Source: Syntrophorhabdaceae bacterium (GTDB taxonomy: Bacteria > Desulfobacterota > Syntrophorhabdia > Syntrophorhabdales > Syntrophorhabdaceae). Taken from it: 64,000 nucleotides of DNA. A model generated the notes under the pieces. It was not told the origin of the DNA, did not search any database, and saw nothing but the letters and a program-made list of their open reading frames with translations. A program made the translations under genes and the position numbers. The number at the start of each line of letters is the position of its first letter. The stretch's first letter is position 1. The stretch covers positions 1,152,001 through 1,216,000 of the forward strand of contig CAXXUO010000001.1 of the NCBI GenBank assembly GCA_963666485.2. Direction: 5' to 3'. Below are positions 1 to 64,000 of this stretch, in pieces.

Positions 1-1283
1 CCGGGCGCATCATGGCATTCAGGGATTTCGGCAAGAGCGCCTTCATCCACGTGCAGGACCGCAAGGGGAAGATCCAGGCGTATGTCCGGAAGGATATCCT
101 GAAAAGCCCCGGGTACGACATTTTCAAGAAGTTCGATATATGCGATATCGTGGGCCTCGAGGGAAAGGTCTTCAAAACGAAGACGGGCGAACTCACCGTG
201 CTTGCCGATACGATGAAGCTCCTGACGAAATCCCTGCGGCCGCTCCCCGAGAAATGGCACGGCCTCAAGGACGTCGAGGAGCGGTACCGCAAGCGGTACC
301 TCGACCTTATCGTGAACGACAGGGTGCGCGACGTGTTCACGACGCGCGCGAGGATCATCGACTATATCCGGCGCTATTTCGTCGAACGGGACTTCATCGA
401 GGTCGAGACCCCGATGATGCAGGTCATACCCGGCGGGGCGACGGCCAAGCCGTTTGTCACGCATCACAATGCCATGGGCATGGACCTGTACCTCAGGATA
501 GCCCCCGAGCTTTACCTCAAGCGGCTCGTCGTGGGAGGATTTGAACGGGTCTTCGAGATAAACCGAAATTTCCGCAACGAAGGCATATCGGTCCGCCACA
601 ACCCCGAATTCACGATGCTCGAGTATTACCAGGCGTACGCGACGTACGAGGACCTGATGGCGCTGACCGAGGACATGGTATCGTCTCTCGTGAAGGAGCT
701 TTTCGGGACATACGTTGTAACATACGGCGGAGAGGAGATAGATTTCACGCCGCCGTGGAGAAAGATCACGATGGCCGAAGCGATGGCCGAATTCGGGAAC
801 TTCGATCTAAGCGCCTTGAACGATCCCGAGCGGCTGAAAGATTATGCGAAGGACCTCGAGATAGAGGGCGCGGACAAGGAATCGCGCGGCAAGCTCATCA
901 CGAAGATATTCGAGGAGCTCTGTGAGAAGAAGCTCATACAGCCTACATTTATCACTCAGTACCCGATCGAGGTGTCGCCCCTCGCGAAGAGGAACCCGGA
1001 GAACCCGGAGATAACCGAACGGTTCGAGCTGTATATTTCCGGTATGGAGATCGCGAACGGCTTCAACGAGCTCAACGACCCGGAGGACCAGCTGGGGCGT
1101 TTCGAGCTGCAGATAAAGGAAAAAGAGGAGGGTGCGGCCCTCGACGAAGACTACATCACCGCACTGGAATACGGCCTGCCGCCGACGGCCGGGCAGGGCA
1201 TAGGGATCGACCGGCTGACGATGCTCCTCACGGACAGCGCATCGATACGGGAGGTCATTCTCTTCCCGCTGCTGCGTCCCTGA
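1..1283 (+). CDS. lysS: Lysyl-tRNA synthetase class II (5' end truncated by window)
   Basis: OB-fold start, [53 protein letters not shown]. Confidence 0.97.
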
Positions 1284-1369
1284 CCGGCTATAACGTGCAT
1301 TGCAGAGCTGTCTCACGAACGGCTTTATTGCGCGACCACGATCGTATATGGTAGGACATTAATCTCCTT

Positions 1370-2569
1370 ATGGATTACGAGACTCTTATAGGGCTGCGCT
1401 ATTTACGGTCGAAAAGAAAAGAGGCCTTCATCTCCTTTACGACCTGGATATCCGTCGTCGGCATCGCGATCGGCGTCATGGCCATTATTGTCGTCATCGC
1501 GGTCATGACAGGCTTTCAGGATGAGATCAGGGCGCGCATCCTCGGTATAAACCCCCACATCCTGGTCATGGACATGGGTGGGGAGATCCGTAACCCCGGC
1601 GAAATAGTATCGAAGATAAAGCAGATACCCGGCGTCTCCCGGGCATTTCCCTTCACCGCGTTCCAGGCAATGGTGCAGAACGGGAAACAATTGTCCGGTG
1701 TCGCAATAAAAGGCATGAACCCCCAGGATGCGCAGTACCTGGCGAAACTGGTAAAAGAGGGTTCGGTCAACTCGCTCAACCAGAAAGGCAGTGTCCTGAT
1801 CGGGAAAGAGCTTGCGAAGCATCTCGGGCTTTTTCTCGGCGACAGCTTCACGATCATGGTGCCTTTCGGCGGGTTCTCCCCGATGGGCTCCATGCCCGAG
1901 ACCGTGCGGGCACGTGTGGGCGGCATCTTTGAGACGGGCATGTACGAGATCGACAATACCCTCGTCGTCATGCCGCTGCCCGATATCGAGGCCGCAATGG
2001 GCATCGGGGCGACGGGCATAGAGGTCAAGCTCGTCGACGAGTACAAGGCCGGTGACATGAAATGGACGATCCTCAAGGCCCTCGGCCGCGATTATTTTGC
2101 CAAGACATGGATGGAAATGAACCGCAACCTTTTCTCCGCGCTAAAGCTCGAGAAGCTCGCGATGTTCATCATCCTCGCGCTCATCATCCTCGTCGCGAGC
2201 TTCAACATAATCAGCTCGCTCATCATGACGGTCATGGAAAAGAAAAAGGACATCGCCATACTCAAGTCGATCGGGGCAAAGAAGCGGAGCATCATGAAGA
2301 TCTTCATGATGGAAGGGATAACAATAGGCGTGGTCGGCGCTCTTTTCGGGTCGCTCACCGGCTACTTCCTGTGCTGGATAATCAAGAGCACCGGGCTTAT
2401 AAAACTGCCCGAGGACGTCTATTACATAACGACCCTCCCGGCAAAGATCAGTATCATCGACGTCGCTCTGATCGCCCTGGTGACGATGGTCATATGCGTC
2501 CTCGCGACGATATACCCGTCATACAAGGCCGCGAAAATAGACCCCGTGGAGACCCTGCGCTATGAGTGA
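1370..2569 (+). CDS. lolE: Lipoprotein-releasing ABC transporter permease LolC/E
   Basis: IGLRYLRSKRK N-terminus, MacB/FtsX architecture, DIAILKSIGA; coupled to lolD. Confidence 0.9.
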   Translation: MDYETLIGLRYLRSKRKEAFISFTTWISVVGIAIGVMAIIVVIAVMTGFQDEIRARILGINPHILVMDMGGEIRNPGEIVSKIKQIPGVSRAFPFTAFQAMVQNGKQLSGVAIKGMNPQDAQYLAKLVKEGSVNSLNQKGSVLIGKELAKHLGLFLGDSFTIMVPFGGFSPMGSMPETVRARVGGIFETGMYEIDNTLVVMPLPDIEAAMGIGATGIEVKLVDEYKAGDMKWTILKALGRDYFAKTWMEMNRNLFSALKLEKLAMFIILALIILVASFNIISSLIMTVMEKKKDIAILKSIGAKKRSIMKIFMMEGITIGVVGALFGSLTGYFLCWIIKSTGLIKLPEDVYYITTLPAKISIIDVALIALVTMVICVLATIYPSYKAAKIDPVETLRYE

Positions 2570-3251
2570 TCATATCATCGAGGCCTCAGGGATCAAGAAA
2601 TCATTCCAGAAGGACGACGTCGTCATCGAGGTCCTCAAGGGTGTGAACCTTACCGCCGACGCGGGCAGCTTCATAACGATAATGGGCCCGTCCGGCGCCG
2701 GCAAGAGCACGTTCCTTCACATCCTCGGGACCCTTGACCGCCCCACGGAAGGCACAGTCCTTTTCCAGGGTGAGGACATAATGAAATTCAGCGAGGATGA
2801 GCAGAGCCGGTTCCGCAACGAACGGATAGGCTTCATCTTCCAGTTCTACCACCTTCTCCAGGATTTCAACGTCATTGAGAACATCATGATGCCGCTTTTG
2901 ATCCGCAAGGTCAGGCCCGACGAGGCGCGCAAAAAGGCCCAGGGTTTTCTCGAGACGGTCGAACTTACCCACCGCGCCAGTCACAAGCCGGGTGAGTTAT
3001 CCGGCGGTGAGCAGCAAAGGGTCGCCATCGCCCGCGCCCTCATCAACGAGCCGAGCGTCATACTCGCCGACGAGCCGACAGGCAACCTCGACCGCAAGAC
3101 AGGCCGGGGAGTTCTCGACCAGATCCTGTCCATTCAGAAAAAACTCTCCGCAACACTGATACTCGTGACCCACGACCCGGAAATAGGGTCTGTAGGTGAC
3201 AGGAAGCTGACGATGGTGGATGGGGAATTGTTTGATACGGCTAACGGCTAA
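2562..3251 (+). CDS. lolD: Lipoprotein-releasing ABC transporter ATPase LolD
   Basis: Walker [39 protein letters not shown]. Confidence 0.92.
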
Positions 3252-3269
3252 CGGCTAACGGCTAACGGC
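3237..3269 (+). repeat. Heptamer tandem repeat (ACGGCTA) x4.7 overlapping the lolD stop
   Basis: Directly visible acggcta repeats. Confidence 0.95.
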
Positions 3270-3310
3270 CTCTGTCACCCTGTCAAAATTTTTTATAGTC
3301 CGCGTGATGT

Positions 3311-3435
3311 CGTCATTCCGGCGGCTTTTGCGCCGGAATCCAGTGTCTTCCTCTTTTTTCCTGGAAAATGTCTCTGCCTAAAACTTGAAACTTTCGTTGT
3401 AGAGACTCTGGATCCCGGCCTTCGCCGGGATGACG
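3311..3435. repeat. REP/BIME-like palindrome pair GTCATTCCGGC..GCCGGAATCCAG / CTGGATCCCGGC..GCCGGGATGAC
   Basis: Two inverted GTCAT-type palindromes at 3311-3343 and 3408-3435 between convergent genes. Confidence 0.85.
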
Positions 3436-3446
3436 ATGGAAGGGAA

Positions 3447-3479
3447 ACGCCTTACGCCTTACGCTCTCACGCCTTACGT
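3447..3479 (-). repeat. Heptamer repeat (ACGCCTT)n overlapping the ugd stop
   Basis: acgcctt acgcctt acgctctc acgcctt acgt. Confidence 0.85.
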
Positions 3480-4859
3480 AAAATGCACCAGCGGTTTTTT
3501 TCCTATCGGGTACACGTTGAAGCCGATGTCGTGCAGGTTCTTATGATCGAGTATGTTCCTGCCGTCAAATATGAATGCCGGTTTTGCCATTGAATCGTAG
3601 ATGCGCTGGTAGTCGAGGGCGGCGTATATCTTCCATTCCGTCATGACCGCTATCGCGTCGCATCCGGCGGCCGCCCTGTAGGGGTCTGTCTCGTAGGTTA
3701 TCCCGTCTACGTCGGCAAGGTCGGTTTTCGCGTTGCCGATGGCCTGGGGGTCCGTTATGACGATCTCGGCCATCTCCTCGCGGAGCCGTCTCGCGATGGT
3801 GTATGCCGGCGTTTCGCGCGTGTCGCCGGTATCCGCTTTGAATGCGAAACCGAAGAGACATATCCTCTTGCCGGCGATCGTGTTGAACATGGCGTTCAGG
3901 ATGCCGAGTATGAACCGTTCTTTCTGGTACTCGTTGATGTCGACGACGCTTTCCCAGTAGTCGGCGACGTCCTCGAGGCCGTACGAGCGGCATATATAGG
4001 CGAGGTTCAGGATGTCTTTCTTGAAGCAGGAGCCGCCGAAGCCAACGCTGGCATTTAAGAATTTGCTGCCCAGCCTGCTGTCGAGTCCGATCGCCCGGGA
4101 CACTTCCCCTACGTCGGCTTCCGTTTTTTCACACAGGGCCGATATCGCGTTTATCGAAGAGATCCTCTGCGCGAGGAACGCGTTTGCGACGAGCTTCGAC
4201 AATTCGCTGCTCCAGATGTTGCTTTCGATTATCTTTTCACGCGGCACCCAGTTGAGATAAATATCGACAATGGCCTTGCGCGCCTCGATCCCGTTCGGGG
4301 TTTCCCGGGAGCCTATCAGGACGCGGTCGGGGAATTCGAGGTCGCGTATCGCGGTGCCTTCCGCGAGAAATTCCGGGTTCGAGATGACGTCGAACCGGAT
4401 GTCGCCGTCCTTGGATGTCAGGATCCGTTCCATAGCCAGGGCTGTCTTCACGGGTATCGTGCATTTTTCGACGACGATCTTTGGCGACTCGGACGCCTCG
4501 CGTATCTGCCGCGCCGTCTTTTCCCAGTACTGAAGATCAGCGGCTTTGCCCGCGCCCGCCCCGAACGTCTTGGTAGGGGTGTTGACGCCGACGAAGATGA
4601 TCCTCGATTCCCTGATCCCCTTTTCGATATCGGTCTCGAAGAAAAGGTTCTTTCCCCGTGTCTCCTTTATGATCTCGTCCAGCCCCGGTTCATACACGGG
4701 CAGATCGTCCGAGTTCCAGCGGGCGATCTTTTCATGGTTTATATCGACCACGGTAACTTTGTATTGCGGGCACTTATATGCGATCATCGCCATTGTCGGC
4801 CCGCCGACGTAACCCGCACCTATACAGAGAATATTTTTACGGTCCAAAGAACCCTCCAC
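3474..4859 (-). CDS. ugd: UDP-glucose 6-dehydrogenase
   Basis: IGAGYVGGPT, SNPEFLAEG, GFGGSCFKKD, FDGRN. Confidence 0.95.
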   Translation of the reverse strand: MEGSLDRKNILCIGAGYVGGPTMAMIAYKCPQYKVTVVDINHEKIARWNSDDLPVYEPGLDEIIKETRGKNLFFETDIEKGIRESRIIFVGVNTPTKTFGAGAGKAADLQYWEKTARQIREASESPKIVVEKCTIPVKTALAMERILTSKDGDIRFDVISNPEFLAEGTAIRDLEFPDRVLIGSRETPNGIEARKAIVDIYLNWVPREKIIESNIWSSELSKLVANAFLAQRISSINAISALCEKTEADVGEVSRAIGLDSRLGSKFLNASVGFGGSCFKKDILNLAYICRSYGLEDVADYWESVVDINEYQKERFILGILNAMFNTIAGKRICLFGFAFKADTGDTRETPAYTIARRLREEMAEIVITDPQAIGNAKTDLADVDGITYETDPYRAAAGCDAIAVMTEWKIYAALDYQRIYDSMAKPAFIFDGRNILDHKNLHDIGFNVYPIGKKPLVHFT

Positions 4860-5008
4860 CGTTAATTTTCACTATTCTAGCATAACGCGGGCCGGCAGGA
4901 AAGATGCCGGCGCCGGAAATGTACCCGCCGACACCGCCGCGGCCCCGGCATTTACTGTGTAAAAAGGTCATACCATAATGTGAACGGTAATGTATAATAG
5001 GAAAACAC

Positions 5009-6871
5009 GTGGGCAAACACAGCAGGCACACTCTTATAACCCTTTGTATCGCCGCAGTCGCCCTGGCGGTGTGCATCGGGGCCTATCCCGCAGGACTGCA
5101 GGGCCCCCTTGAACGCAAGGCGTACGATGCACGGGTGCGTCTTGTGGAACGCATGGGGCTTGGACATGACGGTGTGAGCGGGAAGACGGTGATCGTCGGC
5201 ATCGATGAACGGTCGATAATCCGGGAAAAGCCGCTTCTTTTCATCTATGACGATATAGGCCGCTTCTTGAAGCGGATGGACGAGTATCAGGCCGGCATCG
5301 TCGGGCTCGACGTGATCCTCGTCCACAAGCAGAGCGAAAAACTCAAAAGCGCTGCGCAGGTATTCCTCGAAGGCGGGAAAGGGCGCGCCGACGACGCGCT
5401 CGGCCGGGCCATGGAGGATATCGGGGAGAGGCTCGACCGGTCCGTCCTTGAGCCCGTCATCAATGTCAGCGAGCGCGTGAAGATCGTGCAGGTCGTTCAT
5501 GGGGACCTCGTTCCTTTCTTTTACGGGGTAAGCCCTCTCATAAAGGATCTGACCATGGCCGAAGCTTCGCTCACCGACGGCGCATTCGGCCCGAATGACG
5601 GGATTATCCGGAAGCAGGTCTTCGGCCAGGGGGAGCGGCCGTCATTCCCTTCAGCACTCTACCTTCTCGCAACAGGCAGACCGTATGCAGGAAGCGTTGT
5701 CTTCGTCAATTACCGTATGACGGCAAAGCTGCCCTTCTTTCACTTCGATGACGTGATGTCGGGAAAGGTCGATAAGAAGTTTTTTGCCGGGAAGACCGTC
5801 ATCCTCGGTTATATCAGCGGGTATGAAGATGTCCATGCAACCCCGCTCGGGCGGGATGTCGCCCCGGGGTACCGGGACGGCAGGAACGCGCCCGGCCAAA
5901 AGGGCGGCAAGATGGCGGGCCCCTTCATCCACGGCCTCATTCTCGAGACGATGCTGACCGGTACTTCGCTCAAGGAAGCCCCGCTTTCCGTGCACATCGT
6001 CATCCTTGTTCTCCTCGCGGCCGCCGCGTATGCTGCGATAACGTATGTGAAACCCCTCTATGCATCGGTGGGCCTGATCGCGATAATGGCCGTTTATTTC
6101 GCCGCCGATCTCGTTCTGTTCTCATACGGGCAATACGTGCATCTTTTCCCCCAGGTCGTTGCCCCGATCATGATGGCGATCATGGTCTATCCCTACCGGT
6201 ACTTTGCAGAAGAAAAAACACGAAGAAAAGTGGAAAAGGTCTTCGGGTACTATGTCGACAGGCGCATCCTCGACGGGCTCGTTGAGTCTGACAGCGCAGC
6301 GCTTCTCGCTGGCGAGGAGCGCAGGATATGCATCTTCTTCCTTGACATCCGCAACTTCACGCAGCTTTCCACCACGAGGAACGCGCAGGAGATGGTGCAA
6401 TTCCTCAATTTTTTCTTCGGCCGGTTGACGGGGATCATCCAGAGAAACGCCGGTTTCGTCAATAAATTTATCGGCGACGGACTGCTGGCGTTCTTTATGA
6501 CGGGACCGAACCCGGTGAGCGACGCTGTGGCTGCCGCCCGTGAAATAATCGCCGCGACGGAACAGCTCAACCGGGAGAAGGCATTCGGGAAATCTATCGG
6601 TGACTGGGAGGTCAGGGTCGGCATCGGCATACATTACGGTGACGTCATCCTCGGGAATGTCGGCTCGGAGCAGAAAATGGATTTCACGATCATCGGCGAA
6701 CATGTCAACATGGCATCGCGCATAGAAAGCCTCACGAAAGAGGCCGGGGCCGCGATCCTCGTGAGCGACGATGCGCGCATCGTCGCCGGGGACGGGATAT
6801 CCTGGATCGAAGCCGGGCAATTCACCGTCAAGGGGATCGACCATTCCATTTCCCTTTACACCGTGGAGTAA
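5009..6871 (+). CDS. CHASE2-domain class III adenylate/guanylate cyclase
   Basis: VIVGIDERS and GKTVILG (CHASE2), three TM helices, FLDIRNFT, KFIGDG, MDFTIIGEHVNMASRIE. Confidence 0.9.
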   Translation: MGKHSRHTLITLCIAAVALAVCIGAYPAGLQGPLERKAYDARVRLVERMGLGHDGVSGKTVIVGIDERSIIREKPLLFIYDDIGRFLKRMDEYQAGIVGLDVILVHKQSEKLKSAAQVFLEGGKGRADDALGRAMEDIGERLDRSVLEPVINVSERVKIVQVVHGDLVPFFYGVSPLIKDLTMAEASLTDGAFGPNDGIIRKQVFGQGERPSFPSALYLLATGRPYAGSVVFVNYRMTAKLPFFHFDDVMSGKVDKKFFAGKTVILGYISGYEDVHATPLGRDVAPGYRDGRNAPGQKGGKMAGPFIHGLILETMLTGTSLKEAPLSVHIVILVLLAAAAYAAITYVKPLYASVGLIAIMAVYFAADLVLFSYGQYVHLFPQVVAPIMMAIMVYPYRYFAEEKTRRKVEKVFGYYVDRRILDGLVESDSAALLAGEERRICIFFLDIRNFTQLSTTRNAQEMVQFLNFFFGRLTGIIQRNAGFVNKFIGDGLLAFFMTGPNPVSDAVAAAREIIAATEQLNREKAFGKSIGDWEVRVGIGIHYGDVILGNVGSEQKMDFTIIGEHVNMASRIESLTKEAGAAILVSDDARIVAGDGISWIEAGQFTVKGIDHSISLYTVE

Positions 6872-6925
6872 AAGTGGTGTGATGTAATGTACATATCGAC
6901 TTTACTATCTCAGGGGGAAAGTGAT

Positions 6926-7780
6926 ATGAGAAAACATTTGATCATCCTGCTATGCTCCGTCTTTGCCGGCATCTTTATGGCAGGCAGCCTCGAAGCCGCG
7001 GTCCAGACCGGCTATATATTCGATATCCAGGGCTCGGCCCAGCTCACGAGTGCGGACGGGAAGAAGATAGTCCTCAATAAAAGCCAGCACCTTCTTTATG
7101 CTGTAAAAGAGGGAGACCGGATAAAGGTCGAAAAAGGGAAGGTCGTCATCGCCTCGCTGAAAGACAGCAAGGGGTACGAGATCGGGAGCAATTCGGAGGC
7201 GGTGGCAAAGATCGGGTCTGTCGCGGCGGTGAAGGGGTCGGTCTCGGAATTGAAAGGCCTGCACGCACCGGCAAAGGCGGGCCCGGGGTCCATCGGCGGA
7301 TTTGTCGTGCGCGGCGCCAAGCCGTGCATCAAGGCACTTTCCCCGGTTAATACAAACATTATCACCACGACCCCGACCTTGAACTGGGATAACCGCTGCT
7401 CCGGGGATAAGCAGGTGATGGTCAAGATAATATCGGGGGACAGCGTTCTTTTCAGCCGGCAGACCCGTGAAGATTCCCTGGCGGTCCCGGCAAACATACT
7501 CACGTACAACCAGGAATACCGGTGGATAGTGGATTCGGGAAAGGTGAACAACATCTCGGGCGGTGTCTTTTCGATACCCGCTGCCGAGGAGGCACGCGAG
7601 CTTACCCGTCAGATAGCCCTGTATGAAGAAAGGAAGAATGACATCTCGTACTATCTTTCGTACGTCTTCTTTCTCATCGATAACAACCTGAACGACCTTG
7701 CGCGGGTCCAGATAAAAGCGCTGAAAACTGAATACCCCGACAACGAATACCTGAAAAAAATGGAAGAGAGCATCAAATAG
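6926..7780 (+). CDS. Exported protein downstream of the CHASE2 cyclase (FecR-like N-part, DUF928-like C-part, tentative)
   Basis: Signal peptide, RBS GGGGG before ATG 6926, beta-rich body with PTLNW and YRW. Confidence 0.6.
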   Translation: MRKHLIILLCSVFAGIFMAGSLEAAVQTGYIFDIQGSAQLTSADGKKIVLNKSQHLLYAVKEGDRIKVEKGKVVIASLKDSKGYEIGSNSEAVAKIGSVAAVKGSVSELKGLHAPAKAGPGSIGGFVVRGAKPCIKALSPVNTNIITTTPTLNWDNRCSGDKQVMVKIISGDSVLFSRQTREDSLAVPANILTYNQEYRWIVDSGKVNNISGGVFSIPAAEEARELTRQIALYEERKNDISYYLSYVFFLIDNNLNDLARVQIKALKTEYPDNEYLKKMEESIK

Positions 7781-7785
7781 TCCTG

Positions 7786-9348
7786 ATGGGGATATTCGAA
7801 TCATCCGCACAAAATTCTCGTCCGCTCCTTATTAGTGCGCCTGTTGCAAAGCCATGCGAGGCCCCGGCCGGTATAGGCAGGCTCGCCGGCGCCCTCAAAG
7901 TGTCCGGTCATACGTGCAGCGTGATCGACATGAACATCGAGGGGACGCTCTGGCTCCTTGACCGCGCGGGGCCCGGGGAAGACACCTGGTCGCGCCGGGC
8001 GGCGAAGAACGTCGTGCGCAACCTTGCCGCACTTCGGGACCAAAAGACCTACCGCGCTTTCGACCGCTACAAGAGATGCGTCAACGATGTCAATCGCCTG
8101 CTTTCCGGGACATCATCAGGCGATGCACGGATCAGCCTCTCGGATTACGAGGACCGGCGCCTCTCGCCTTTAAGGAGCGGTGACCTTCTCGAGGCGGCCG
8201 GCCACCCGGAAGACAACCCCTTTTACGGGTATTTTTCCGGTCGGCTCAGCGAAGCGATACATGCCGGCAATCCGCCCTTTATCGGCTTCTCACTGACGTA
8301 CTTGAGCCAGGCCCTGACGACATTCGCTGCGATAGGTTTCGTGCGGGCAAACTTCCCGTCGGCGAAAATAGTGCTGGGAGGGGCCCTCGTAACGTCATGG
8401 ATGAGCAACGCGTCCCGCAGCGTCGATTTCAACGGCCTTGTCGACCACGTGGTCGCCGGGCCGGGAGAGACCTTCCTGCTCAACCTCATCCATTCGGAAC
8501 GGGAATATACCATCTGCCCGACATACGACCTCGACCCTTTCCCCTGCCATGATTATCTTTCCCCCGGCGTGATCATGCCGTACAGTACATCGACCGGATG
8601 TTATTATGGAAAATGCAGCTTCTGCCCCGAAACCGCCGAGGGGAATGCCTATTACCAGCTGGGCCCCCGGGCGGCGGCGAAAGAGATCGGCCGCCTCGCC
8701 CGCGAGATACGCCCGGCATTGATCCACATTGTCGATAACGCGATCAGCCCCGCCGTTCTCAAGGCGCTCATAAAGGACCCTCCCGGAAGTCCCTGGTATG
8801 GTTTTGTCCGTATGACGAAAGAGCTTGCCGATCCCGGGTTTTGTGCCGGGCTCAAAAAGTCCGGGTGCGCGATGCTCAAGATCGGTGTTGAATCGGGGGA
8901 CCAGGACGTGCTCGACGCAATGGGCAAAGGTATAGATATCAATGATGTTTCGAAAGGCCTCAAGGCCCTTTCCGCGGCCGGGATCGGCACATATGCCTAT
9001 CTTCTTTTCGGGACGCCGTGGGAAAACGAGGCGTCCGCCGGGAAAACCCTCGAGTTCACCGCGGAGCACGCGGACTGCATCGATTTCCTCAACCTTGCCG
9101 TCTTCAACCTCCCGCGCCACAGTCCCGATGCCCGGGGATTGGAACAGAAGGCATTCTACGGCGGTGACCTCTCGTTTTACACGGATTTCGTTCACCCCTT
9201 GGGATGGGACCGGAAAAAGGTGCGCCATTTCCTTGACCGCGTATTTACGCGTCACCCTGCCGTACGCGAGATCGTCAAACGCCAGCCGCCCTACTTCACC
9301 TCCAACCACGCCGCGTTTTTCTGCGATCAGACCTTGCTTGAAAGATAA
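7786..9348 (+). CDS. Radical SAM protein with B12-binding-like N-terminal region
   Basis: CYYGKCSFC, GFSLTY..Q, KIVLGGA, IGVESG. Confidence 0.85.
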   Translation: MGIFESSAQNSRPLLISAPVAKPCEAPAGIGRLAGALKVSGHTCSVIDMNIEGTLWLLDRAGPGEDTWSRRAAKNVVRNLAALRDQKTYRAFDRYKRCVNDVNRLLSGTSSGDARISLSDYEDRRLSPLRSGDLLEAAGHPEDNPFYGYFSGRLSEAIHAGNPPFIGFSLTYLSQALTTFAAIGFVRANFPSAKIVLGGALVTSWMSNASRSVDFNGLVDHVVAGPGETFLLNLIHSEREYTICPTYDLDPFPCHDYLSPGVIMPYSTSTGCYYGKCSFCPETAEGNAYYQLGPRAAAKEIGRLAREIRPALIHIVDNAISPAVLKALIKDPPGSPWYGFVRMTKELADPGFCAGLKKSGCAMLKIGVESGDQDVLDAMGKGIDINDVSKGLKALSAAGIGTYAYLLFGTPWENEASAGKTLEFTAEHADCIDFLNLAVFNLPRHSPDARGLEQKAFYGGDLSFYTDFVHPLGWDRKKVRHFLDRVFTRHPAVREIVKRQPPYFTSNHAAFFCDQTLLER

Positions 9349-9608
9349 AAGACACTCTCTCGCCCGCTTCGCTCGAGCTCACAGAGGTCACAGAGAACTG
9401 CGAAGGGGAAAGACTTTGCCGGCTGGTCGCGGAGCCGACCACGACCAGCCGGCACTTTCGTCGGCTTCGCCGAGGAAAAGAAGAAAAACAATACAAGGAA
9501 ATTAATACTCGAAGCGGTCCATCCTGCCTGAAGGGCAGGATAGCAGGGTACCCAACTTCCAAGCTTGCTAATGTTGGGTGGCAACGAACGGGCGAGAGAA
9601 TGTCTTTT
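9347..9608. mobile_element. MITE-like non-coding element with ~25-bp imperfect terminal inverted repeats
   Basis: AAAAGACACTCTCTCGCCCGCTTCG (9347-9371) against CGAACGGGCGAGAGAATGTCTTTT (9585-9608); several internal hairpins. Confidence 0.6.
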
Positions 9609-9653
9609 TAAATTGCGGAACGGGGACGTGAATTGTGGTAAGCTGAGAGCGAT

Positions 9654-10493
9654 ATGAAAGACCTTCTGAAAAGGACCCTTCGACATCACCTGGCGCTGAT
9701 AGGCCTCATTATCCTCGTCCCCATGTTCTTCTGTGCCGTTTTCGCCCCGCTCATAGCGCCGCATGACCCGGTCGAGCCGGACATAAAGAATATCCTGTCG
9801 GGGCCGACGCTGTCGCACCCGTTCGGAACGGATACCCTCGGCAGGGACGTCTTTTCGCGGGTCCTGTACGGGACGCGGATATCGCTTCTCGTCGGTTTCG
9901 TTTCCGTCGGGATCGCCATCCTCATCGGCCTCATTCTCGGGGCCGTCTCGGGCTATTTCGGGGGGATCGTCGATGAGGTCATCATGCGCTTCGTCGACCT
10001 CATGATGTGCTTCCCGACATTTTTCCTGATACTCGCCGTCATTGCGATACTCGAGCCGAGCATCTGGAACATCATGGTCGTTATCGGGCTCACGAGCTGG
10101 ATGGGAACGGCGCGCCTTGTCAGGGCGGAGATACTGAGTATCAAAGGCAAGGAATACGTCATGGCCGCGAAAGCGCAGGGTTTTGGTTCTTTAAGGATCA
10201 TCTTCCGGCATGTCCTGCCGAACGCGGTCACCCCTGTCTATGTCGTCGCCACGCTCGGCATAGGCGGCGCAATACTTACAGAATCCGCACTTTCCTTCCT
10301 CGGTATCGGTGTTCAGCCCCCGACCCCGAGCTGGGGCAACATCCTGACCCAGGCGAAAGACAACATCGAGGTCGCCTGGTGGCTCTCTGTCTATCCCGGC
10401 CTCGCAATATTCCTCACCGTGATGGGCTACAACCTCCTCGGTGAAGGCCTGCGTGACATATTCGATCCACGACGGAAAGGCATGGCACCGTAA
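9654..10493 (+). CDS. Peptide/nickel ABC transporter permease (DppC/OppC family), orphan
   Basis: HPFGTDTLGRD, EAA-like loop EYVMAAKAQG, SFLGIG..PPTPSWG. Confidence 0.92.
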   Translation: MKDLLKRTLRHHLALIGLIILVPMFFCAVFAPLIAPHDPVEPDIKNILSGPTLSHPFGTDTLGRDVFSRVLYGTRISLLVGFVSVGIAILIGLILGAVSGYFGGIVDEVIMRFVDLMMCFPTFFLILAVIAILEPSIWNIMVVIGLTSWMGTARLVRAEILSIKGKEYVMAAKAQGFGSLRIIFRHVLPNAVTPVYVVATLGIGGAILTESALSFLGIGVQPPTPSWGNILTQAKDNIEVAWWLSVYPGLAIFLTVMGYNLLGEGLRDIFDPRRKGMAP

Positions 10494-10498
10494 AAAAT

Positions 10499-10616
10499 GG
10501 TTCAAGGTTCAAAGTTCAAGGTTCAAAGTTAAAAGAACAGTACGGCCGGTCTTTCAACCGAAATTGATTTAAAATCACCAAATTATTTTCCTGTTTTTAA
10601 CCTTGAACCTTGAACT
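10499..10616. repeat. Inverted heptamer arrays (RGTTCAA)5 ... (TTGAACY)3
   Basis: Arrays at 10499-10533 and 10596-10616. Confidence 0.9.
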
Positions 10617-10622
10617 CTAAAG

Positions 10623-10654
10623 AAAAACCCCGGACAAGATGTCCGGGGTTTTTT
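10623..10654. terminator. Bidirectional intrinsic terminator
   Basis: AAAAA-CCCCGGACA-aga-TGTCCGGGG-TTTTTT between convergent genes. Confidence 0.9.
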
Positions 10655-10671
10655 ATTGAACGATTTGTTTA

Positions 10672-11901
10672 TTACAGCTTTTGCGCCAGGCCGAGCCTGT
10701 CGAGGGTTTCAAAATAGGCTTCGATGCGCGTCCGTACCTGGGATTCCGCGTAGAATCTCTGGTCTCCCATGTCGCTCTCGAAAACGAGTGCGGGGATGCC
10801 GGTCCTCTTCGTGAGAACGTCTTTGAGGGTCGGAACGGCGAAGGACACGGCCTTGCAGCTTCTGTTCATGAACATGATCATGCTGTTCATCGAATATTTC
10901 TTGAAAAGGTCCATCGCCATGTCGGCGCGGTCCTCGATCGTTGAGTTCGAGAAGCGGTTAACGTAGTTTTCGGCGAGAGTTTCCAGCGGGTCCTTGTTGA
11001 GATCGAACTCGAGGCTCCAGGCATGGACATAAAGGGACGTCAGGATGACGCCGCCATAGGAACCGAGCAATTTCGCATGGTCGCTGAACTTGAACCAGAC
11101 CGGGAGGTTCTCCCAGTAGAGCCGGTATTTTTCCTGGTCTCTCGGGAGGACGCCGATGCCCTGGTCGACCTTTGCCTGGATCTCGTCGCAGAGGGTCTGG
11201 TAGTAATCGACGCATTCCTGCGTGCCCCGGCGGTAGACGGCGATCGCCATACCGATGAGGGCGTCGAAGATGCTGATCGGCGATGGTTTGTACTGTGCCA
11301 TGTCGAGGAATTTCTTGTAAAGGATGCTCGAGGCGGCGGAGTATTTCATGACCTCTTTCAGCCGGTCATAGTCGAATTTTCTCTTCGTGACCTTTTCGAG
11401 CCAGCTGATGAGCTCTTTGAGCTGGAGAACACAGTATTTCACGATTTCCTTGCGCGCTTCCTTGTCCAGGATATGCTCCGGCGTATCGAAGACGAAGACG
11501 GGCAGGTCGCCCCTGCGTGCGAGGACCTGAAACCATTTCGTCAGCGTGAAGCACTGCGCGTTGCAGGCGAGGAAAAGGTCCGGATCGGGGATGCCTTTTG
11601 TAACGGTCACGCCGGTCTTGCGGTACCCGAGGTCGCTGCGGGCATACGCGCACAGGTGGTTTGTGTATCCCATGCTCTCGACGACCGAGCACAGCTCGAC
11701 GCCTTTCTTGGCAGTCAGGTTGGCAACGGCATGGTTCTCGGGATATATGGGAACGATGTCATGTGCAACGAAGAGCTCGACGGGCGAGATGGCCGTCGTG
11801 TACCCGACGAGCTTGCCGTTCTCGCGGGCATGAAAGGCATCCTCCATGTATTCGTCGGTGATCTTCCTCGATAGTTGTTTTGAAGTCAGCTTTTCGCTCA
11901 T
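10672..11901 (-). CDS. 2-hydroxyacyl-CoA dehydratase / benzoyl-CoA reductase family subunit (HgdA/BzdO-like)
   Basis: YPENH, LCAYAR, CNAQC, NRSCK, FESDMGD, TRIEAYFE. Confidence 0.85.
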   Translation of the reverse strand: MSEKLTSKQLSRKITDEYMEDAFHARENGKLVGYTTAISPVELFVAHDIVPIYPENHAVANLTAKKGVELCSVVESMGYTNHLCAYARSDLGYRKTGVTVTKGIPDPDLFLACNAQCFTLTKWFQVLARRGDLPVFVFDTPEHILDKEARKEIVKYCVLQLKELISWLEKVTKRKFDYDRLKEVMKYSAASSILYKKFLDMAQYKPSPISIFDALIGMAIAVYRRGTQECVDYYQTLCDEIQAKVDQGIGVLPRDQEKYRLYWENLPVWFKFSDHAKLLGSYGGVILTSLYVHAWSLEFDLNKDPLETLAENYVNRFSNSTIEDRADMAMDLFKKYSMNSMIMFMNRSCKAVSFAVPTLKDVLTKRTGIPALVFESDMGDQRFYAESQVRTRIEAYFETLDRLGLAQKL

Positions 11902-13031
11902 AATGATCCCCCTTTGAGAGATTCGAAGAATGCCTGTGCCCTGGTCAGGACATGAGACAATGATGTTGTCTGGTATTCGGTGTCAAGGACGTGCATCGGT
12001 ATGCCTTCCTTCTTGATCATGTCTTTCAGGTCCGGCAGGTCATATTCCTGCGATTCGCAGAATTCGATGTGGATGTAAATGACTGCCTTTGCCTTTGTCT
12101 CGTTGTACAGCTTTTTCACTTCTTCGAAATTCTTGTAAACGTTGTCATGGATCGGCGAGAAGAACCCGCGGGTGAAGTGCCTGTCCGTCAGGGCCTGTAC
12201 GGGGTCGCCGTTCGTCGATGCCGCGCCCTGCAGGTAGCGTGAGCCGGTAACAAGCGTGTCGCCGATGATGTTGACCTTGAGATCGTCGAAAATATCGAAC
12301 ACCTCGGGCGGGTCGCAGGTGATTCCCACCATGACGACATCCGTGTAACCTTTACCTTTCTTCGGCTTCAGTCCGTCCTTGACCGCTTTCAATGTTTTGT
12401 TGAACTCGGCCTTGTCGACCTGCTGGGAAACCTTCATGAGCGCGAAGAACTGCTTGTTCGTCAGGGTCCCCGGGTTGTTGCGCTTGATGTCGTAAAGCTC
12501 GGCAAGGAGCTTCTTTGTTTCGTTATGCAGTGCTATCGATTTGTTCAGCGCATCGCTGCTCAGCTTTTTCCCGGTCCATTTTTCTAAGGACTCGATAAGC
12601 CGTTCGATCTCTTCCTTGACCCAGTAGTGCGCGCTCGGCCTGTCGGCCTGACGGGGTGCGAGATAGCTGTGGACATACTTGTCAGGGAAGTTGATGCGCC
12701 ATATGTCGGAAAGGTGCTGCGTGGTATCGCAGACCTGCGGCAAAACGAAACCACTGAAAAGGTCCCCTTCGTAGCTCAACGCAAGTTCGAGGTTGCTCCG
12801 TGCGAGTGAACAGGCATTGTCAGGAAGATGGCTCGGGGCCTTCTTTAAGGGTTTATGAGTACCAAGAATTGTCACGGGGAGGAGGTCAAAGGCGTATATG
12901 ACCTCTTCGGGAACATCGGCGATGGTACTCCCAACTACTTTCTTTCCTGTATCTCTGGCCCATTGGCGGATGGAAGGATACGGATCCTTAGCGAGTGCAA
13001 CAACATCTTTCAGATTTAGACTTTCCCACAT
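11898..13031 (-). CDS. 2-hydroxyacyl-CoA dehydratase family subunit (HgdB/BzdN-like)
   Basis: VPEEVIYAF, ACSLAR, VCDT, EFCES, TRAQAFFE. Confidence 0.85.
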   Translation of the reverse strand: MWESLNLKDVVALAKDPYPSIRQWARDTGKKVVGSTIADVPEEVIYAFDLLPVTILGTHKPLKKAPSHLPDNACSLARSNLELALSYEGDLFSGFVLPQVCDTTQHLSDIWRINFPDKYVHSYLAPRQADRPSAHYWVKEEIERLIESLEKWTGKKLSSDALNKSIALHNETKKLLAELYDIKRNNPGTLTNKQFFALMKVSQQVDKAEFNKTLKAVKDGLKPKKGKGYTDVVMVGITCDPPEVFDIFDDLKVNIIGDTLVTGSRYLQGAASTNGDPVQALTDRHFTRGFFSPIHDNVYKNFEEVKKLYNETKAKAVIYIHIEFCESQEYDLPDLKDMIKKEGIPMHVLDTEYQTTSLSHVLTRAQAFFESLKGGSL

Positions 13032-13046
13032 AACCCCTCCAAGGAA

Positions 13047-13064
13047 TGATGAAAAATTTCACTA
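13047..13064. promoter_or_regulatory. Candidate Rex operator TGATGAA-AAAT-TTCACTA
   Basis: 11 of 14 positions match TTGTGAA-N4-TTCACAA; lies directly downstream of the -10 box. Confidence 0.55.
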
Positions 13065-13094
13065 ATTATATGAAGGTTCCCCATATATTGTCAA
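13065..13094 (-). promoter_or_regulatory. Sigma70 promoter TTGACA-N18-TATAAT for the dehydratase operon
   Basis: Perfect consensus hexamers on the minus strand. Confidence 0.8.
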
Positions 13095-13184
13095 GGTAAG
13101 TTTGGAGGAGAAAAACCCTTTAAATTAAGCCAAATTGGCGCTGTATTGCCCCGGGTGCGGCACGCAGGCCCCGGCCGAGCTGCG

Positions 13185-13502
13185 TCAGGCGGTCTCCTGC
13201 TCCACCCATGCTGCGTAATCATCGAGCGCGTTCGGGACAGATAAAGCAATGATTTCGGGTACTTCATAGGGATGGAGCTTTCGTATCACAGCTTCGGCCA
13301 CGTGATAGAGGGCTTCCTTCGTCTTCATGATACAGTACCACTCGTCGGTCTCTTCGACGTTGCCTTTCCACCGGTATATGCTCCGGATGGGCCCGGCGAC
13401 CTGGCAGCAGGCAACCAGCTTCTCCTCTACAAGCTGCCTTCCGATCTCTTCAGCCTTCTGTCTGTCGTTTACGGTTGTGATTATTTGAACAATGCGCGGC
13501 AT
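13185..13502 (-). CDS. cutA: Divalent-cation tolerance protein CutA
   Basis: LVEEKLVAC, SIYRWKG, HPYEVPEII. Confidence 0.95.
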   Translation of the reverse strand: MPRIVQIITTVNDRQKAEEIGRQLVEEKLVACCQVAGPIRSIYRWKGNVEETDEWYCIMKTKEALYHVAEAVIRKLHPYEVPEIIALSVPNALDDYAAWVEQETA

Positions 13503-13644
13503 CCTGTTCCCTCCTCTATCCCCTGTCCCTCAAGGCGTTCCCGAACGGTGCGGGATGGAGAATTTAACTTGAAATTATGGGAGATTTCATATATTTTTCT
13601 ATGCTACAATAGCGATTGCATGTTTTCAAGCGACAGGGGTTTTT

Positions 13645-14235
13645 ATGTTCCAGGTAAACGAAGGGAATGCGATCATTCTGGCAAGTGAGTCCACGCGCCG
13701 CGTGGACATCCTGCGGATGCTCGGCATCCCGTTCTCTATAATTCCTCCCGATATAGACGAGACGAGGAGGGAAGGCGAGATGCCGCGGGAGTTCGCTTTA
13801 AGGATCTCCTACGAAAAAGCGAACAAGGTCGGGAAGCTCTTCCCTGACAAGTGGGTCATCGGGGCCGATACCATCGTGGTGTACAAGAATAAGATCCTGG
13901 GAAAGCCTGCGGGAGAAGCCGATGCCTTCAGGATGCTGCAGCTCTTGAAGGGTAAGTGGCACAAGGTCATAACAGGTTTCTGCGTCCTGAACATAACGAA
14001 AGACATCATTTACCGTGACGCCGTCGAGACCAGGGTTTTTATGAAGGACCTCATCGACCGGGAAATAATGAAATACATAAACACGTCCGAACCGCTGGAC
14101 AAGGCGGGCTCGTACGCCGTCCAGGGAAAGGGCGGGTACATGGTGAAAGAGATAAAGGGGTCCTACTCGAACGTCGTCGGATTGCCTATCTGCGAGGTGT
14201 CGGAGGTCCTTCTTTCGCTCGGCGTCCTTTCATGA
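13645..14235 (+). CDS. maf: Maf family nucleoside triphosphate pyrophosphatase
   Basis: IILASES.RR, IGADTIV, ILGKP, DKAGSY, NVVGLP. Confidence 0.93.
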   Translation: MFQVNEGNAIILASESTRRVDILRMLGIPFSIIPPDIDETRREGEMPREFALRISYEKANKVGKLFPDKWVIGADTIVVYKNKILGKPAGEADAFRMLQLLKGKWHKVITGFCVLNITKDIIYRDAVETRVFMKDLIDREIMKYINTSEPLDKAGSYAVQGKGGYMVKEIKGSYSNVVGLPICEVSEVLLSLGVLS

Positions 14236-14906
14236 ACGACATCGCGCATGCCCTTGAAGCTGTCCGTGAAAGGATAAGGCGGGCCTGCGAGAAAGCCGGG
14301 CGCGACACAGAAGATGTTACGTTGATCGCCGTCACGAAAACGGTTGATGCCTCCCGGGTTGCAGACGCGATACGGGCCGGTGTCAGAGATGTAGGCGAGA
14401 ATTACATACAGGAAGCGAAGGCGAAGATCGAGGCGCTCGGGCCCGAAAAGGCCCGCTGGCACATGATAGGACATGTCCAGAGCAACAAGGTCAAGTACCT
14501 GCCGGCATTGTTCGACTGTATCCATACTATCGACCGGCCGGACATGCTCGACCGGCTGGAGCGTTTTGAGAAGCCGATGGACGTCCTGTTCGAGGTGAAC
14601 ATTGCAGGCGAGCTGTCGAAAAGCGGGACGGATGCCGCAGGGCTCGAAAAGCTCGTTGAAAAGGCGCGTACGTTGAGGTATTTACGGCCCGTGGGCCTTA
14701 TGACCATGCCGCCCTATACGGCGGACCCGGAAGGTGCGAGGCTGTATTTCAAGAGGCTTAAGGAAACACTGACCGAAATGAACCGGAAATTCGGGGTCGA
14801 CATGAAGGAGCTTTCTATGGGAATGTCTTCTGATTTTGAGGTCGCCATCGAGGAAGGGGCCACGATGGTGCGCGTCGGTACGGCCCTGTTTGGAGCGAGA
14901 TCATGA
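14232..14906 (+). CDS. yggS: PLP homeostasis protein YggS
   Basis: AVTK, GENYIQE, WHMIGHVQSNK, LSMGMSSDF, VRVGTALFG. Confidence 0.95.
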   Translation: MNDIAHALEAVRERIRRACEKAGRDTEDVTLIAVTKTVDASRVADAIRAGVRDVGENYIQEAKAKIEALGPEKARWHMIGHVQSNKVKYLPALFDCIHTIDRPDMLDRLERFEKPMDVLFEVNIAGELSKSGTDAAGLEKLVEKARTLRYLRPVGLMTMPPYTADPEGARLYFKRLKETLTEMNRKFGVDMKELSMGMSSDFEVAIEEGATMVRVGTALFGARS

Positions 14907-16273
14907 AACCGTGGGGAGGCAGGTTCAAAGAAGGGACGGACCCGCTGCTCGAGCGGTTCAGCGCGTCGATAGATTTCGACCGCAAGCTCTACCGCCACGA
15001 CATAAAGGGCAGCAAGGCCCACGCCGAAATGCTGGAAAAGATCGGCATCCTCACGAAGGCGGAGAAAAAGGCCATCATGAAAGGGCTCGACGAGATAGAG
15101 AAAGAGATCGAGTCCGGGGAATTCCGGTTCTCCGACGCGCTCGAAGATATCCACATGCATATCGAGACACGGCTCATCGAAAAGACCGCGGCAGGCAAGA
15201 AGCTCCACACCGGCCGGAGCCGGAATGACCAGATATCCCTCGATATGAGGCTTTTCGTCAAGGATGAGCTTGAAGAACTCGACGAGCGGCTCCTCGCCCT
15301 GCTTAGGGCGATGGTGACGAAGGCTGCATCAGGGTTCGCCGTCATGATGCCCGGGTACACCCATTTGCAGCGGGCCCAGGTAGTGCCATTCGCCCATTAC
15401 CTCCTCGCCCACTACTATGCCGTGAAGAGGGACCGGTCGAGGGTTCAGGCGGCCTTTGTGACGGCCGATGTCATGCCGCTCGGCAGCGGGGCCCTTGCGG
15501 GGTCGACGATCCCCCTTGACCGTGAATTCGTCAGGAAAAAACTCGGATTTGCACGGTTATCGGAGAACAGCATGGATGCCGTCGCGGACCGGGATTTTAT
15601 CATGGACGCCGTCTATGCAGCCGCCATGATCATGACGCATTTAAGCCGCCTGGCGGAAGACCTGATACTCTTTGCCACCCAGGAATACGCGTTCATAGCG
15701 TTGCCTGACAAGCTCACGACCGGCTCGAGCCTCATGCCGCACAAAAAGAACCCGGACGCGCTCGAGCTTATCCGCGGCAAGACGGGCAGGGTGCTCGGGG
15801 ATATCTTCGGGCTTTTCACCCTTTTAAAGGGGTTGCCTTATACGTACAACCGCGATCTCCAGGAAGATAAGGAGCCGATGTTCCACGCCCTCGCGACGGC
15901 CCGGGATGCGCTCGCCATCATGACGCTGTGCATCGAAGGGTTGACCGTCATGAAAAATGCCATGGAAAAGGCGGCCGGAGAAGGTTTCATGCCGGCGGTC
16001 GAACTGGCGGAATACCTGACGGTGAAAGGTGTGCCGTTCAGACAGGCCCATGGTATCGCAGGCCAGGCTGTGCGCCAGTGCGAGGAGTCCGGTATTCTGC
16101 TCGACAGGATGCCGCTCAATCAATTGAAAAAACTGTCCCCGTTGTTTGAAAAGGATGTTTTTGAATATATCAGGCCGCGCAACGCCCTGCGCGTGCGGAA
16201 ATCCAAAGGAAGCGCCTCGTTCGACGAGGTGAAGAAGGCCATCGATGCGGAAAAGAAATATCTGGGTCTTTAA
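14903..16273 (+). CDS. argH: Argininosuccinate lyase
   Basis: WGGRF, LHTGRSRNDQ, PGYTHLQRAQ, TGSSLMPHKKNPD, YNRDLQEDK. Confidence 0.97.
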   Translation: MKPWGGRFKEGTDPLLERFSASIDFDRKLYRHDIKGSKAHAEMLEKIGILTKAEKKAIMKGLDEIEKEIESGEFRFSDALEDIHMHIETRLIEKTAAGKKLHTGRSRNDQISLDMRLFVKDELEELDERLLALLRAMVTKAASGFAVMMPGYTHLQRAQVVPFAHYLLAHYYAVKRDRSRVQAAFVTADVMPLGSGALAGSTIPLDREFVRKKLGFARLSENSMDAVADRDFIMDAVYAAAMIMTHLSRLAEDLILFATQEYAFIALPDKLTTGSSLMPHKKNPDALELIRGKTGRVLGDIFGLFTLLKGLPYTYNRDLQEDKEPMFHALATARDALAIMTLCIEGLTVMKNAMEKAAGEGFMPAVELAEYLTVKGVPFRQAHGIAGQAVRQCEESGILLDRMPLNQLKKLSPLFEKDVFEYIRPRNALRVRKSKGSASFDEVKKAIDAEKKYLGL

Positions 16274-17264
16274 CGTTGTTTGCCTGTCCCTGTGTGCCGT
16301 CCTCGTCCTTGCATCGTGCGGCAAGAAGGGCAGCCCGGTGCCGATCAGGGTCGCAAAGGCCGGCATTATCGCCGATCTCAAAGCTGAAGAGAAGGACGGC
16401 GTGATCTTTTTGTCCTTTACCCCTCCCGCGCAGATCGAACCGAAAAAGAAGGGCGGCGAGCAGGATGTGAAGATCACAACTTTCAGGGTCGTTAAAGGGT
16501 GCGGCAACTGCCTTGCAGACCTTCAGCCCTTAAGGACGATAACCCTCGCCGAGAAAAAAGGGTATACGATCGCAGGCGGCAGGCTGTACATCTATGACGA
16601 TGATGTAACGGACGGCAGCGAGTACGCATACAGGGTCTACCCCGTGACCGAGAAAGGGACACAGGGCGAGGCCTCCAACACGGTCAACATCACCTGGAGG
16701 CAGCCGCCCGGACCTCCGGGCCCGGTGAAGGTCGAGGAAAGCGATGCGCGCGTAGAGTTGTCGTGGACGAAACGGGAAGGGTTTCTCTACAATATCTACC
16801 GCTGGGACAACGGATTGTACCCGGTCCTGGCCCTCAATCCGCGGCCTATCCCGACGCCGCTTTACATGGATGCCGGGTTGACGAATGGCCAGACCTACCT
16901 CTATGAGGTCAGGCAGGTCAAGGCATCCGCGCCGGGTGTCGAGGGCGAAGGGACCAAGGTAAGTGCGACACCGAAGGACAAGACGCCGCCCGCGCCGCCT
17001 ATGCTGGTGAAGGCCGTAAAAAAAGGGAACGCTATTGCGCTCACCTGGGAGGCCAATACGGAAAAAGACCTTGCCGGATATAACGTCTATCGCATCACGG
17101 GTTCAAAGCCCGACAAGGTCAATGCGGCGCCCATCAAGGAAAATAAATTCACGGATACGGGCGCTCCTGATCATCGCTTCATTGCCTATCATGTCACGGC
17201 CGTCGATGTGGCCGGCAATGAAAGCAGCCCGTCCCAGGAAGCTATCATAACGTTGAAAGAGTGA
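16245..17264 (+). CDS. Lipoprotein with LptM/YifL-like lipobox (CGKKG) and fibronectin type III repeats
   Basis: LASCGKKG lipobox; FN3-like DLAGYNVYR, YHVTAVDVAGNES. Confidence 0.8.
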   Translation: MRKRNIWVFNVVCLSLCAVLVLASCGKKGSPVPIRVAKAGIIADLKAEEKDGVIFLSFTPPAQIEPKKKGGEQDVKITTFRVVKGCGNCLADLQPLRTITLAEKKGYTIAGGRLYIYDDDVTDGSEYAYRVYPVTEKGTQGEASNTVNITWRQPPGPPGPVKVEESDARVELSWTKREGFLYNIYRWDNGLYPVLALNPRPIPTPLYMDAGLTNGQTYLYEVRQVKASAPGVEGEGTKVSATPKDKTPPAPPMLVKAVKKGNAIALTWEANTEKDLAGYNVYRITGSKPDKVNAAPIKENKFTDTGAPDHRFIAYHVTAVDVAGNESSPSQEAIITLKE

Positions 17265-17268
17265 GGCC

Positions 17269-18533
17269 ATGGATTATTTCGAATACCGTGATGGAAAATT
17301 GTTTTGTGAAGATGTGCCGGTCAAGGCCATCGCACGGAAGGTGGGCACCCCCTTCTACCTGTACAGCCATGCGACGTTCGCGCGGCATTTCAACGTCTTT
17401 GACGGGGCATTCAGCCAGATCCCGCACATCGTATGCTACTCGCTGAAGGCCAACCCGAACGGGGCGCTTCTTAAGATCATCGCACAGTCGGGAGGCGGGG
17501 CGGACATCGTGTCGGGCGGGGAGCTTTTCAGGGCCCTGAACGCCGGGATCCCTGCCGACAGGATCGTCTATTCAGGTGTCGGGAAGAGCCCCGAGGAGCT
17601 CCGTTACGCGATCGAATCGGGCATCCGGATGATCAACATGGAGTCGGAAAGCGAATTCAAGACCTTGAGGAAGCTTTCGCGCAAAATGAAGCGAAGGGTC
17701 CCCGTCTCGATCCGGGTCAACCCCGAGATAGACCCCAAGACCCACCCGTACATAACGACGGGGCTCAAGAAGAACAAATTCGGCATCCTCTGGGAGGATG
17801 CAGCCCGGATCTACCGGGAAATAGCGGCCGAGGAATACCTCGCTCCTGTGGGGATCTCTTCCCACATCGGCTCGCAGATCCTCGAGCTCGGGCCCTTCAT
17901 CGAGGCAGTCACGTCGCTCAAGAGGATGATCCTCGAATTGCGGGGCCAGGGAATGGCGGTCGACATGCTCGATATCGGCGGAGGGCTCGGCATCACGTAC
18001 AAAGATGAACTGCCCCCCGGACCCGAAGGATTATGCCGGGGTCGTCGTTTGACAACCTCGGGGACATCGGGATCACGCTTATCCTCGAACCGGGACGGGT
18101 GATCGTCGGGAACAGCGGGATATTCGTCACGAAGATGCTGTATGTGAAGAAGACCGCCGGCAAGGTATTCTACATAGTGGACGGGGCGATGAATGACCTC
18201 GTGCGGCCATCCCTGTACAACGCTTATCACGATATCGTCCCGGTAGAGCAAAAAAAGAGAAAGGCGAAAGTGGTGGACCTTGTCGGGCCCATATGCGAAT
18301 CGGGGGATTTCCTGGCAAAAGACAGGGAACTTCCGGGACTCAAGGAAGGCGAGCTCGTTGCCGTCAAGAGCGCCGGGGCCTATGGTTATGCCATGTCGTC
18401 CAACTACAATTCGCGCCGCCGCGCACCCGAGGTCCTCGTCAAGGGCGATCAATTTTTCGTGGTCAGGAAAAGGGAGACGCTCAAGGACCTTGTGAGGGGA
18501 GAGAAGACACCGGCTTTTCTGGAGGTTGAATAA
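17269..18533 (+). CDS. lysA: Diaminopimelate decarboxylase, frameshifted near 18013-18050 (probable sequencing error)
   Basis: YSLKAN, SGVGK, HIGSQ, DIGGG in one frame; EPGR, GPICESGD, GAYG..MSSNYN in another. Confidence 0.92.
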
Positions 18534-18534
18534 A

Positions 18535-19346
18535 GTGATCGAACTGGAATTTTCAAAGATGAGCGCCAGCGGGAACGATTTTGTCATGATCGACAACCGG
18601 GACGGCAAGGTATATGACAGGTTCCCGACGTTCTGGACTTCGTGGCAAAGATATGCAGGTTCCACCACTCCGTCGGAGCGGATGGGGTCATACTTATCGA
18701 AAACTCGGCGCAGCACGATTTTCGCTGGAGATTCTTCAACGCGGATGGTTCGGAAGCAGAGATGTGCGGCAATGGGGGACGCTGCGCCGCCCGTTTTGCA
18801 TTCATGAACGGCATAGCCGGTGAAAAGATGTCCTTCGAAACGATAGCCGGCATCATAAAGGCCGAGGTCTTCGGGCAGAAGGTCAAGCTGCAGCTGACGA
18901 AGCCGGCCGACCTGAAACTCGATTACCCGCTCAACCTTGACGATAAGCAGTTCTTCGCGAGCAGCGTCAATACCGGGGTGCCGCACGCTGTCCTGCTCGT
19001 CGTCGATGTTGGCCAGGTAGCCGTTGACCAGCTTGGCAGGATGATTCGCTACCACAGCGCTTTCGGCAAAGCGGGAACGAACGTCAATTTCGTTCAGGTG
19101 CTCGACAAAACCAATGTAAAGATCAGGACGTACGAGAGGGGTGTCGAGGGAGAGACCTACGCGTGCGGGACGGGTGCCGTCGCATCGGGCGTCATCCTGA
19201 CCGAAAAATCACTCGTGACGAGCCCCGTCAATATCCACACAAAGGGCGGGGAGATCCTGAAGATCTATATAAACGACGAGGTTTACCTCGAAGGCGACGC
19301 AAAATTCATCTACAAGGGCCTGCTGCACGAAGAAGCCCTTTTGTAA
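18535..19346 (+). CDS. dapF: Diaminopimelate epimerase, frameshifted near 18625 (probable sequencing error)
   Basis: FSKMSASGNDF in one frame; GADG, AEMCGNG, NTGVPH, YERGVEGETYACGTG in another. Confidence 0.92.
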
Positions 19347-19356
19347 AGGAGATATC

Positions 19357-20253
19357 ATGGAACTGAAGGGTGTTTTTACAGCGCTTGTCACGCCTTTTCG
19401 CGACGGGAAAGTTGACGAGAAGGCTTTGAAAAAGCTTATTGATTTCCAGGTAGCGGGCGGGGTCGACGGGATCGTCCCCTGCGGCACGACCGGTGAGGCA
19501 CCGACGCTTTCCTACGAAGAGCACGAGAGGGTCATCGAGCTTGCCGTTAAATTTGCCGGCGGAAAGGTCCCTGTCATCGCCGGTACGGGATCGAATTGTA
19601 CCGAAGAGGCGATAGAACTTACAGCCAAGGCGAAAAAGCTGGGTGCCAATGCATGCCTGCTCACGACGCCGTACTATAACAAGCCGACCCAGGAAGGCAT
19701 GGTGAGCCATTTTACGGAAATCGCCAGAAAGACAGGCCTTCCCGTCGTTCTCTACAATATACCGGGACGCACCGGCGTGAACATGGCGCCGGAAACGGTC
19801 GCACGCCTGGCAAAGGTGAAAAACATCGTTGCCATTAAGGAAGCGGCAGGCTCGGTTACACAGGTCTCCGAGATATACCGGCTGACAAACGGCAAGTTCA
19901 CGATACTCTCCGGGGACGACGGCCTTTTCCTGCCCATGATGAGCGTCGGGGCGGTCGGGGTGATATCGGTCTTCTCGAACATCATGCCGAAAGAGCTCAA
20001 GGCCCTCTACAAGGCTTTCATGGTCGAAAAGAACATCGCGAAGGCGATCAGGCTCCATACGAAGTACATGCCTCTCTTTCAGAACCTGTTCATCGAAACG
20101 AACCCGATCCCCATCAAGGAGGCGATGTACAGGATGGGCATGATAGCACGCGAATACAGGCTTCCTTTATGCCCGATCTCGGACAAGAACGGGGAATTCC
20201 TGGCAGGCATCATGAAAGAGTACGGCCTCATCGGAAGATCGAAGAAAAAATAA
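19357..20253 (+). CDS. dapA: 4-hydroxy-tetrahydrodipicolinate synthase
   Basis: TALVTPF, GTTGE, PYYNKP, LYNIPGRT, IKEA, SGDD. Confidence 0.97.
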   Translation: MELKGVFTALVTPFRDGKVDEKALKKLIDFQVAGGVDGIVPCGTTGEAPTLSYEEHERVIELAVKFAGGKVPVIAGTGSNCTEEAIELTAKAKKLGANACLLTTPYYNKPTQEGMVSHFTEIARKTGLPVVLYNIPGRTGVNMAPETVARLAKVKNIVAIKEAAGSVTQVSEIYRLTNGKFTILSGDDGLFLPMMSVGAVGVISVFSNIMPKELKALYKAFMVEKNIAKAIRLHTKYMPLFQNLFIETNPIPIKEAMYRMGMIAREYRLPLCPISDKNGEFLAGIMKEYGLIGRSKKK

Positions 20254-20273
20254 AGGGACTCAAGGTGCCTACA

Positions 20274-21059
20274 ATGGTCAGGATAGCTATAACAGGCGCG
20301 TGCGGCAAGATGGGACGGGCAATAACGAACCTTGCCCTCGGCGATGCAGACCTCGAGATCACCGGCCTTATCGAGGCAAAGGGGCATCCCATGGCGGGCA
20401 AGACCCTCGATGCCGCGGGGGGAAAACTTCCGCTTATAACGGACGATATTGCCCGTGGCCTGGAAAATGCCGATGTTCTCGTCGATTTCACGGAGGCGGA
20501 GGCTTCCCTCGCATTCTTCAAGGCGGCAAGCGAAAAGGGCATAGCGGACGTCATCGGCACGACCGGCCTCAAGGAAGAGCACATGCGGCCGATACGCGAG
20601 ACGAAAGGGGCCCGGGCGGTCATATCTCCCAACATGAGCATCGGCATGAACATCCTGTTCGATCTTGCGTACAGGGTGTCATCGATCGTAGGGGACGCCT
20701 ACGATGCCGAGATAGTCGAACTGCACCATCGCTGGAAGAAGGACGCACCGAGCGGGTCCGCCCTCAGGATAAAGGACGCCGTTGTCGCCGGGCAGAGTTC
20801 TCGTCAGTGGATCGAGGTCTTTGGCCGCGAAGGGATGATCGGAGAGAGGAAAAATGACGAGATCGGCGTTATGAGTATCCGCGGCGGCGACATTGTCGGG
20901 GAACATACCCTTTATTTTGCCGGGATCGGTGAACGTCTTGAATTGACGCACAAGGCATGGTCGCGGGACAATTTCGCCCGCGGCGCGCTTCTGGCCGCAA
21001 AATGGCTGGTAAACCGGCCCTCCGGGATTTACTCGATGAAAGATGTCCTCGGGCTCTGA
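20274..21059 (+). CDS. dapB: 4-hydroxy-tetrahydrodipicolinate reductase
   Basis: GACGKMG, GTTG, ELHHRWKKDAPSG, RGGDIVGEH. Confidence 0.96.
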   Translation: MVRIAITGACGKMGRAITNLALGDADLEITGLIEAKGHPMAGKTLDAAGGKLPLITDDIARGLENADVLVDFTEAEASLAFFKAASEKGIADVIGTTGLKEEHMRPIRETKGARAVISPNMSIGMNILFDLAYRVSSIVGDAYDAEIVELHHRWKKDAPSGSALRIKDAVVAGQSSRQWIEVFGREGMIGERKNDEIGVMSIRGGDIVGEHTLYFAGIGERLELTHKAWSRDNFARGALLAAKWLVNRPSGIYSMKDVLGL

Positions 21060-21083
21060 CCCTTCATATCTTTAAATAATCAC

Positions 21084-21120
21084 AAGGTCCCGGGCCGCTT
21101 TTAAGGCCGGGACCTTTTTT
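21084..21120 (+). terminator. Intrinsic terminator after dapB
   Basis: AAGGTCCCGG...CCGGGACC followed by T6. Confidence 0.8.
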
Positions 21121-21413
21121 GCCCTGTGGCTGCAAAATATCGATATTTTCGCTTTCCGGCCAGCCCGCCGGTTGCATCATTGAGCTGATGCCATTTAACA
21201 CCTTGAATATACTCATCATATTAAGATGTTATACTAACGGCCCGGGGCCCTGAAAGCCTTCTGACGGGACACCTGTCTCTGGTCATTTTTCATGGCCAAC
21301 TAATTGATAATTAAAGGCATGTTACGCTTGTTAAATTTTTCTCTTGCAAAAGACCCCCGGAATTGTTAGATATAGGAAAACAAAAGGAAAACAGGGTAAA
21401 AAAGGTACAGAAA

Positions 21414-22055
21414 ATGGCGAAATTTCTGAAGATCCCGGAAGCAACGATACGGAGACTTTCGAGTTATCTCAAGTGCATGGCGGACCTGGAAAGCAAGAAC
21501 GAAAAGGTTGCATCGAGCGCTGTCATAGCGAATATATGCAACGTCAACGCTGCCCAGGTGCGGAAGGATTTTGCATATTTCGGCGAATTCGGCATTCGGG
21601 GTATGGGCTACAACGTCAAGGACCTGAAGCGGCATATAAAAGAGATCCTGGGCATCAACAGGGAATGGCGCATCGCCGTTATCGGCGTGGGCAATATGGG
21701 AAGCGCCCTGCTTGTCTATAAAGATTTCCTGAAACAGAACTACAAGATCGTTGCCGCATTCGATCTCTATCCGGAGACAGTGATCGGGCGTATCTCCGAA
21801 AGGGTCGGTAAACCGGTAGAAATACTGCATGTTGATCGCTTGAAAGAGGTGGTGCAGGCACGCAACATCGAGATCGGGATTATTGCGACCCCGCCGGCTG
21901 AGGCACAGAAGGTTGCCGACCAGCTCATCGAGGCGAATATAAAGGGGATCCTCAATTTTTCACCGGCACCTGTGCGGACGAACGAGAACGTGAAGCTCAG
22001 GAATCTTTTCTTTACATCTGCTCTCGACAATCTGGTATATTATCTTTCAAATTAA
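21414..22055 (+). CDS. rex: Redox-sensing transcriptional repressor Rex
   Basis: IPEATIRRLS.Y, QVRKDFAYFGEFG.RG.GY, IGVGNMG, ILNFSP. Confidence 0.96.
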   Translation: MAKFLKIPEATIRRLSSYLKCMADLESKNEKVASSAVIANICNVNAAQVRKDFAYFGEFGIRGMGYNVKDLKRHIKEILGINREWRIAVIGVGNMGSALLVYKDFLKQNYKIVAAFDLYPETVIGRISERVGKPVEILHVDRLKEVVQARNIEIGIIATPPAEAQKVADQLIEANIKGILNFSPAPVRTNENVKLRNLFFTSALDNLVYYLSN

Positions 22056-22071
22056 GAAATTTGAGGGATCT

Positions 22072-22281
22072 ATGTGGAAAGTGCTGGCCAACTCTGTCGA
22101 GATGCTCATTTATGCAGCGGTCTTCATCATACTTTCCCTTATCGCGGTCAAGATAGTCGGCGCAACATTCACCACGGATTTTGAAAAGAAGATAGCAGAC
22201 GAGAACAACCTGGCGCTTGCCATAATAGTCGCGTCGCTCTTCATCGGCCTCGCCATCATCGTTGCATCAATAGCAGGATAA
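22072..22281 (+). CDS. Small membrane protein (DUF350-like)
   Basis: Two TM helices, ENNLALAI motif, RBS GAGGG. Confidence 0.75.
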   Translation: MWKVLANSVEMLIYAAVFIILSLIAVKIVGATFTTDFEKKIADENNLALAIIVASLFIGLAIIVASIAG

Positions 22282-22985
22282 TGAAAAGCATATTTATCAC
22301 GGGAACCGATACCGGCGTCGGGAAGACTGCCGTTGCATGCTCTCTCGCTGCCTACCTTTCGCTCAAGAAGGGGCGGGATGTCGGGGTGATGAAACCCTTC
22401 GAGAGCGGCGGCGATGCATCGGCCGGGGAGATGGCCGGCGATGCCTGGTCGCTCAAAGCAGCGTCGGGCAGCCAGGATTCGATACGCGATATAAACCCTT
22501 ATAATTTCAAGGCCCCGCTCGCCCCGGAGCCGGCGGCAATGCGGGAAAACGCCGATATCGATGTCGGCCGGGTCATGGCCGCATACAGGAAGCTGTGCGA
22601 CAGGCATGATGTTGTGATCGTTGAAGGCGCCGGCGGAATACTGGTGCCGGTCAGGGACGGCTATTTTTATTCCGACCTGATGGTTGACATGGGCGCGCCG
22701 GTCGTCCTTGTCTCGCGGCTGACGCTCGGCACCATCAACCATACGCTCCTGTCATGCCGTTACCTGAAGTCGATCGGCGTCGAAGTCTCCGGTGTCATAC
22801 TCAACGACATGACCGGGGAGAACGACATAGCGTCAGAGACAAACCCGGAAATGCTCCGGAAATACCTCGAAGTCCCGCTGCTCGGCATATTCCCGCATGA
22901 GCCGGACCTTTTCGCCCAGGCCGTCGGCCGGGAAAAACTCGCGACCCTTTTCGAAAAAAATATCAACTGCGAAATATTTAAATGA
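22281..22985 (+). CDS. bioD: Dethiobiotin synthase
   Basis: FITGTDTGVGKT, KPFESG, VEGAGG, LGTINHTLL. Confidence 0.96.
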   Translation: MKSIFITGTDTGVGKTAVACSLAAYLSLKKGRDVGVMKPFESGGDASAGEMAGDAWSLKAASGSQDSIRDINPYNFKAPLAPEPAAMRENADIDVGRVMAAYRKLCDRHDVVIVEGAGGILVPVRDGYFYSDLMVDMGAPVVLVSRLTLGTINHTLLSCRYLKSIGVEVSGVILNDMTGENDIASETNPEMLRKYLEVPLLGIFPHEPDLFAQAVGREKLATLFEKNINCEIFK

Positions 22986-22990
22986 GGACA

Positions 22991-23056
22991 GGCAATGGGC
23001 GATAGGGTGCAGTTGCGCAGCTTTTCCCATCGCCTATAGCCTCTTGCCTATCGCCC
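22991..23056. repeat. Inverted heptamer arrays (GGCNATR)n between convergent genes
   Basis: ggcaatg ggcgata ... cccatcgcctatagcctcttgcctatcgccc. Confidence 0.8.
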
Positions 23057-24238
23057 GTTTTTTATCCCCAACTCCATAAAATACTGCCGTGACCGTTCAA
23101 TAACGTCCATGGGAATACAGTACGCCAGGCGGAAATGTCCCGGTGTCCCGAAGCCCACTCCCGGAACGGCGAGGATCTTATGGCGCTGCAGTTCTCTCAC
23201 GAAGGCGACGTCATCGGGTATGGGGGAGCGGGGAAAAATATAGAAGGCCCCCATCGGCCTGACGACGGTGAAGCCCGCCTTGACAAGGATGTCGTAGAGG
23301 ACGTCACGTTTTCTCTGGTACTCCATGATATCGACGCTGTTCCTCTGGAACTTCCCGACGAGGCGCTGCATGAGTGCCGGTGCGTTGATGAAGCCGAGGA
23401 TCCTGTTCGAGAATATCATCGCATCCATGAGCGGCCTCAAGTTGGCGATGCGCGGTGATGCCGCTATGTAGCCGATCCGCTCGCCCGGCAGGGCGAGGTC
23501 CTTCGAATGGGATGTTATGGTGATCGTATCGTCATATATATTGAAGACGTCGGGGAGGACTGTTCCATCATAGAGTATTTTCCGGTACGCTTCGTCGGAA
23601 AGGAAGAAGATCCTCTGGCCTTTCTCCCGGCGTTTGTTGAGGACCGCGGCCAGCTCCTTGAGTTCATCCCCGGTATATACGACACCGGTCGGATTGTTTG
23701 GCGAATTGACGATGATCGCCTTGGTCTTCCGCGTTATAGCTTTTTCGATCTTGCCGATATCGAGGTGAAAGTCCTCGGTGGTCTCGACGAGTTTCATTAT
23801 CCCGCCGTGATTTTCTATATAGAATTTAAACTCGACGAAAAACGGGGACAGGACGATAACCTCATTGCCGGGATCAAGCAGTGATTTCAAAACGACGTTC
23901 ATGCCGCCCGCAGACCCCACTGTCATGACAATGTGATCTTTCGTGAAGGGAAGGCCTGTTCTTGAGGCGTGGAATTCGGCGACGTCGGCCCGCACATCCT
24001 CGTAGCCGCTGTTTGTCATGTAGCGATGCATTCCCGCCGTGTCGGAGGTGACGATCCTGATCAGCTCCTCCTTCAACTGTTCGGGAGGTTCGATATCCGG
24101 GTTGCCGAGGGTAAAGTCGAGGATGTTCTCCGGGCCGTACGTCTTCTTCATTTTCTCGCCTTCCTCGAACATCGCCCGGATCCATGATGAATCCTTCATG
24201 GATTTGCTGATAGCTTTTGAGATACCCATTGTGATCAC
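23048..24238 (-). CDS. Class I/II PLP-dependent aminotransferase (second of tandem pair)
   Basis: NSPNNPTG, SDEAY, SHSKDLALPGERIG. Confidence 0.93.
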   Translation of the reverse strand: MITMGISKAISKSMKDSSWIRAMFEEGEKMKKTYGPENILDFTLGNPDIEPPEQLKEELIRIVTSDTAGMHRYMTNSGYEDVRADVAEFHASRTGLPFTKDHIVMTVGSAGGMNVVLKSLLDPGNEVIVLSPFFVEFKFYIENHGGIMKLVETTEDFHLDIGKIEKAITRKTKAIIVNSPNNPTGVVYTGDELKELAAVLNKRREKGQRIFFLSDEAYRKILYDGTVLPDVFNIYDDTITITSHSKDLALPGERIGYIAASPRIANLRPLMDAMIFSNRILGFINAPALMQRLVGKFQRNSVDIMEYQRKRDVLYDILVKAGFTVVRPMGAFYIFPRSPIPDDVAFVRELQRHKILAVPGVGFGTPGHFRLAYCIPMDVIERSRQYFMELGIKNGR

Positions 24239-25425
24239 CTCTTTATGATACGTTTTCCTATCCTGATGAACCCTTCGATGCTGTTCTCTATCGTTCTCAT
24301 AGGGACACAGTACGCGATCCTGAAATACCCTTTCTTTCCGAAGCCCCTGCCGGGGACGACCATGATGCGCTCATCCTGCTGCAGGCTGCGAATGAAATCC
24401 AGTTCATCGGCGACGGGTGAGCGGGGGAACATGTAGAAAGCACCCCTGGGTTTCACACATTCAAACCCTCCCTCGACGAGAGCGTTGTAAAGGAGGTCGC
24501 GCTTGCGCTGGTATTCCCCGATATCCACCGATGTCCGCTGGAATTTGGACACGGCGCGCTGGAACAGGGCCGGTGCATTGACAAAGCCAAGCGTCCTCTG
24601 CGTGATCATGAGCCCCGACTGAAGAAGTTCGGCGTCGGGCAGGCGCGGTGATATAGCGAGATACCCTATTCTTTCCCCGGGCAACGCCAGGTCCTTGGAA
24701 TGCGAATTGATCGAACACGTGAGGTCATACGCCTTGAAGATGTTCGGAAGTTTAATGTCGTCAAAAACAAGTTTCCTGTACGCATCGTCCGCAATGAGGT
24801 AAATATCCTGGCCTTCCGACCGTTTCCTGTTAAGGAGCGTCACAAGGTCCGAAATGCTTTCCTCGGAATAAACGGCACCGGTCGGGTTGTTGGGGCTGTT
24901 GATGAGTATGGCGCGTGTCTTGGGGGTGATGGCATTGGCCAGCCGGTCGACATCGAGCTGGAAATCATCCTTTGACCTGACCGTCTTCAGTTTCCCGCCG
25001 TGGTTCTGCACGTAATTGCGGAATTCCCAGAAGAAGGGTGTAGGCACGATCACCTCGTCTCCCCGGTTGAGCATGACCTTCAGCAGAATGTTGAGCCCGC
25101 CGGCGGCCCCGTTCGACATGAAAACGTGTGAGGCGGTAAAGGGGAGCCCGTATATCTCGCTCAAGTAGTCGGCAACGTCCTGGCGCACCTCTTCGTACCC
25201 GCTGTTCGACATGTACCTGTGCATGCCTTTGACAGGATTGGCAAGCGCATCCATCAGCGTTTTCAGTAATATGTCGGGCGGTTCCGTATCGGGGTTGCCG
25301 AGGGAAAAATCATAGACGTTCTCCTCCCCGTACAGTTTCTTGATCTTGAGGCCTTCCTCGAACATCCTGCGGGTCCAGCCTTCCTGGTCTGCTATCAATT
25401 TTTGGATCTGTCGGGATACGATCAT
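24235..25425 (-). CDS. Class I/II PLP-dependent aminotransferase (first of tandem pair)
   Basis: NSPNNPTG, ADDAY, SHSKDLALPGERIG; RBS AAGGAG. Confidence 0.93.
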   Translation of the reverse strand: MIVSRQIQKLIADQEGWTRRMFEEGLKIKKLYGEENVYDFSLGNPDTEPPDILLKTLMDALANPVKGMHRYMSNSGYEEVRQDVADYLSEIYGLPFTASHVFMSNGAAGGLNILLKVMLNRGDEVIVPTPFFWEFRNYVQNHGGKLKTVRSKDDFQLDVDRLANAITPKTRAILINSPNNPTGAVYSEESISDLVTLLNRKRSEGQDIYLIADDAYRKLVFDDIKLPNIFKAYDLTCSINSHSKDLALPGERIGYLAISPRLPDAELLQSGLMITQRTLGFVNAPALFQRAVSKFQRTSVDIGEYQRKRDLLYNALVEGGFECVKPRGAFYMFPRSPVADELDFIRSLQQDERIMVVPGRGFGKKGYFRIAYCVPMRTIENSIEGFIRIGKRIIKR

Positions 25426-25443
25426 TTAAGCTCTCCTTATAAT

Positions 25444-25548
25444 AAAAAAGCCATGGGTGTATGCGGCCCATGGCATAAAAAAAGGGCCATGGGTTCCTTG
25501 CACCCATGGCCCTTTGTGTGTCAGCACAAAGGTAGGCCCGGGTGCAAG
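25444..25548 (-). terminator. Attenuator: antiterminator plus two tandem intrinsic terminators
   Basis: T1 GGGCCATGGGT/ACCCATGGCCC-T7 (25477-25512); T2 GCCATGGG/CCCATGGC-T6 (25444-25474); competing stems 25540-25548/25497-25505 and 25525-25532/25511-25518. Confidence 0.88.
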
Positions 25549-25595
25549 CGCCTAAAGAAGAAAAAGCCAAAAAAGAAAGAGAACATCCTCATCAT
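25521..25595 (-). CDS. Phe-rich leader peptide MMRMFSFFFGFFFFRRLHPGLPLC
   Basis: Translated by hand: 24 aa, 8 Phe in 10 consecutive codons, overlaps the antiterminator. Confidence 0.85.
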   Translation of the reverse strand: MMRMFSFFFGFFFFRRLHPGLPLC

Positions 25596-25601
25596 GCCAA
25601 C

Positions 25602-25630
25602 ATTAAAAAGCAAAGCAAATTTTTTGTCAA
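25602..25630 (-). promoter_or_regulatory. Sigma70 promoter TTGACA-N17-TTTAAT for the leader/aminotransferase operon
   Basis: -35 at 25625-25630, -10 at 25602-25607. Confidence 0.75.
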
Positions 25631-25693
25631 GGGAAACCTGAATTTTGCTGCGGGGAGCACAAAGTCCCTCACAGCGCCATTGCGCCATATACA

Positions 25694-25722
25694 TTGACAT
25701 GACGGGGTTTTACACTTATAAT
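25694..25722 (+). promoter_or_regulatory. Sigma70 promoter TTGACA-N17-TATAAT
   Basis: Perfect consensus upstream of the MoxR gene. Confidence 0.85.
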
Positions 25723-25759
25723 ATAGCGGATTTTTTGACTTTTGCAAGGAGGCATTACT

Positions 25760-26611
25760 ATGTCAGGCACAAATCATGGATATCACGGCAGCGAGGATTA
25801 CATCGCATCGAAAGCACTTATGGAGATCGTCAATGTGGCCGTGGTACTTCAGAAGCCGCTTGTTGTAAAAGGGGAGCCGGGGACGGGGAAGACGCTTCTC
25901 GCCCACAGCATCGCCCGTGCGCTCAACAAGAGGCTTCTCATATGGAATATCAAGTCTACAACGAAGGCAAAAGACGGCCTGTACGTATACGATACCGTGC
26001 AGCGGCTCAACGACGCCCGTTTCAAGGACAAGGACATCAGTGATATACGGCAGTACATAAAGATGGGGAAGCTCGGCCAGGCGTTTCAGACCGATGAGCA
26101 GGTGATCCTCCTGATCGACGAGATCGACAAGGCGGATATCGAGTTCCCCAATGACCTGCTCAACGAACTCGATGAGATGACATTTCATATCAACGAGCTC
26201 GATGAAACGGTGTCGGCCATACATAGGCCGATCGTGATCATAACGAGCAATTCCGAAAAGGAATTGCCCGACGCGTTCCTGAGACGGTGCCTTTTCTATT
26301 ACATTGAATTTCCCGACGGGGAAATGATGGAGCGGATCATCAAGGTGCATTACCCGGACATAGAGGACAAGCTTGTCCGAGAAGCGCTGAAGAAATTCTA
26401 CTGGCTCAGGGAAATGGACGGACTGAAGAAGAGGCCGTCGACAAGCGAGCTGCTCGACTGGATAAAGGCACTCGCCCTGGGCGGCGTGAAGATCGATAAG
26501 ATCAACAACGAGATCCCGTTCCTCGGGACCCTTTTGAAAAACGAACAGGATACCGACAGGTTTGTGCGGGTGTCATCCAACCAGGGCGGGTTCGGTTTCA
26601 AGCGAAGGTAA
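25760..26611 (+). CDS. MoxR-family AAA+ ATPase
   Basis: GEPGTGKT, LLIDEIDKAD, ITSNSEKELPDAFLRRC; RBS AGGAGG. Confidence 0.93.
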   Translation: MSGTNHGYHGSEDYIASKALMEIVNVAVVLQKPLVVKGEPGTGKTLLAHSIARALNKRLLIWNIKSTTKAKDGLYVYDTVQRLNDARFKDKDISDIRQYIKMGKLGQAFQTDEQVILLIDEIDKADIEFPNDLLNELDEMTFHINELDETVSAIHRPIVIITSNSEKELPDAFLRRCLFYYIEFPDGEMMERIIKVHYPDIEDKLVREALKKFYWLREMDGLKKRPSTSELLDWIKALALGGVKIDKINNEIPFLGTLLKNEQDTDRFVRVSSNQGGFGFKRR

Positions 26612-26632
26612 CGGGAAGAGGGAAGGCAGCAC

Positions 26633-27850
26633 ATGTTCGTAGATTTTTTCTATATCCTTCGGAAGAAAGGCGTTCCGGTATCTATCAAGGAATTCATGTC
26701 TTTCATAGAGGCGCTCTATAACGGGCATTTTCAATCGAGCATCAACCATCTTTATCACATCGGAAAGGCATTCCTTGTCAAGAGCGAGGCATACTTCGAC
26801 GCCTATGATCTGGCCTTCAACGAATACTTCGGCGGGATCGTGACGGAGAACATCGAACTCGACAAGGTGTTGGGATGGCTCGAGAATCCTCTCAACCGCC
26901 TGCCGAAGATGTCACCCGAAGAACTGATGGAATTCCAGAAACAGCTCGAGGAATTCAAGAAGACTCACGATCTCGAAGAGATGATGCGCCAGTTCCGCGA
27001 ACGCTTGAAAGAACAGCACGAGCGCCACGACGGCGGGCATAAATGGGTCGGGACGGGAGGCTATTCCCCGTTCGGCGCGTACGGTTACCATCCCGGCGGC
27101 ATCAGGGCCGGCGGAGAATCGTGGATGCAGTCGGCGTCGAAGGTCGCGGCAGAAAGGCGGTTCCGGAATTACCGTAATGACATCATTCTCGATGTCAGGC
27201 AAACGAAGATGGCGCTCAAAAAGCTGCGTGAACTGAAGCGCGAAGGGGCCCAGGAAGAGCTGGATATAGACGAGACGATCGATAAAACGGCGAAAGAAGG
27301 CGGCGAGATCGAGCTCGTTTTCAACCGTTCACGTGAGAACTCGGTGCGGATCATCCTGCTCATGGACACCGGCGGGTCGATGCTTCCCTATACCGAGCTG
27401 TGCGAGAAACTTTTTTCCGCCGCGACCCAGGCAAACCATTTCAAAGAGTTCCGCTATTTCTTTTTTCATAACTGCATCTACCAGGACATTTACGAAGACT
27501 TGGCCAATTATAAGAATGTCCCGACGGAAAAACTCTTCTCGCTCTTCAACAAGAATTACAAGCTGATCCTTGTCGGCGACGCCAGGATGGCGTATTCAGA
27601 GCTTTTCGATGTCAACGGCTGCATTGATTATTTCTCGACCAACGATAAGCCCGGCCTCGAATGGCTTGCCAGGATCCGGGACCATTTTCCCCATTCTGTC
27701 TGGCTTAATCCGACGCACAGGAACTTCTGGGGGCACTATACCGTGGACACCATCGGAAAGATCTTCCCCATGTACGAGCTTACGATAGACGGGCTCAAGG
27801 ATGCGATAAAGGCGTTGACTTCACGGACCAAGAACCTCATGCATCAGTAG
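26633..27850 (+). CDS. VWA-domain (CoxE-like) partner of MoxR
   Basis: GGHKWVGTGGYSPFG, LMDTGGSM, FFHNC, WLNP. Confidence 0.88.
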   Translation: MFVDFFYILRKKGVPVSIKEFMSFIEALYNGHFQSSINHLYHIGKAFLVKSEAYFDAYDLAFNEYFGGIVTENIELDKVLGWLENPLNRLPKMSPEELMEFQKQLEEFKKTHDLEEMMRQFRERLKEQHERHDGGHKWVGTGGYSPFGAYGYHPGGIRAGGESWMQSASKVAAERRFRNYRNDIILDVRQTKMALKKLRELKREGAQEELDIDETIDKTAKEGGEIELVFNRSRENSVRIILLMDTGGSMLPYTELCEKLFSAATQANHFKEFRYFFFHNCIYQDIYEDLANYKNVPTEKLFSLFNKNYKLILVGDARMAYSELFDVNGCIDYFSTNDKPGLEWLARIRDHFPHSVWLNPTHRNFWGHYTVDTIGKIFPMYELTIDGLKDAIKALTSRTKNLMHQ

Positions 27851-28021
27851 AAAGCGAATAACCCCTTAAGGTCAATGGCGGTAAAATTTTCTTACTATTT
27901 TGACGTTTATCCTTTATAATTTCCACGAGACGGGTCTTGGGGGCCCGGTTGTGTCCCCAAATATGGGGCTATGGTCAGACACCTTGGATAAAAGTTATTT
28001 TATACGCGGGAAGGTATTGCA

Positions 28022-30034
28022 TTGAGCGCTGTTCTGGACAGGGTTTCATCACTTAAGAACACAGATCTTTTTCGTGCCCTCGGGGACAACGAGCTGGAAA
28101 AGCTTTCCTCGAAGCTCAGGGAACGTGTCTATCCCGCCAATACGGCCATTGTCCGTGAAGGGGCAAACGGCGATGCAATGTTCATCATCAAAAATGGACA
28201 GGTAGAGGTCAAAAAAAAAGAACCGAACCTCGGCATCGACCTCACGATAGCAACCCTCGGAATGGGGGCGTGTTTCGGGGAGATGGCGCTTCTCACGGGC
28301 AAGCCCCGTTCGGCTACGGTCATCGCGGTCGCGGCAACCGAGCTCTTCGTCCTTGAAAAGAGTGATTTCGATTCCCTTCTTCTCGAACATCCCAGCATAT
28401 CGATATCGATAAACAAGATCGTCGCCGAGCGGATCGAGGAGATGAATACCCAGAAATCGATGGGCGTCGTCTCTTTCCAGAACCTCAAGGTCGATCCCGA
28501 TTTTATCACCGTGATACCGGAGCCGATAGCCCTGAAATATAAAATGCTCGCCACGTCGTACGGCAACGGGAGCCTCACCCTTGTCATGGTCAACCCGCAC
28601 GATCTCATGGCACTCGATGAAGCGACAAAACTGGTGACGGACAAATTCAAGAAGAAGGTGCCGCTGGACCAGGTGATCGTCACTGAGGAAGATTTCAAAC
28701 ATTTCATGGAAGGTGAATACAAGATCATAACAAAGCCACTGGTCGAGGAAAAACCTGAAGTGAACCTCGACGACTTCCTTGATTCGATGGACCATATCCA
28801 GTCGGATTTTATGAAGGATGCTGAATTTGAGGACGGGTCCGTCGACGATGAAGGCATTACCGACCTTGCGCGCGAAGCTGAAGGCGCGCCGATAATCCGG
28901 CTCACAAACAATATTATCGCGATGGCCCTGAAAAAAGGGGCCAGCGATATCCATATCGAACCGATGGAAAAAGGGCTTCGCGTCAGGTACCGCATCGACG
29001 GTGTCCTGCGCGCGGAAATGATGCTTCCCAAGAAGGTGCAGCTACCGCTCATCAGCAGGGTAAAGATCATATCGAAACTCGACATAACGGAACGCCGGAT
29101 GCCGCAGGACGGCAGGATCACGATCAAGCTGGGCAGCAAATCGGTCGACTTCCGTGTGTCTACGGTGCCCACGAAGTTCGGGGAAAAGATCTGTACAAGG
29201 ATATTGGATAAAACGAACACCACGATGGGCCTCGATAAATTGATCTCGCACCTGCCTGTGCTCGATCTTGTCCGCGACATGATCAAGAAGCCGTACGGCA
29301 TAATCTATGTTACGGGCCCCACCGGGTCCGGGAAAAGCACCACGCTGTACAGTTCCCTCGCTGAGATCAATGATATCGGCGTGAATATCTCGACGGTTGA
29401 AGACCCGGTTGAATACGACCTTGAAGGCGTGAACCAGGTGCAGGTGAACTCCGATATCGGGCTCAACTTCGCCCGCGTTCTCCGGGCTTTTTTGCGGCAA
29501 GACCCGGACATCATCCTCGTTGGCGAGACGCGCGACACCGAGACGGCCAAGATCGCCGTCGAGGCAGCGCTTACCGGTCACCTCGTTTTCACCACGCTCC
29601 ATGCCAACGATGCGGCGAGCACGTTCATGCGTCTGTCCGAAATGGGCATAGAACCTTTTCTCATCTCCACGTCCGCGATCGGCATCGTCGCCCAGCGTCT
29701 CGTGCGGAGGATCTGCCCCAAATGCAAGGAGAAATATGCCCCTGATCCTACGATCCTGAAATACCTCGATTTGGACGAAGGCATTGAATTATATAAAGGC
29801 AAAGGCTGTGATGCCTGCTCAGGCGGATATAAAGGAAGAGTTGGCGTGTACGAGGTCCTTGTCGTCAACGAGGAACTCAGGCATCTCATCGCCGAAGGCG
29901 CGGATACAATGGCCATCCGTGATGCGGCCGTCAGGAACGGGATGAAAACCCTGAAAGAATATTGCCTGATCCTCCTTAAGGAAGGGCATACAACGGTCGA
30001 TGAAGTCCTGCGCACCGTCGCGGTGCAGAATTGA
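28022..30034 (+). CDS. PilB/GspE-family secretion ATPase with N-terminal cNMP-binding domain
   Basis: FGEMALL..KPRSAT; ASDIHIEP, PQDGR, GPTGSGKS, LRQDPD, TGHLVFTTLH, CPKC/CDAC. Confidence 0.92.
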   Translation: MSAVLDRVSSLKNTDLFRALGDNELEKLSSKLRERVYPANTAIVREGANGDAMFIIKNGQVEVKKKEPNLGIDLTIATLGMGACFGEMALLTGKPRSATVIAVAATELFVLEKSDFDSLLLEHPSISISINKIVAERIEEMNTQKSMGVVSFQNLKVDPDFITVIPEPIALKYKMLATSYGNGSLTLVMVNPHDLMALDEATKLVTDKFKKKVPLDQVIVTEEDFKHFMEGEYKIITKPLVEEKPEVNLDDFLDSMDHIQSDFMKDAEFEDGSVDDEGITDLAREAEGAPIIRLTNNIIAMALKKGASDIHIEPMEKGLRVRYRIDGVLRAEMMLPKKVQLPLISRVKIISKLDITERRMPQDGRITIKLGSKSVDFRVSTVPTKFGEKICTRILDKTNTTMGLDKLISHLPVLDLVRDMIKKPYGIIYVTGPTGSGKSTTLYSSLAEINDIGVNISTVEDPVEYDLEGVNQVQVNSDIGLNFARVLRAFLRQDPDIILVGETRDTETAKIAVEAALTGHLVFTTLHANDAASTFMRLSEMGIEPFLISTSAIGIVAQRLVRRICPKCKEKYAPDPTILKYLDLDEGIELYKGKGCDACSGGYKGRVGVYEVLVVNEELRHLIAEGADTMAIRDAAVRNGMKTLKEYCLILLKEGHTTVDEVLRTVAVQN

Positions 30035-30792
30035 TCAAAACGAAAATAATCCAGTCGAAAAAGATCTCGTATCTTCTGCGGGCGATCCTGGCCGTACTTG
30101 CATTTTTCCTGGTCTTCCTCATTTTTTACGCATATCAGCAAGGGGCGTGGAAAGAGATCTTTTCGTATTACCGGTTCTTCTTTGACTACAAAAGACTGCG
30201 GCTGTTCATTCTTTCATTCGGTCATTTTTCCGCGATCATGTTCATCCTGATACAGGCACTTCAGGTCGTGTTTGCGCCGGTGCCGGGCGAGGTCACCGGG
30301 TTTGTCGGAGGGCTTATCTTCGGCAACGTGCTCGGTACCTTATATTCTACGATAGGCCTCGTTTTCGGGTCGCTGGTCGCATTCTATATATCGCGTTTGC
30401 TTGGATTGCGCTTCGTAGAAAAAATTGTAAAGAAAGATTATATCGATCGATTCAATTATTTCGTGCGGCACCGGGGGGTGAATGTCTCGTTCATTCTCTT
30501 CCTCATCCCCGGTTTCCCGAAAGATTCCTTATGCTATCTCCTCGGATTGACGCACATGCGCGTCGTTGACTTTATCCTGATCAATGTTTTTGCGCGGCTT
30601 CCCGGAACGCTTATGCTCACCATGCAGGGAACCGCAGTCCACTCCGAACAGTACCGTTTCTTTTTCATACTTTTTTCGACGAGCATCATACTGACTTTCG
30701 TACTCTATGTTTTCCGGAATGTCCTCGTCAAATTTTTTTTGAATGCGGTACGCAGGGTCCGACACTTTTTTCAAGCAGGCAAATCCAAATAA
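30031..30792 (+). CDS. TVP38/TMEM64 (DedA/VTT) family membrane protein
   Basis: QVVFAPVPGE, LIPGFPKD, ARLPG. Confidence 0.88.
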   Translation: MIKTKIIQSKKISYLLRAILAVLAFFLVFLIFYAYQQGAWKEIFSYYRFFFDYKRLRLFILSFGHFSAIMFILIQALQVVFAPVPGEVTGFVGGLIFGNVLGTLYSTIGLVFGSLVAFYISRLLGLRFVEKIVKKDYIDRFNYFVRHRGVNVSFILFLIPGFPKDSLCYLLGLTHMRVVDFILINVFARLPGTLMLTMQGTAVHSEQYRFFFILFSTSIILTFVLYVFRNVLVKFFLNAVRRVRHFFQAGKSK

Positions 30793-30815
30793 ACAGGTTT
30801 TTGTTATATTCTTTC

Positions 30816-30843
30816 TTGACAGAATGTTTTATTCATATACAAT
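30816..30843 (+). promoter_or_regulatory. Sigma70 promoter TTGACA-N16-TACAAT
   Basis: Near-consensus boxes upstream of the histone-like gene. Confidence 0.65.
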
Positions 30844-30890
30844 TAAAAATTAACAGGAGTGCGCTGTACAAAAAATAAAGAGGGGGAATT

Positions 30891-31256
30891 ATGGCGAGAA
30901 AATGCGGAACAAGCAAAGCAGCAACAGTTGTCAAGACGGAAACGAAGAAAGCGGTAAAACCTGCGGCCAAAAAAGCGGCGCCTGTGAAGGCAAAACCGGC
31001 TGCGGCAAAACCGGCAGTGAAGAAAGCTCCGGCAAAGAAAGCTGCTCCTGCGAAAGCTCCCGCGAAAAAAGCCGCACCTGCAAAAGCAGCGCCGGCCGTA
31101 AAGAAAGCTCCCGCGAAAAAAGCAGCACCTGCTAAAGCGGCAGCGGCAAAACCGGCCGTAAAGAAAGCTCCCGCGAAAAAAGCAGCACCTGCGAAACCGG
31201 CGGCAAAGAAACCGGCTGCAAAGAAAGCAGCGGCAAAGAAACCGGCTGCGAAGTAA
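30891..31256 (+). CDS. Histone H1-like Lys/Ala/Pro-rich protein
   Basis: PAKKAA/KKPAA repeats, internal 60-bp periodicity, RBS GAGGGGG. Confidence 0.85.
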   Translation: MARKCGTSKAATVVKTETKKAVKPAAKKAAPVKAKPAAAKPAVKKAPAKKAAPAKAPAKKAAPAKAAPAVKKAPAKKAAPAKAAAAKPAVKKAPAKKAAPAKPAAKKPAAKKAAAKKPAAK

Positions 31257-31321
31257 GGGGGGATGTGGTCCGGAAAAATAACGGACCATAGATAAGAACC
31301 CCGCCTCTGATCTCTTAATTA

Positions 31322-31936
31322 TTATCGCGACTCGGCTTCAATATTCTTTTGAGCCGATGCAATGGATGTATCGTCCATGATGTTGGTGGCGATCTCATGG
31401 ACGATGCTGTCTATTTTAGCGCGTATCGACTCACGGAATTTTTGCGCCATGTCGAGCGTCTCGCCGTCCCACTTGTGCGACCCGACGAACCTCGCGAGCG
31501 CCCCGGCATATTCCAGTATCACCTGCAGCTGCACCTCGACAAGCCCCGGGTTTGAATAGAGCATGACTGTTTTGCGATATGCTTCCGATATCCTCGCGCA
31601 CTCGTGTTCCCACAATTTGCTTCTCGATCTGAGCCCGTACATGGTGTTGTTCAGGGATTCGATCTTCGCCTCAAGGTTTTCGATCTCCGTCATTTTCTCC
31701 TTGATGATCTTTTCCCTGCGGCCGCGCTCTTCTTCGAATGTCTTGATCAGGCCCGTGAACTCCTTTTTAACTTCTTTGCGTATGACCGACTTGCTCCTTG
31801 TGTAACAGGCGATGACCTCGAGCGCGCGCTCCTTTATGTCATCCGTTCCGTCCATGGATATGTCTTCGGTGCATGGGGAAGTCCCATTTCTTGTTTGCCT
31901 GCTGCCTGTCACTTTATACCGCCTCCAGGTGTTCAC
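31322..31936 (-). CDS. Hypothetical coiled-coil protein
   Basis: Charged helical ORF overlapping the upstream sigma-like gene; start uncertain. Confidence 0.65.
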   Translation of the reverse strand: MNTWRRYKVTGSRQTRNGTSPCTEDISMDGTDDIKERALEVIACYTRSKSVIRKEVKKEFTGLIKTFEEERGRREKIIKEKMTEIENLEAKIESLNNTMYGLRSRSKLWEHECARISEAYRKTVMLYSNPGLVEVQLQVILEYAGALARFVGSHKWDGETLDMAQKFRESIRAKIDSIVHEIATNIMDDTSIASAQKNIEAESR

Positions 31937-32603
31937 AGATATCCGTTGTACGCATATGCGATAGCGCCGACAAACAAAGGGCGGCCTCGTTATTTTCGTC
32001 GGCGATGTAACAGTGGCGCGATTTTACCGTGTATGTGCACCCTCGTGAAAGCAGCTCTTTTTTCTTCGCGAGGAAATCCTGGTAACCCATGGCGCATATA
32101 AACCGGTCAGAAGCATCATAGATCTCGACGAATTTATCGCCGCTTCCTATCGCCCTCTGAAAGACATTGCGGACAGACCATTCAAGGTATGTCGAAAATT
32201 TCATCGCGATATGTTCCGCATGATCAAATTTCACCAGCGCCTGGAGTATCCCGAGAAGCCCGGTTTGAAGAAGGTCATCGTCATCGAAAACCGGGCTCAA
32301 ACTGCGATAACTCTTTGCTATGGACACTATCCTCGGCTTGTAAAGTTCATATACCAGGAAGAGCACCCGGTCGTAGTTCGCGTCGCCGGCAGACCCATCG
32401 GCGCGGGACCAATCCCGGTAGATCTCGTCCAGCTTTTCGTTCTTGTCGTATCTGTCAGGCCCGGGGGGTATCCGTGATCTGACTTTTTCCGAGATAGATA
32501 ATGCAGTGACGCTGAGATGATCTCGTTTAGCGCCCGGGCTATGGCAGTGCATCCCGTGATCTTTATACTGGTTCTTTCGCATACAAAATTTAATAATGCG
32601 CAA
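31914..32603 (-). CDS. Sigma70 region-2-containing protein lacking region 4
   Basis: IVSIAKSY..DDLLQTGLLGILQALVKFD..KFSTYLEWSVRN; start uncertain. Confidence 0.75.
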   Translation of the reverse strand: MRIIKFCMRKNQYKDHGMHCHSPGAKRDHLSVTALSISEKVRSRIPPGPDRYDKNEKLDEIYRDWSRADGSAGDANYDRVLFLVYELYKPRIVSIAKSYRSLSPVFDDDDLLQTGLLGILQALVKFDHAEHIAMKFSTYLEWSVRNVFQRAIGSGDKFVEIYDASDRFICAMGYQDFLAKKKELLSRGCTYTVKSRHCYIADENNEAALCLSALSHMRTTDICEHLEAV

Positions 32604-32796
32604 CGTGTGATCGCCGGACCTTGCATGAAGGACAAGCCGGCAATGATCTTAACGAAGCAACGTAAGCCGCCCCCGACTCCTGAACTATACGATACAAATT
32701 CCATTCAAATGTCGTCAATCAAATTTGGCCGCTCGATCTGTGTGATTTATTCGGGGATTGTACTATGCTAATCTATGCATAATAGGAGGACAAACC

Positions 32797-33504
32797 ATGG
32801 TGCGAATATGTGGCTTCGTGATCGGTATCTTCGTTCTGTTCATTGCAGCGACGGCATGCGCGGGGGAACTCAAGGCCGACGCTGCACCCGTCGGGGTAGA
32901 CAATACCGGTGCATTGACGGGGATCATCCGCGCGCTGAATTGGGACCATGAAGGTCCGTATACCGCCCGCGCCCTGAACATCTCGAAGGACATCCAGGTC
33001 AGGCGAACGGTCACACTCGCAGCGAAAGACATAGCCGTCCCCGAGGCGTGCCTCAAGAGGGATGACTGCCGGAAGGCCGTTACCCTCGTGATACCGAAAG
33101 GCATGGCAGGAGTGCAATGCGTGAAGACCGAGGATGTGATGGGGGCGCGCCATTGCATCGAGGCCGTGATATCCGAAAAGAGCATGTTCCGCATCAGCGC
33201 AAAACTCGTCGACACCCATCCCTGGAAATATAATTTTATCCCCGTTGTCGAGTTCCTCGAGGCGAGCACGCGCGCATGTCAACCGGGAGAATTTCAGTGC
33301 GTGCGTGATAAAACGTGCTGGAACAATTTCAACGGTTACTGCAGGTTCTGCCTCGGGCATCCCGTAGAGAAATGCGCATGCCTCAATGAAAAAGGCCCGC
33401 TGCCCGACAAGACCTCATGCATGTTCTTTATCTCCGGGGATATGGTCTGCACGGGAAAATGCCGCGACGGGCAATGTGAATCCGCTGACGTGCGCTGTCG
33501 CTGA
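32797..33504 (+). CDS. Secreted cysteine-rich protein
   Basis: Signal peptide, RBS AGGAGG, 12 Cys in the C-terminal ~75 aa. Confidence 0.75.
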   Translation: MVRICGFVIGIFVLFIAATACAGELKADAAPVGVDNTGALTGIIRALNWDHEGPYTARALNISKDIQVRRTVTLAAKDIAVPEACLKRDDCRKAVTLVIPKGMAGVQCVKTEDVMGARHCIEAVISEKSMFRISAKLVDTHPWKYNFIPVVEFLEASTRACQPGEFQCVRDKTCWNNFNGYCRFCLGHPVEKCACLNEKGPLPDKTSCMFFISGDMVCTGKCRDGQCESADVRCR

Positions 33505-33520
33505 TAGTTTTTCGATCGCT

Positions 33521-34585
33521 TTACCGGCTTGCAGGGTCCTTCAGCACAATGATCTCGACAGGCCCGGGTTCGGATTCGCCGGTCCCTTTGCGGACCTCCT
33601 GAATAAATGCGATCTCGGCCATCCTGTCCTTCAACTCGGATACCCGTTTTGGATCGATAAGACCGGAAACGATAATGGAACTGTTTTCGGCCCGTTCACG
33701 GACATCTTTCGCTGAGAGCGCGATCAGTATGCGGCGTGTCTTGCGGACGGTGTCGGACGGGTCGGCGGACGTGACGATTATCTGCCACGGTGTATCCCGT
33801 GGTGTTTCCGGGGCGGCCATTTTATATTCGGCCGCTTTCTCTTCCCGTGCCGCCATGGGCGAGGCCCCGCGTGTCTTGAACCGCTGCGCCTTTTCCGGGT
33901 ACGGCCCGATCGCGGCGGGTGCCGGGACCGGCGCCGGGGTTTCTTTTGTCATGGCCTGACCAACCGAATCCTTTTTACCAGGGGCAGAAGCAATACGGTG
34001 AGCATCGGCTTCGTTGACAGATGCCGCCCCTCCCGGGGGAGCGGCCGTTGTTTTCGCAGCCTCGGCCGGCACTGACTGCACCGGTTTCTTGAGGGCTTCT
34101 GCTTTTTTCTTCTGTGTTCCCTGCGCGTCCGGACGCGGCGCCGCATCGACCTTCTTTTTTGTATCGGCCTCTTTTTTCGCAGGGACTTCAGGGCTTTCCG
34201 CAGTTTTTACGGGAGGCTGGAGCCGGGCGAGGTCCGGCACATCCGGGGTCGTGGACCTGTACACGTATATCGAAAGAACGACAACGAGCGCCATCGCCAG
34301 GGCCTGAACAGGCACCTTCACATGAAATGGCAGGAAGAAGCGCGCAAACCAGCCTTTCTTCTCCTCTGTTTCCGTGATCCTTGCCATTACCTTTTCCGCA
34401 AGCCCGGGCGGCGGCTCGAGTTCGTCGAGATTTTCGAGGATCTCTTTCGTCTTCTCGAGGTCCTTGAGTGCGTCACGGCAACGGATGCAATCGGCGCAAT
34501 GCTGTTCGATCACCCCCCTTTCTTCATTCGGAAGGGAATTCTCAAGATAAGCTGTCAGCCGCTCTTCAATTTCGGTGCATTTCAT
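33521..34585 (-). CDS. Zinc-finger anti-sigma factor (zf-HC2, DUF2275-like)
   Basis: MKC..HCADCIRC, single TM helix, overlaps the ECF sigma stop. Confidence 0.88.
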   Translation of the reverse strand: MKCTEIEERLTAYLENSLPNEERGVIEQHCADCIRCRDALKDLEKTKEILENLDELEPPPGLAEKVMARITETEEKKGWFARFFLPFHVKVPVQALAMALVVVLSIYVYRSTTPDVPDLARLQPPVKTAESPEVPAKKEADTKKKVDAAPRPDAQGTQKKKAEALKKPVQSVPAEAAKTTAAPPGGAASVNEADAHRIASAPGKKDSVGQAMTKETPAPVPAPAAIGPYPEKAQRFKTRGASPMAAREEKAAEYKMAAPETPRDTPWQIIVTSADPSDTVRKTRRILIALSAKDVRERAENSSIIVSGLIDPKRVSELKDRMAEIAFIQEVRKGTGESEPGPVEIIVLKDPASR

Positions 34586-35235
34586 CGCAGGTCACCAAAA
34601 ACTTTCTTGAAACTTTCCTTGATAGCACCCCGGGCCCGCGACAGGCGTGATTTAACGGTGCCGTCCGGCAGGCCCAGCATCACGGTGATCTCTTCGTACG
34701 AAAAACCCTGGATATCCCTGAGCACAAGGACCTCCCTGTGGTCTTTCTCGAGATCGTTGATGCACTGCTGCACCTTTTTCTGTGTTTCCTTCTGGATCAT
34801 AAGGTCGATTACGGGTATATCGCCTGATGCCGGATCGATCGGTCGCGTGTCATGCCCGGGCGACATGTCCTGGTCCAGACTCACAGGTTCGTGGTATGCC
34901 TTTCCGGTCGTATGCCGCATACGGTTCCGGGAATGGTTGACAACTATTCCATACAGCCATGTCGAGAATTTTGCCTCGCCCCGGAAGGTTTTGATCGCCT
35001 TGTATGCGGAAAGGAACGACTCCTGCACGATATCCGATGCATCATCGTAATTTCCCGTCATGCGGTAGGCTATGTTGAACATTTTCTTCTGATGCCTCCT
35101 GACCAGGGTCTCGAACGCCTGCGGCTCTCCTTGCTTACACAGGGAAACGTACTGCCAATCCTCATCAACAAGGGGCCTTGCTCCCTTTTCTTCAGTGTTA
35201 GACAGCCTGTCGGCCGATTTTGTTCCTTTCCGCAT
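34582..35235 (-). CDS. ECF RNA polymerase sigma factor
   Basis: DIVQESF, FSTWLYGIVVN, LRDIQGFSYEEI, GTVKSRLSRAR; start uncertain. Confidence 0.93.
   Translation of the reverse strand: MRKGTKSADRLSNTEEKGARPLVDEDWQYVSLCKQGEPQAFETLVRRHQKKMFNIAYRMTGNYDDASDIVQESFLSAYKAIKTFRGEAKFSTWLYGIVVNHSRNRMRHTTGKAYHEPVSLDQDMSPGHDTRPIDPASGDIPVIDLMIQKETQKKVQQCINDLEKDHREVLVLRDIQGFSYEEITVMLGLPDGTVKSRLSRARGAIKESFKKVFGDLR
35200..35226 (-). promoter_or_regulatory. ECF-type promoter GGAAC-N18-GTCT
   Basis: GGAACAAAATCGGCCGACAGGCTGTCTAA at the 5' end of the ECF gene. Confidence 0.6.
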
Positions 35236-35449
35236 AAAAAAGCGTGCCAGGCAGTTTCCTATGGTCAGTGTGCGCATCATCATCAGTAGATATTTCTGAT
35301 AATTTTTACTGCACCATACCGGGGATTGCAAAGAAAAAAGGTGCACGACTGCCCCCGGGGCGGGAAAAACTTAAGGAACTTAATATTTTTCCGATGATAG
35401 ATGTATAAGGACGGGAAGCAAGGCGTCCCGGTCAATACTATGGTGCCCC

Positions 35450-36331
35450 GTGATCACTGATTTCGCAAAAAGACTCGAGAATGTCATAAATTTTATTCCC
35501 CCTATCCCCGCGGTCATCATTGAACTTTTAAAGACCCTCGATGATGAAAATGCGAATATGAGCACTATCGCGCGGGTCATCGCGAAAGACCCGCCGATGA
35601 GCATGAACGTTCTGAAGGTGGCAAATTCGGCCTTTTACAGACTTGCCAACAAGGTATCGAATGTCGATCATGCGGTGAAGATGCTCGGGGTAAAAGAGAT
35701 CAGCATGATATGCGTTTCATGCGGGGCATACCAGGCGCTCAAGCCTGCCCGGGATGCCGGGACATTCAGCCTGCAGGAATTCTGGAAACACTCCGTTGCG
35801 ACGGGCGTGATCGCGCGCACCTTATGCAAGGAGCTTTCGGTCGGTGACCGGCAGACGATATATTTCGGCGGACTTCTCCATGACATCGGCAAGGTCGTTC
35901 TCGATCGTTTCGCCCACGATGTCTACAAGATCGTCATACAGATAACGCACGATGAATGCGTGCCCATGATCGAGGCGGAAAAGAACATAATCGGCGAATC
36001 CCATGACGTGATCGGCGGCATTATCATGGAAAAGTGGAAATTCCCTTTCGTTCTCGCTGACGTCGCCCGGTTTCACCATACTATATCCGCGTCCCCGGAT
36101 GAGTCACTCCCGTCCGTGGCGTTGTGCGCGCTTGCGGACGAACTCGCCCGGATACGCTTTTACGGTTTCGGCGGTAACAGGTCAGGCGTCGTCCTGGAGG
36201 AGACGGAGGCGTTTCGTACCCTCGCAGGCATCGCACCGGCGATAACGAATATCGATATGTTCAAATTCCTGCAGGACCTCGAAACGCTCGACGACGAGAT
36301 AGCGGATATGGAAGCGATACTGACAGGATAA
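35450..36331 (+). CDS. HDOD domain protein
   Basis: IPPIP, KDPPMS..VLKVANSAFY, FWKHS, GLLHDIGK. Confidence 0.92.
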   Translation: MITDFAKRLENVINFIPPIPAVIIELLKTLDDENANMSTIARVIAKDPPMSMNVLKVANSAFYRLANKVSNVDHAVKMLGVKEISMICVSCGAYQALKPARDAGTFSLQEFWKHSVATGVIARTLCKELSVGDRQTIYFGGLLHDIGKVVLDRFAHDVYKIVIQITHDECVPMIEAEKNIIGESHDVIGGIIMEKWKFPFVLADVARFHHTISASPDESLPSVALCALADELARIRFYGFGGNRSGVVLEETEAFRTLAGIAPAITNIDMFKFLQDLETLDDEIADMEAILTG

Positions 36332-36335
36332 AGGC

Positions 36336-36395
36336 GGTTCCACGTTCCACGTTAAAAAAATCTAACAGAACATACTCGGCTTTGAACGTAGAACA
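36336..36395. repeat. Degenerate inverted heptamer arrays (NGTTCCA)n...(TWGAAC)
   Basis: ggttcca cgttcca cgttaaa ... ttgaacg tagaaca. Confidence 0.55.
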
Positions 36396-36442
36396 TTTTT
36401 TTACACTGTGCTATAATCCCGCTAAAAAACAGGAGATGAATT

Positions 36443-36982
36443 ATGGCAACCCCGACAGGAAAAATGCCCAGAGTTTTCTTTCATTGCCGTCTGTTGCTTT
36501 TATGTGCATGCGTGATGTTCCTTTTTGCATGCAACGTTTCCTACCTCGAAAAGTTCGGGGAATTCGATGCTCAGCAGGGAAATTATGAGGCAGCGGTACA
36601 GGATTATACAAAGGCTATCCGGTATGCTCCGCACGACCCGGTGCCGCGCGTTTCCCGCGGGTATGCCTACCAGAAGATGGGAAAGAATGACGAGGCGATA
36701 GCCGACTATACAAAAGCCATTGAGCTTTCCCCGGCCGATGCCGAACTGTATTTGATCCGCGGCGTCGCCTATTCTCTCAAGGGCAGCAACGACGAGGCCA
36801 TTGCCGATTACTCGAAGGCGATAGCGATCGACCCCCGCAGTGCCGACGCCTATTTCAACCGCGCCCAGGCCTACGAAGCCAAGAATATGAACGATCAGGC
36901 ATTGCAGGATTATAAGACGGCCGCCCGCCTCAACAGTCCCCGGGCCCAGGGCGTGCTCATGGGCAGGCAGATCGCCTGGTGA
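36443..36982 (+). CDS. TPR-repeat lipoprotein
   Basis: LFAC lipobox; repeated AIADYTKAI TPR units. Confidence 0.88.
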   Translation: MATPTGKMPRVFFHCRLLLLCACVMFLFACNVSYLEKFGEFDAQQGNYEAAVQDYTKAIRYAPHDPVPRVSRGYAYQKMGKNDEAIADYTKAIELSPADAELYLIRGVAYSLKGSNDEAIADYSKAIAIDPRSADAYFNRAQAYEAKNMNDQALQDYKTAARLNSPRAQGVLMGRQIAW

Positions 36983-36996
36983 TCTTTGAGCGTTTC

Positions 36997-37023
36997 GGAA
37001 CTTTTTTGATCGGTCAATTGTCT
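36997..37023 (+). promoter_or_regulatory. ECF-type promoter GGAACTT-N16-GTCT
   Basis: Matches the classic sigmaE-like consensus; ends 42 nt before the ATG at 37066. Confidence 0.7.
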
Positions 37024-37065
37024 TAACCGGGAGATGAGGATATTAAGACCGCAAGGAGGTTACCG

Positions 37066-39414
37066 ATGAAACGTGCTTCAGTTGTTTTTGTCCTGTGTGC
37101 CGTGTTTTTTTCGATCCTGCTTCTTCCCGGGTTGTCTTACACGCAAAAACCGGAAAATAGGGACGACAAGACGTTGTCGCCCTATTTTTTTGTCAAAAGC
37201 GATGATCCGGCTTTAGACCAGCTTCCCCTTAAATCTACCTCGGCTGTTGCCAGCATTTCGGGCGTCATCGCGGATGTCACCGTGACGCAGGTTTACAAGA
37301 ACGAGGGAAAGAAGACCCTCGAAGCGGTCTACGTCTTCCCCGCATCGACGCGCGCGGCTGTCTACGGCATGAAGATGGTCATTGGCAAGCGTGTCATCGA
37401 GGCGAAGGTGAAAAAACGCGACGATGCGCGCAAGGAGTACGAGGACGCGAAAAAGGCGGGCAAAAGCGCCTCGCTGCTCGAGCAGCAAAGGCCCAACGTG
37501 TTCCAGATGAACGTTGCGAACATCATGCCCGGTGACGAGATACGTGTCGAACTGAAGTATACGGAACTCCTTGTCCCTGTGGACAAGGTATATGAGTTTG
37601 TCTACCCGACGGTCGTGGGCCCCCGTTACTCGAACAAACCTGCCGAAGGCGCACTCCCCTCCGACAAATGGGTGCAGAACCCGTACCTGCACGCGGGCGA
37701 GAAGCCCCCGTACACGTTTGATATAACGGTGAACGTTGCGGCGGGAATGCCGATCAAAGACCTCGCTTCCTCCTCGCATAAGGTCAATACGAACTTCACA
37801 GGCCCGAAAAATGCGAAGGTGACCCTGGACCCGGCGGACAAGAGCGGCGGCAACAGGGACTATATCCTGCGGTACCGCCTGGCGGGGGACAAGGTTGAAT
37901 CCGGCCTTCTCCTGTTCCAGGGAGAGAAGGAGAATTTCTTCCTCTACATGGTCCAGCCGCCGAAAACGGTGAAGCCTTCCCAGATCCCGGGGAGGGAATA
38001 TATATTCGTGGTCGACGTGTCCGGCTCCATGTGGGGGTTCCCGCTTGAAATATCCAAGAAGCTTCTGAGGGACCTTATAGGGAACCTCCGGCCGAAGGAC
38101 ACCTTCAACGTGCTCCTGTTCTCGGGCGGGTCAAAGCTCATGGCCGAGAGATCTTTGCCTGCAACAAAGGAAAATATCGATAAGGCCGTCCATCTCATCG
38201 AAAGTCAGCAGGGCGGCGGAGGAACGGAACTGCTGCCGGCCTTGAACCGCGTCCTCAAGATCCCGAAACTCGAAAATTACTCGCGCAGCATTATCGTGGC
38301 AACCGATGGTTACGTCATGGTTGAAGAGGACGTTCTCGACCTTATACGCAACAATCTCGGCGACGCAAATATGTTTGCCTTCGGTATCGGCACATCCGTC
38401 AACCGCCATATAATAGAAGGCATGGCCCACGTGGGAATGGGGGAGCCGTTCGTCATTACGAAGCCCGCGGACGCCCCGGCCCAGGCGGCGCGGTTCCGCC
38501 AGATGATAGAATCCCCGGTCCTGACGAAAGTGAAGGTGAATTTCAAAGGTTTTACCGCGTATGATGTTGAGCCGCCCGCGATCCCGGACGTGCTTTCCGA
38601 TCGCCCGGTCATCGTATTCGGCAAATGGAAAGGGCAGCCGTCGGGAACGATAACCGTTACCGGCATCTCGGGGAACGGGAAGTTTTCAGAATCCATCAAC
38701 GTATCCACCGTCAGGCCGTCAAAAGAGAACCTGTCGCTGCGCTACCTCTGGGCGCGCCACCGCATCATGCTCCTGTCCGACTATAACAAGCTGCACTCGA
38801 ACGACAAGCGCATCAAAGAGGTCACGGACCTCGGGCTCGCATACAACCTGCTGACGGCATACACTTCCTTCGTTGCCGTCGACAACGTTGTTCGGAAGAC
38901 GGGCGACTCGACGACGGTAAACCAGCCCCTGCCGATGCCGGATGGCGTATCCGATTACGCTGTCGGCGGCGGGATGATGAAAACGATGGCCCTGGCGCCG
39001 CCGTCACCGGGAATGTATCCGCACTATGCAGGCAAGCGTGCGGAAATGGCCGTGCAGGAAAAACCGCGCGGGGATGGAGTACGAACAAAAGAGTCCGCAA
39101 CAACACCGAAGGCAACGGTTGCACGTGTCACTGCGACGGGCGGGCTCACGACAAAATCCGCCGAGACTGTGATCAAGAGCAGTCTTGACAGCATCGCCGG
39201 GTGTTTTACCGGGATCACGGCACCCGTTACTTACGGGATAAGCATTACCGTGAATGCCGACGGCACCGTGAGCGCGGTGAAGATCACCACGAAGACGCGG
39301 TCGAAAGACGCATACGAGAAATGCCTCACCGAGGCACTGAAAAATCTTGTATTCGTGGCAACACAAAACGGCTCGCAGGCGACAGTCACGGTCAGCCTCA
39401 CGATAACGCCGTAG
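37066..39414 (+). CDS. Exported VIT + VWA domain protein
   Basis: EAVYVFP, LLEQQRPNVF (VIT); DVSGSM MIDAS, GGTEL, TDG, TSFVAVD. Confidence 0.9.
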   Translation: MKRASVVFVLCAVFFSILLLPGLSYTQKPENRDDKTLSPYFFVKSDDPALDQLPLKSTSAVASISGVIADVTVTQVYKNEGKKTLEAVYVFPASTRAAVYGMKMVIGKRVIEAKVKKRDDARKEYEDAKKAGKSASLLEQQRPNVFQMNVANIMPGDEIRVELKYTELLVPVDKVYEFVYPTVVGPRYSNKPAEGALPSDKWVQNPYLHAGEKPPYTFDITVNVAAGMPIKDLASSSHKVNTNFTGPKNAKVTLDPADKSGGNRDYILRYRLAGDKVESGLLLFQGEKENFFLYMVQPPKTVKPSQIPGREYIFVVDVSGSMWGFPLEISKKLLRDLIGNLRPKDTFNVLLFSGGSKLMAERSLPATKENIDKAVHLIESQQGGGGTELLPALNRVLKIPKLENYSRSIIVATDGYVMVEEDVLDLIRNNLGDANMFAFGIGTSVNRHIIEGMAHVGMGEPFVITKPADAPAQAARFRQMIESPVLTKVKVNFKGFTAYDVEPPAIPDVLSDRPVIVFGKWKGQPSGTITVTGISGNGKFSESINVSTVRPSKENLSLRYLWARHRIMLLSDYNKLHSNDKRIKEVTDLGLAYNLLTAYTSFVAVDNVVRKTGDSTTVNQPLPMPDGVSDYAVGGGMMKTMALAPPSPGMYPHYAGKRAEMAVQEKPRGDGVRTKESATTPKATVARVTATGGLTTKSAETVIKSSLDSIAGCFTGITAPVTYGISITVNADGTVSAVKITTKTRSKDAYEKCLTEALKNLVFVATQNGSQATVTVSLTITP

Positions 39415-39433
39415 GCTTTACGGCAGCGCACAC

Positions 39434-39466
39434 ACAAGGCCGGGCGATGCATACCCGGCCTTGTTT
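39434..39466 (+). terminator. Hairpin/terminator after the VIT gene
   Basis: ACAAGGCCGGG...CCCGGCCTTGT-TT. Confidence 0.65.
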
Positions 39467-39505
39467 ATTGCATTTGACTCCCCGCGCGTGGTATTTTGTT
39501 ACGTT

Positions 39506-40051
39506 ATGATCAAGGAATGGGAACTCCTGGAATCCAGGGTGGATAAAGACTACAATGTCTTCCGCATACAATCCGAGATGGCGATGTCGCCGAGGACGAA
39601 CAAGGTCGGCAGATTCTACACGATCGACACACGGGATTGGGTAAATGTCGTACCGGTCACGCCGGAGGGAAAGATCGTCATGATCAGGCAATACCGGCAT
39701 GGTTCCCGCGAAATAACCCTGGAAATACCGGGCGGGCTTGTCGACGAAGACGATGCCGGTGAGGCCGCGACGAGGGAGTTGCTTGAAGAGACGGGATATG
39801 CCGGGGACCCGGCCCGGTCACTCGGTTTCGTCAACCCGAATCCTGCGATATTCAATAACCTCTGCCATACGTACCTTATCGAGAATGCGCGCGAGGTGTC
39901 CGAGAAAACGCTCGATCCTGACGAGGACATAGAGGTGGTGCTCATGTCCCCGGAGGAGATACCGGGATTGATAGCGAACGGCGGCATCAACCATTCTCTC
40001 GTGATCGTGGCGTTTCATTTCTATTTCATGCAAAAGCTTTGTCTCCCCTGA
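39506..40051 (+). CDS. NUDIX hydrolase (ADP-ribose pyrophosphatase-like)
   Basis: QYRHG, EIPGG, ATRELLEETGY Nudix box. Confidence 0.9.
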   Translation: MIKEWELLESRVDKDYNVFRIQSEMAMSPRTNKVGRFYTIDTRDWVNVVPVTPEGKIVMIRQYRHGSREITLEIPGGLVDEDDAGEAATRELLEETGYAGDPARSLGFVNPNPAIFNNLCHTYLIENAREVSEKTLDPDEDIEVVLMSPEEIPGLIANGGINHSLVIVAFHFYFMQKLCLP

Positions 40052-40572
40052 TGCCGGTCGGACATACCATACCCATTATCGGATTTGCAGGGCGCGCGAA
40101 TAGCGGCAAGACCACCCTCATCGAAAAGGTGATCTCTGTTTTTAAGAAACAGGGGCTGCGCGTGGCTGTGATCAAGCATGTCCATCACCCGTTCGACTTC
40201 GATGTGCCCGGAAAAGATACCTACAGGCATAAAAAGGCAGGGGCCGACAGCGTGATAGTTGCGTCGCGCGAGCAGTTCGCAATGGTAAAGGACACGCCGG
40301 AGGAATATTCGCTGGGGGATATCATATCGCGCTATGTGGACGATGGCGCCGACCTTATCATCGTCGAGGGGTTCAAAACCGCGCAGATCCCGAAGATAGA
40401 AGTTTATACGCGCACAAGCGGCGAGCCCCCCCTTTGCGCCTCGGGTGACCGCCTGTATATCGCAGTGGCGACCGATGACGATCTCGATGTGCCCGTCCCG
40501 AAATTCAGACGGGACGAAGCGGACGCGATAGCCGGTTTCATTTCAAGACATATACTGAAGAGGGATGCGTAA
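40051..40572 (+). CDS. mobB: Molybdopterin-guanine dinucleotide biosynthesis protein B
   Basis: GRANSGKTT, IKH.HH.FD.D.PGKDT, VEGFK, PKIEV. Confidence 0.93.
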   Translation: MPVGHTIPIIGFAGRANSGKTTLIEKVISVFKKQGLRVAVIKHVHHPFDFDVPGKDTYRHKKAGADSVIVASREQFAMVKDTPEEYSLGDIISRYVDDGADLIIVEGFKTAQIPKIEVYTRTSGEPPLCASGDRLYIAVATDDDLDVPVPKFRRDEADAIAGFISRHILKRDA

Positions 40573-40575
40573 AGG

Positions 40576-41313
40576 GTGTCTCTGCGAAAAGATGAAGCGA
40601 TAGTCCTGTCGAAGCGTGCGTACGGTGAGTCGGACCGGATCATCCACCTTTTTACGCTGGACGCGGGGAAAGTGTCGGCGATAGCGAAAGGAGCGGGGAA
40701 AAGCCAGAAGCGCTTTGCCAATACCCTGGAACCGTTCAACCGCATCAGGGTCGAATATTTTGACAAGCACGGCCGGGGGATGGTCCGTATAGACAATGCC
40801 GACCTCGTCTCGGGCAATAACGGCATCGAGATGAGCATGAAGCGCATATGCAGCGCCTCGTTCTTCACGGAGTTCGTCGACCGCATGACGCGCGAGAGGG
40901 AGCCGCATACAGGACTCTTTGCAGCGCTTGAAGAGTTCATCGCTTTTGCCCGGTCAAAAGACCCGGAATATTCAGACATCCTTTGCTGCGAATTGAGAAT
41001 GCTCGACGTTCTCGGATATCACCCCAACTTCGATACCTGCGTCTTTTGCGGGACCGGCATGCACGATGATGAAAAGGTCTATTTCTCCCGGGAGCGCGGG
41101 GGGATACTATGCGGGCCGTGCTCGCGGTCTCTACCCCACAGGAGATGGTCCCAAGGATTAATGCGTGGGTTCCTCGCGGTGAAGAACAGTGAAGCGGGTT
41201 TCGCAACGCGCTCGCTCGAGCGCGAGGCGCAGGAACTGATGGAAGGTTTTCTAAACTATCATATCGATATCGATCTCAAGTCGTACAAGCTGCTGAAATC
41301 GATGGTCTTCTGA
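40576..41313 (+). CDS. recO: DNA repair protein RecO
   Basis: YGESDRI, AKGA.KS.KRF, LEPF, CVFC/CGPC zinc motif. Confidence 0.93.
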   Translation: MSLRKDEAIVLSKRAYGESDRIIHLFTLDAGKVSAIAKGAGKSQKRFANTLEPFNRIRVEYFDKHGRGMVRIDNADLVSGNNGIEMSMKRICSASFFTEFVDRMTREREPHTGLFAALEEFIAFARSKDPEYSDILCCELRMLDVLGYHPNFDTCVFCGTGMHDDEKVYFSRERGGILCGPCSRSLPHRRWSQGLMRGFLAVKNSEAGFATRSLEREAQELMEGFLNYHIDIDLKSYKLLKSMVF

Positions 41314-41436
41314 AACGTAAGGCGTAAGCCCTCTCCCCTGTTGTCATTCCCACTTTCGAGACTGTGTCCCAATTCCTCCAACCCCGTCATCCCGGCTCTT
41401 ACGGCCGGGATGACGGGGTGAGGGACGCCTTACGCT
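41314..41436. repeat. GGCGTAA heptamers flanking a REP-like palindrome (41381-41419)
   Basis: ACCCCGTCATCCCGGC-tcttacg-GCCGGGATGACGGGGT; partial GTCATTCCC at 41343. Confidence 0.8.
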
Positions 41437-43319
41437 CTTTTCGAGAGCAATATGAGATTCTGGTCCGCCAATGTTTCGTATTTCTTTGAACGGGACAATT
41501 CTGCTATAAGGACGGGATCGGGGCGGTCGAGAACGAACACCATTGTGCCGCTGGGCTTCAGGTACGTCATCCCCCGTTTTATATACGCCTTTGTTGCATC
41601 GGCGACAGGGACCGTCTCTTCCCACGTGAGGCCCTGTGAGGGCTGGACAAATATGTAATCGAACGCTCCGTCGATAAGGAACGGGAATTCTATCTCGAGA
41701 TGAAAGAAACCGTTCTGCCTTGCGAGGGCCTTTGCCTGCACGAACCAGTCGCGCGCCGTCATCGCGTCCCATGGCCCACTGTCGGCGTCAAGCAGGGAAA
41801 GGCATTCCTGGATCTTCCGCTGATCGATCGTCTTAACAAAATATGTGGCTGTTATAAGGTCCATGATGTCCCTCAAACGGCCCAAGTGTTCGTCCAGTTT
41901 TTGCGACAACTCCCCCTTTATGACAACGTCTTCCTTGATCCTGTCGGAAAGCGAGGCGAACTGCCGGTACATGTTTCTTACATCTGCCACGATGTCAAGG
42001 GGGTTTTTGGCGAAGAGGCCCGCCTGGTCCTGCTTCGCCGCATGCGGGGTGATGTCGGACAGTGACATCCCGATAAGAGGGTTGCCTAACTTATAATTCA
42101 TGCTGTCGCACCCGTGGCGGTTCTTTAAAGCATGATGAAGAATATCGAACGAGATATGAGAACGCTCGATACCGTAGAGAACATTTTCGAGTATGGAGCA
42201 CTTCAGGCTCTTCTCATCCTCCCATTGGGCGATGAAGCCATTCCTTTCCCGGTAGGGAAGGACAAACGAGAGATATGCCAGGCATTCGACGATCTCGAGG
42301 GAAAGGTTGCCGAAGCCGGGCGTCATGTCGAGGACCTTGAGCGACAGGAGCGCGTCCTTTGTCCGGTCCTCGGGCGGGCGCATCGCAAATACCCTTTCGA
42401 GGTCGACACGGGGAATGCCGCCTTTTTTGCTGAGGAGAAAAGAAGATATGTCGGCGATATTGAAATCGTCGACCGTGTCGGGCGGGCTCTTCCGTTCCTG
42501 TACCCATACATCTTTTTCGGCAAGGTAATCCCGCGTTGAAACGAAAACATCATTCCCGAAGATATCCGAAAGCCCCCCGATTATGCGGGGGAAGATGTCC
42601 GTCTTTTTTCGAAAGCCTGCCGTGGATGTGCGAAGGGCTGCCTGTTTCTCCTTGAGACGCGTTATTATGGACTGCCTTTCGTTTTCATAGATTTTTTCGA
42701 GGGTCTGCGACAGGCCGTTGAGTGAAAAGACATTGCAGAAAAGACGCAGCGCGTCCCTGTCGTTCACCTCGACGGCCTCCTCGAGGTCTATCGAAAAAAC
42801 ACGCGTTTCATAGGACAGCGGCTTTTTCATCAGCATCCAGTGCTTCCCGTTGGTGAGGATGCCCCAGGGCGTTTTCGTGTTCTTGAGGTAATAGAACAGC
42901 TGGTATAAGGGGATGCCATTCTCGAAAGCGAGAAAAAAGCCGCTCACCCCTTCCTCGAGTTTGCGGCCGAACCGCTTGAGAAGAAGCACCCCGAGCGTGT
43001 TGGCGTAATATTCCGGGGTCCCCCACAGGGGCGATGTGCGGTCGCGTTCGGCATCGGTCGTGAAAAGGGCCGCATCCGGTCCCTTGATATGGTCGTCGAA
43101 ATACTTCGGTTTCGATTCATAGGAGAACCCGAGTATCTTCAGTATGGGTTTGATGAGGTGGATCTCGGTGTGTATCTCGCTCGCGAACTGCTTTATATCC
43201 TGGAACCGGGTCAGTATCTCGAGGAGCGAAACGTATACGAGGTCATCCTGGGGAAGGCCGAGGAGCTCTTCTATCCCGTGGCGGGAAATGAGCGAATTGC
43301 GCACGATGGTCGATTGCAT
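41430..43319 (-). CDS. Type IIG (Eco57I-like) restriction-modification homologue with degenerate catalytic motifs
   Basis: IKPILKILG, PDAALF, WGILTNG, LKVLDMTPGFGNL, LYGIE, GNPL, FFHLEIEFP, FDYIFVQP. Confidence 0.7.
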   Translation of the reverse strand: MQSTIVRNSLISRHGIEELLGLPQDDLVYVSLLEILTRFQDIKQFASEIHTEIHLIKPILKILGFSYESKPKYFDDHIKGPDAALFTTDAERDRTSPLWGTPEYYANTLGVLLLKRFGRKLEEGVSGFFLAFENGIPLYQLFYYLKNTKTPWGILTNGKHWMLMKKPLSYETRVFSIDLEEAVEVNDRDALRLFCNVFSLNGLSQTLEKIYENERQSIITRLKEKQAALRTSTAGFRKKTDIFPRIIGGLSDIFGNDVFVSTRDYLAEKDVWVQERKSPPDTVDDFNIADISSFLLSKKGGIPRVDLERVFAMRPPEDRTKDALLSLKVLDMTPGFGNLSLEIVECLAYLSFVLPYRERNGFIAQWEDEKSLKCSILENVLYGIERSHISFDILHHALKNRHGCDSMNYKLGNPLIGMSLSDITPHAAKQDQAGLFAKNPLDIVADVRNMYRQFASLSDRIKEDVVIKGELSQKLDEHLGRLRDIMDLITATYFVKTIDQRKIQECLSLLDADSGPWDAMTARDWFVQAKALARQNGFFHLEIEFPFLIDGAFDYIFVQPSQGLTWEETVPVADATKAYIKRGMTYLKPSGTMVFVLDRPDPVLIAELSRSKKYETLADQNLILLSKRA

Positions 43320-43351
43320 ACGGTTGAAACATAATATAGGTTTGACAGTTC

Positions 43352-43609
43352 TTAGTCAAGGAAAGGCGCATCATCATTGTCTTTGTGAAAGTCCATGTCC
43401 TGTATGCGCTTTGCCTCCTTGAGCTTCATGAGAATAATGACGATGAGACCGGCGATGCCAATCCAGAAAAGCACGAGGGCCTGGTACAGGATATGCCGGT
43501 CGTACGGGGAGGCTGCCGGTTCAACAACGGTCGGCCCGGCGAAACAGACAACGGGTATCACAATAAGCATGATGAAAACGGTAAATGATCTGCACATCGT
43601 CCTGTCCAC
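43352..43609 (-). CDS. Small membrane protein (signal-like helix plus C-terminal TM), last gene of the sdh-Rieske-cytb operon
   Basis: Start abuts the cytochrome b stop; two hydrophobic segments. Confidence 0.7.
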   Translation of the reverse strand: MDRTMCRSFTVFIMLIVIPVVCFAGPTVVEPAASPYDRHILYQALVLFWIGIAGLIVIILMKLKEAKRIQDMDFHKDNDDAPFLD

Positions 43610-44674
43610 CTATTTTAAGAAAGCGATGATCGTCATTGCCACGAAATAGACGAGGTAAAAAACCGTAATATATGTAAAGACCGGGCTCGGTTTGCCGGCT
43701 GACGACCTCTTGTCCAGGAACGGCACCAGGAAGACGAACAGGACGCCAAGGGAGATCGCGGATATAGCGATCGTTTCACCGTTCATGCCCGCTATCTCGC
43801 CGGGGAAAAGCTTCAAGGTCTGGAAGACGAAGAGGAAGTACCATTCCGGTTTTATGTTTTCCGGCGCAGGCGCCATCGGGTCTGCCTTCGTCCCTATCGA
43901 TGCAGGAAAGACGACTGCAAGGGTGACGACGACGCCCGTGCACAGGAGCCAGACGATAAGGTCCTTGTAAAAAACATTCGGGAAAAATGGCTGCGGTCTT
44001 CCCTGCCGGTCTTTCTGGGACAGGGGGACGCTCATGCCGTGGACCTGGACGAGCAGCACGTGGACCCCGATGATGACAAGGCTTATCATGGGCAGGACGC
44101 TGACATGAAAGGCATAGAACCGCGTCAGGGTCTCCTGCGTGACGTCAAAGCCGCCGCGCAGGAATATCTTGATGGCCGGGCCGATGAGCGGAAGGTTCCC
44201 TGCGCCTCCCGTCGCAACGCGGATCGCCGTGAAGGCCCTTTCGTCCCAGACAAGAAAATATCCGCTCAGCCCGAAAAAAACGAGAAGGGTGATCAGGATG
44301 AAGCCGGTTATCCATAACAGTTCGCGCGGCTTCCGGTATGCCTTCAGCAGGAAGTTGGCGAAAAAGTGAACGAACAGCGAGGCTATCGCAAGTTGCGCAC
44401 CCCAGTGGTGCAGCGACCGGAAGAACCAGCCCAGGGGGAGCTTCGTCATAATGTCGACAATGCTCTTGTGGGCGTATTCGGAATGGGGGATGTAGTACAG
44501 GGCAAGGCCCATGCCTGTCATGAATTGCATGACAAAAAGGAAGAGGGTCATCCCTCCCGTAAAATACGAGATGTCCCAGCGGTGCGACGGGACGTACTTT
44601 GCCCGGATGACCCGGCGCAGGCCATCCACGTCGTAGCGCTCGGTGATCCAGTCACTAAGCTTTCGGGAGTTCAA
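43610..44674 (-). CDS. Cytochrome b of a Rieske/cytochrome b complex
   Basis: LHHWGA..VH and FH-x14-H heme ligands, TLTRFY, IKPEWYFL. Confidence 0.93.
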   Translation of the reverse strand: MNSRKLSDWITERYDVDGLRRVIRAKYVPSHRWDISYFTGGMTLFLFVMQFMTGMGLALYYIPHSEYAHKSIVDIMTKLPLGWFFRSLHHWGAQLAIASLFVHFFANFLLKAYRKPRELLWITGFILITLLVFFGLSGYFLVWDERAFTAIRVATGGAGNLPLIGPAIKIFLRGGFDVTQETLTRFYAFHVSVLPMISLVIIGVHVLLVQVHGMSVPLSQKDRQGRPQPFFPNVFYKDLIVWLLCTGVVVTLAVVFPASIGTKADPMAPAPENIKPEWYFLFVFQTLKLFPGEIAGMNGETIAISAISLGVLFVFLVPFLDKRSSAGKPSPVFTYITVFYLVYFVAMTIIAFLK

Positions 44675-45125
44675 CCTTCACCCCTTTTTTCGCTATGACC
44701 AGTTTCGGCCCGTTCATGACGATCTCGAAGCATTCGAGAGGCCGCGGAGGGGGGCCCTCGATGTTCCTGCCGTTGTCATCGAACCACCCCTTGTGGCACG
44801 CGCAATAGAATTTTCGCACATCCGCCACGTAGGATATGTTGCACTCCATGTGCGTGCAGACCCCTTTCAGTGCGAGCATCGTACCGTCGGCTTTTTTCAG
44901 GAAAAAACCGGGTTTGCCGCCCCATGCGAACGTCTTTACGGTGTTTCCGGGTATGTCGACAAAATCGGCCGTGTTGAGAACGACAAAATCCGGCTCTTTC
45001 CCGACAGCGGGAAAGATGAACTTGAGGAAGGCGTAGATGCCCCCGGAGAGGACAGCGATAAGCCACCCGCCGAAGAGCGTGTTGAGAAATGTCCGCCGGC
45101 TGATGAGTGAATAGTTGAGTTTCAT
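44655..45125 (-). CDS. Rieske [2Fe-2S] protein, Tat-exported
   Basis: SRRTFL, CTHMEC, CACHKGWF, GPPPRPL; ATG overlaps the sdhB TGA. Confidence 0.93.
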   Translation of the reverse strand: MKLNYSLISRRTFLNTLFGGWLIAVLSGGIYAFLKFIFPAVGKEPDFVVLNTADFVDIPGNTVKTFAWGGKPGFFLKKADGTMLALKGVCTHMECNISYVADVRKFYCACHKGWFDDNGRNIEGPPPRPLECFEIVMNGPKLVIAKKGVKVELPKA

Positions 45126-45862
45126 CCGCGCATACCCAGCAATTTCTTTGCCCTCTTTACGAAAAGCTTCTTCCTCAGGTCGATTATCGCATCGGTCGGC
45201 CGCACATCTTTCGGGCATGCCTCGATGCACTTAAGGACTGTATCACAGCCCCAGACCCCGTGCTCGCTGTCTATCTCGTCGAGTGCTGAGTCAGGGCGTT
45301 CATCGCGGGAATCGAGGACAAACCTCTCGAGCTTGGCGAGCGCCGCCGGCCCTAAGTATTCGGGGTCACGGGATATGACCGGGCACGCCCCGTAACAGCA
45401 TGCGCACAGGATGCAATTCACGAACTGGTCGATCTTTGCCCTGTCCTCCTCGCTTTGTTTCAATTCCTTTTCGGGGTCCTGACCTGACCGGTCAAGCCAT
45501 GGCCTTATCTTCTCGTACATCGTCCAGAACGGGGTCATGTCTACGACGAGGTCCTTTATGATCTCCATGTTCGGAAGGGGCTCGAGGATTATCGTGTCCG
45601 TCCCGAACGATGCCGCCTGCGTCCTGCAGGCAAGGTCTATCCTGCCGTTCATGACCATGGCGCAGGACCCGCAGACCGCAGACCTGCATGACGAACGGAA
45701 TGAAAGCGTCCCGTCTATCTCGTCGCGTATCCTGTTAAGAACGGCGAGGATGGTCAGCCCGGGCAGTACCCTGACCCGGTAGGTCTGGAACCTCGCTCCG
45801 TCCCCCGGTTTTTTCCTGTCGTAGCGCAGGATCTTGAAAGTGTATGCCGTGGCCCGTATCAA
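45122..45862 (-). CDS. sdhB: Succinate dehydrogenase/fumarate reductase Fe-S subunit
   Basis: SCRSAVCGSC, DLVVD, CILCACC...CP, GPAAL, CDTVLKCIEACP; TTG start overlaps the sdhA stop. Confidence 0.93.
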   Translation of the reverse strand: MIRATAYTFKILRYDRKKPGDGARFQTYRVRVLPGLTILAVLNRIRDEIDGTLSFRSSCRSAVCGSCAMVMNGRIDLACRTQAASFGTDTIILEPLPNMEIIKDLVVDMTPFWTMYEKIRPWLDRSGQDPEKELKQSEEDRAKIDQFVNCILCACCYGACPVISRDPEYLGPAALAKLERFVLDSRDERPDSALDEIDSEHGVWGCDTVLKCIEACPKDVRPTDAIIDLRKKLFVKRAKKLLGMRG

Positions 45863-47568
45863 TACGTCCTCTCCATTGGCTTGAAACGGGTGATCGCAAC
45901 GTCCCTGTATGATATGTCCGGCATCCCGCTGCCATTCAGGCGGGCGATCGAATGCCTGAGCCATTTCTCGTCATCCCTTTTTGGAAAATCGGTCCGTGAA
46001 TGCGCCCCCCTGCTTTCTTCACGCAGGAAGGCCCCGCGGGCGATCGTCGAGGCCACGTCGAACATGTAATCGAGTTCGATGGCGTTCATGAGTTCATAGT
46101 TCATTGAAAGTGAGGACGAGGAGGTCCCGACATCCCGGTACCGCACCTTCAACGCCGCTATTTCTTCAAGGGCCTTCTGCGCGTCTGCCGCTGTCCGGAA
46201 GATGCCGGCGTACGTGCTCATCACCTTTGCGAGCTCCCCGTGGAGCTGAAATGTCTTTTCTTTCCCTCCGGCAACGAGGCCCCGGACCTTGTCCTCCAAG
46301 GCCGCCGCGGCACGCGCACAGGCCTTGTCATCCGGTGCTCTGCCGGAAGACGACAGGTACCGGTCGATGGCCGCCGCGGCTATCTTTCCGAACACGATCG
46401 TCTCGAGAAGCGAATTGCCGCCGAGCCTGTTGGCGCCGTGGACGCTGACGCAGGCACATTCGCCTGCCGCGAAGAAACCCCCTACCTCTGTCGCACACGT
46501 GGCGTCGGTATCGATCCCTCCCATGGAGTAATGCTGGCACGGCATAATGGGGATGGGTTCCCTGATGGGGTCAATACCTATAAAATCTATGCATATCTTC
46601 CGGATGCCCGGCAATTTTTCGGTGATCTTCTTCTCGCCGAGGTGCATGAGGTCGAGACGGATGTAGTTCCCGAGAGGATGCTCGAAGCAACGGCCTTCGT
46701 TGATCTCTGTCTGTATGCTCCGGGAGACTATGTCGCGGGGGGCAAGCTCCATGGCCTTCGGCGCATATTTCTCCATAAAGCGTTCACCCCGCGCATTGAC
46801 CAGGTAGCCGCCTTCGCCCCGGCAGGCCTCGGTCATCAATATGTTGGTCCCGATAAGCCCGGTCGGGTGGAACTGGACGAATTCCATGTCCTTGAGCGGC
46901 ACCCCGGCCCGAAATGCCATCCCGATCCCGCTCCCCGTATTGATAAGTGCGTTCGTCGAGTAGAAATAGACCCGTCCGTAACCCCCGGTCGCAAAAAGGG
47001 TCGCCTTAGCGGCGAGCGAGACGATCTCCCCGTTCATGAGGTCGAAGGCGACGACGCCATGGCAGGTTTTCCCGTCAACCACAAGGGATGTTACGTGCCA
47101 TTCCGGGTATATCGTGACGCCGAGGCTCACCGCCTTTTCGAACAGCGTGTTCAAAAGAACATGCCCGGTCAGGTCCGCGGAGTAGCAGGTTCTCGGGTAC
47201 CCTGCCCCGCCGAAAGGCCGCTGGGCGATGGTGCCGTCCGGGAGGCGGCTGAACGGGCACCCCCAGTGCTCCATCTCGTAGACGATCCCGGGGGCTTCCC
47301 TGCACATGATCTCCACCGCATCCTGATCTGCGAGGTAGTCGCTCCCTTTTACCGTGTCGAAGGCATGCTTTTCCCAGGAGTCGTCGGCTGCGTCCGGGTT
47401 GTTCCCGAGGGCAGCGTTTATGCCGCCCTGGGCGGCGATGGAATGGGACCTCAAGGGGTGGACCTTGGACAGGAGCACGACATCGTACTTCCCGCAAAGT
47501 CCCACGGCGGCGCGAAGCCCTGCAAGGCCGCCCCCGACTATGATGACATCATGGGTACGCGTTATCAT
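45859..47568 (-). CDS. sdhA: Succinate dehydrogenase/fumarate reductase flavoprotein
   Basis: GGGLAG, RSHSIAAQGG, QFHPTG, TEACRGEG, HYSMGG, HGANRLGGNSL, ESRGAH. Confidence 0.95.
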   Translation of the reverse strand: MITRTHDVIIVGGGLAGLRAAVGLCGKYDVVLLSKVHPLRSHSIAAQGGINAALGNNPDAADDSWEKHAFDTVKGSDYLADQDAVEIMCREAPGIVYEMEHWGCPFSRLPDGTIAQRPFGGAGYPRTCYSADLTGHVLLNTLFEKAVSLGVTIYPEWHVTSLVVDGKTCHGVVAFDLMNGEIVSLAAKATLFATGGYGRVYFYSTNALINTGSGIGMAFRAGVPLKDMEFVQFHPTGLIGTNILMTEACRGEGGYLVNARGERFMEKYAPKAMELAPRDIVSRSIQTEINEGRCFEHPLGNYIRLDLMHLGEKKITEKLPGIRKICIDFIGIDPIREPIPIMPCQHYSMGGIDTDATCATEVGGFFAAGECACVSVHGANRLGGNSLLETIVFGKIAAAAIDRYLSSSGRAPDDKACARAAAALEDKVRGLVAGGKEKTFQLHGELAKVMSTYAGIFRTAADAQKALEEIAALKVRYRDVGTSSSSLSMNYELMNAIELDYMFDVASTIARGAFLREESRGAHSRTDFPKRDDEKWLRHSIARLNGSGMPDISYRDVAITRFKPMERTY

Positions 47569-47870
47569 ACTGTGACGAAATACATGTAGAGTAAAAAAGC
47601 CGATATGGCCGACGCGGCGATATTGGCGGCGAGGAACAGCCGTTTTTCATTCCTGTACCCGAAGTCCATGACAATGGTCCTGATCCCGTACATGCTGTGG
47701 AACGTGAACAGTACGAGAACGAGGACATCGACGATAGGCTGGCGGTGGAGGCTGAGCGCCCAATCGGGCTTCTTGTCCTGCCCCATGAGGAAATAGCCGG
47801 TGAGCACCTTGATGCCGATAAGAACGATAAGCGCCGCTCCGCTTATCCTGTGAAAGAACCATATGAACAT
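47565..47870 (-). CDS. Succinate dehydrogenase membrane anchor (SdhC/D-like, 3 TM)
   Basis: FHRISG and FHSMYGIR His motifs; RBS GAGGAG. Confidence 0.8.
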   Translation of the reverse strand: MFIWFFHRISGAALIVLIGIKVLTGYFLMGQDKKPDWALSLHRQPIVDVLVLVLFTFHSMYGIRTIVMDFGYRNEKRLFLAANIAASAISAFLLYMYFVTV

Positions 47871-47996
47871 TCATGCTCCTCGATCTGATGTGAGAACAAT
47901 ACCATAAAAGGGGCATTGAGTTCCATGCCGCATCGGGATGAAATTTGCTTTTTCCTATTTTGTTATTATAATGAAAAGAAAAAAACCGAGGCTCGC

Positions 47997-48491
47997 ATGG
48001 GTGATTACGACGACGATGAAAGGCCCGACTGGCGCGAACTTGACCGTCGCAGGGACAGGAGCACGTTTTACGGAAGGCAGGAAAAAGGCGCGGGGAAAAA
48101 GAAAGAGGCGCCGAAGGACCGCTGGCAGCAGGGCAGGGTGAAGGACGCCCTCGACCGGCTGTTCAAAGGGGAAAAAGGCACGCCGGAGCATGACAAATTG
48201 TACGCCCGGCTCCACAATGCCTACGGCTCCGACGCGTTTCCGAAGCAGGCCGAGAAATACGTCGCCAAGTACGGCCTCCCCGACGACGCGGCGACCCTCA
48301 TCCTTTTCCTCGACCTGAAAGACATCGATATATGCAACGGCACACTCGACAAACTTCTGACCATTTATAATGATCTGCAGCCCCGCCAGAAGGAAGATGC
48401 AAAACGCAAGATATCGATAGCTGCAATGGGGCACCGCATCAAAGAAGTACGTGTGAAAGCGGGAGAGGTGCTCGAACAGCTGGAAGAATAA
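47997..48491 (+). CDS. Hypothetical protein
   Basis: Charged ORF (PDWRELDRRRD) with typical codon usage. Confidence 0.7.
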   Translation: MGDYDDDERPDWRELDRRRDRSTFYGRQEKGAGKKKEAPKDRWQQGRVKDALDRLFKGEKGTPEHDKLYARLHNAYGSDAFPKQAEKYVAKYGLPDDAATLILFLDLKDIDICNGTLDKLLTIYNDLQPRQKEDAKRKISIAAMGHRIKEVRVKAGEVLEQLEE

Positions 48492-48494
48492 AAC

Positions 48495-48601
48495 GGTTCA
48501 AGGTTCAAGGTTCAAAGTTCAAGGATTAAAAACTCAGCTAAAAACTAAATCCTGTAAGAGCGGAACCTTTACGGGATTGCCTTTTCATTGAACCTTGAAC
48601 C
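48495..48601. repeat. Inverted heptamer arrays (RGTTCAA)4 ... (TTGAACC)2
   Basis: Arrays at 48495-48522 and 48588-48601 between convergent genes. Confidence 0.9.
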
Positions 48602-48605
48602 AGTT

Positions 48606-48797
48606 TTACCGGTTTTCACTAACGAATTTCTTAAACGACCGATCGTACGACGCTTCACCTTCCCTTGAAAAGAAGCAGCCGGGGAGCTGCTTCTTGCTTC
48701 TATGATACTCGACGCATTCGCAGCATTTGCCTCTCCGGAGACACCCTTCGTACGTACAGGTGCATGCCGCCATATTTTTCTCGAACGTGCATTCCAT
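48606..48797 (-). CDS. Small Cys-rich protein (DUF6485-like)
   Basis: CTCTY..C.RRGKCCECVEYH...QLPGCFF; RBS GGAGG. Confidence 0.8.
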   Translation of the reverse strand: MECTFEKNMAACTCTYEGCLRRGKCCECVEYHRSKKQLPGCFFSREGEASYDRSFKKFVSENR

Positions 48798-48949
48798 CTT
48801 TCACCTCCATGATTTTCCCTGCAACCCGAGGCTCTCAGGAAAAGTTTCGCAGATATCATACCTGCCCGGGATGAAAAAATAAAATCTTTTGGGACTTTTT
48901 TGCATCTTTGAAAGTAATACCCCTTTATAAATCAGAACAGGGGGGCACA

Positions 48950-49630
48950 ATGTCGGTCATCAAGATAGGTCGTCTCGTATCATGCTGCATCATCAGGGAA
49001 GTGCCGGGCAAGGACATGTACCTCGCCCTCATCGAGGGTACGGGGCTCGTAGGCCACCTTCCAAAAAGTTCAACGTACAAAAATTATAAAGAGAGGGAGG
49101 AATGTACCGCCGCCGTATATGCTATACGCGACGGCAAGATCTTCCTGAGCCAGAGGTCGCCGCAGTTTTTTCGCCGCGTGGCCGAGGCGGCCCTTGCGCC
49201 GGCCATACGCGATGGGAAGATCCGGGTCAGGAGGGCGGCATCGATCGCGAACAGCGCGTTCGCCAAGGTGTCCATCGAAGGGCTCCGCGGGTACGATCCC
49301 CTCGGCATTGCGCTGCAATATCTCGACGGGGTGAGGAAATTTACAGAAGATACGATCACTATCGTCCGGTACAGTCCCGATATAAAGGAGTATATCGTCA
49401 ACGCACTCGTCCCTGCACCGATCGACAAGGTCGTGCAGGTCCTGTATTCCCGGAGCCTCCGCGAGGCGATCGTCAGGGTCGACCCTCATTACTGCGGCTT
49501 CTTTGTCGGTAAGGGCGGTGCAAACGTAGCGACGGCCGCAAAACTCCTCGATCTCAAGATCCTTGTAAAAGGTGCGGAGAGTTTGGCACGTGATGGGGAA
49601 AATGAAATGAGAATGGCACAGTGCTCCTGA
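48950..49630 (+). CDS. NusA-like protein (S1-KH-KH) lacking the N-terminal domain
   Basis: FLSQRSPQFF, YIVNALVPA, VGKGGANVATAAKLL align by eye to the NusA S1/KH region. Confidence 0.78.
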   Translation: MSVIKIGRLVSCCIIREVPGKDMYLALIEGTGLVGHLPKSSTYKNYKEREECTAAVYAIRDGKIFLSQRSPQFFRRVAEAALAPAIRDGKIRVRRAASIANSAFAKVSIEGLRGYDPLGIALQYLDGVRKFTEDTITIVRYSPDIKEYIVNALVPAPIDKVVQVLYSRSLREAIVRVDPHYCGFFVGKGGANVATAAKLLDLKILVKGAESLARDGENEMRMAQCS

Positions 49631-49977
49631 TCCGCGGCCGCGCGCTTGCCGGGTTCCTTTTCGTTTTTCTGTGCTCCATGACCTGCTCCGTTCTGACCGT
49701 CACCGCGTATCACGCTTTTTTTGCACAGAAGACCGTGGTGATGGACATTGCCGGTTTTATCGCGTCGCAGAAAGAGGGGTATGTGACAGGGAAGATATCA
49801 GCGGGGGAACTTGTCGAAAATATAGATTCCCTCGTATCCCGAATGCATGCCCTGCAAAAGAGGCGCATCATGGTTATCGATCGTGCAGCGGCGAGATCTG
49901 TCAAAGAAGGGCCTGCGGCGATGGTCCCCGATCCTCCCGGTGACGACGACGATGACAGGGAGGGATGGCCGCCTTAA
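49621..49977 (+). CDS. Membrane-anchored protein, possibly TrbI (F-type conjugation)-like
   Basis: N-terminal TM then KTVVMDIAGFI; overlaps the NusA-like gene. Confidence 0.45.
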   Translation: MLLIRGRALAGFLFVFLCSMTCSVLTVTAYHAFFAQKTVVMDIAGFIASQKEGYVTGKISAGELVENIDSLVSRMHALQKRRIMVIDRAAARSVKEGPAAMVPDPPGDDDDDREGWPP

Positions 49978-50029
49978 AATGCCTGGAACTGAAATGGCGC
50001 TGCTAGTATGCTAAACTTACGGTGACAGC

Positions 50030-50248
50030 ATGGAAAACGTGAAGAAATGTCCTCATTGCGGGGGGACGAACATGACGGAGGGGGTCAGGGTCAACCAGAC
50101 AGCCGAGGCCGGCGATATAGGCCTCGCCTACAAGGCAAAATTCCTCTTGACCGGGACGGAAGCATTATATGCCGATGTATGCAAACAGTGCGGTACCATC
50201 GTCCGCTTCTTCGTAAAGAAGCCGGACCGGGAATGGTACTGCAATTAA
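50030..50248 (+). CDS. Small zinc-ribbon protein
   Basis: CPHC and CKQCG. Confidence 0.75.
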   Translation: MENVKKCPHCGGTNMTEGVRVNQTAEAGDIGLAYKAKFLLTGTEALYADVCKQCGTIVRFFVKKPDREWYCN

Positions 50249-50275
50249 CCGCATATCTTTGAGATGTCGGCGGGA

Positions 50276-51256
50276 TCAGTCATGTGCCTTGAGGAACTCC
50301 CGGACACACTCGAGGTAGGCATCCCGCTCCTCGAACATGGCGAGGTGAGAGCTTTGTTCAAATATCCGCAGCGCCGAATAGGGTACGTGCGACCGGTACC
50401 AGGCGGTCGCTGCGGGCGTTGCCTCGTCATGCCTGCCTGCGGTGAAAAGTGTCGGCACCTTTATCTCGCGAAGCCTTTCGACGCGTTCGTATGTCTTTAA
50501 GTTGCCCGTGGGATAGAATTCGCTCGGCCCCCACATTGTCCTGTATATCTTCTGGTTCGCCCGGTCAAATGCCTCCATGAGTTCCGCCGGCCACGGGCTT
50601 AAGCGGCACAGGTAATTCTTCAGGTATTCGGCGACCGCCGCCTCATATTCCCTTGAATCCGTCGTCCCCTCCCGTTCGTGGCGGCGGATAGCCTGGCGTG
50701 TTGTGAAAGGCAGTTTTTCAATCAGCTCGCGTGCATCGTCCGTCCAGCGCGCAACGCTCAGGCAGGGGCTCGCAAGCGTGAGGCTCTTTACCCCTTGGGG
50801 TTTCTTCAGCATGTAATCCACGGCCAGCATGGTGCCCCATGAGTGCCCGTACAGGTGGACCTCCTTCAGCTTGAGAGCCGAGCGGACCTGGCCTAACTCT
50901 TCGACAAACCTTTCGATGCGCCAGAGTTCGGGATTGTTCGGGTTATCCGACCTGCCGCAGCCCAGCTGATCGTAGACGATGACCGGCCGGTCTACAGAAA
51001 GCGCCTCGAGGGGCTTCAAGTAATCGCTCGAACTTCCCGGCCCTCCGTGAAGAAGAATAACGGGGGTCGCGTTTCCCGACCCCGTCACGCGGTACCAGAT
51101 CTTCCCGCCGGTAACCGGTATGTAGCCTTCGCGCACGCTCTGCCCGGAATAGAGGGCGCACGCGGAAAGACACAGGAGAAGGCATGCGGTGAATCCCCGT
51201 CGGAAATATCGCAGGAAGCGTATCATATATGGTCTCGACCCGGTGGCAGGCTTCAT
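50276..51256 (-). CDS. Proline iminopeptidase-family alpha/beta hydrolase
   Basis: LHGGPG, YDQLGCGRS, GHSWG, WGPSEF, GRHDE, SSH. Confidence 0.9.
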   Translation of the reverse strand: MKPATGSRPYMIRFLRYFRRGFTACLLLCLSACALYSGQSVREGYIPVTGGKIWYRVTGSGNATPVILLHGGPGSSSDYLKPLEALSVDRPVIVYDQLGCGRSDNPNNPELWRIERFVEELGQVRSALKLKEVHLYGHSWGTMLAVDYMLKKPQGVKSLTLASPCLSVARWTDDARELIEKLPFTTRQAIRRHEREGTTDSREYEAAVAEYLKNYLCRLSPWPAELMEAFDRANQKIYRTMWGPSEFYPTGNLKTYERVERLREIKVPTLFTAGRHDEATPAATAWYRSHVPYSALRIFEQSSHLAMFEERDAYLECVREFLKAHD

Positions 51257-51369
51257 GATGCGAAATTTTATAACGGCTACAATACCCGTATGTCAAGAGC
51301 CCTGGAGCGCCTTGCTTTTACACCGGCCTTCATGATAATCTTCGGCGTCGGAAATAAAGAGGAGGCACC

Positions 51370-51864
51370 ATGGGACTGAGGTATGACGAAGTGAACGATC
51401 ATGTTATGGAACTTCTCAAAGAGGTGAGGTCCAAGGGCTTTCCCGAGCTCGTCAATGCAAAGATAAAGGTGCTGTTCGACCTGAAGAAGAGAAAATCCGG
51501 GGGAATGGTCGTTCTTGCCCGGATCATAAAGACAAATGACCTTATGCGGCACCTCACCCGGGACGGGGCCGACCAGCATAGCGGGTACGATTACATTATC
51601 ACCGTTGACAGGAAATGCTGGGACAATATCACCGACCTCGACAGGATAAAGATACTCCGGCACGAGCTGCGGCACACTTTCTTCGATATTGAATCAGAGG
51701 ATAACCCGTACAGGCTTTTAGATCACAGCATCTCGGATTTTCATGAAGAGGTTGACCTGAACAAGAACGACCCCCGCTGGCGCGAGCGCGTCGCAACCCT
51801 CACGGAAGACATATACGAACAAGAAAAAGAAGCACGTACTGAAAAAAAGAAGAAAAAAAACTAA
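51370..51864 (+). CDS. Putative metallopeptidase (phage metallopeptidase-like, HExxH)
   Basis: ILRHELRH, later HSISDFHEE; RBS GAGGAGG. Confidence 0.7.
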   Translation: MGLRYDEVNDHVMELLKEVRSKGFPELVNAKIKVLFDLKKRKSGGMVVLARIIKTNDLMRHLTRDGADQHSGYDYIITVDRKCWDNITDLDRIKILRHELRHTFFDIESEDNPYRLLDHSISDFHEEVDLNKNDPRWRERVATLTEDIYEQEKEARTEKKKKKN

Positions 51865-51868
51865 AATA

Positions 51869-51939
51869 AGTTCAAAGTTCAAGGTTCAATGTTAAAAAAC
51901 CCTCTTTTTCATTGAACCTTGAACTTTGAACCTTGAACT
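51869..51939. repeat. Inverted heptamer arrays (NGTTCAA)4 ... (TTGAACY)4
   Basis: Arrays at 51869-51896 and 51912-51939. Confidence 0.92.
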
Positions 51940-52438
51940 ATTTTTTCTGCGCTATTTGCAGCTGTATCCCCGTCTCTCCCTTATCCATTTTGCTTATCGC
52001 GACCGTTGCATGCCGGTTGTCTTTGTCATACGCCAGCGTTACGGTTGTCCCCATTGTCAATGCCGCGGATTCCTTCCATCCCTGCTGCTTCATTTGTTCC
52101 TTGTACGTCGCGGCGATCTTTTCCATATTTTCCTTGCTGATGAGGGTGAGGTGTACGATATCACCTGACGTCATTGCGTTGAGGATCTGCGTGTTGGGAT
52201 ATATCGGGACATCCTTCGGAAATGAAGCGGGGACCTCGACCTTGCCGCCCGATGTTACCGTCGTGTTCCCGTCTTTTACGGTCACCTTGCCCTGCGACAT
52301 GTCGACGCTTACCTTGCCGCCGCTCTTTTGCTGGACAAATTTTTCGATCGCCTTTTCTTCCGCGCTCTTGCCGCAGCCGGCAACAAAAGCCGCGAGGACA
52401 AGCACGGCCATACAAAGAATTGTAAGTTTTTTCGTCAT
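51938..52438 (-). CDS. Lipoprotein of unknown function
   Basis: VAGC lipobox, FPKDVPIYP; RBS AAGGAG. Confidence 0.8.
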   Translation of the reverse strand: MTKKLTILCMAVLVLAAFVAGCGKSAEEKAIEKFVQQKSGGKVSVDMSQGKVTVKDGNTTVTSGGKVEVPASFPKDVPIYPNTQILNAMTSGDIVHLTLISKENMEKIAATYKEQMKQQGWKESAALTMGTTVTLAYDKDNRHATVAISKMDKGETGIQLQIAQKK

Positions 52439-52501
52439 CTCGATCTCCTTATGGTTGTGTTGATCTCAAACCGTTTCTTCTTAAAAGCGTTTCCAGGCCC
52501 T

Positions 52502-53464
52502 TTACAGCTTTTCTTGAAGGCCTACGACTGCATAATGTGCTGCTCCCCACAAACCGCTGTCCTCGCTCAGTATCAGTGTGACCGGAATATTCGCAAGAAG
52601 ATCACCGAAATGCCGCGAATTCCCGAATTCCTTTCGGAAATGTTCGTTGTCCACCAGGAAACGGTTTCTCATCGCGACGCCCCCGGCAATATAAACACCG
52701 CCCAGTGCAACAACGGTAAGGGCATAATTGCGGGCCGCACGGGCGTAGAACCGCGCGAAAAGCTCGGTTGTCTGTGAATCGGGGCCGATCTCCGCCACCA
52801 CGTCAGCGGGAGCGAGATGACGCCCCGTGAGGAAGGAATGGAGGTGTGCAAGGCCCGGCCCGCTTACAACGACATCGCCGTAAGGGTACTCTACCCCGGT
52901 CTTTTCGAACAGATAATCACGATACCCGGTCTCCACCTTCCCGTAGAACGGAAATGCAGCGTGGCCAGCTTCCGATGGGAACGGCACGAACGTTCCCCTG
53001 TCGGTCACGGCGAGCGCACAGTGGCCGAGCCCGGTGCCGGCCCCGATGACGGCTATGTTTGCGCCGCCTTCGGCCACTCCCGGCTGGAGCGTCTGCGTCT
53101 TCAGATATTTCGCTATGGGGCATGCAAAGGCCTGCGCGACGAAGTCGTTTATCAGGAAGATCTTTGCGTTCGGCGAGGGGCCCTTAAGGCCCGAAATATC
53201 CACGGCCCACGGGACATTCGCCAGTTTCGCGCGCGTCCTGTCCTCGACGGCCCCGGGTACGGCAAGGACTATGGCATCCGGGCCCGTCTCAATCGGGAGC
53301 TCGCCCCTTTCGAGCGCCTTGTCGATCAGGTCCCTGAGCGAGGAAGCGCTGTGCGTTTTCAGCCAGAACCCTTTGACATACGATAATTCACCGGCGCCTG
53401 AGACCCTGAAATGGGCGAAACGGCTGTTCGTCCCGCCGATGTCGACAGCAATTATATTCACCAT
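52502..53464 (-). CDS. glk: Glucokinase
   Basis: DIGGTNSR, LINDFVAQA, GAGTGLG, SEAGH, VVSGPGL, GGVYIAGG. Confidence 0.92.
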   Translation of the reverse strand: MVNIIAVDIGGTNSRFAHFRVSGAGELSYVKGFWLKTHSASSLRDLIDKALERGELPIETGPDAIVLAVPGAVEDRTRAKLANVPWAVDISGLKGPSPNAKIFLINDFVAQAFACPIAKYLKTQTLQPGVAEGGANIAVIGAGTGLGHCALAVTDRGTFVPFPSEAGHAAFPFYGKVETGYRDYLFEKTGVEYPYGDVVVSGPGLAHLHSFLTGRHLAPADVVAEIGPDSQTTELFARFYARAARNYALTVVALGGVYIAGGVAMRNRFLVDNEHFRKEFGNSRHFGDLLANIPVTLILSEDSGLWGAAHYAVVGLQEKL

Positions 53465-55500
53465 GTTTCGTGTACCTCGCTTTCGCTATCGATCCGTGCA
53501 ACACACATAATGTAATCGTGAACGACATCATACGAACCGTTCCGGGCCTGCCTTGCCAGCTCCTCTTTGAAAGCTTTTTCCATGTCCTGCCGGGAAGCCG
53601 GGTCCAGGGCATCGTAAAACGCCGTGCCTGCGCCCGACCTTAAAAGGTGGGCGAGGACATCTTCGGGCGATCGGCACCGGAATGCGATGCGTCCCCCGGT
53701 GATGCGTTCCGGGATGAACGAATTTTTTCTCAGCAGCCGCTCGATGTGTGGTTTGTCCTGCGGGAAATCGAAGTGCACGCGCTTTTTCAGGACCGAAGGG
53801 TTTTCCGCGACGAGCCTGTAGAAGATCCCGAGTTCCCTCTTCGGCGAGTTCTGCCTGTGGACGACAAAGGCGACGCGGCCCGGCCGTTTAAGGCAGACCC
53901 GCGCAGTCTCAAAAAAACTGTTCATTGGTATGTAGCCCAGGGCCCAGCTTGAAAAAATGAGATCAAAAGGTGCGCGGCGGGCCATTACGGCAAGCGCATC
54001 ACCCCTGTGATAACGCACCGTCCGATAACCCATCGAGACAGTGCGTTCCTTGGCGATGCCGATCATTCCCCGTGACAGGTCGGCGGCATCGATGCGGCAA
54101 CGAGGCCCCAGTTCCCCTGCCAGGAGGGATGTCGCAAACCCCGTACCGCAGCCTGCCTCAAATACGCTTACGGGCAATGGACGCAGCGCCGTTATGGCCC
54201 GGACAAGCTTGCGTATCGGCCCGCCCGCCTCAGACAGCCAGTACTCATCGTAATCCCTGTGTATAGTGTCGTATGCGTTTTTCAGTTCCGGGTTTCCCAC
54301 GGCCGGGGCGGCCCGTTTTTTCACGGAAAAGAACAGAGGGACCGAGCGGTCGGGAGGAAGGTGCTCCCGGCATAGCTGTTCGGATATTTCGCGCTTAACG
54401 GGCATCGGGCCGGGCGGGATATGGCGAGCGATGGTATGCCCGGCACATGACGTCCTCGGCCGCGTAAAGAACTTTCCCATTCTGTCGAGGATAACGGAAA
54501 GAGGTTCTTTCACAGCATTGCCGAAACTGAGCGGTACGAGATTGCACGGGCAGACCTCGCCCGATCCGTCGATATAAAGGTATGTAAGGCCGGCGCCGCA
54601 CCCGAAAGCCCGGGGGGATTCGAGGTAGGTGAAGGTCGATAGAACAGGCAGATCATCGCGGCGGGCCGCTTCTGCCTGGTAGCCCTCGATGCGCCTGCGC
54701 TCGGCAGGTTTCAGTGCGACATCGCCATGCCCTTTGAGCCTGCCCGTGGCGCACGGCTCAAGGAGGTGTACCTCGCGGGCGCCCGAGCGTCCCGCAAACG
54801 CGAGGAATTCCATGAAATAGCCCGGCCTGATGAGGTCCCGTGTGGCGACCGCCACGATGTAGGGGTAGAGCCCGGCATCCGACGCACGCCTTAAGGCCTG
54901 AAGGGCCGTCACATAGGCGCCGGGTTTTCCGCGCATCCTGTCGTGCTCATCCGGGTCCATCGAATCGAGGCTTATACCGACGGCGAAGAGGCCTTTATCT
55001 TTGAGGGAACGGGCACGGCTGTCCGTCAGGCCGGACCCCGTCGTATTGAGCATAAGGCACGATGAGCTGTCGAAAAGCCCCGCGATATCTTCGAGGTCAT
55101 CCCGTAAAAGCGGCTCTCCGCCCGAAAGGGTTATCATGACACTGCCCATGTCCGACAATTCGCGGGCTATCTTTTGAATGTCCGCGAACGACATGTCGTT
55201 TTGGGCACGCCCCGCATTTGAGCAGTGCCAGCAATGATAGTTGCACCGGTTCGTAACACCGAGGGTGACGGAATAGAGTGTCCGGTTATGGGGGTCCCCC
55301 AGCGCACCGAAATGCTCCGCGAGGCGATCAAAGGCCCCGCTTGGATAAGGGGGAAAATGAGTGTTGATGACGAACCGGTCGCCAAACCTGGTCGCTTTTT
55401 CGCGCGCCAGGTAATCCTTAAAGAACCCGGCTATTGAAGGGTGAAGGCCGGTAAAGGGCTCCCGGCCGGCAAGTCGATGGAAGAGGTCGCTTCCCCGCAT
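53458..55500 (-). CDS. Radical SAM/SPASM protein fused to a class I SAM methyltransferase
   Basis: CNYHCWHC, SGGEP, CGAG..YIDGSGEVCPC; VFEAGCGTG, DLSRGMI. Confidence 0.88.
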   Translation of the reverse strand: MRGSDLFHRLAGREPFTGLHPSIAGFFKDYLAREKATRFGDRFVINTHFPPYPSGAFDRLAEHFGALGDPHNRTLYSVTLGVTNRCNYHCWHCSNAGRAQNDMSFADIQKIARELSDMGSVMITLSGGEPLLRDDLEDIAGLFDSSSCLMLNTTGSGLTDSRARSLKDKGLFAVGISLDSMDPDEHDRMRGKPGAYVTALQALRRASDAGLYPYIVAVATRDLIRPGYFMEFLAFAGRSGAREVHLLEPCATGRLKGHGDVALKPAERRRIEGYQAEAARRDDLPVLSTFTYLESPRAFGCGAGLTYLYIDGSGEVCPCNLVPLSFGNAVKEPLSVILDRMGKFFTRPRTSCAGHTIARHIPPGPMPVKREISEQLCREHLPPDRSVPLFFSVKKRAAPAVGNPELKNAYDTIHRDYDEYWLSEAGGPIRKLVRAITALRPLPVSVFEAGCGTGFATSLLAGELGPRCRIDAADLSRGMIGIAKERTVSMGYRTVRYHRGDALAVMARRAPFDLIFSSWALGYIPMNSFFETARVCLKRPGRVAFVVHRQNSPKRELGIFYRLVAENPSVLKKRVHFDFPQDKPHIERLLRKNSFIPERITGGRIAFRCRSPEDVLAHLLRSGAGTAFYDALDPASRQDMEKAFKEELARQARNGSYDVVHDYIMCVARIDSESEVHETW

Positions 55501-55524
55501 ATCACCTCGCTGCCTTCGGATATA

Positions 55525-56931
55525 TTACGTGCAGCAGGCCGTGCCTTCCCCGATCCAGCAATGCAGGCAGAGTTTTTCACGGGGCAGGCCGATCGCGGCG
55601 ATCATGTCCTCCATTTTTTGATACTTCAATGTGGTAACATTGATCTCGCGGGCGATCCAGTCGACCATGGCCCTGTACTTGTCCGATGTCTCGTCAAGAT
55701 AACCGCTGACATCGTCCACGTGCCGCCCTTCTATGGCATTGATGGCGCGCCGGGCTGCGAGCTCATCGATGGAACGGGTCGACAGGGCGAACTTGCAGTG
55801 GAACATGAGAGGAGGGCACGCGGGCCGCACATGGATCTCTTTCGCCCCGGATTCCCACAGCTTGACCACGGTGAAATTCTTGAGCTGCGTGCCCCGGACG
55901 ATCGAGTCTTCACACAGTACGATCCGGTTGCCCTTTATGATCTCCCTCACGGGGATAAGCTTCATTGTCGCGACAAGGTCGCGTATTTCCTGCGATGGCG
56001 GCGTATAGCTCCTTCCGTAACCGGGGGTGTACTTCACAAGAGGCCTGCGGTAGGGAAGCCCTGATTCCATCGCATAGCCGATCGCATGGCCTACCCCTGA
56101 ATCGGGGACCCCTGCGACAAGGTCGGCCTCGACATTGTCATTTTTTGCCAGGAACCTCCCGGAGCGTTCCCTGACGACCTCGACGCTTATCCCTTCGTAG
56201 CTTGAAGCGGGATAGCCGGTGTATATCCAGAGGAAGGAACAGATCTGGTTCTGCGCTCCCCCGGTGGACAGGGTATTGAAACCGTCCCGGTCTATTACGA
56301 CGATCTCGCCGGGTTCTAAGTTTTTCATCTTGTGAAACCCGAGATTTAAAAATGAGCAGTCTTCGGTGGCCACCACGTAATCGCCGTCTTTCTCACCGAT
56401 AACGAGCGGCGTCCGGCCAAGCCTGTCCCTGGCTGCAAAAAGCCCCTCTTCTGTAAGGAGCAGGATAGAGGCGGACCCTTCTATCCGGTCGTATACCCTC
56501 CTGATCCCGTCAAGTATCGTATCCCCCTGCGTGATCAGCTTCGCAATGAGCTCGACAGAATTTATCTCCCCGCCGGACATTTCGCTGAAGGTCTCACCGG
56601 TAGAGAGGATCTCCCTGGCCAGTTCATTCGTGTTCTCGACGATACCCGTGGAGACTATGGCGAACGTCCCGAACTTTGAACAGATAATGAGCGGCTGTGC
56701 ATCGCGGTCGCTTATGACGCCTATGCCCGCACTGCCCTCCATTTCCTTGAAATCTTCATAAAATTTCGATTTGAACTGGGACTTGCGTATGTCGTGGATG
56801 CTTCTGTGGAACCTGTCCCCGAGCACCGCCATCCCGCCGTATTCCGTTCCCATGTGAGAATGATAATCGGTGCCGTACAGGAGATTGCTCGCGCAATTGT
56901 TCTTCGCTATTATACCGAAAACACCGCTCAT
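55525..56931 (-). CDS. purF: Amidophosphoribosyltransferase homologue lacking the N-terminal Cys
   Basis: ARDRLGRTPL, CSFLWIY, GVPDSG, EDSIVRGT, CLHCW; starts MSGVFG; RBS AAGGAGG. Confidence 0.85.
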   Translation of the reverse strand: MSGVFGIIAKNNCASNLLYGTDYHSHMGTEYGGMAVLGDRFHRSIHDIRKSQFKSKFYEDFKEMEGSAGIGVISDRDAQPLIICSKFGTFAIVSTGIVENTNELAREILSTGETFSEMSGGEINSVELIAKLITQGDTILDGIRRVYDRIEGSASILLLTEEGLFAARDRLGRTPLVIGEKDGDYVVATEDCSFLNLGFHKMKNLEPGEIVVIDRDGFNTLSTGGAQNQICSFLWIYTGYPASSYEGISVEVVRERSGRFLAKNDNVEADLVAGVPDSGVGHAIGYAMESGLPYRRPLVKYTPGYGRSYTPPSQEIRDLVATMKLIPVREIIKGNRIVLCEDSIVRGTQLKNFTVVKLWESGAKEIHVRPACPPLMFHCKFALSTRSIDELAARRAINAIEGRHVDDVSGYLDETSDKYRAMVDWIAREINVTTLKYQKMEDMIAAIGLPREKLCLHCWIGEGTACCT

Positions 56932-57126
56932 GATAAGCCTCCTTGGGTCTTCTGATACATTTGTCTGGTGATGAATTGTCCGATAGGGATATGATATATA
57001 CATTCCGGTTAAATTTCCACAGGAATGAACCACCGGGACCGGCCGTTGAAATCATTACTGTGGCGGCCGCTTATAAGGAAAGGGGCACGCGCCGCATGTC
57101 CAGGGCCATCTTGAAAGAGGTGAACG

Positions 57127-57774
57127 ATGTCATCACTTATATTCTACACCGATGAAAAACAGGCCCTCGTCGCATTCGATACGCTTATTGTCTCCCCGGA
57201 CAATAAAGAGCCGCTCTATTTCGCGACCAGGGCGATATACATGCCGCATTTGAGGACAATTATCGCCTCGACGGGCACGCCCCGTTTTCTGGAACAGTGG
57301 TTCTGCATCGTCAACCAGATGCCGGTCAGCGATATCCTGGACCTGAACGAGTATTCACAGGGCAATCTCGCACAACTGTTCGATTGGTTCAATTCGGTGA
57401 ATGAATACAGCGCCCCGGAGGAAGCTACCATCTATCATATCGGCATCCCGGAGAAAGATAGCAGGATACATTCTTTCGCATACAGTTCGTCGAGTTCCTT
57501 CAAGCCCGAACTGCTGGCGCACGGGCTTGCCATTTTGCCGCCCTGTCCCGTGCCGGAAGGCGAGTTCAGGTTCGTCGACCACGTACCCGGCCTTATGAAG
57601 AGGCAGCGTGAAGAGCAGGGAAAGGTGGACGTCGATAAGAGGATATATATCGGCGGTGAGATATACGGGATGTACCTCACGCCCGAGGGCTGCAACTCCT
57701 TCAAGCTCGGCTCTTTTGACGATTACCCGGCCGACAGGCAAAAGGTCGCCGCGAGGCGGCTGGAAGAAAGCTAG
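57127..57774 (+). CDS. Hypothetical protein (possible Ntn-hydrolase-like fold)
   Basis: MSSLIF..ALVAFDT N-terminus, IGGE near the C-terminus; RBS GAGGTG. Confidence 0.6.
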   Translation: MSSLIFYTDEKQALVAFDTLIVSPDNKEPLYFATRAIYMPHLRTIIASTGTPRFLEQWFCIVNQMPVSDILDLNEYSQGNLAQLFDWFNSVNEYSAPEEATIYHIGIPEKDSRIHSFAYSSSSSFKPELLAHGLAILPPCPVPEGEFRFVDHVPGLMKRQREEQGKVDVDKRIYIGGEIYGMYLTPEGCNSFKLGSFDDYPADRQKVAARRLEES

Positions 57775-57793
57775 CCCGGCGCGCGAAGGCGGG

Positions 57794-58522
57794 TCATTTC
57801 CCGTAAAACGGGCATTCTTCGGCCAGGCATTCCTTGTTCAGGTGATGAAAACCGCAGCGCAGTTCCCCGCCCGGGGAAAGCGATATGCCGGGCGACTCCT
57901 GAAGAAAGGAGACGGCCTCCCGGATAGCGAGGAATGAATTCCTTTTGCAGCACCTCGGCCCTCCATGGGCGGCGATCGCAAAGAGGCTTTTGGCGGTCAT
58001 GAGGTTCGCGAGCCGCCACTCCTTTCTGGACAACGGTGTCGCACCCGTCAATACGCTGACCGCTATCCCGGTGCCCACCGCGGCCCCGCAGTCTCCGTAG
58101 AAACCGCAAAATCCCCCGGGGACCTTTTCCGCCCGCTGCCGGGCTTTCCTGAGATCGCCCTCCTTTCCGGCGCGGTCGCCATGCGCGACATTGTGGCAGG
58201 CAGAAATGAGCACCGCCGGGACCAGGAAATGATGCTCCGGCCCGTGCATCTTGACCCGGGGGTGGTGCATCAGGTGGATCGCCATTTCCACGGGGTCCGC
58301 CGACGTGCTTTTCAGGCAGTACTGCTCGATAATATCATTTGCTGCGAGGCTGTGGCACCTGTCGCAGACGTAATGCCCGGCTTCACATGAGACATTCGAA
58401 CGGTATGTCTCCTTGCAGTAGAAGCACAGGGCGTCCTCACCTTCCTGGCGGTACACGAGCTCTTTCCCGCAGACATAACAATTATTCTTATGGTCCAGGC
58501 ACGGCCTCCATTCTCTGCACAA
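57794..58522 (-). CDS. Cys-rich protein (DUF5714-like)
   Basis: MHGPEHHFLVP, GGFCGFYGDCGA, GGPRCCKR; start uncertain. Confidence 0.82.
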   Translation of the reverse strand: MCREWRPCLDHKNNCYVCGKELVYRQEGEDALCFYCKETYRSNVSCEAGHYVCDRCHSLAANDIIEQYCLKSTSADPVEMAIHLMHHPRVKMHGPEHHFLVPAVLISACHNVAHGDRAGKEGDLRKARQRAEKVPGGFCGFYGDCGAAVGTGIAVSVLTGATPLSRKEWRLANLMTAKSLFAIAAHGGPRCCKRNSFLAIREAVSFLQESPGISLSPGGELRCGFHHLNKECLAEECPFYGK

Positions 58523-58593
58523 TTTTAAGCCGAAACGGCGTTGAAAGCAAACGCGGCGATGCTTTACCTCCCGTTCGGGATGGCAGGATGTAT

Positions 58594-58620
58594 TAAGTTT
58601 TTGCCTGAATATACCGATTA
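58594..58620 (+). promoter_or_regulatory. Sigma28-like promoter TAAG-N15-ACCGATTA
   Basis: Resembles TAAA-N15-GCCGATAA. Confidence 0.45.
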
Positions 58621-58707
58621 TTTCCTTGAAATGGAACGGGCCAAAAAAAGTGTAAGATCACGCGCCGCACGGGTTGCCAAATACAGGCAAGGAGATTATA
58701 TTCAGCT

Positions 58708-58950
58708 ATGACAACGGATGAACAAAAGATGGTTTCCCGTTACGTTGACCAGGCATTCAGGGGAAGGACGATACGCCAGGAATATCCTGTATGCGAATGC
58801 GGGAAGATATTCAATGAAAAGGACCTTTGCGACGCGCCGGGCGTGTTTTTCAAAAGCGTCGATGTTTTCGGTAAGACCTTCACGCTTATAGAACCCGTCT
58901 GCCCGATATGCAAGCGAAAGATCCCCGCCAGTTTTAATATATTGAATTAA
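58708..58950 (+). CDS. Small zinc-binding hypothetical protein
   Basis: CECG and CPIC; RBS AAGGAG. Confidence 0.7.
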   Translation: MTTDEQKMVSRYVDQAFRGRTIRQEYPVCECGKIFNEKDLCDAPGVFFKSVDVFGKTFTLIEPVCPICKRKIPASFNILN

Positions 58951-61778
58951 TTCCTTTTCAGGACTTCCTGGACCTTTGCCGACAGTTCATTTATTGAAAA
59001 TGGTTTCTGGAGAAAGGCGTTGCACCCTTTCTCCATTATCTGCGCCGCCTGCCCATCGATGCTGTAGCCGCTCGACAGGATCACCTTTATATCGGGCCTG
59101 ATCCTCTTCAAGAGCTCGTAAGTTTCACCACCGCTCATTCCCGGCATGATCATGTCAAGGATAACGAGGTCGATCGAATCCTTCAACCCGCTGAACAGTT
59201 CGATCGCCTTGATGCCGCTCTCCGCGATATGGACCGCATATCCGAGCGCCTTGAGCATCTCGCATGCTGTTTGAGCGACGGCAGGCTGGTCTTCTACAAT
59301 GAGAATGGTCCCACTGCCGGGTTCAGCATGGGGCAGCTGCGGTTCATCTCCCAAAGGCGTATTTTGGGATGCCGGCAGAAAGATATCGAACCGGGAACCC
59401 TTGCCCGGTGTGCTTTCCACCGTTATAGCACCCTGGTGGTTCTTGATGATGCCGTACACGGATGCAAGGCCGAGGCCCGATCCCATCCCGGATTCCTTGG
59501 TTGTGAAGAATGGGTCGAATATGCGCGTTAAGGTCTTTTCGTCCATCCCGATGCCTGTGTCGATCACCGAGATGGCAATGTATGTTCCTTCGCGGGGGAC
59601 GATGCCGGCATCATCGAATCTTTTCAGTGCGGTCTCGATGAAAAGATTCCCGCCCGCCGGCATGGCCTGCCACGCGTTGACGAACAGGTTGAGGAACACC
59701 TGCTCGATCTGGCTGCGGTCAACATCGACGATGCCGAGGTCCTTTCCGAGTTTTTTATGTACGGCTATTTCCTTTCGCGTGCGGCCGAACATGTCGATGC
59801 TCGCATTGACGATCTCATTGATATCGGCCGGTTTCACCTCGTATTTGCCGCCCCGCGCGAATCCGAGGAGCTGCCGTGTCAGGCCGGCGCCGCTCTTGAT
59901 CTGCTCCTCGATGCTTTTCAATTTTTCATAATCAGGGTCGGAGGGGTCGGTCGAAAAGAGCATGACGGACGTATAGCCCATGATCCCCATGAGGAGATTG
60001 TTGAAATCATGGGCTATCCCCCCGGCAAGGGTCCCGACGGCCTCCATCTTCTGCGCCTGGAAGAGACGCCTCTCCAGCATCTTCTTTTCCGTTATGTTGT
60101 TGCCGATGCTGAGGACCTCATGTTCCCCCGCCTCGTTCCAGATCGCCCTATTGGTCCAGGAGACCCAGATCCTTCCCCCGTTCTTCTTCATGTTCTCATT
60201 TTCGTTGTTCTTGAACCGGTCCGGATCGGCCTCGATCTCCTTGAGGAGAAGGCTGAGATCGCGCGATGTCGTGGACTCGGTCTCGGGCACGATGGTGCCG
60301 ACCACGTTCCTCCCCAGGATCTCCTCCTCGGTATAGCCGAAAAGGTGAAGTCCGAACGGGTTCATGAAGAGGATCTTTCCGGTGTTGTCAAAGCGCAGGA
60401 TGATGCTCTCGGCGTTGTCGACCAGGTCCCGGTATCGCTGCTCGCTTCTCTTGAGGGCCGCCTCATATTGCATCCTCTCCGTTATGTCGATCGTGAAACC
60501 GCCGAGCACCGGGGGCTTATCGGGCCGGTACAGGGGGAACTTGCACGTGATATACGTGCGGCCCCCGAGTTCTTCTTCGAGGGTTTTTACAGACCCCGCC
60601 TTGAGCACGTCCTCGTCGTCGGCGCGTATCTTCCGTGCAAGATCGGGAGGGAACAGTTCCTCCGATGTCCTGCCCAGTATCTCGTCGAGGGGCCTCCCGA
60701 GCATTTTCTCGAAACTCCTGCTTACGGCGATCGCACGGTTGTTCTCATCTTTGAGGAAAACGAAGATCGGGCAATGCTCGAGAAACAATGCAAAGCGCTC
60801 CTCGCTTTCCTTGAGGGCATCCGCCCGCTCCTGGCTTATCCGGATCTCTTTCTCGAGCTCTGCCGTTTTGCGACGGACAGCACGCCTCAATGCCCGGTTC
60901 CAGGTCATGAGGAAAAGTATCAGTGCCGCAATAAAGGCAACCGCCAGTGCAACCCACCGCAGATATTTGACGGGGAATTCTTTTGAACCATACCACCGCT
61001 CTTCTATCTCGTGATATTCCACCGGCGATATAGCTGCAAAGCCGTCTTCTACCGTTTTGAGGAGGGCCGTGTTCCCCTTTTGTACCGCCCTGTGGAACGA
61101 TCCCGTGTACAGGGGTTTTGAATGATTGAATTCACGGTGTATGCCTTTCTTATAAAGAAAGTAAAGGGCAGGGGGCTTGTCGACAACGAAAATGAGCGCC
61201 CTGTGCTCTTTAGCCGCGTCGATGATCGCCTCATAACTGTTATATTCGATAAGCGTGTCGATCCCGTGCCGCTTGAGATAATCTATGGCATTGTCTCCCT
61301 TCTTGACGGCAACGGCGAAACCGGCCAGCGACGCGACGTCCCTGATGCCTGAAATATTCTCGTGGAAAAAGATCGGGACATCGATGTTCTGGTAGGGTTG
61401 GGAGAAATCATAGATCATGGCCCGTTTTTCATTATGGAATAACGTGTCGATCACGTCGTATTGGCCGGCCTCCATCTTCTGCTGGGCCGATCCCCAGTCC
61501 ATGCCGGTGACCTCAGCCCTGATGCCGGTCTTTTTCTCCCACAGGGCCCATTGGTCGATCAGTATCCCCTGTAATTTTCCCGTAGAGTCGAGGAATGTGA
61601 ACGGCGGGTAATTATTGTCCATGACGATGCGTATCGACTTTGGCGATGATACGGCGGAAAAAGGTGAAAGGAAGAATATCAGGAGGAAAAGGCAGAAGAT
61701 GGGCCCGCTCCGGACGCTCCTTTCCCTGAATGTCACCCCCGGCAAGGACCTTGTCTCCACTACCGGATTATCGCACAT
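58947..61778 (-). CDS. Hybrid sensor histidine kinase (periplasmic amino-acid-binding domain, 2 PAS, HisKA, HATPase, REC)
   Basis: NYPPF, LAGGIAHDFNN, DTGIGM, FDPFFTTK, GSGLGL, LDMIMPGMSG; start approximate. Confidence 0.93.
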   Translation of the reverse strand: MCDNPVVETRSLPGVTFRERSVRSGPIFCLFLLIFFLSPFSAVSSPKSIRIVMDNNYPPFTFLDSTGKLQGILIDQWALWEKKTGIRAEVTGMDWGSAQQKMEAGQYDVIDTLFHNEKRAMIYDFSQPYQNIDVPIFFHENISGIRDVASLAGFAVAVKKGDNAIDYLKRHGIDTLIEYNSYEAIIDAAKEHRALIFVVDKPPALYFLYKKGIHREFNHSKPLYTGSFHRAVQKGNTALLKTVEDGFAAISPVEYHEIEERWYGSKEFPVKYLRWVALAVAFIAALILFLMTWNRALRRAVRRKTAELEKEIRISQERADALKESEERFALFLEHCPIFVFLKDENNRAIAVSRSFEKMLGRPLDEILGRTSEELFPPDLARKIRADDEDVLKAGSVKTLEEELGGRTYITCKFPLYRPDKPPVLGGFTIDITERMQYEAALKRSEQRYRDLVDNAESIILRFDNTGKILFMNPFGLHLFGYTEEEILGRNVVGTIVPETESTTSRDLSLLLKEIEADPDRFKNNENENMKKNGGRIWVSWTNRAIWNEAGEHEVLSIGNNITEKKMLERRLFQAQKMEAVGTLAGGIAHDFNNLLMGIMGYTSVMLFSTDPSDPDYEKLKSIEEQIKSGAGLTRQLLGFARGGKYEVKPADINEIVNASIDMFGRTRKEIAVHKKLGKDLGIVDVDRSQIEQVFLNLFVNAWQAMPAGGNLFIETALKRFDDAGIVPREGTYIAISVIDTGIGMDEKTLTRIFDPFFTTKESGMGSGLGLASVYGIIKNHQGAITVESTPGKGSRFDIFLPASQNTPLGDEPQLPHAEPGSGTILIVEDQPAVAQTACEMLKALGYAVHIAESGIKAIELFSGLKDSIDLVILDMIMPGMSGGETYELLKRIRPDIKVILSSGYSIDGQAAQIMEKGCNAFLQKPFSINELSAKVQEVLKRN

Positions 61779-61863
61779 GGAGAGCGTATTGTTAAATATT
61801 TCCTTGCCCGGGGTATCGCGGTCACGATAGCATAGTTCCCTGAGCACATAATACGGAGGAGAA

Positions 61864-62439
61864 ATGATAGAACGCATCGACCATGTTTCACTGGCGGTAA
61901 AAGATATTGAAAAGGCAAAACAATTTTTTTGCGGCGTCCTCGGCTTTATCCCCTGCTCATGGTCTGTCCTCGAAGATATGAAGTACCTTGGCCAGGTCTT
62001 TTCCGCAGGCGACCTGACACGGATCGAGATGATAACGCCGACCGCGGCCGGAAGCTTCCTCGATAAGTTTCTTGCCGACCGCGAAGGCGTGCATCACATA
62101 TGCCTGCAGACCCTTGATATCGTGAAGGCGAAGGAATACCTCGATGAAAAGGGGATACCCACGTTCGGTTACAGCGATAATTATGAGGACTGGAAAGAGC
62201 TCTTCATCCATCCCCGGGACGCGTTCGGCGTCCTTATCCAGATAGCGCAGTTCAGCCCCGAAGAATTCCTCGTCGAGCCCCTGAGGTTCCCGGCGGGAGT
62301 CAAATGGGAACTGGTCTCATCATCTGATGGTGTTACGTTGACGACCGCCCATCCCGGCGGCGGGAAATCAAAGCTAGAGTTAACGAAAGCTGAGGCAAAG
62401 AAGCTGGCGGAAGAGATAATGGAAAAAATCGGGCGATAG
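61864..62439 (+). CDS. VOC family protein (methylmalonyl-CoA epimerase-like)
   Basis: IDHVSLAV, EGVHHICL, FIHPRDAFGVLIQ. Confidence 0.85.
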   Translation: MIERIDHVSLAVKDIEKAKQFFCGVLGFIPCSWSVLEDMKYLGQVFSAGDLTRIEMITPTAAGSFLDKFLADREGVHHICLQTLDIVKAKEYLDEKGIPTFGYSDNYEDWKELFIHPRDAFGVLIQIAQFSPEEFLVEPLRFPAGVKWELVSSSDGVTLTTAHPGGGKSKLELTKAEAKKLAEEIMEKIGR

Positions 62440-62527
62440 GCTATGGGCAATAGGCAATGGGAAACCGCGATGAGACAGTCGTCCTTCTGTCTTTAACCTA
62501 TAGCCTATCGCCCATTGCCTATCGCCC
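62432..62527. repeat. Inverted heptamer arrays (GGCNATR)4 overlapping both convergent stops
   Basis: ggcgata ggctatg ggcaata ggcaatg ... cctatagcctatcgcccattgcctatcgccc. Confidence 0.9.
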
Positions 62528-62773
62528 GCCATCTTTCAGGAAATATTTATGATACTCCGGTTCGGTGAGATGCACCTTCAGCATCCTGCTTATCAACTCG
62601 AAGAGCTCCGCGAGCTCGCCGTCGGACATGCGCTTCAATAAGACTTTCATGAGATCGTCGTCCGAGAATTTCTGGAGATAGACCTCGATCGTGTCCTCGT
62701 CCGTCTGCCGGTCCATGCCGTAACCGAGGAATCCATCATACGTTTCCACAAATGTGTGCGCGTGTTTTGCCAT
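62519..62773 (-). CDS. Small hypothetical protein downstream of the hydrogenase
   Basis: RBS AAGGGG; YLQKFSDD..HLTEPEYH. Confidence 0.75.
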   Translation of the reverse strand: MAKHAHTFVETYDGFLGYGMDRQTDEDTIEVYLQKFSDDDLMKVLLKRMSDGELAELFELISRMLKVHLTEPEYHKYFLKDGGR

Positions 62774-62782
62774 ACGTTCCCC

Positions 62783-64000
62783 TTATGTGCCCTCTATTAT
62801 TTTCAGGGCGGGCAGGAGGTGGGTTTCCACGAATGTGACCGGGTCATCGGGGTCGACCTGGTTGATGACGCTCGTCCCCACGACGACGTTGGGCCCGCCG
62901 GCGCACTGGTCAGTGCAGAACCGCGCCTTTATCCTGAACCTTTCGAGGAGTCCGCGTTTCTTGAGCTCGGCGGAAAGCCCCTCGAGGAGGTGGAAGGAGC
63001 CCTTGAGGTAGCAGCTTGTCCCGAGACAGACGCCGACATCAATGGGCGCATTGTCGCGAAGCAATTCTTCGACGGACTCCTGAATGCGCATCGAACGGCG
63101 GCGGTATGTGGTATGGAGGTTATGGTGGGACAGGGTCCCGTCGGGCTTCCCGAGCCAATTGGTGTAGATTGCCTGGATGGTCGGGTTATCCTGGCTTTTC
63201 TTGATGGGTGCGATCTCGTCAAGCCGGTAGAGGACCTCGAGCCTGTCCTCCGGGTCGCTCGTGAGTTTGGGTGCCGGGTTTCCCGAGCCGTTGATGCACC
63301 CTCCCGGGCACGCCATGACCTCGATGAGGTCATACGGGGCGTCCCCGGCACGCATCCGGTCTATCAGGTCCTGGGCATTCTGGAGTCCGCTCACGACCGC
63401 GAGGCGCACCTTTGTCTCGCCCAGGCTGATCGTGGTTTCCTTGACGCCGTTCAGTCCGCGGACCTGTTCATACGTGAAGCCCTCCATCCTCTTGCCCATG
63501 ACGCGCTCGGCGGCCAGTCTCAAGGCCGCCTCGGCCACGCCGCCCGATGCTCCGAAAATGATGCCGGCGCCGCTCACCTTGCCGAAAAAAGCATCGACGG
63601 GGACGGGGTTGAAAAGCCGGGGGTCCATTCCCCGCTCTTCGAACATTCTTATCACTTCCGTCGTTGTCAGGACCGCGTCGACGTCTGCAATGCCCTCCCG
63701 GTTGAACTCGGGACGGCGCGCTTCATATTTTTTGGCATTACAGGGCATGATGGAAACGAAGAAAAGTCTCTCGGGAGGTACCTTCATCTGCCGCGCGAAA
63801 TAGTGTTTCATGACAGAACCGAACATCTGCTGGGGAGACCGGCACGAAGACAGGTGAGGAAGGATGTCGGGCGCCATTTTCTCACAATAATTGACCCATG
63901 CGGGGCAGCACGACGTGATCTGGGGAAGAACGCCCTGTTCCGCGATGCGGGTTAAGAATTCCGTACCTTCTTCCATGATGGTAAGGTCGGCCGCCCAGCA
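62783..64000 (-). CDS. hydA: [FeFe]-hydrogenase catalytic subunit with C-terminal thioredoxin-like [2Fe-2S] domain (5' truncated)
   Basis: H-cluster motifs TSCCPAW, MPCNAKKYE, EVMACPGGCING; CLGTSC..CTDQC. Confidence 0.93.
   Translation of the reverse strand, partial: CWAADLTIMEEGTEFLTRIAEQGVLPQITSCCPAWVNYCEKMAPDILPHLSSCRSPQQMFGSVMKHYFARQMKVPPERLFFVSIMPCNAKKYEARRPEFNREGIADVDAVLTTTEVIRMFEERGMDPRLFNPVPVDAFFGKVSGAGIIFGASGGVAEAALRLAAERVMGKRMEGFTYEQVRGLNGVKETTISLGETKVRLAVVSGLQNAQDLIDRMRAGDAPYDLIEVMACPGGCINGSGNPAPKLTSDPEDRLEVLYRLDEIAPIKKSQDNPTIQAIYTNWLGKPDGTLSHHNLHTTYRRRSMRIQESVEELLRDNAPIDVGVCLGTSCYLKGSFHLLEGLSAELKKRGLLERFRIKARFCTDQCAGGPNVVVGTSVINQVDPDDPVTFVETHLLPALKIIEGT

Follow-up and report, generated by a model that had tools for sequence, protein, structure and literature searches.

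A probable phenylalanine-responsive leader-peptide attenuator with two putatively coupled terminators upstream of an aminotransferase operon in Syntrophorhabdus

A short phenylalanine-rich open reading frame, followed by two terminators in series, lies upstream of two aminotransferase genes on the minus strand of a Syntrophorhabdus genome. The arrangement is interpreted, with good confidence, as a leader-peptide attenuator of the two-gene operon, in which a relay of pairing strands would pass one ribosome stall to both terminators. The interpretation was drawn from the sequence of a 64,000-nucleotide stretch of DNA (the window) and from related loci, and followed up a sequence-only reading of the same region. 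Feature positions refer to the window and are collected in Table 1.

Table 1. Positions of the leader elements and neighbouring genes within the window
Feature	Positions	Strand	Details
-35 box	25630-25625	minus	TTGACA; from sequence reading
-10 box	25607-25602	minus	TTTAAT; 5/6 consensus matches, without the -11 A; spacer 17 nt
Leader ORF	25595-25521	minus	MMRMFSFFFGFFFFRRLHPGLPLC followed by stop, 24 codons; stop TGA 25523-25521
Segment A (antiterminator 5' strand)	25548-25536	minus	CTTGCACCC, G, GGC; inside leader ORF
Hairpin B	25532-25511	minus	CCTTTGTG (25532-25525) with CACAAAGG (25518-25511)
Terminator T1	25512-25477	minus	arm C GGGCCATGGGT 25512-25502; loop 25501-25495; arm D ACCCATGGCCC 25494-25484; U7 25483-25477
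Terminator T2	25474-25444	minus	arm E GCCATGGG 25474-25467; loop 25466-25458; arm F CCCATGGC 25457-25450; U6 25449-25444
Shine-Dalgarno sequence (SD)	25437-25433	minus	AGGAG; before aminotransferase gene 1
Aminotransferase gene 1	25425-24235	minus	396 aa; NF005305 2.7e-157; Pfam Aminotran_1_2 3.2e-56
Aminotransferase gene 2	24238-23048	minus	396 aa; NF005305, Aminotran_1_2; 4-nt overlap with gene 1
AAA-ATPase gene	25742-26611	plus	AAA_5/AAA, weak MadB-like match; divergent from leader

Results

The leader peptide and its conservation

The Phe-rich minus-strand frame claimed in the sequence-only reading was recovered at the same coordinates on rereading, with its 8 Phe in 10 codons located between 25583 and 25554. 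A genome-wide scan for frames with at least 7 F/Y in 10 codons returned 38 frames and was uninformative alone. Orthologous upstream regions were taken from loci found with the aminotransferase; 75 loci had the T1 motif and enough flank, and these gave 57 distinct sequences. In 55 of the 57, an open reading frame of no more than 45 codons with at least 5 F/Y/W in 10 codons ended before T1, its stop codon being located 10-28 nt before arm C. The exceptions were L021, with TGG instead of a stop, and L053. The L021 frame continues through both terminators, L053 has kept T1 with T2 absent, and at another locus, L177, a Tyr run is out of frame with its ATG. These three variants may be assembly errors or genuine loss of control.

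Phe and Tyr codons are mixed in most orthologues, for example FFYFFFFRSLHPG and FYFYFRNLHP, which suggests that the ancestral signal was Phe plus Tyr. The leader of the cultured S. aromaticivorans UI (L065) reads MNQQTDFSSFDFFYFRNLHPCSFLL. Conserved Phe runs upstream of orthologues had been proposed as a check: an aromatic in-frame run was kept in the same 55 leaders, and the Phe-only run was shared by the genome studied and its nearest relatives. At the peptide level a C-terminal RSLHPG motif was kept, and the N-terminus and length varied freely. The RNA segment GCACCCGGG and the LHPG codons occupy the same nucleotides, which places this conservation at the RNA level.

Promoter and transcript start

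The promoter TTGACA-N17-TTTAAT, closely followed by an ATG lacking an SD, was present on the minus strand as had been claimed. A promoter scan of the locus did not list it, because the -10 hexamer has no A at its second position. Only 6 nt (GTTGGC) separate the -10 box from the leader ATG at 25595, which leaves no space for an SD. CTTGACA was invariant or almost so in alignment A1. Measured from the T of TTGAC, 53 of the 57 distinct orthologous leaders have an in-frame ATG at a distance of 35-40 nt (35 nt, n = 18; 36 nt, n = 13; 37 nt, n = 9; 38 nt, n = 12; 40 nt, n = 1). Given a spacer of 17 nt and a -10 box of 6 nt, the A of the ATG would then fall at +1 to about +4. Other, more distant families carry TAGATT, TACAAT, TAGACT or TATATT at the same -10 position, and these canonical hexamers support the promoter assignment despite the weak TTTAAT.

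In the four remaining leaders (L029, L076, L077 and L090) the distance between TTGAC and the ATG is 46-57 nt. An SD-like purine tract is present in three of the four, which points to a leadered version in another lineage. For the Phe leader itself, the conserved ATG spacing speaks for the leaderless start that had been suggested, as far as sequence can do so, and a leaderless or near-leaderless start is considered probable.

On the opposite strand, a perfect TTGACA-17-TATAAT promoter (12/12) was observed at 25694-25722, facing the AAA-ATPase gene. The leader promoter and the AAA-ATPase promoter point away from each other and lie within about 100 nt.

The regulated genes

Both aminotransferases are of class I, with 54% mutual identity. 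The nearest solved relatives of the gene 1 product included 3ELE, an unnamed aminotransferase, and the aromatic aminotransferase 1DJU (6.4e-44); NF005305 itself is a generic class I family. Since the proteins match the generic family only, it is from the leader that we infer a role in Phe (and Tyr) synthesis. An ORF of 210 aa with no Pfam or NCBIfam match lies on the minus strand at 22110-22742, 305 nt past aminotransferase gene 2, and a weak terminator-like hairpin (22860-22844) is located between the two.

Terminators and antiterminator

Both terminators are built on GCCAUGG arms, and T1 was picked up by a terminator scan. T1 had a folding energy of -26.9 kcal/mol (z -5.97, 0/200 shuffles as good) and T2 of -14.5 kcal/mol (z -3.07, 2/200 shuffles as good); the complete leader folded at -64.6 kcal/mol (z -4.54, 0/200 shuffles as good). 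Over 56 sequences, 98.0% of cells were paired in T1, with covariation of the outer pair (AU 27, GC 22), and 100% in T2, with compensatory changes at three pairs. T2 with its U-run was kept in 55 of the 57 distinct leaders.

The antiterminator is formed by pairing of CUUGCACCC with GGGUGCAAG, enclosing a small hairpin. Pairing of the 3' half of the leader with the 5' arm of T1 had been proposed, and is borne out by the complementarity of CTTGCACCC (25548-25540) to GGGTGCAAG (25505-25497), the latter comprising the end of T1 arm C and part of the T1 loop. This fold had an energy of -31.9 kcal/mol (z -6.33, 0/200 shuffles as good). The A:C core GCACCC:GGGUGC was paired in 56 of 56 sequences (alignment A2), and the lower A:C pairs showed compensatory switches of G-C to A-U or U-A, together with C-G/G-C alternatives. 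Compensatory antiterminator changes were found in L026, L076, L077 and L090. As A:C and the 5' arm of T1 share GGGUG, the two structures are mutually exclusive.

Hairpin B carries the leader stop codon in its loop and stacks inside the antiterminator; both-side changes were found in four of the five pairs tested, and it is possibly a pause hairpin. The exact motif GCCATGGGTGCA has three copies in the genome, and the two others were rejected as chance matches inside coding sequence.

Pairing values for the antiterminator, T1 and T2 were all above slid and shuffled controls, which overstate significance in alignments made of related sequences. Segment A lies within the ORF, so placed that a ribosome at the stop codon would mask it and a ribosome stalled at the regulatory codons would free it. 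From these features the region is very probably a ribosome-mediated leader-peptide transcription attenuator.

Pairing between the two terminators

The 3' arm of T1 (D) is the exact complement of the 5' arm of T2 (E). As a hairpin alone D:E is weak (-10.8 kcal/mol, z -1.81, 11/200 shuffles as good). Over 56 sequences, lineages with a diverged T2 included, D:E was paired in 99.2% of cells. Substitutions in arm E were A>G or C>U only and still wobble-pair with D, with switches of U-A to U-G in 11 sequences and of G-C to G-U in 3; pairs that would require U>C or G>A in E remain at the wobble stage. In nine lineages with a diverged T2 (L019, L030, L059, L064, L068, L073, L081, L094 and L097; for example GGGGCUGUGG...CCGCAGCCCC in L059, L064 and L068) the D:E duplex had an energy of -11.9 to -20.1 kcal/mol, against -5.6 to -11.1 kcal/mol for C:F. 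Mismatched cells numbered 12 for C:F versus 3 for D:E. A nested C:F/D:E fold was considered as the conserved structure and rejected, since C:F decays where T2 diverges.

Covariation across operons was assessed in 69 loci of several operons and lineages, using the best row per locus (alignment A3); as these loci are related, the counts that follow are not independent. The central pair of T1 and T2 covaried: D=C occurred with E=G in 20 of 22 loci, and the 47 loci with D=U had E=A in 35, G in 11 and C in 1. L116 carries CCACGG/CCGUGG in both terminators with a matching antiterminator change, and all four arms of L125 carry CCGCGG. When the E arms were permuted among loci, 0 of 5000 permutations reached the observed D:E pairing. 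C:F likewise beat all permutations, because identical T1 and T2 cores permit both pairings, and discriminating loci were few (9 for D:E, 2 for C:F). The change of both cores together across operons fits the proposed relay. The exact complementarity, the paired cells and the core covariation thus lend support to the claimed coupling of the T1 3' arm to the T2 5' arm, and a functional D:E relay linking both terminators is moderately favoured.

Folding energetics and proposed mechanism

Energies were calculated for growing transcripts and, with the first 40 nt masked as a stalled ribosome, for alternative states. These calculations replaced equilibrium folding with ribosome masks, which favoured an extended T1 borrowing the U-run and was judged misleading. 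The antiterminator was the minimum free energy (MFE) structure of growing transcripts at 96-108 nt. T1 was marginally better at 112-124 nt, solely by using the U-run, and antiterminator plus D:E was the MFE structure at 128-144 nt. Once F was made the nested C:F/D:E fold won.

In the masked leader through D, the antiterminator had an energy of -32.5 kcal/mol versus -27.5 kcal/mol for T1, with a findpath barrier of about 20.6 kcal/mol. Through F, the values were -46.4 kcal/mol for antiterminator plus D:E, -45.8 kcal/mol for antiterminator plus T2 (barrier between these two about 10.5 kcal/mol), -41.6 kcal/mol for T1 plus T2 and -43.7 kcal/mol for the nested fold. In the free full-length leader at equilibrium the MFE structure pairs C:F and D:E and is not the relay; a hairpin still precedes the T2 U-run. 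Folding of the alternatives had been suggested as a check, and it upheld the first step, with the antiterminator beating T1 under the mask; for the second step, D:E and T2 were iso-energetic, and the relay was not the equilibrium fold. In these models the first switch (antiterminator versus T1) is thermodynamically and kinetically sound. For the relay, the equal energies and the barrier of about 10.5 kcal/mol mean that it would operate by kinetics only.

From the observed elements and their complementarity, conservation and covariation, we infer a transcription start, a ribosome stall and an order of folding as follows. Transcription would start no more than about 3 nt from the leader ATG, and the leader would probably be translated as a leaderless mRNA. 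With plentiful Phe-tRNA, the ribosome would reach the stop codon and cover segment A and hairpin B; with A covered, C would pair with D, T1 would form and transcription would end. A polymerase escaping T1 would encounter T2 (E:F). When Phe-tRNA is scarce, the ribosome would stall in the eight-Phe run and A would stay free. The A:C duplex, stacked on hairpin B, would then be in place before D is transcribed, so that T1 could not form. The freed D would pair with E once E emerges; F would then be left without a partner, T2 would fail too and the aminotransferase genes would be transcribed. Segment A would be partly covered if the ribosome stalled as late as the last one or two Phe codons. As no 1:2-type protector hairpin is obvious in the Phe leader, read-through would be the default state of untranslated leaders.

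Alternative explanations

The leader could be an ordinary single switch in which T1 alone is regulated, T2 being a weak independent back-up or insulating terminator that owes its likeness to T1 to duplication. Such a history could give the shared T1 and T2 cores, which equally permit C:F, and the iso-energetic D:E and T2, the z of -1.81 for D:E alone and the L053 relative, which works without T2, agree with it. However, if T2 were an effective terminator outside regulation, its place 10 nt ahead of the SD would make it stop induced transcripts, and nearly all orthologous leaders (the 55 noted above) nevertheless retain T2; E stays pairable with D while F drifts from C, and the T1 and T2 cores change together across operons and lineages. 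The single switch is considered unlikely on this evidence.

Far less probable is recognition of the nearly invariant GCCAUGGGUGCA hairpin by a trans-acting factor, which could be an RNA-binding protein or, in the manner of a T-box, an uncharged tRNA; the U-rich tract would then remain untranslated. No variation in GCCAUGGGUG was seen among 56 sequences, more constancy than a simple stem would usually show; this invariance can be attributed to one strand having two or three partners. In 24900-26200 no Rfam leader family and no T-box was matched at E<=10. The distance from promoter to start codon is fixed, the aromatic run always shares the frame of that start codon, and its ORF closes ahead of T1. 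The same layout carries other codon types (Tyr, Trp, Leu, Ile) in other operons, and the stem cores vary with compensation across loci. A functional hydrophobic micropeptide, with the hairpins merely its terminators, would account for the conservation of the ORF and of RSLHPG at the peptide level, but not for a freely varying N-terminus and length, for the interchange of Phe and Tyr, or for LHPG codons that coincide with GCACCCGGG, which pairs with T1. Termination directly before an SD and gene start makes sense for regulation only, and the micropeptide is regarded as the least probable of the explanations. The attenuator with the D:E relay is preferred to all three.

Occurrence of the layout in other operons and genomes

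The exact motif was present in 47 of 80 aminotransferase loci and a variant in 2, and 31 had none. These 31 loci are the Bacillota homologues of the aminotransferase, and they showed neither leader nor motif; one of them, L098, had just 34 nt upstream, too short for a judgement. A covariance model built on the Phe/Tyr leader element, R1, matched 95 of 96 genomes of the order Syntrophorhabdales at E<=1e-6, the single genome without a match being 90% complete. At E<=1e-3 it also matched 56 genomes among 151 sampled from the phylum. An Rfam scan of 24900-26200 at E<=10 gave no leader family, no T-box and no RF01859 match; matches of the hairpins to miRNA and sRNA families at this threshold were dismissed as chance. 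Among sequencing runs listed for the stretch, three entries of one study carry it as contigs, and none is an RNA run.

Two further candidate attenuators were observed in the same genome. The first, found by R1 (G000:C6:64146-64276, minus strand, locus L163), has TTGACA-N17-TAGACT and the leader MLRNDTSIRLTSYYYYYYSPGHSCRSFS followed by a stop, with six consecutive Tyr (YYYYYY) and then two GCCAUGG-type terminators. It precedes a gene for a 418-aa class I/II aminotransferase and an MFS transporter, and the Tyr leader is kept within the genus (L165-L172, L179). The second, found by motif scan (G000:C7, about 1690-1870, plus strand, locus L164), has the leader MMNVQINNWWWWRKY followed by a stop, with WWWW, TACAAT 6 nt before the ATG and two GCCAUGG-type terminators. 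It precedes genes for a TrpB-like PALP enzyme, an aminotransferase and POR/IOR-like oxidoreductase subunits. The promoters of L163 and L164 are located 6-9 nt from the ATG.

Forty R1 matches outside the order were fetched, and their genes were named from N-terminal translations, not family searches. Loci L116-L162, from other Desulfobacterota, have the same leader-antiterminator-T1-T2 layout with GCCNNGGG stems. Outside the order, Leu-rich leaders precede leuA-like genes, Ile-rich leaders acyl-CoA-dehydrogenase-like genes, Trp-rich leaders trpE- or trpB-like genes, a Val/Ile/Leu-rich leader an ilvB-like gene, and mixed F/Y/W leaders DAHP-synthase-like or aldolase-like genes. The Ile-rich leader (...IRI..IIIRGYIRPCA, then stop) is kept before the acyl-CoA-dehydrogenase-like gene in L124, L131 and L139, an unexpected target for an isoleucine attenuator. 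That loci L116-L162 share a layout with differing codons suggests that one layout was copied to many operons, and its occurrence across the phylum means that the design is not unique to the Phe locus. It is tentatively proposed, as a possibility that falls short of being likely, that Desulfobacterota carry one modular layout copied to many operons and re-aimed by its regulatory codons (Phe, Tyr, Trp, Leu, Ile or mixed aromatic). In each copy one stall would disable two serial terminators by a strand-exchange relay, and in Syntrophorhabdales the leaderless start would obligatorily couple ribosome loading to the nascent 5' end.

Discussion

The mechanism proposed for the Phe leader follows the classical model of pheL, trpL and hisL. 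To our knowledge, nearly all described cases of leader-peptide attenuation come from Proteobacteria and a few Gram-positives and have a single terminator. In the present case an equivalent logic would operate in an anaerobic phylum rich in uncultured members, with two terminators controlled from one sensing event, a design that would give a very low basal level with inducibility retained. The putative Phe, Tyr and Trp sensors of one genome, with Leu and Ile versions elsewhere, would form a natural set of matched switches in which attenuator re-targeting and the tuning of co-transcriptional strand exchange could be studied. Leaders of this kind may also serve to annotate function, marking generic aminotransferases of syntrophic aromatic-compound degraders as Phe- or Tyr-linked.

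In the his leader of Salmonella and E. coli, a chain of hairpins A:B, C:D and E:F alternates with B:C and D:E, and only the last hairpin is a terminator. The Phe leader resembles it in that a relay of mutually exclusive hairpins would pass one ribosome position to a distal terminator. It differs in that C:D, although intermediate, has all the parts of a terminator, U7 run included, which would bring two termination points under control.

Likeness to pheL-pheA and pheM-pheST of E. coli (Rfam Phe_leader RF01859) lies in a short ORF of Phe codons, an antiterminator competing with an intrinsic terminator and a Phe-related gene under control (see also PMC3082878). The Phe leader described here has no sequence or structure match to RF01859. 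Its start is predicted to be leaderless rather than led by an SD, it has two terminators in series, it precedes aminotransferase genes and it belongs to another phylum.

Leaderless leader-peptide attenuators have been described for mycobacterial polycysteine uORFs (bioRxiv 10.1101/834739), in Corynebacterium (PMC3890552) and in Deinococcus deserti (PMC4007540). As described in the abstracts of these papers, they share with the Phe leader a regulatory short ORF at the 5' end of the transcript without an SD. They differ from it in phylum and amino acid, and the same abstracts report no double-terminator relay. A second terminator in tandem within a 5' leader, with a potential antiterminator, is given for the rimP-leader in a passage of PMC2965389. 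Unlike the Phe leader, the rimP-leader belongs to Gammaproteobacteria and is not a leader-peptide device, and strand-exchange coupling is not described in that passage.

In the open full-text literature searched, no Syntrophorhabdus attenuator, no two-terminator relay in a leader-peptide attenuator and no pairing of tandem terminators with a leader peptide were found. Judged by its sequence and that of its relatives, what is likely to be new in the Phe leader, as compared with these known systems, is a probably leaderless and strongly conserved form of a known mechanism, with two terminators putatively coupled by strand exchange, within a family that can be re-targeted.

Follow-up and report, generated by a model that had tools for sequence, protein, structure and literature searches.

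Complexes II and III are separate enzymes, and complexes of a Rieske protein with cytochrome b are defined by the high-potential cytochrome that partners them. According to the available part of a review of complex II (PMC10238741), Mycobacterium smegmatis Sdh1 (class F, 7D6V) is the only complex II described with a Rieske-type cluster, and there the cluster lies inside a six-helix anchor and no bc-type cytochrome b is present. Mycobacterium smegmatis Sdh2 (a class A dihaem succinate:menaquinone reductase, 6LUM) has an SdhC and an SdhD together with an extra single-helix subunit, SdhF, as stated in the accessible text of PMC7447783, and it is not joined to a Rieske/cytochrome b module. Here we describe an operon from a Syntrophorhabdaceae bacterium in which the genes for complex II are followed by separate genes for a Rieske protein exported by the Tat route and for a cytochrome b of the bc type. 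No description of an sdh-Rieske/cytochrome b operon was found in the literature searched, and its gene content suggests a combined respiratory enzyme that is not yet described.

The operon lies within a 64-kb stretch of DNA (the window), where six overlapping or abutting genes occupy positions 43352–47870 on the minus strand, as placed in a preliminary description made from the sequence. In order, these encode an SdhC-type membrane anchor (47565–47870; 101 aa), the succinate dehydrogenase/fumarate reductase flavoprotein SdhA (45859–47568; 569 aa), the iron-sulfur subunit SdhB (45122–45862; 246 aa), a Rieske iron-sulfur protein (44655–45125; 156 aa, likely from an ATG start), a cytochrome b with fused b6 and subunit IV parts (43610–44674; 354 aa, from a TTG start), and a small conserved subunit (43352–43609; 85 aa) that has no family match. 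These identities, including a three-helix anchor, a Tat-type Rieske protein and a cytochrome b with four histidines and a PEWY motif, are those originally proposed, but the longest reading frames of sdhB and the Rieske gene do not represent the gene extents, and the likely starts are further downstream. Family alignments of SdhB begin only at residue 39–45 of the longest reading frame, in agreement with the later TTG at 45862, which overlaps the sdhA stop. The successive junctions are ATGA, TTGA and ATGA overlaps, a 20-nt overlap, and a direct abutment. Because the reading frames overlap there is no space for a promoter or terminator at the border between sdh and the Rieske gene, as would be expected if the two modules are not split. 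A non-coding stretch upstream (47871–47990, minus strand) is the presumed promoter region, common to a divergent gene, and a consensus scan of its minus strand revealed no sigma-70-like site. The six genes are a single co-translated operon, inherited as a unit.

The sdhA product matches TIGR01812 at 776.7 bits (cut-off 567.3) and has no signal peptide, and it is therefore cytoplasmic. When aligned to Escherichia coli SdhA (1NEK_A) it retains the RSH, FHPTG, TExCRGEGG, RDxVxRS, HYxMGG and HGANRLGGNSL stretches, which we take to contain the covalent-FAD histidine and the His, Arg and Thr residues that bind the substrate and take part in catalysis, and its sequence has the features of a complex II flavoprotein. 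SdhB matches NF004616 at 277.8 bits (cut-off 228) and TIGR00384 at 240.9 bits, also above its cut-off; it contains the Pfam Fer2_3 and Fer4 domains, and cysteine groups for the 2Fe-2S, 4Fe-4S and 3Fe-4S clusters are visible in the translation, as in a complex II iron-sulfur subunit. The anchor matches Pfam Sdh_cyt (PF01127) at 42.3 bits (cut-off 25.8), and an AlphaFold2 model (mean pLDDT 94.6) has helices at residues 2–28, 36–42, 45–69 and 75–100, three of them long, with SdhC and SdhD chains as its fold matches. Together, these sequences indicate a genuine succinate/fumarate pair, SdhA and SdhB, on a single SdhC-type anchor that probably binds haem b.

Among solved structures the anchor is closest in sequence to Sdh2. 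The chain 6LUM_C is its best sequence match in the PDB (E 5.4e-05), the modelled anchor places Sdh2 among its best fold matches (TM 0.76, rmsd 2.8), and the operon SdhA matches 6LUM_A at E 8e-150. Alignment with 6LUM_C puts His58 of the anchor at the proximal-haem position, corresponding to C-His87 among the ligands given in the accessible text of PMC7447783. The same text gives C-His47 as the distal-haem ligand, whereas the operon anchor has Lys21 at this position in all 48 sequences aligned; His42, on a short periplasmic helix, is also invariant in these sequences, and Sdh2 lacks this helix. As the preliminary description had noted, there is only one small anchor. A tblastn search of the whole genome identified no anchor-like gene besides the one in the operon, where classes A, C and D have two three-helix subunits (SdhC and SdhD), and related three-gene sdhCAB operons likewise have one anchor gene. 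The anchor also differs from the class A dihaem arrangement, with histidines for both haems, and from class B, with one five-helix anchor and four haem histidines. With its single small anchor and distal-site lysine, the enzyme fits none of classes A to F as these are set out in the available part of the review (PMC10238741).

The second module resembles the b6f and bc complexes. The Rieske protein matches the Pfam Rieske family at 46.1 bits, with matches to PetC-like families falling below their cut-offs. It carries SRRTFL as a twin-arginine signal, a single helix, and CTHMEC and CACHKGWF as cluster boxes, and PDB alignments show that both boxes and both disulfide cysteines are kept, so that it has the CxH...CxxH boxes and disulfide pair of an exported, membrane-anchored bc-complex Rieske protein. 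In cytochrome b (PF00033, PF13631 and PF00032; Cytochrome_B and Cytochrom_B_C matches) a b6-like N-terminal half is fused to a subunit-IV-like half. The N-terminal half matches b6 of the b6f and b6-type complexes (6RQF, 1VF5) at E 9e-49, with His89, His103, His190 and His205 aligned with the four haem ligands, and the full-length protein matches cytochrome b of Aquifex bc1 (6KLS) at E 1.8e-42; the PEWY motif of the quinol-oxidation loop is at 276–279. There are nonetheless several differences from these complexes. The b6 and subunit IV parts form one chain, the second Rieske box is CACHKGWF rather than CPCHGSxY, no gene for cytochrome f, c1 or a dihaem cytochrome c is included, and Phe38 aligns with the Cys of the b6 IFYC stretch, which is the haem ci ligand. 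In the small subunit the N-terminus resembles a signal peptide, the single transmembrane helix contains an invariant FW pair, and the C-terminal tail is charged, with no conserved His or Cys in alignments of its homologues; by tblastn, cytochrome b is followed by such a homologue at 56 of the 57 loci whose contig extends far enough. With a Tat signal on the Rieske protein and with all four haem ligands and PEWY intact, the Rieske/cytochrome b pair appears to be a complete quinol-oxidising module.

The adjacency of sdhAB to the Rieske and cytochrome b genes, put forward earlier as a feature that should be conserved, was borne out by surveys of genomes and metagenomes. Gene order is kept in all 60 assessable genome loci found via cytochrome b, which include the cultured Syntrophorhabdus aromaticivorans UI (L020) and Smithella and Syntrophus MAGs, and in 35/35 assessable metagenome loci found via the anchor. 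Among 401 sampled genomes of the phylum, 28 have the anchor and 22 of these keep the order, including families in which cytochrome b is only 43–48% identical. Most loci come from related orders and the counts are not independent, but the order is also kept in two loci of other families (L085 and L086) at 42–46% cytochrome b and 40–42% anchor identity, and in a MAG labelled Clostridia (L061). The junctions between the modules are as tight as those within each. Of 58 loci, 56 (31 + 25) have an overlap of either 4 or 11 nt between sdhB and the Rieske gene and one more has an overlap of 1 nt, and the Rieske and cytochrome b genes overlap by 20 nt in 55/58. Two genomes (G399 and G246) have three-gene sdhCAB operons without Rieske/cytochrome b in which Lys21, Trp37, His42, Asp48 and His58 of the anchor are all kept, so that complex II of this type can work alone. 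In the only split genome (G152), sdhCAB-Rieske and cytochrome b-small are on separate contigs, both far from the contig ends, and the Rieske gene has remained with sdhCAB. The linkage of complex II to Rieske/cytochrome b is genuine, ancient and maintained by selection.

The preliminary description called the complex cytochrome-c-less, and this is accurate for the operon, with no CxxCH in any of its reading frames, but not for the genome. Only one reading frame in the whole window has a CxxCH, a single copy in a DUF5714 protein, and the 61 related sdh-linked loci have no cytochrome c gene, either inside the operon or up to about 9 kb from it, and no reading frame with at least two CxxCH motifs. 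The c-type cytochrome that is encoded alongside a bc complex is thus missing from this operon. Elsewhere the genome has reading frames with 11, 10, 9, 6 and 4 CxxCH motifs, among them one for a tetrahaem protein of 127 aa that bears a signal peptide and is encoded beside a CcsA-type maturation gene; a search for partner cytochromes c, as had been suggested, therefore gives none in the operon and several candidates outside it.

A sister clade shows how the module is arranged when a cytochrome c is present. It consists of gene clusters in the order Rieske, cytochrome b, multihaem cytochrome c that occur in Acidobacteriota (Pyrinomonadaceae among others) and in a single genome (G076) from the phylum sample. 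Cytochrome b is 47–50% identical, of equal length and with the same fusion, and the Rieske gene is directly upstream, but a reading frame with nine CxxCH motifs lies right behind cytochrome b in 17/17 assessable loci, and sdh genes are absent. In a quick tree a single branch (SH-aLRT 98) separates 61 sdh-linked from 20 cytochrome-c-linked cytochromes b. The residue that ends the Rieske box is Tyr in 18 of 19 sister-clade proteins and Phe in 57 of 63 sdh-linked ones. In bc1 mutants the change from Tyr to Phe at that position lowers the potential of the cluster and, by analogy, Phe in the sdh-linked proteins would suit a less positive partner. By our own count, with topology assigned by homology, 23 of 36 clade-specific cytochrome b substitutions surround the quinol-oxidation site, in periplasmic loops and at the ends of helices, and 8 are on the cytoplasmic side. 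On sequence grounds the sdh-linked module belongs to a lineage whose closest kin bear a multihaem cytochrome c, with complex II genes joined in front instead.

The complex II–III hybrid suggested in the preliminary description is partly supported. The interpretation that we favour, tentatively and with confidence slightly short of even, has succinate/fumarate taking over from cytochrome c as the partner of the Q-cycle module, probably to allow reverse electron transport. The two modules would act as one quinone-linked unit, and succinate/fumarate, which would be the most positive couple open to fermenting syntrophs, would stand in for cytochrome c as its positive-potential partner. Run in reverse and driven by the membrane potential, the unit could raise electrons from succinate onto a low-potential quinol, the costliest step for syntrophs; run forward, it would be an energy-conserving quinol:fumarate reductase. 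A full Q cycle together with a transmembrane anchor moves about four charges per two electrons (our own arithmetic from textbook potentials), far beyond what quinol-to-fumarate transfer can pay for, and therefore only the reverse direction would be feasible. We infer that the modules touch, that electrons pass between the anchor and the Rieske centre or cytochrome b, how many haems the anchor binds, and which way the electrons run. This interpretation also has to contend with the location of the Rieske cluster, which is periplasmic while SdhAB is cytoplasmic, so that a direct path needs a transmembrane wire, yet His58 is the only canonical haem ligand in the anchor, with Lys21 at the distal site. 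A true fused complex II/III, in which two anchor copies hold two putative haems (a His58 pair and a His42 pair) that wire the iron-sulfur chain to the Rieske cluster while succinate/fumarate replaces cytochrome c in the Q cycle, seems to us rather unlikely. If it does exist, it would be a membrane-potential-driven machine that spends about four charges per succinate to push electrons to a very low-potential quinol.

There is also a real possibility, although we lean against it, that these are two ordinary, separate complexes, co-expressed because they share a quinone pool, with a homodimeric single-anchor complex II that trades electrons with quinone and a Rieske/cytochrome b complex that reduces a periplasmic cytochrome c encoded elsewhere. 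Each module looks complete by itself, and both the stand-alone sdhCAB operons and the split operon are consistent with this and argue against an obligatory hybrid; the multihaem cytochromes c, among them the tetrahaem protein beside the CcsA-type gene, could serve the Rieske protein. However, a cytochrome c follows cytochrome b at every assessable sister locus and at none of the sdh-linked ones, these strict fermenters presumably lack any obvious acceptor of high enough potential to run the Rieske centre forward, and pool sharing alone leaves the translational coupling across the module border (57/58 loci) unexplained. Anammox bacteria have been proposed to attach extra cytoplasmic modules to their Rieske/cytochrome b complexes, and an analogous bifurcating design would have quinol oxidised at Qo, one electron passing from bL to bH, the anchor haem, the iron-sulfur chain, FAD and fumarate, and the Rieske electron going to a periplasmic acceptor. 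Such a design dispenses with a wire through the anchor, its one canonical haem site (His58) faces the cytoplasmic side as haem bH does, and the solved Rieske domains closest to that of the operon are in entries titled 'Similar to Rieske 2Fe-2S...' (9rk3_A, 9rk4_A). We regard it as improbable, since a positive-potential periplasmic acceptor is still needed, fumarate is required stoichiometrically, and clade-specific changes are few on the cytoplasmic face of cytochrome b (8/36 by our count). That the neighbourhood is functionally meaningless, a chance adjacency retained by descent, would fit the relatedness of most loci, but is very hard to reconcile with an order kept in distant families and in the Clostridia-labelled MAG and with reading frames that overlap all along the operon, and we give it almost no weight.

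Under the favoured interpretation the operon would provide a new means of linking succinate and fumarate to a Q cycle. It is a conserved, translationally coupled operon with complex II where a cytochrome c gene is missing, in organisms at the thermodynamic limit, and it bears on the old question of how syntrophs fund the oxidation of succinate-level donors with only H2 or formate as electron outlets, a question that is directly testable because the cultured S. aromaticivorans UI carries the operon. A point against the interpretation is that matches to MenD, MenB and MqnA, sought to name the quinone, did not reach their cut-offs. The suggestion that the host is an H2-producing anaerobe is reasonable, with seven [FeFe]-hydrogenase-type domains encoded in the genome.

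Six minus-strand genes of the window, between 47870 and 43352, encode in order an SdhC-type anchor of 101 aa (47870–47565; Sdh_cyt, 42.3 bits), SdhA (47568–45859; TIGR01812, 776.7 bits), SdhB (TTG at 45862 to 45122; NF004616, 277.8 bits), a Rieske protein (ATG at 45125 to 44655; a Rieske domain match and a PetC-like helix), cytochrome b (TTG at 44674 to 43610; Cytochrome_B and Cytochrom_B_C matches), and a small membrane protein of 85 aa that has no family match (43609–43352). In the window sequence these are joined successively by ATGA, TTGA, and ATGA overlaps, a 20-nt overlap, and a direct abutment; family searches agree with the preliminary description, which had named these six overlapping or abutting genes. 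The overlapping reading frames leave no space for an internal promoter or terminator between sdh and Rieske–cytochrome b, and none of the 14 weak terminator-like matches (8.2 ± 2.8 in shuffles) lies at any gene junction. A promoter scan found no promoter 5' of the anchor gene.

SdhA lacks a signal peptide, and its alignment with E. coli SdhA retains the stretches carrying the FAD-binding and catalytic residues; an aspartate oxidase or other paralogue was rejected on the basis of these residues and a subfamily score above cut-off. The Rieske protein begins with a twin-arginine motif (MKLNYSLISRRTFLN) and has both cluster boxes, with the pair of disulfide cysteines in them; a search for fused or longer forms, such as an SdhB–Rieske fusion, gave none at E ≤ 1e-10, which is weak evidence. 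Its closest solved Rieske domains are 9rk3_A (E 2.7e-14; 'Similar to Rieske 2Fe-2S iron sulfur protein (Cytochrome b6-F complex)') and 9rk4_A ('Similar to the Rieske Protein II of bc1 complex'). Residues 1–218 of cytochrome b align with b6 and retain each of the four haem histidines; Phe replaces the haem-ci cysteine of b6. PEWY is invariant among the aligned relatives. The small protein has no conserved His or Cys and was rejected as a haem or iron-sulfur carrier. When cytochrome b, the Rieske protein, the small protein, and the anchor were co-folded in a single job, the ipSAE values were 0.00 and 0.01, which speak neither for nor against contact.

Only one small Sdh anchor had been noted, and it proves to be the single anchor gene in the entire genome (3.77 Mb, 99% complete), which likewise has one Rieske gene and one bc-type cytochrome b. 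By sequence alignment the best solved relative of the anchor is SdhC of M. smegmatis Sdh2, whose proximal haem is on D-His107 and C-His87 and whose distal haem is on D-His65 and C-His47 (available portions of PMC7447783). C-His87 corresponds to anchor His58, whereas C-His47 corresponds to Lys21, and both anchor residues are invariant in 48 anchor sequences, as are an HR motif (His7-Arg8) and a loop, PDWALxLHR, containing His42. An AlphaFold2 model (pLDDT 94.6) has helices at 2–28, 45–69, and 75–100, with a short periplasmic helix (36–42) ending at His42; it superposes on SdhC and SdhD chains alike (best TM 0.76), with no Foldseek E-value below 0.001. Since His58 aligns with the proximal-haem histidine and Lys21 is at the distal position, one haem site would need an anchor pair or a histidine from another protein; a second haem site in the anchor is possible. 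A 2023 review describes complex II classes A, B, C, E, and F, and the available portions list neither a single three-helix anchor nor a bc-type partner among them, the only Rieske-containing form being class F, with the cluster inside the anchor (PMC10238741).

To survey the gene order we aligned cytochrome b relatives and recovered 80 loci from species-representative genomes. In 61 of these, with cytochromes b 52–85% identical, the gene is linked to sdh; they come from Syntrophorhabdus (including cultured strain UI), Smithella, Syntrophus, other Syntrophales, and one metagenome-assembled genome labelled Clostridia, and the closest homologues are labelled Syntrophorhabdaceae. The sdhB and Rieske genes lie directly upstream of cytochrome b in 60/60 loci with enough contig (L054, whose contig begins at cytochrome b, was left out), the anchor is present in all 53 loci that reach it, and the small protein in 56 of 57, the exception being the Clostridia-labelled locus; because kin are not independent, these counts and those that follow show persistence and are not statistics. 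With start codons chosen heuristically, the sdhB/Rieske junction overlaps in 57/58 loci and the Rieske/cytochrome b junction has the 20-nt overlap in 55/58. Among metagenome loci found via the anchor, all 35 that have at least 4.3 kb of downstream sequence show the full order; the scan behind them, run with an alignment of diverse anchors, retrieved close relatives only (at least 66% identity) and so left the taxonomic range as it was. Of 401 genomes sampled evenly from the phylum, 28 have the anchor (E ≤ 1e-10), and in 22 of them cytochrome b shares its contig and strand at a distance of about 3 kb; six of the 22 belong to other families (anchor 39–44% and cytochrome b 43–48% identical). Neither gene was found in G348, a 99% complete genome of the window's own family. 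The adjacency of sdh and Rieske–cytochrome b asserted in the preliminary description is therefore widely kept, and we conclude that this linkage of genes is real, old, and has been selected.

The operon is two known modules in a new combination, and no description of sdh genes joined to Rieske/cytochrome b was found in the full-text literature, although the S. aciditrophicus and S. aromaticivorans genome papers, outside that search, may mention it. We favor the reading that the succinate/fumarate module functionally replaces cytochrome c as the Q-cycle partner, and rate it as falling only just short of probable. In 19 Acidobacteriota loci (47–50% identity) and in one genome of the phylum sample (G076), Rieske–cytochrome b occurs with no sdh; a nine-CxxCH open reading frame starts straight after cytochrome b in 17/17 of the Acidobacteriota loci with downstream sequence, and in G076 one adjoins the Rieske gene. 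No open reading frame with at least two CxxCH motifs was found up to 9 kb to each side in the 61 sdh-linked loci. In a quick maximum-likelihood search, rooted at the midpoint and with long branches for the Clostridia-labelled locus and for an operon from another family (L086), a single branch (SH-aLRT 98) separates the 20 cytochrome-c-linked from the 61 sdh-linked cytochromes b. According to the alternative, to which we give a lesser but still substantial chance, the operon encodes two separate complexes coupled via the quinone pool. The absence of a c-type cytochrome that had been reported stands for the operon but not for the genome, which elsewhere encodes open reading frames with 11, 10, 9, 6, and 4 CxxCH motifs together with a CcsA-type gene, so a cytochrome c partner encoded elsewhere is possible.

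The idea of a complex II–III hybrid is further tempered by relatives in which the modules are separate. G399 (L087, 2586–5393) and G246 (L088, 2592–5426) have plain anchor-sdhA-sdhB operons that have neither a Rieske nor a cytochrome b gene in their vicinity; their anchors keep Lys21, Trp37, His42, Asp48, and His58, and Leu or Ile replaces His7, which is His in every linked anchor examined. They seem to represent a form of complex II with a single anchor, outside the classes in the available portions of the review (PMC10238741). In G152, from the window's family, anchor-sdhA-sdhB-Rieske is followed by a ThiE-like open reading frame on one contig (C22:133000–142000), and cytochrome b, the small protein, and a methyltransferase-like gene are on another (C21:20000–29000). 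Both halves are distant from contig ends, the Rieske gene having remained with sdh, and the tree branch of this cytochrome b is 0.87, against a median of 0.086.

Two sets of residues give hints of the mechanism. In bc1 complexes Ser and Tyr at two positions of the Rieske box raise the cluster potential. The box is CxCH-x-G-x-F in 57/63 sdh-linked proteins and CxCH-x-G-x-Y in 18/19 proteins of the cytochrome-c-linked sister clade, and given the Phe, the sdh-linked centre is expected to be less positive. By our own count, 36 columns of cytochrome b are conserved within each clade but different between them; with the topology assigned from homology to b6, 23 lie near the quinol-oxidation site and haem bL, in periplasmic loops or at the ends of helices, and eight on the cytoplasmic side. 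This distribution suggests that the partner change took place on the periplasmic side.

The potentials of fumarate/succinate and menaquinone are about +30 mV and −75 mV respectively. A forward Q cycle leading to cytoplasmic fumarate reduction would be infeasible at normal membrane potentials, because about four charges per two electrons would be moved on about 0.2 eV. The reverse direction, succinate oxidation powered by the membrane potential, would be feasible, and is what a syntroph would need if fumarate has to be regenerated or succinate oxidised with H2 or formate as the sole sinks. The quinone type is an assumption here, since the genome gave no match to MqnA/MqnD (PF02621) and none above cut-off for MenD (best 55.5 bits, cut-off 244.2) or MenB (best 153.6 bits, cut-off 342.7); the only quinone-biosynthesis matches found are two MenA-like prenyltransferases (C2:141066–141824 and C4:207048–207830).

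A second sdhA/sdhB pair in the genome (C2:277959–280397; L082, 3959–6397) is 48% and 40% identical to that of the operon and is flanked by a class II fumarase gene on one side and putA on the other. No anchor gene adjoins the pair, which could encode a fumarate reductase that is soluble or anchored in another way. Elsewhere (C1:1016491–1018944), a CcsA/ResC-type cytochrome c maturation gene adjoins a gene for a tetrahaem protein of 127 aa that has a signal peptide and is a candidate for a soluble electron carrier in the periplasm.

The next gene downstream of the operon (43319–41430, minus strand), 32 nt past its end, is preceded by a promoter-like site, TTGACT-17-TATTAT, at 43359–43331. Its 629-aa product has no Pfam or NCBIfam match, and its language-model look-alikes are Eco57I/MmeI-type N6 DNA methyltransferases (scores 0.91–0.93), a lead only as to its kinship. 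Of the 61 related loci, 25 have this gene behind the operon, most of them labelled Syntrophorhabdus, and in G152 it accompanies cytochrome b and the small protein; we do not count it as an operon member.

Seven [FeFe]-hydrogenase-type domains are present in the genome, four of them clustered at C1:1.33–1.36 Mb; another of the seven, a large-subunit domain at 63287–64000 (minus strand), passes the window end (C1:1215287–1216132). Two adjacent genes at 10672–13031 (minus strand) belong to the 2-hydroxyglutaryl-CoA dehydratase D-component family, which also takes in subunits of ATP-dependent benzoyl-CoA reductases, and the pair would fit an aromatic-degrading syntroph.
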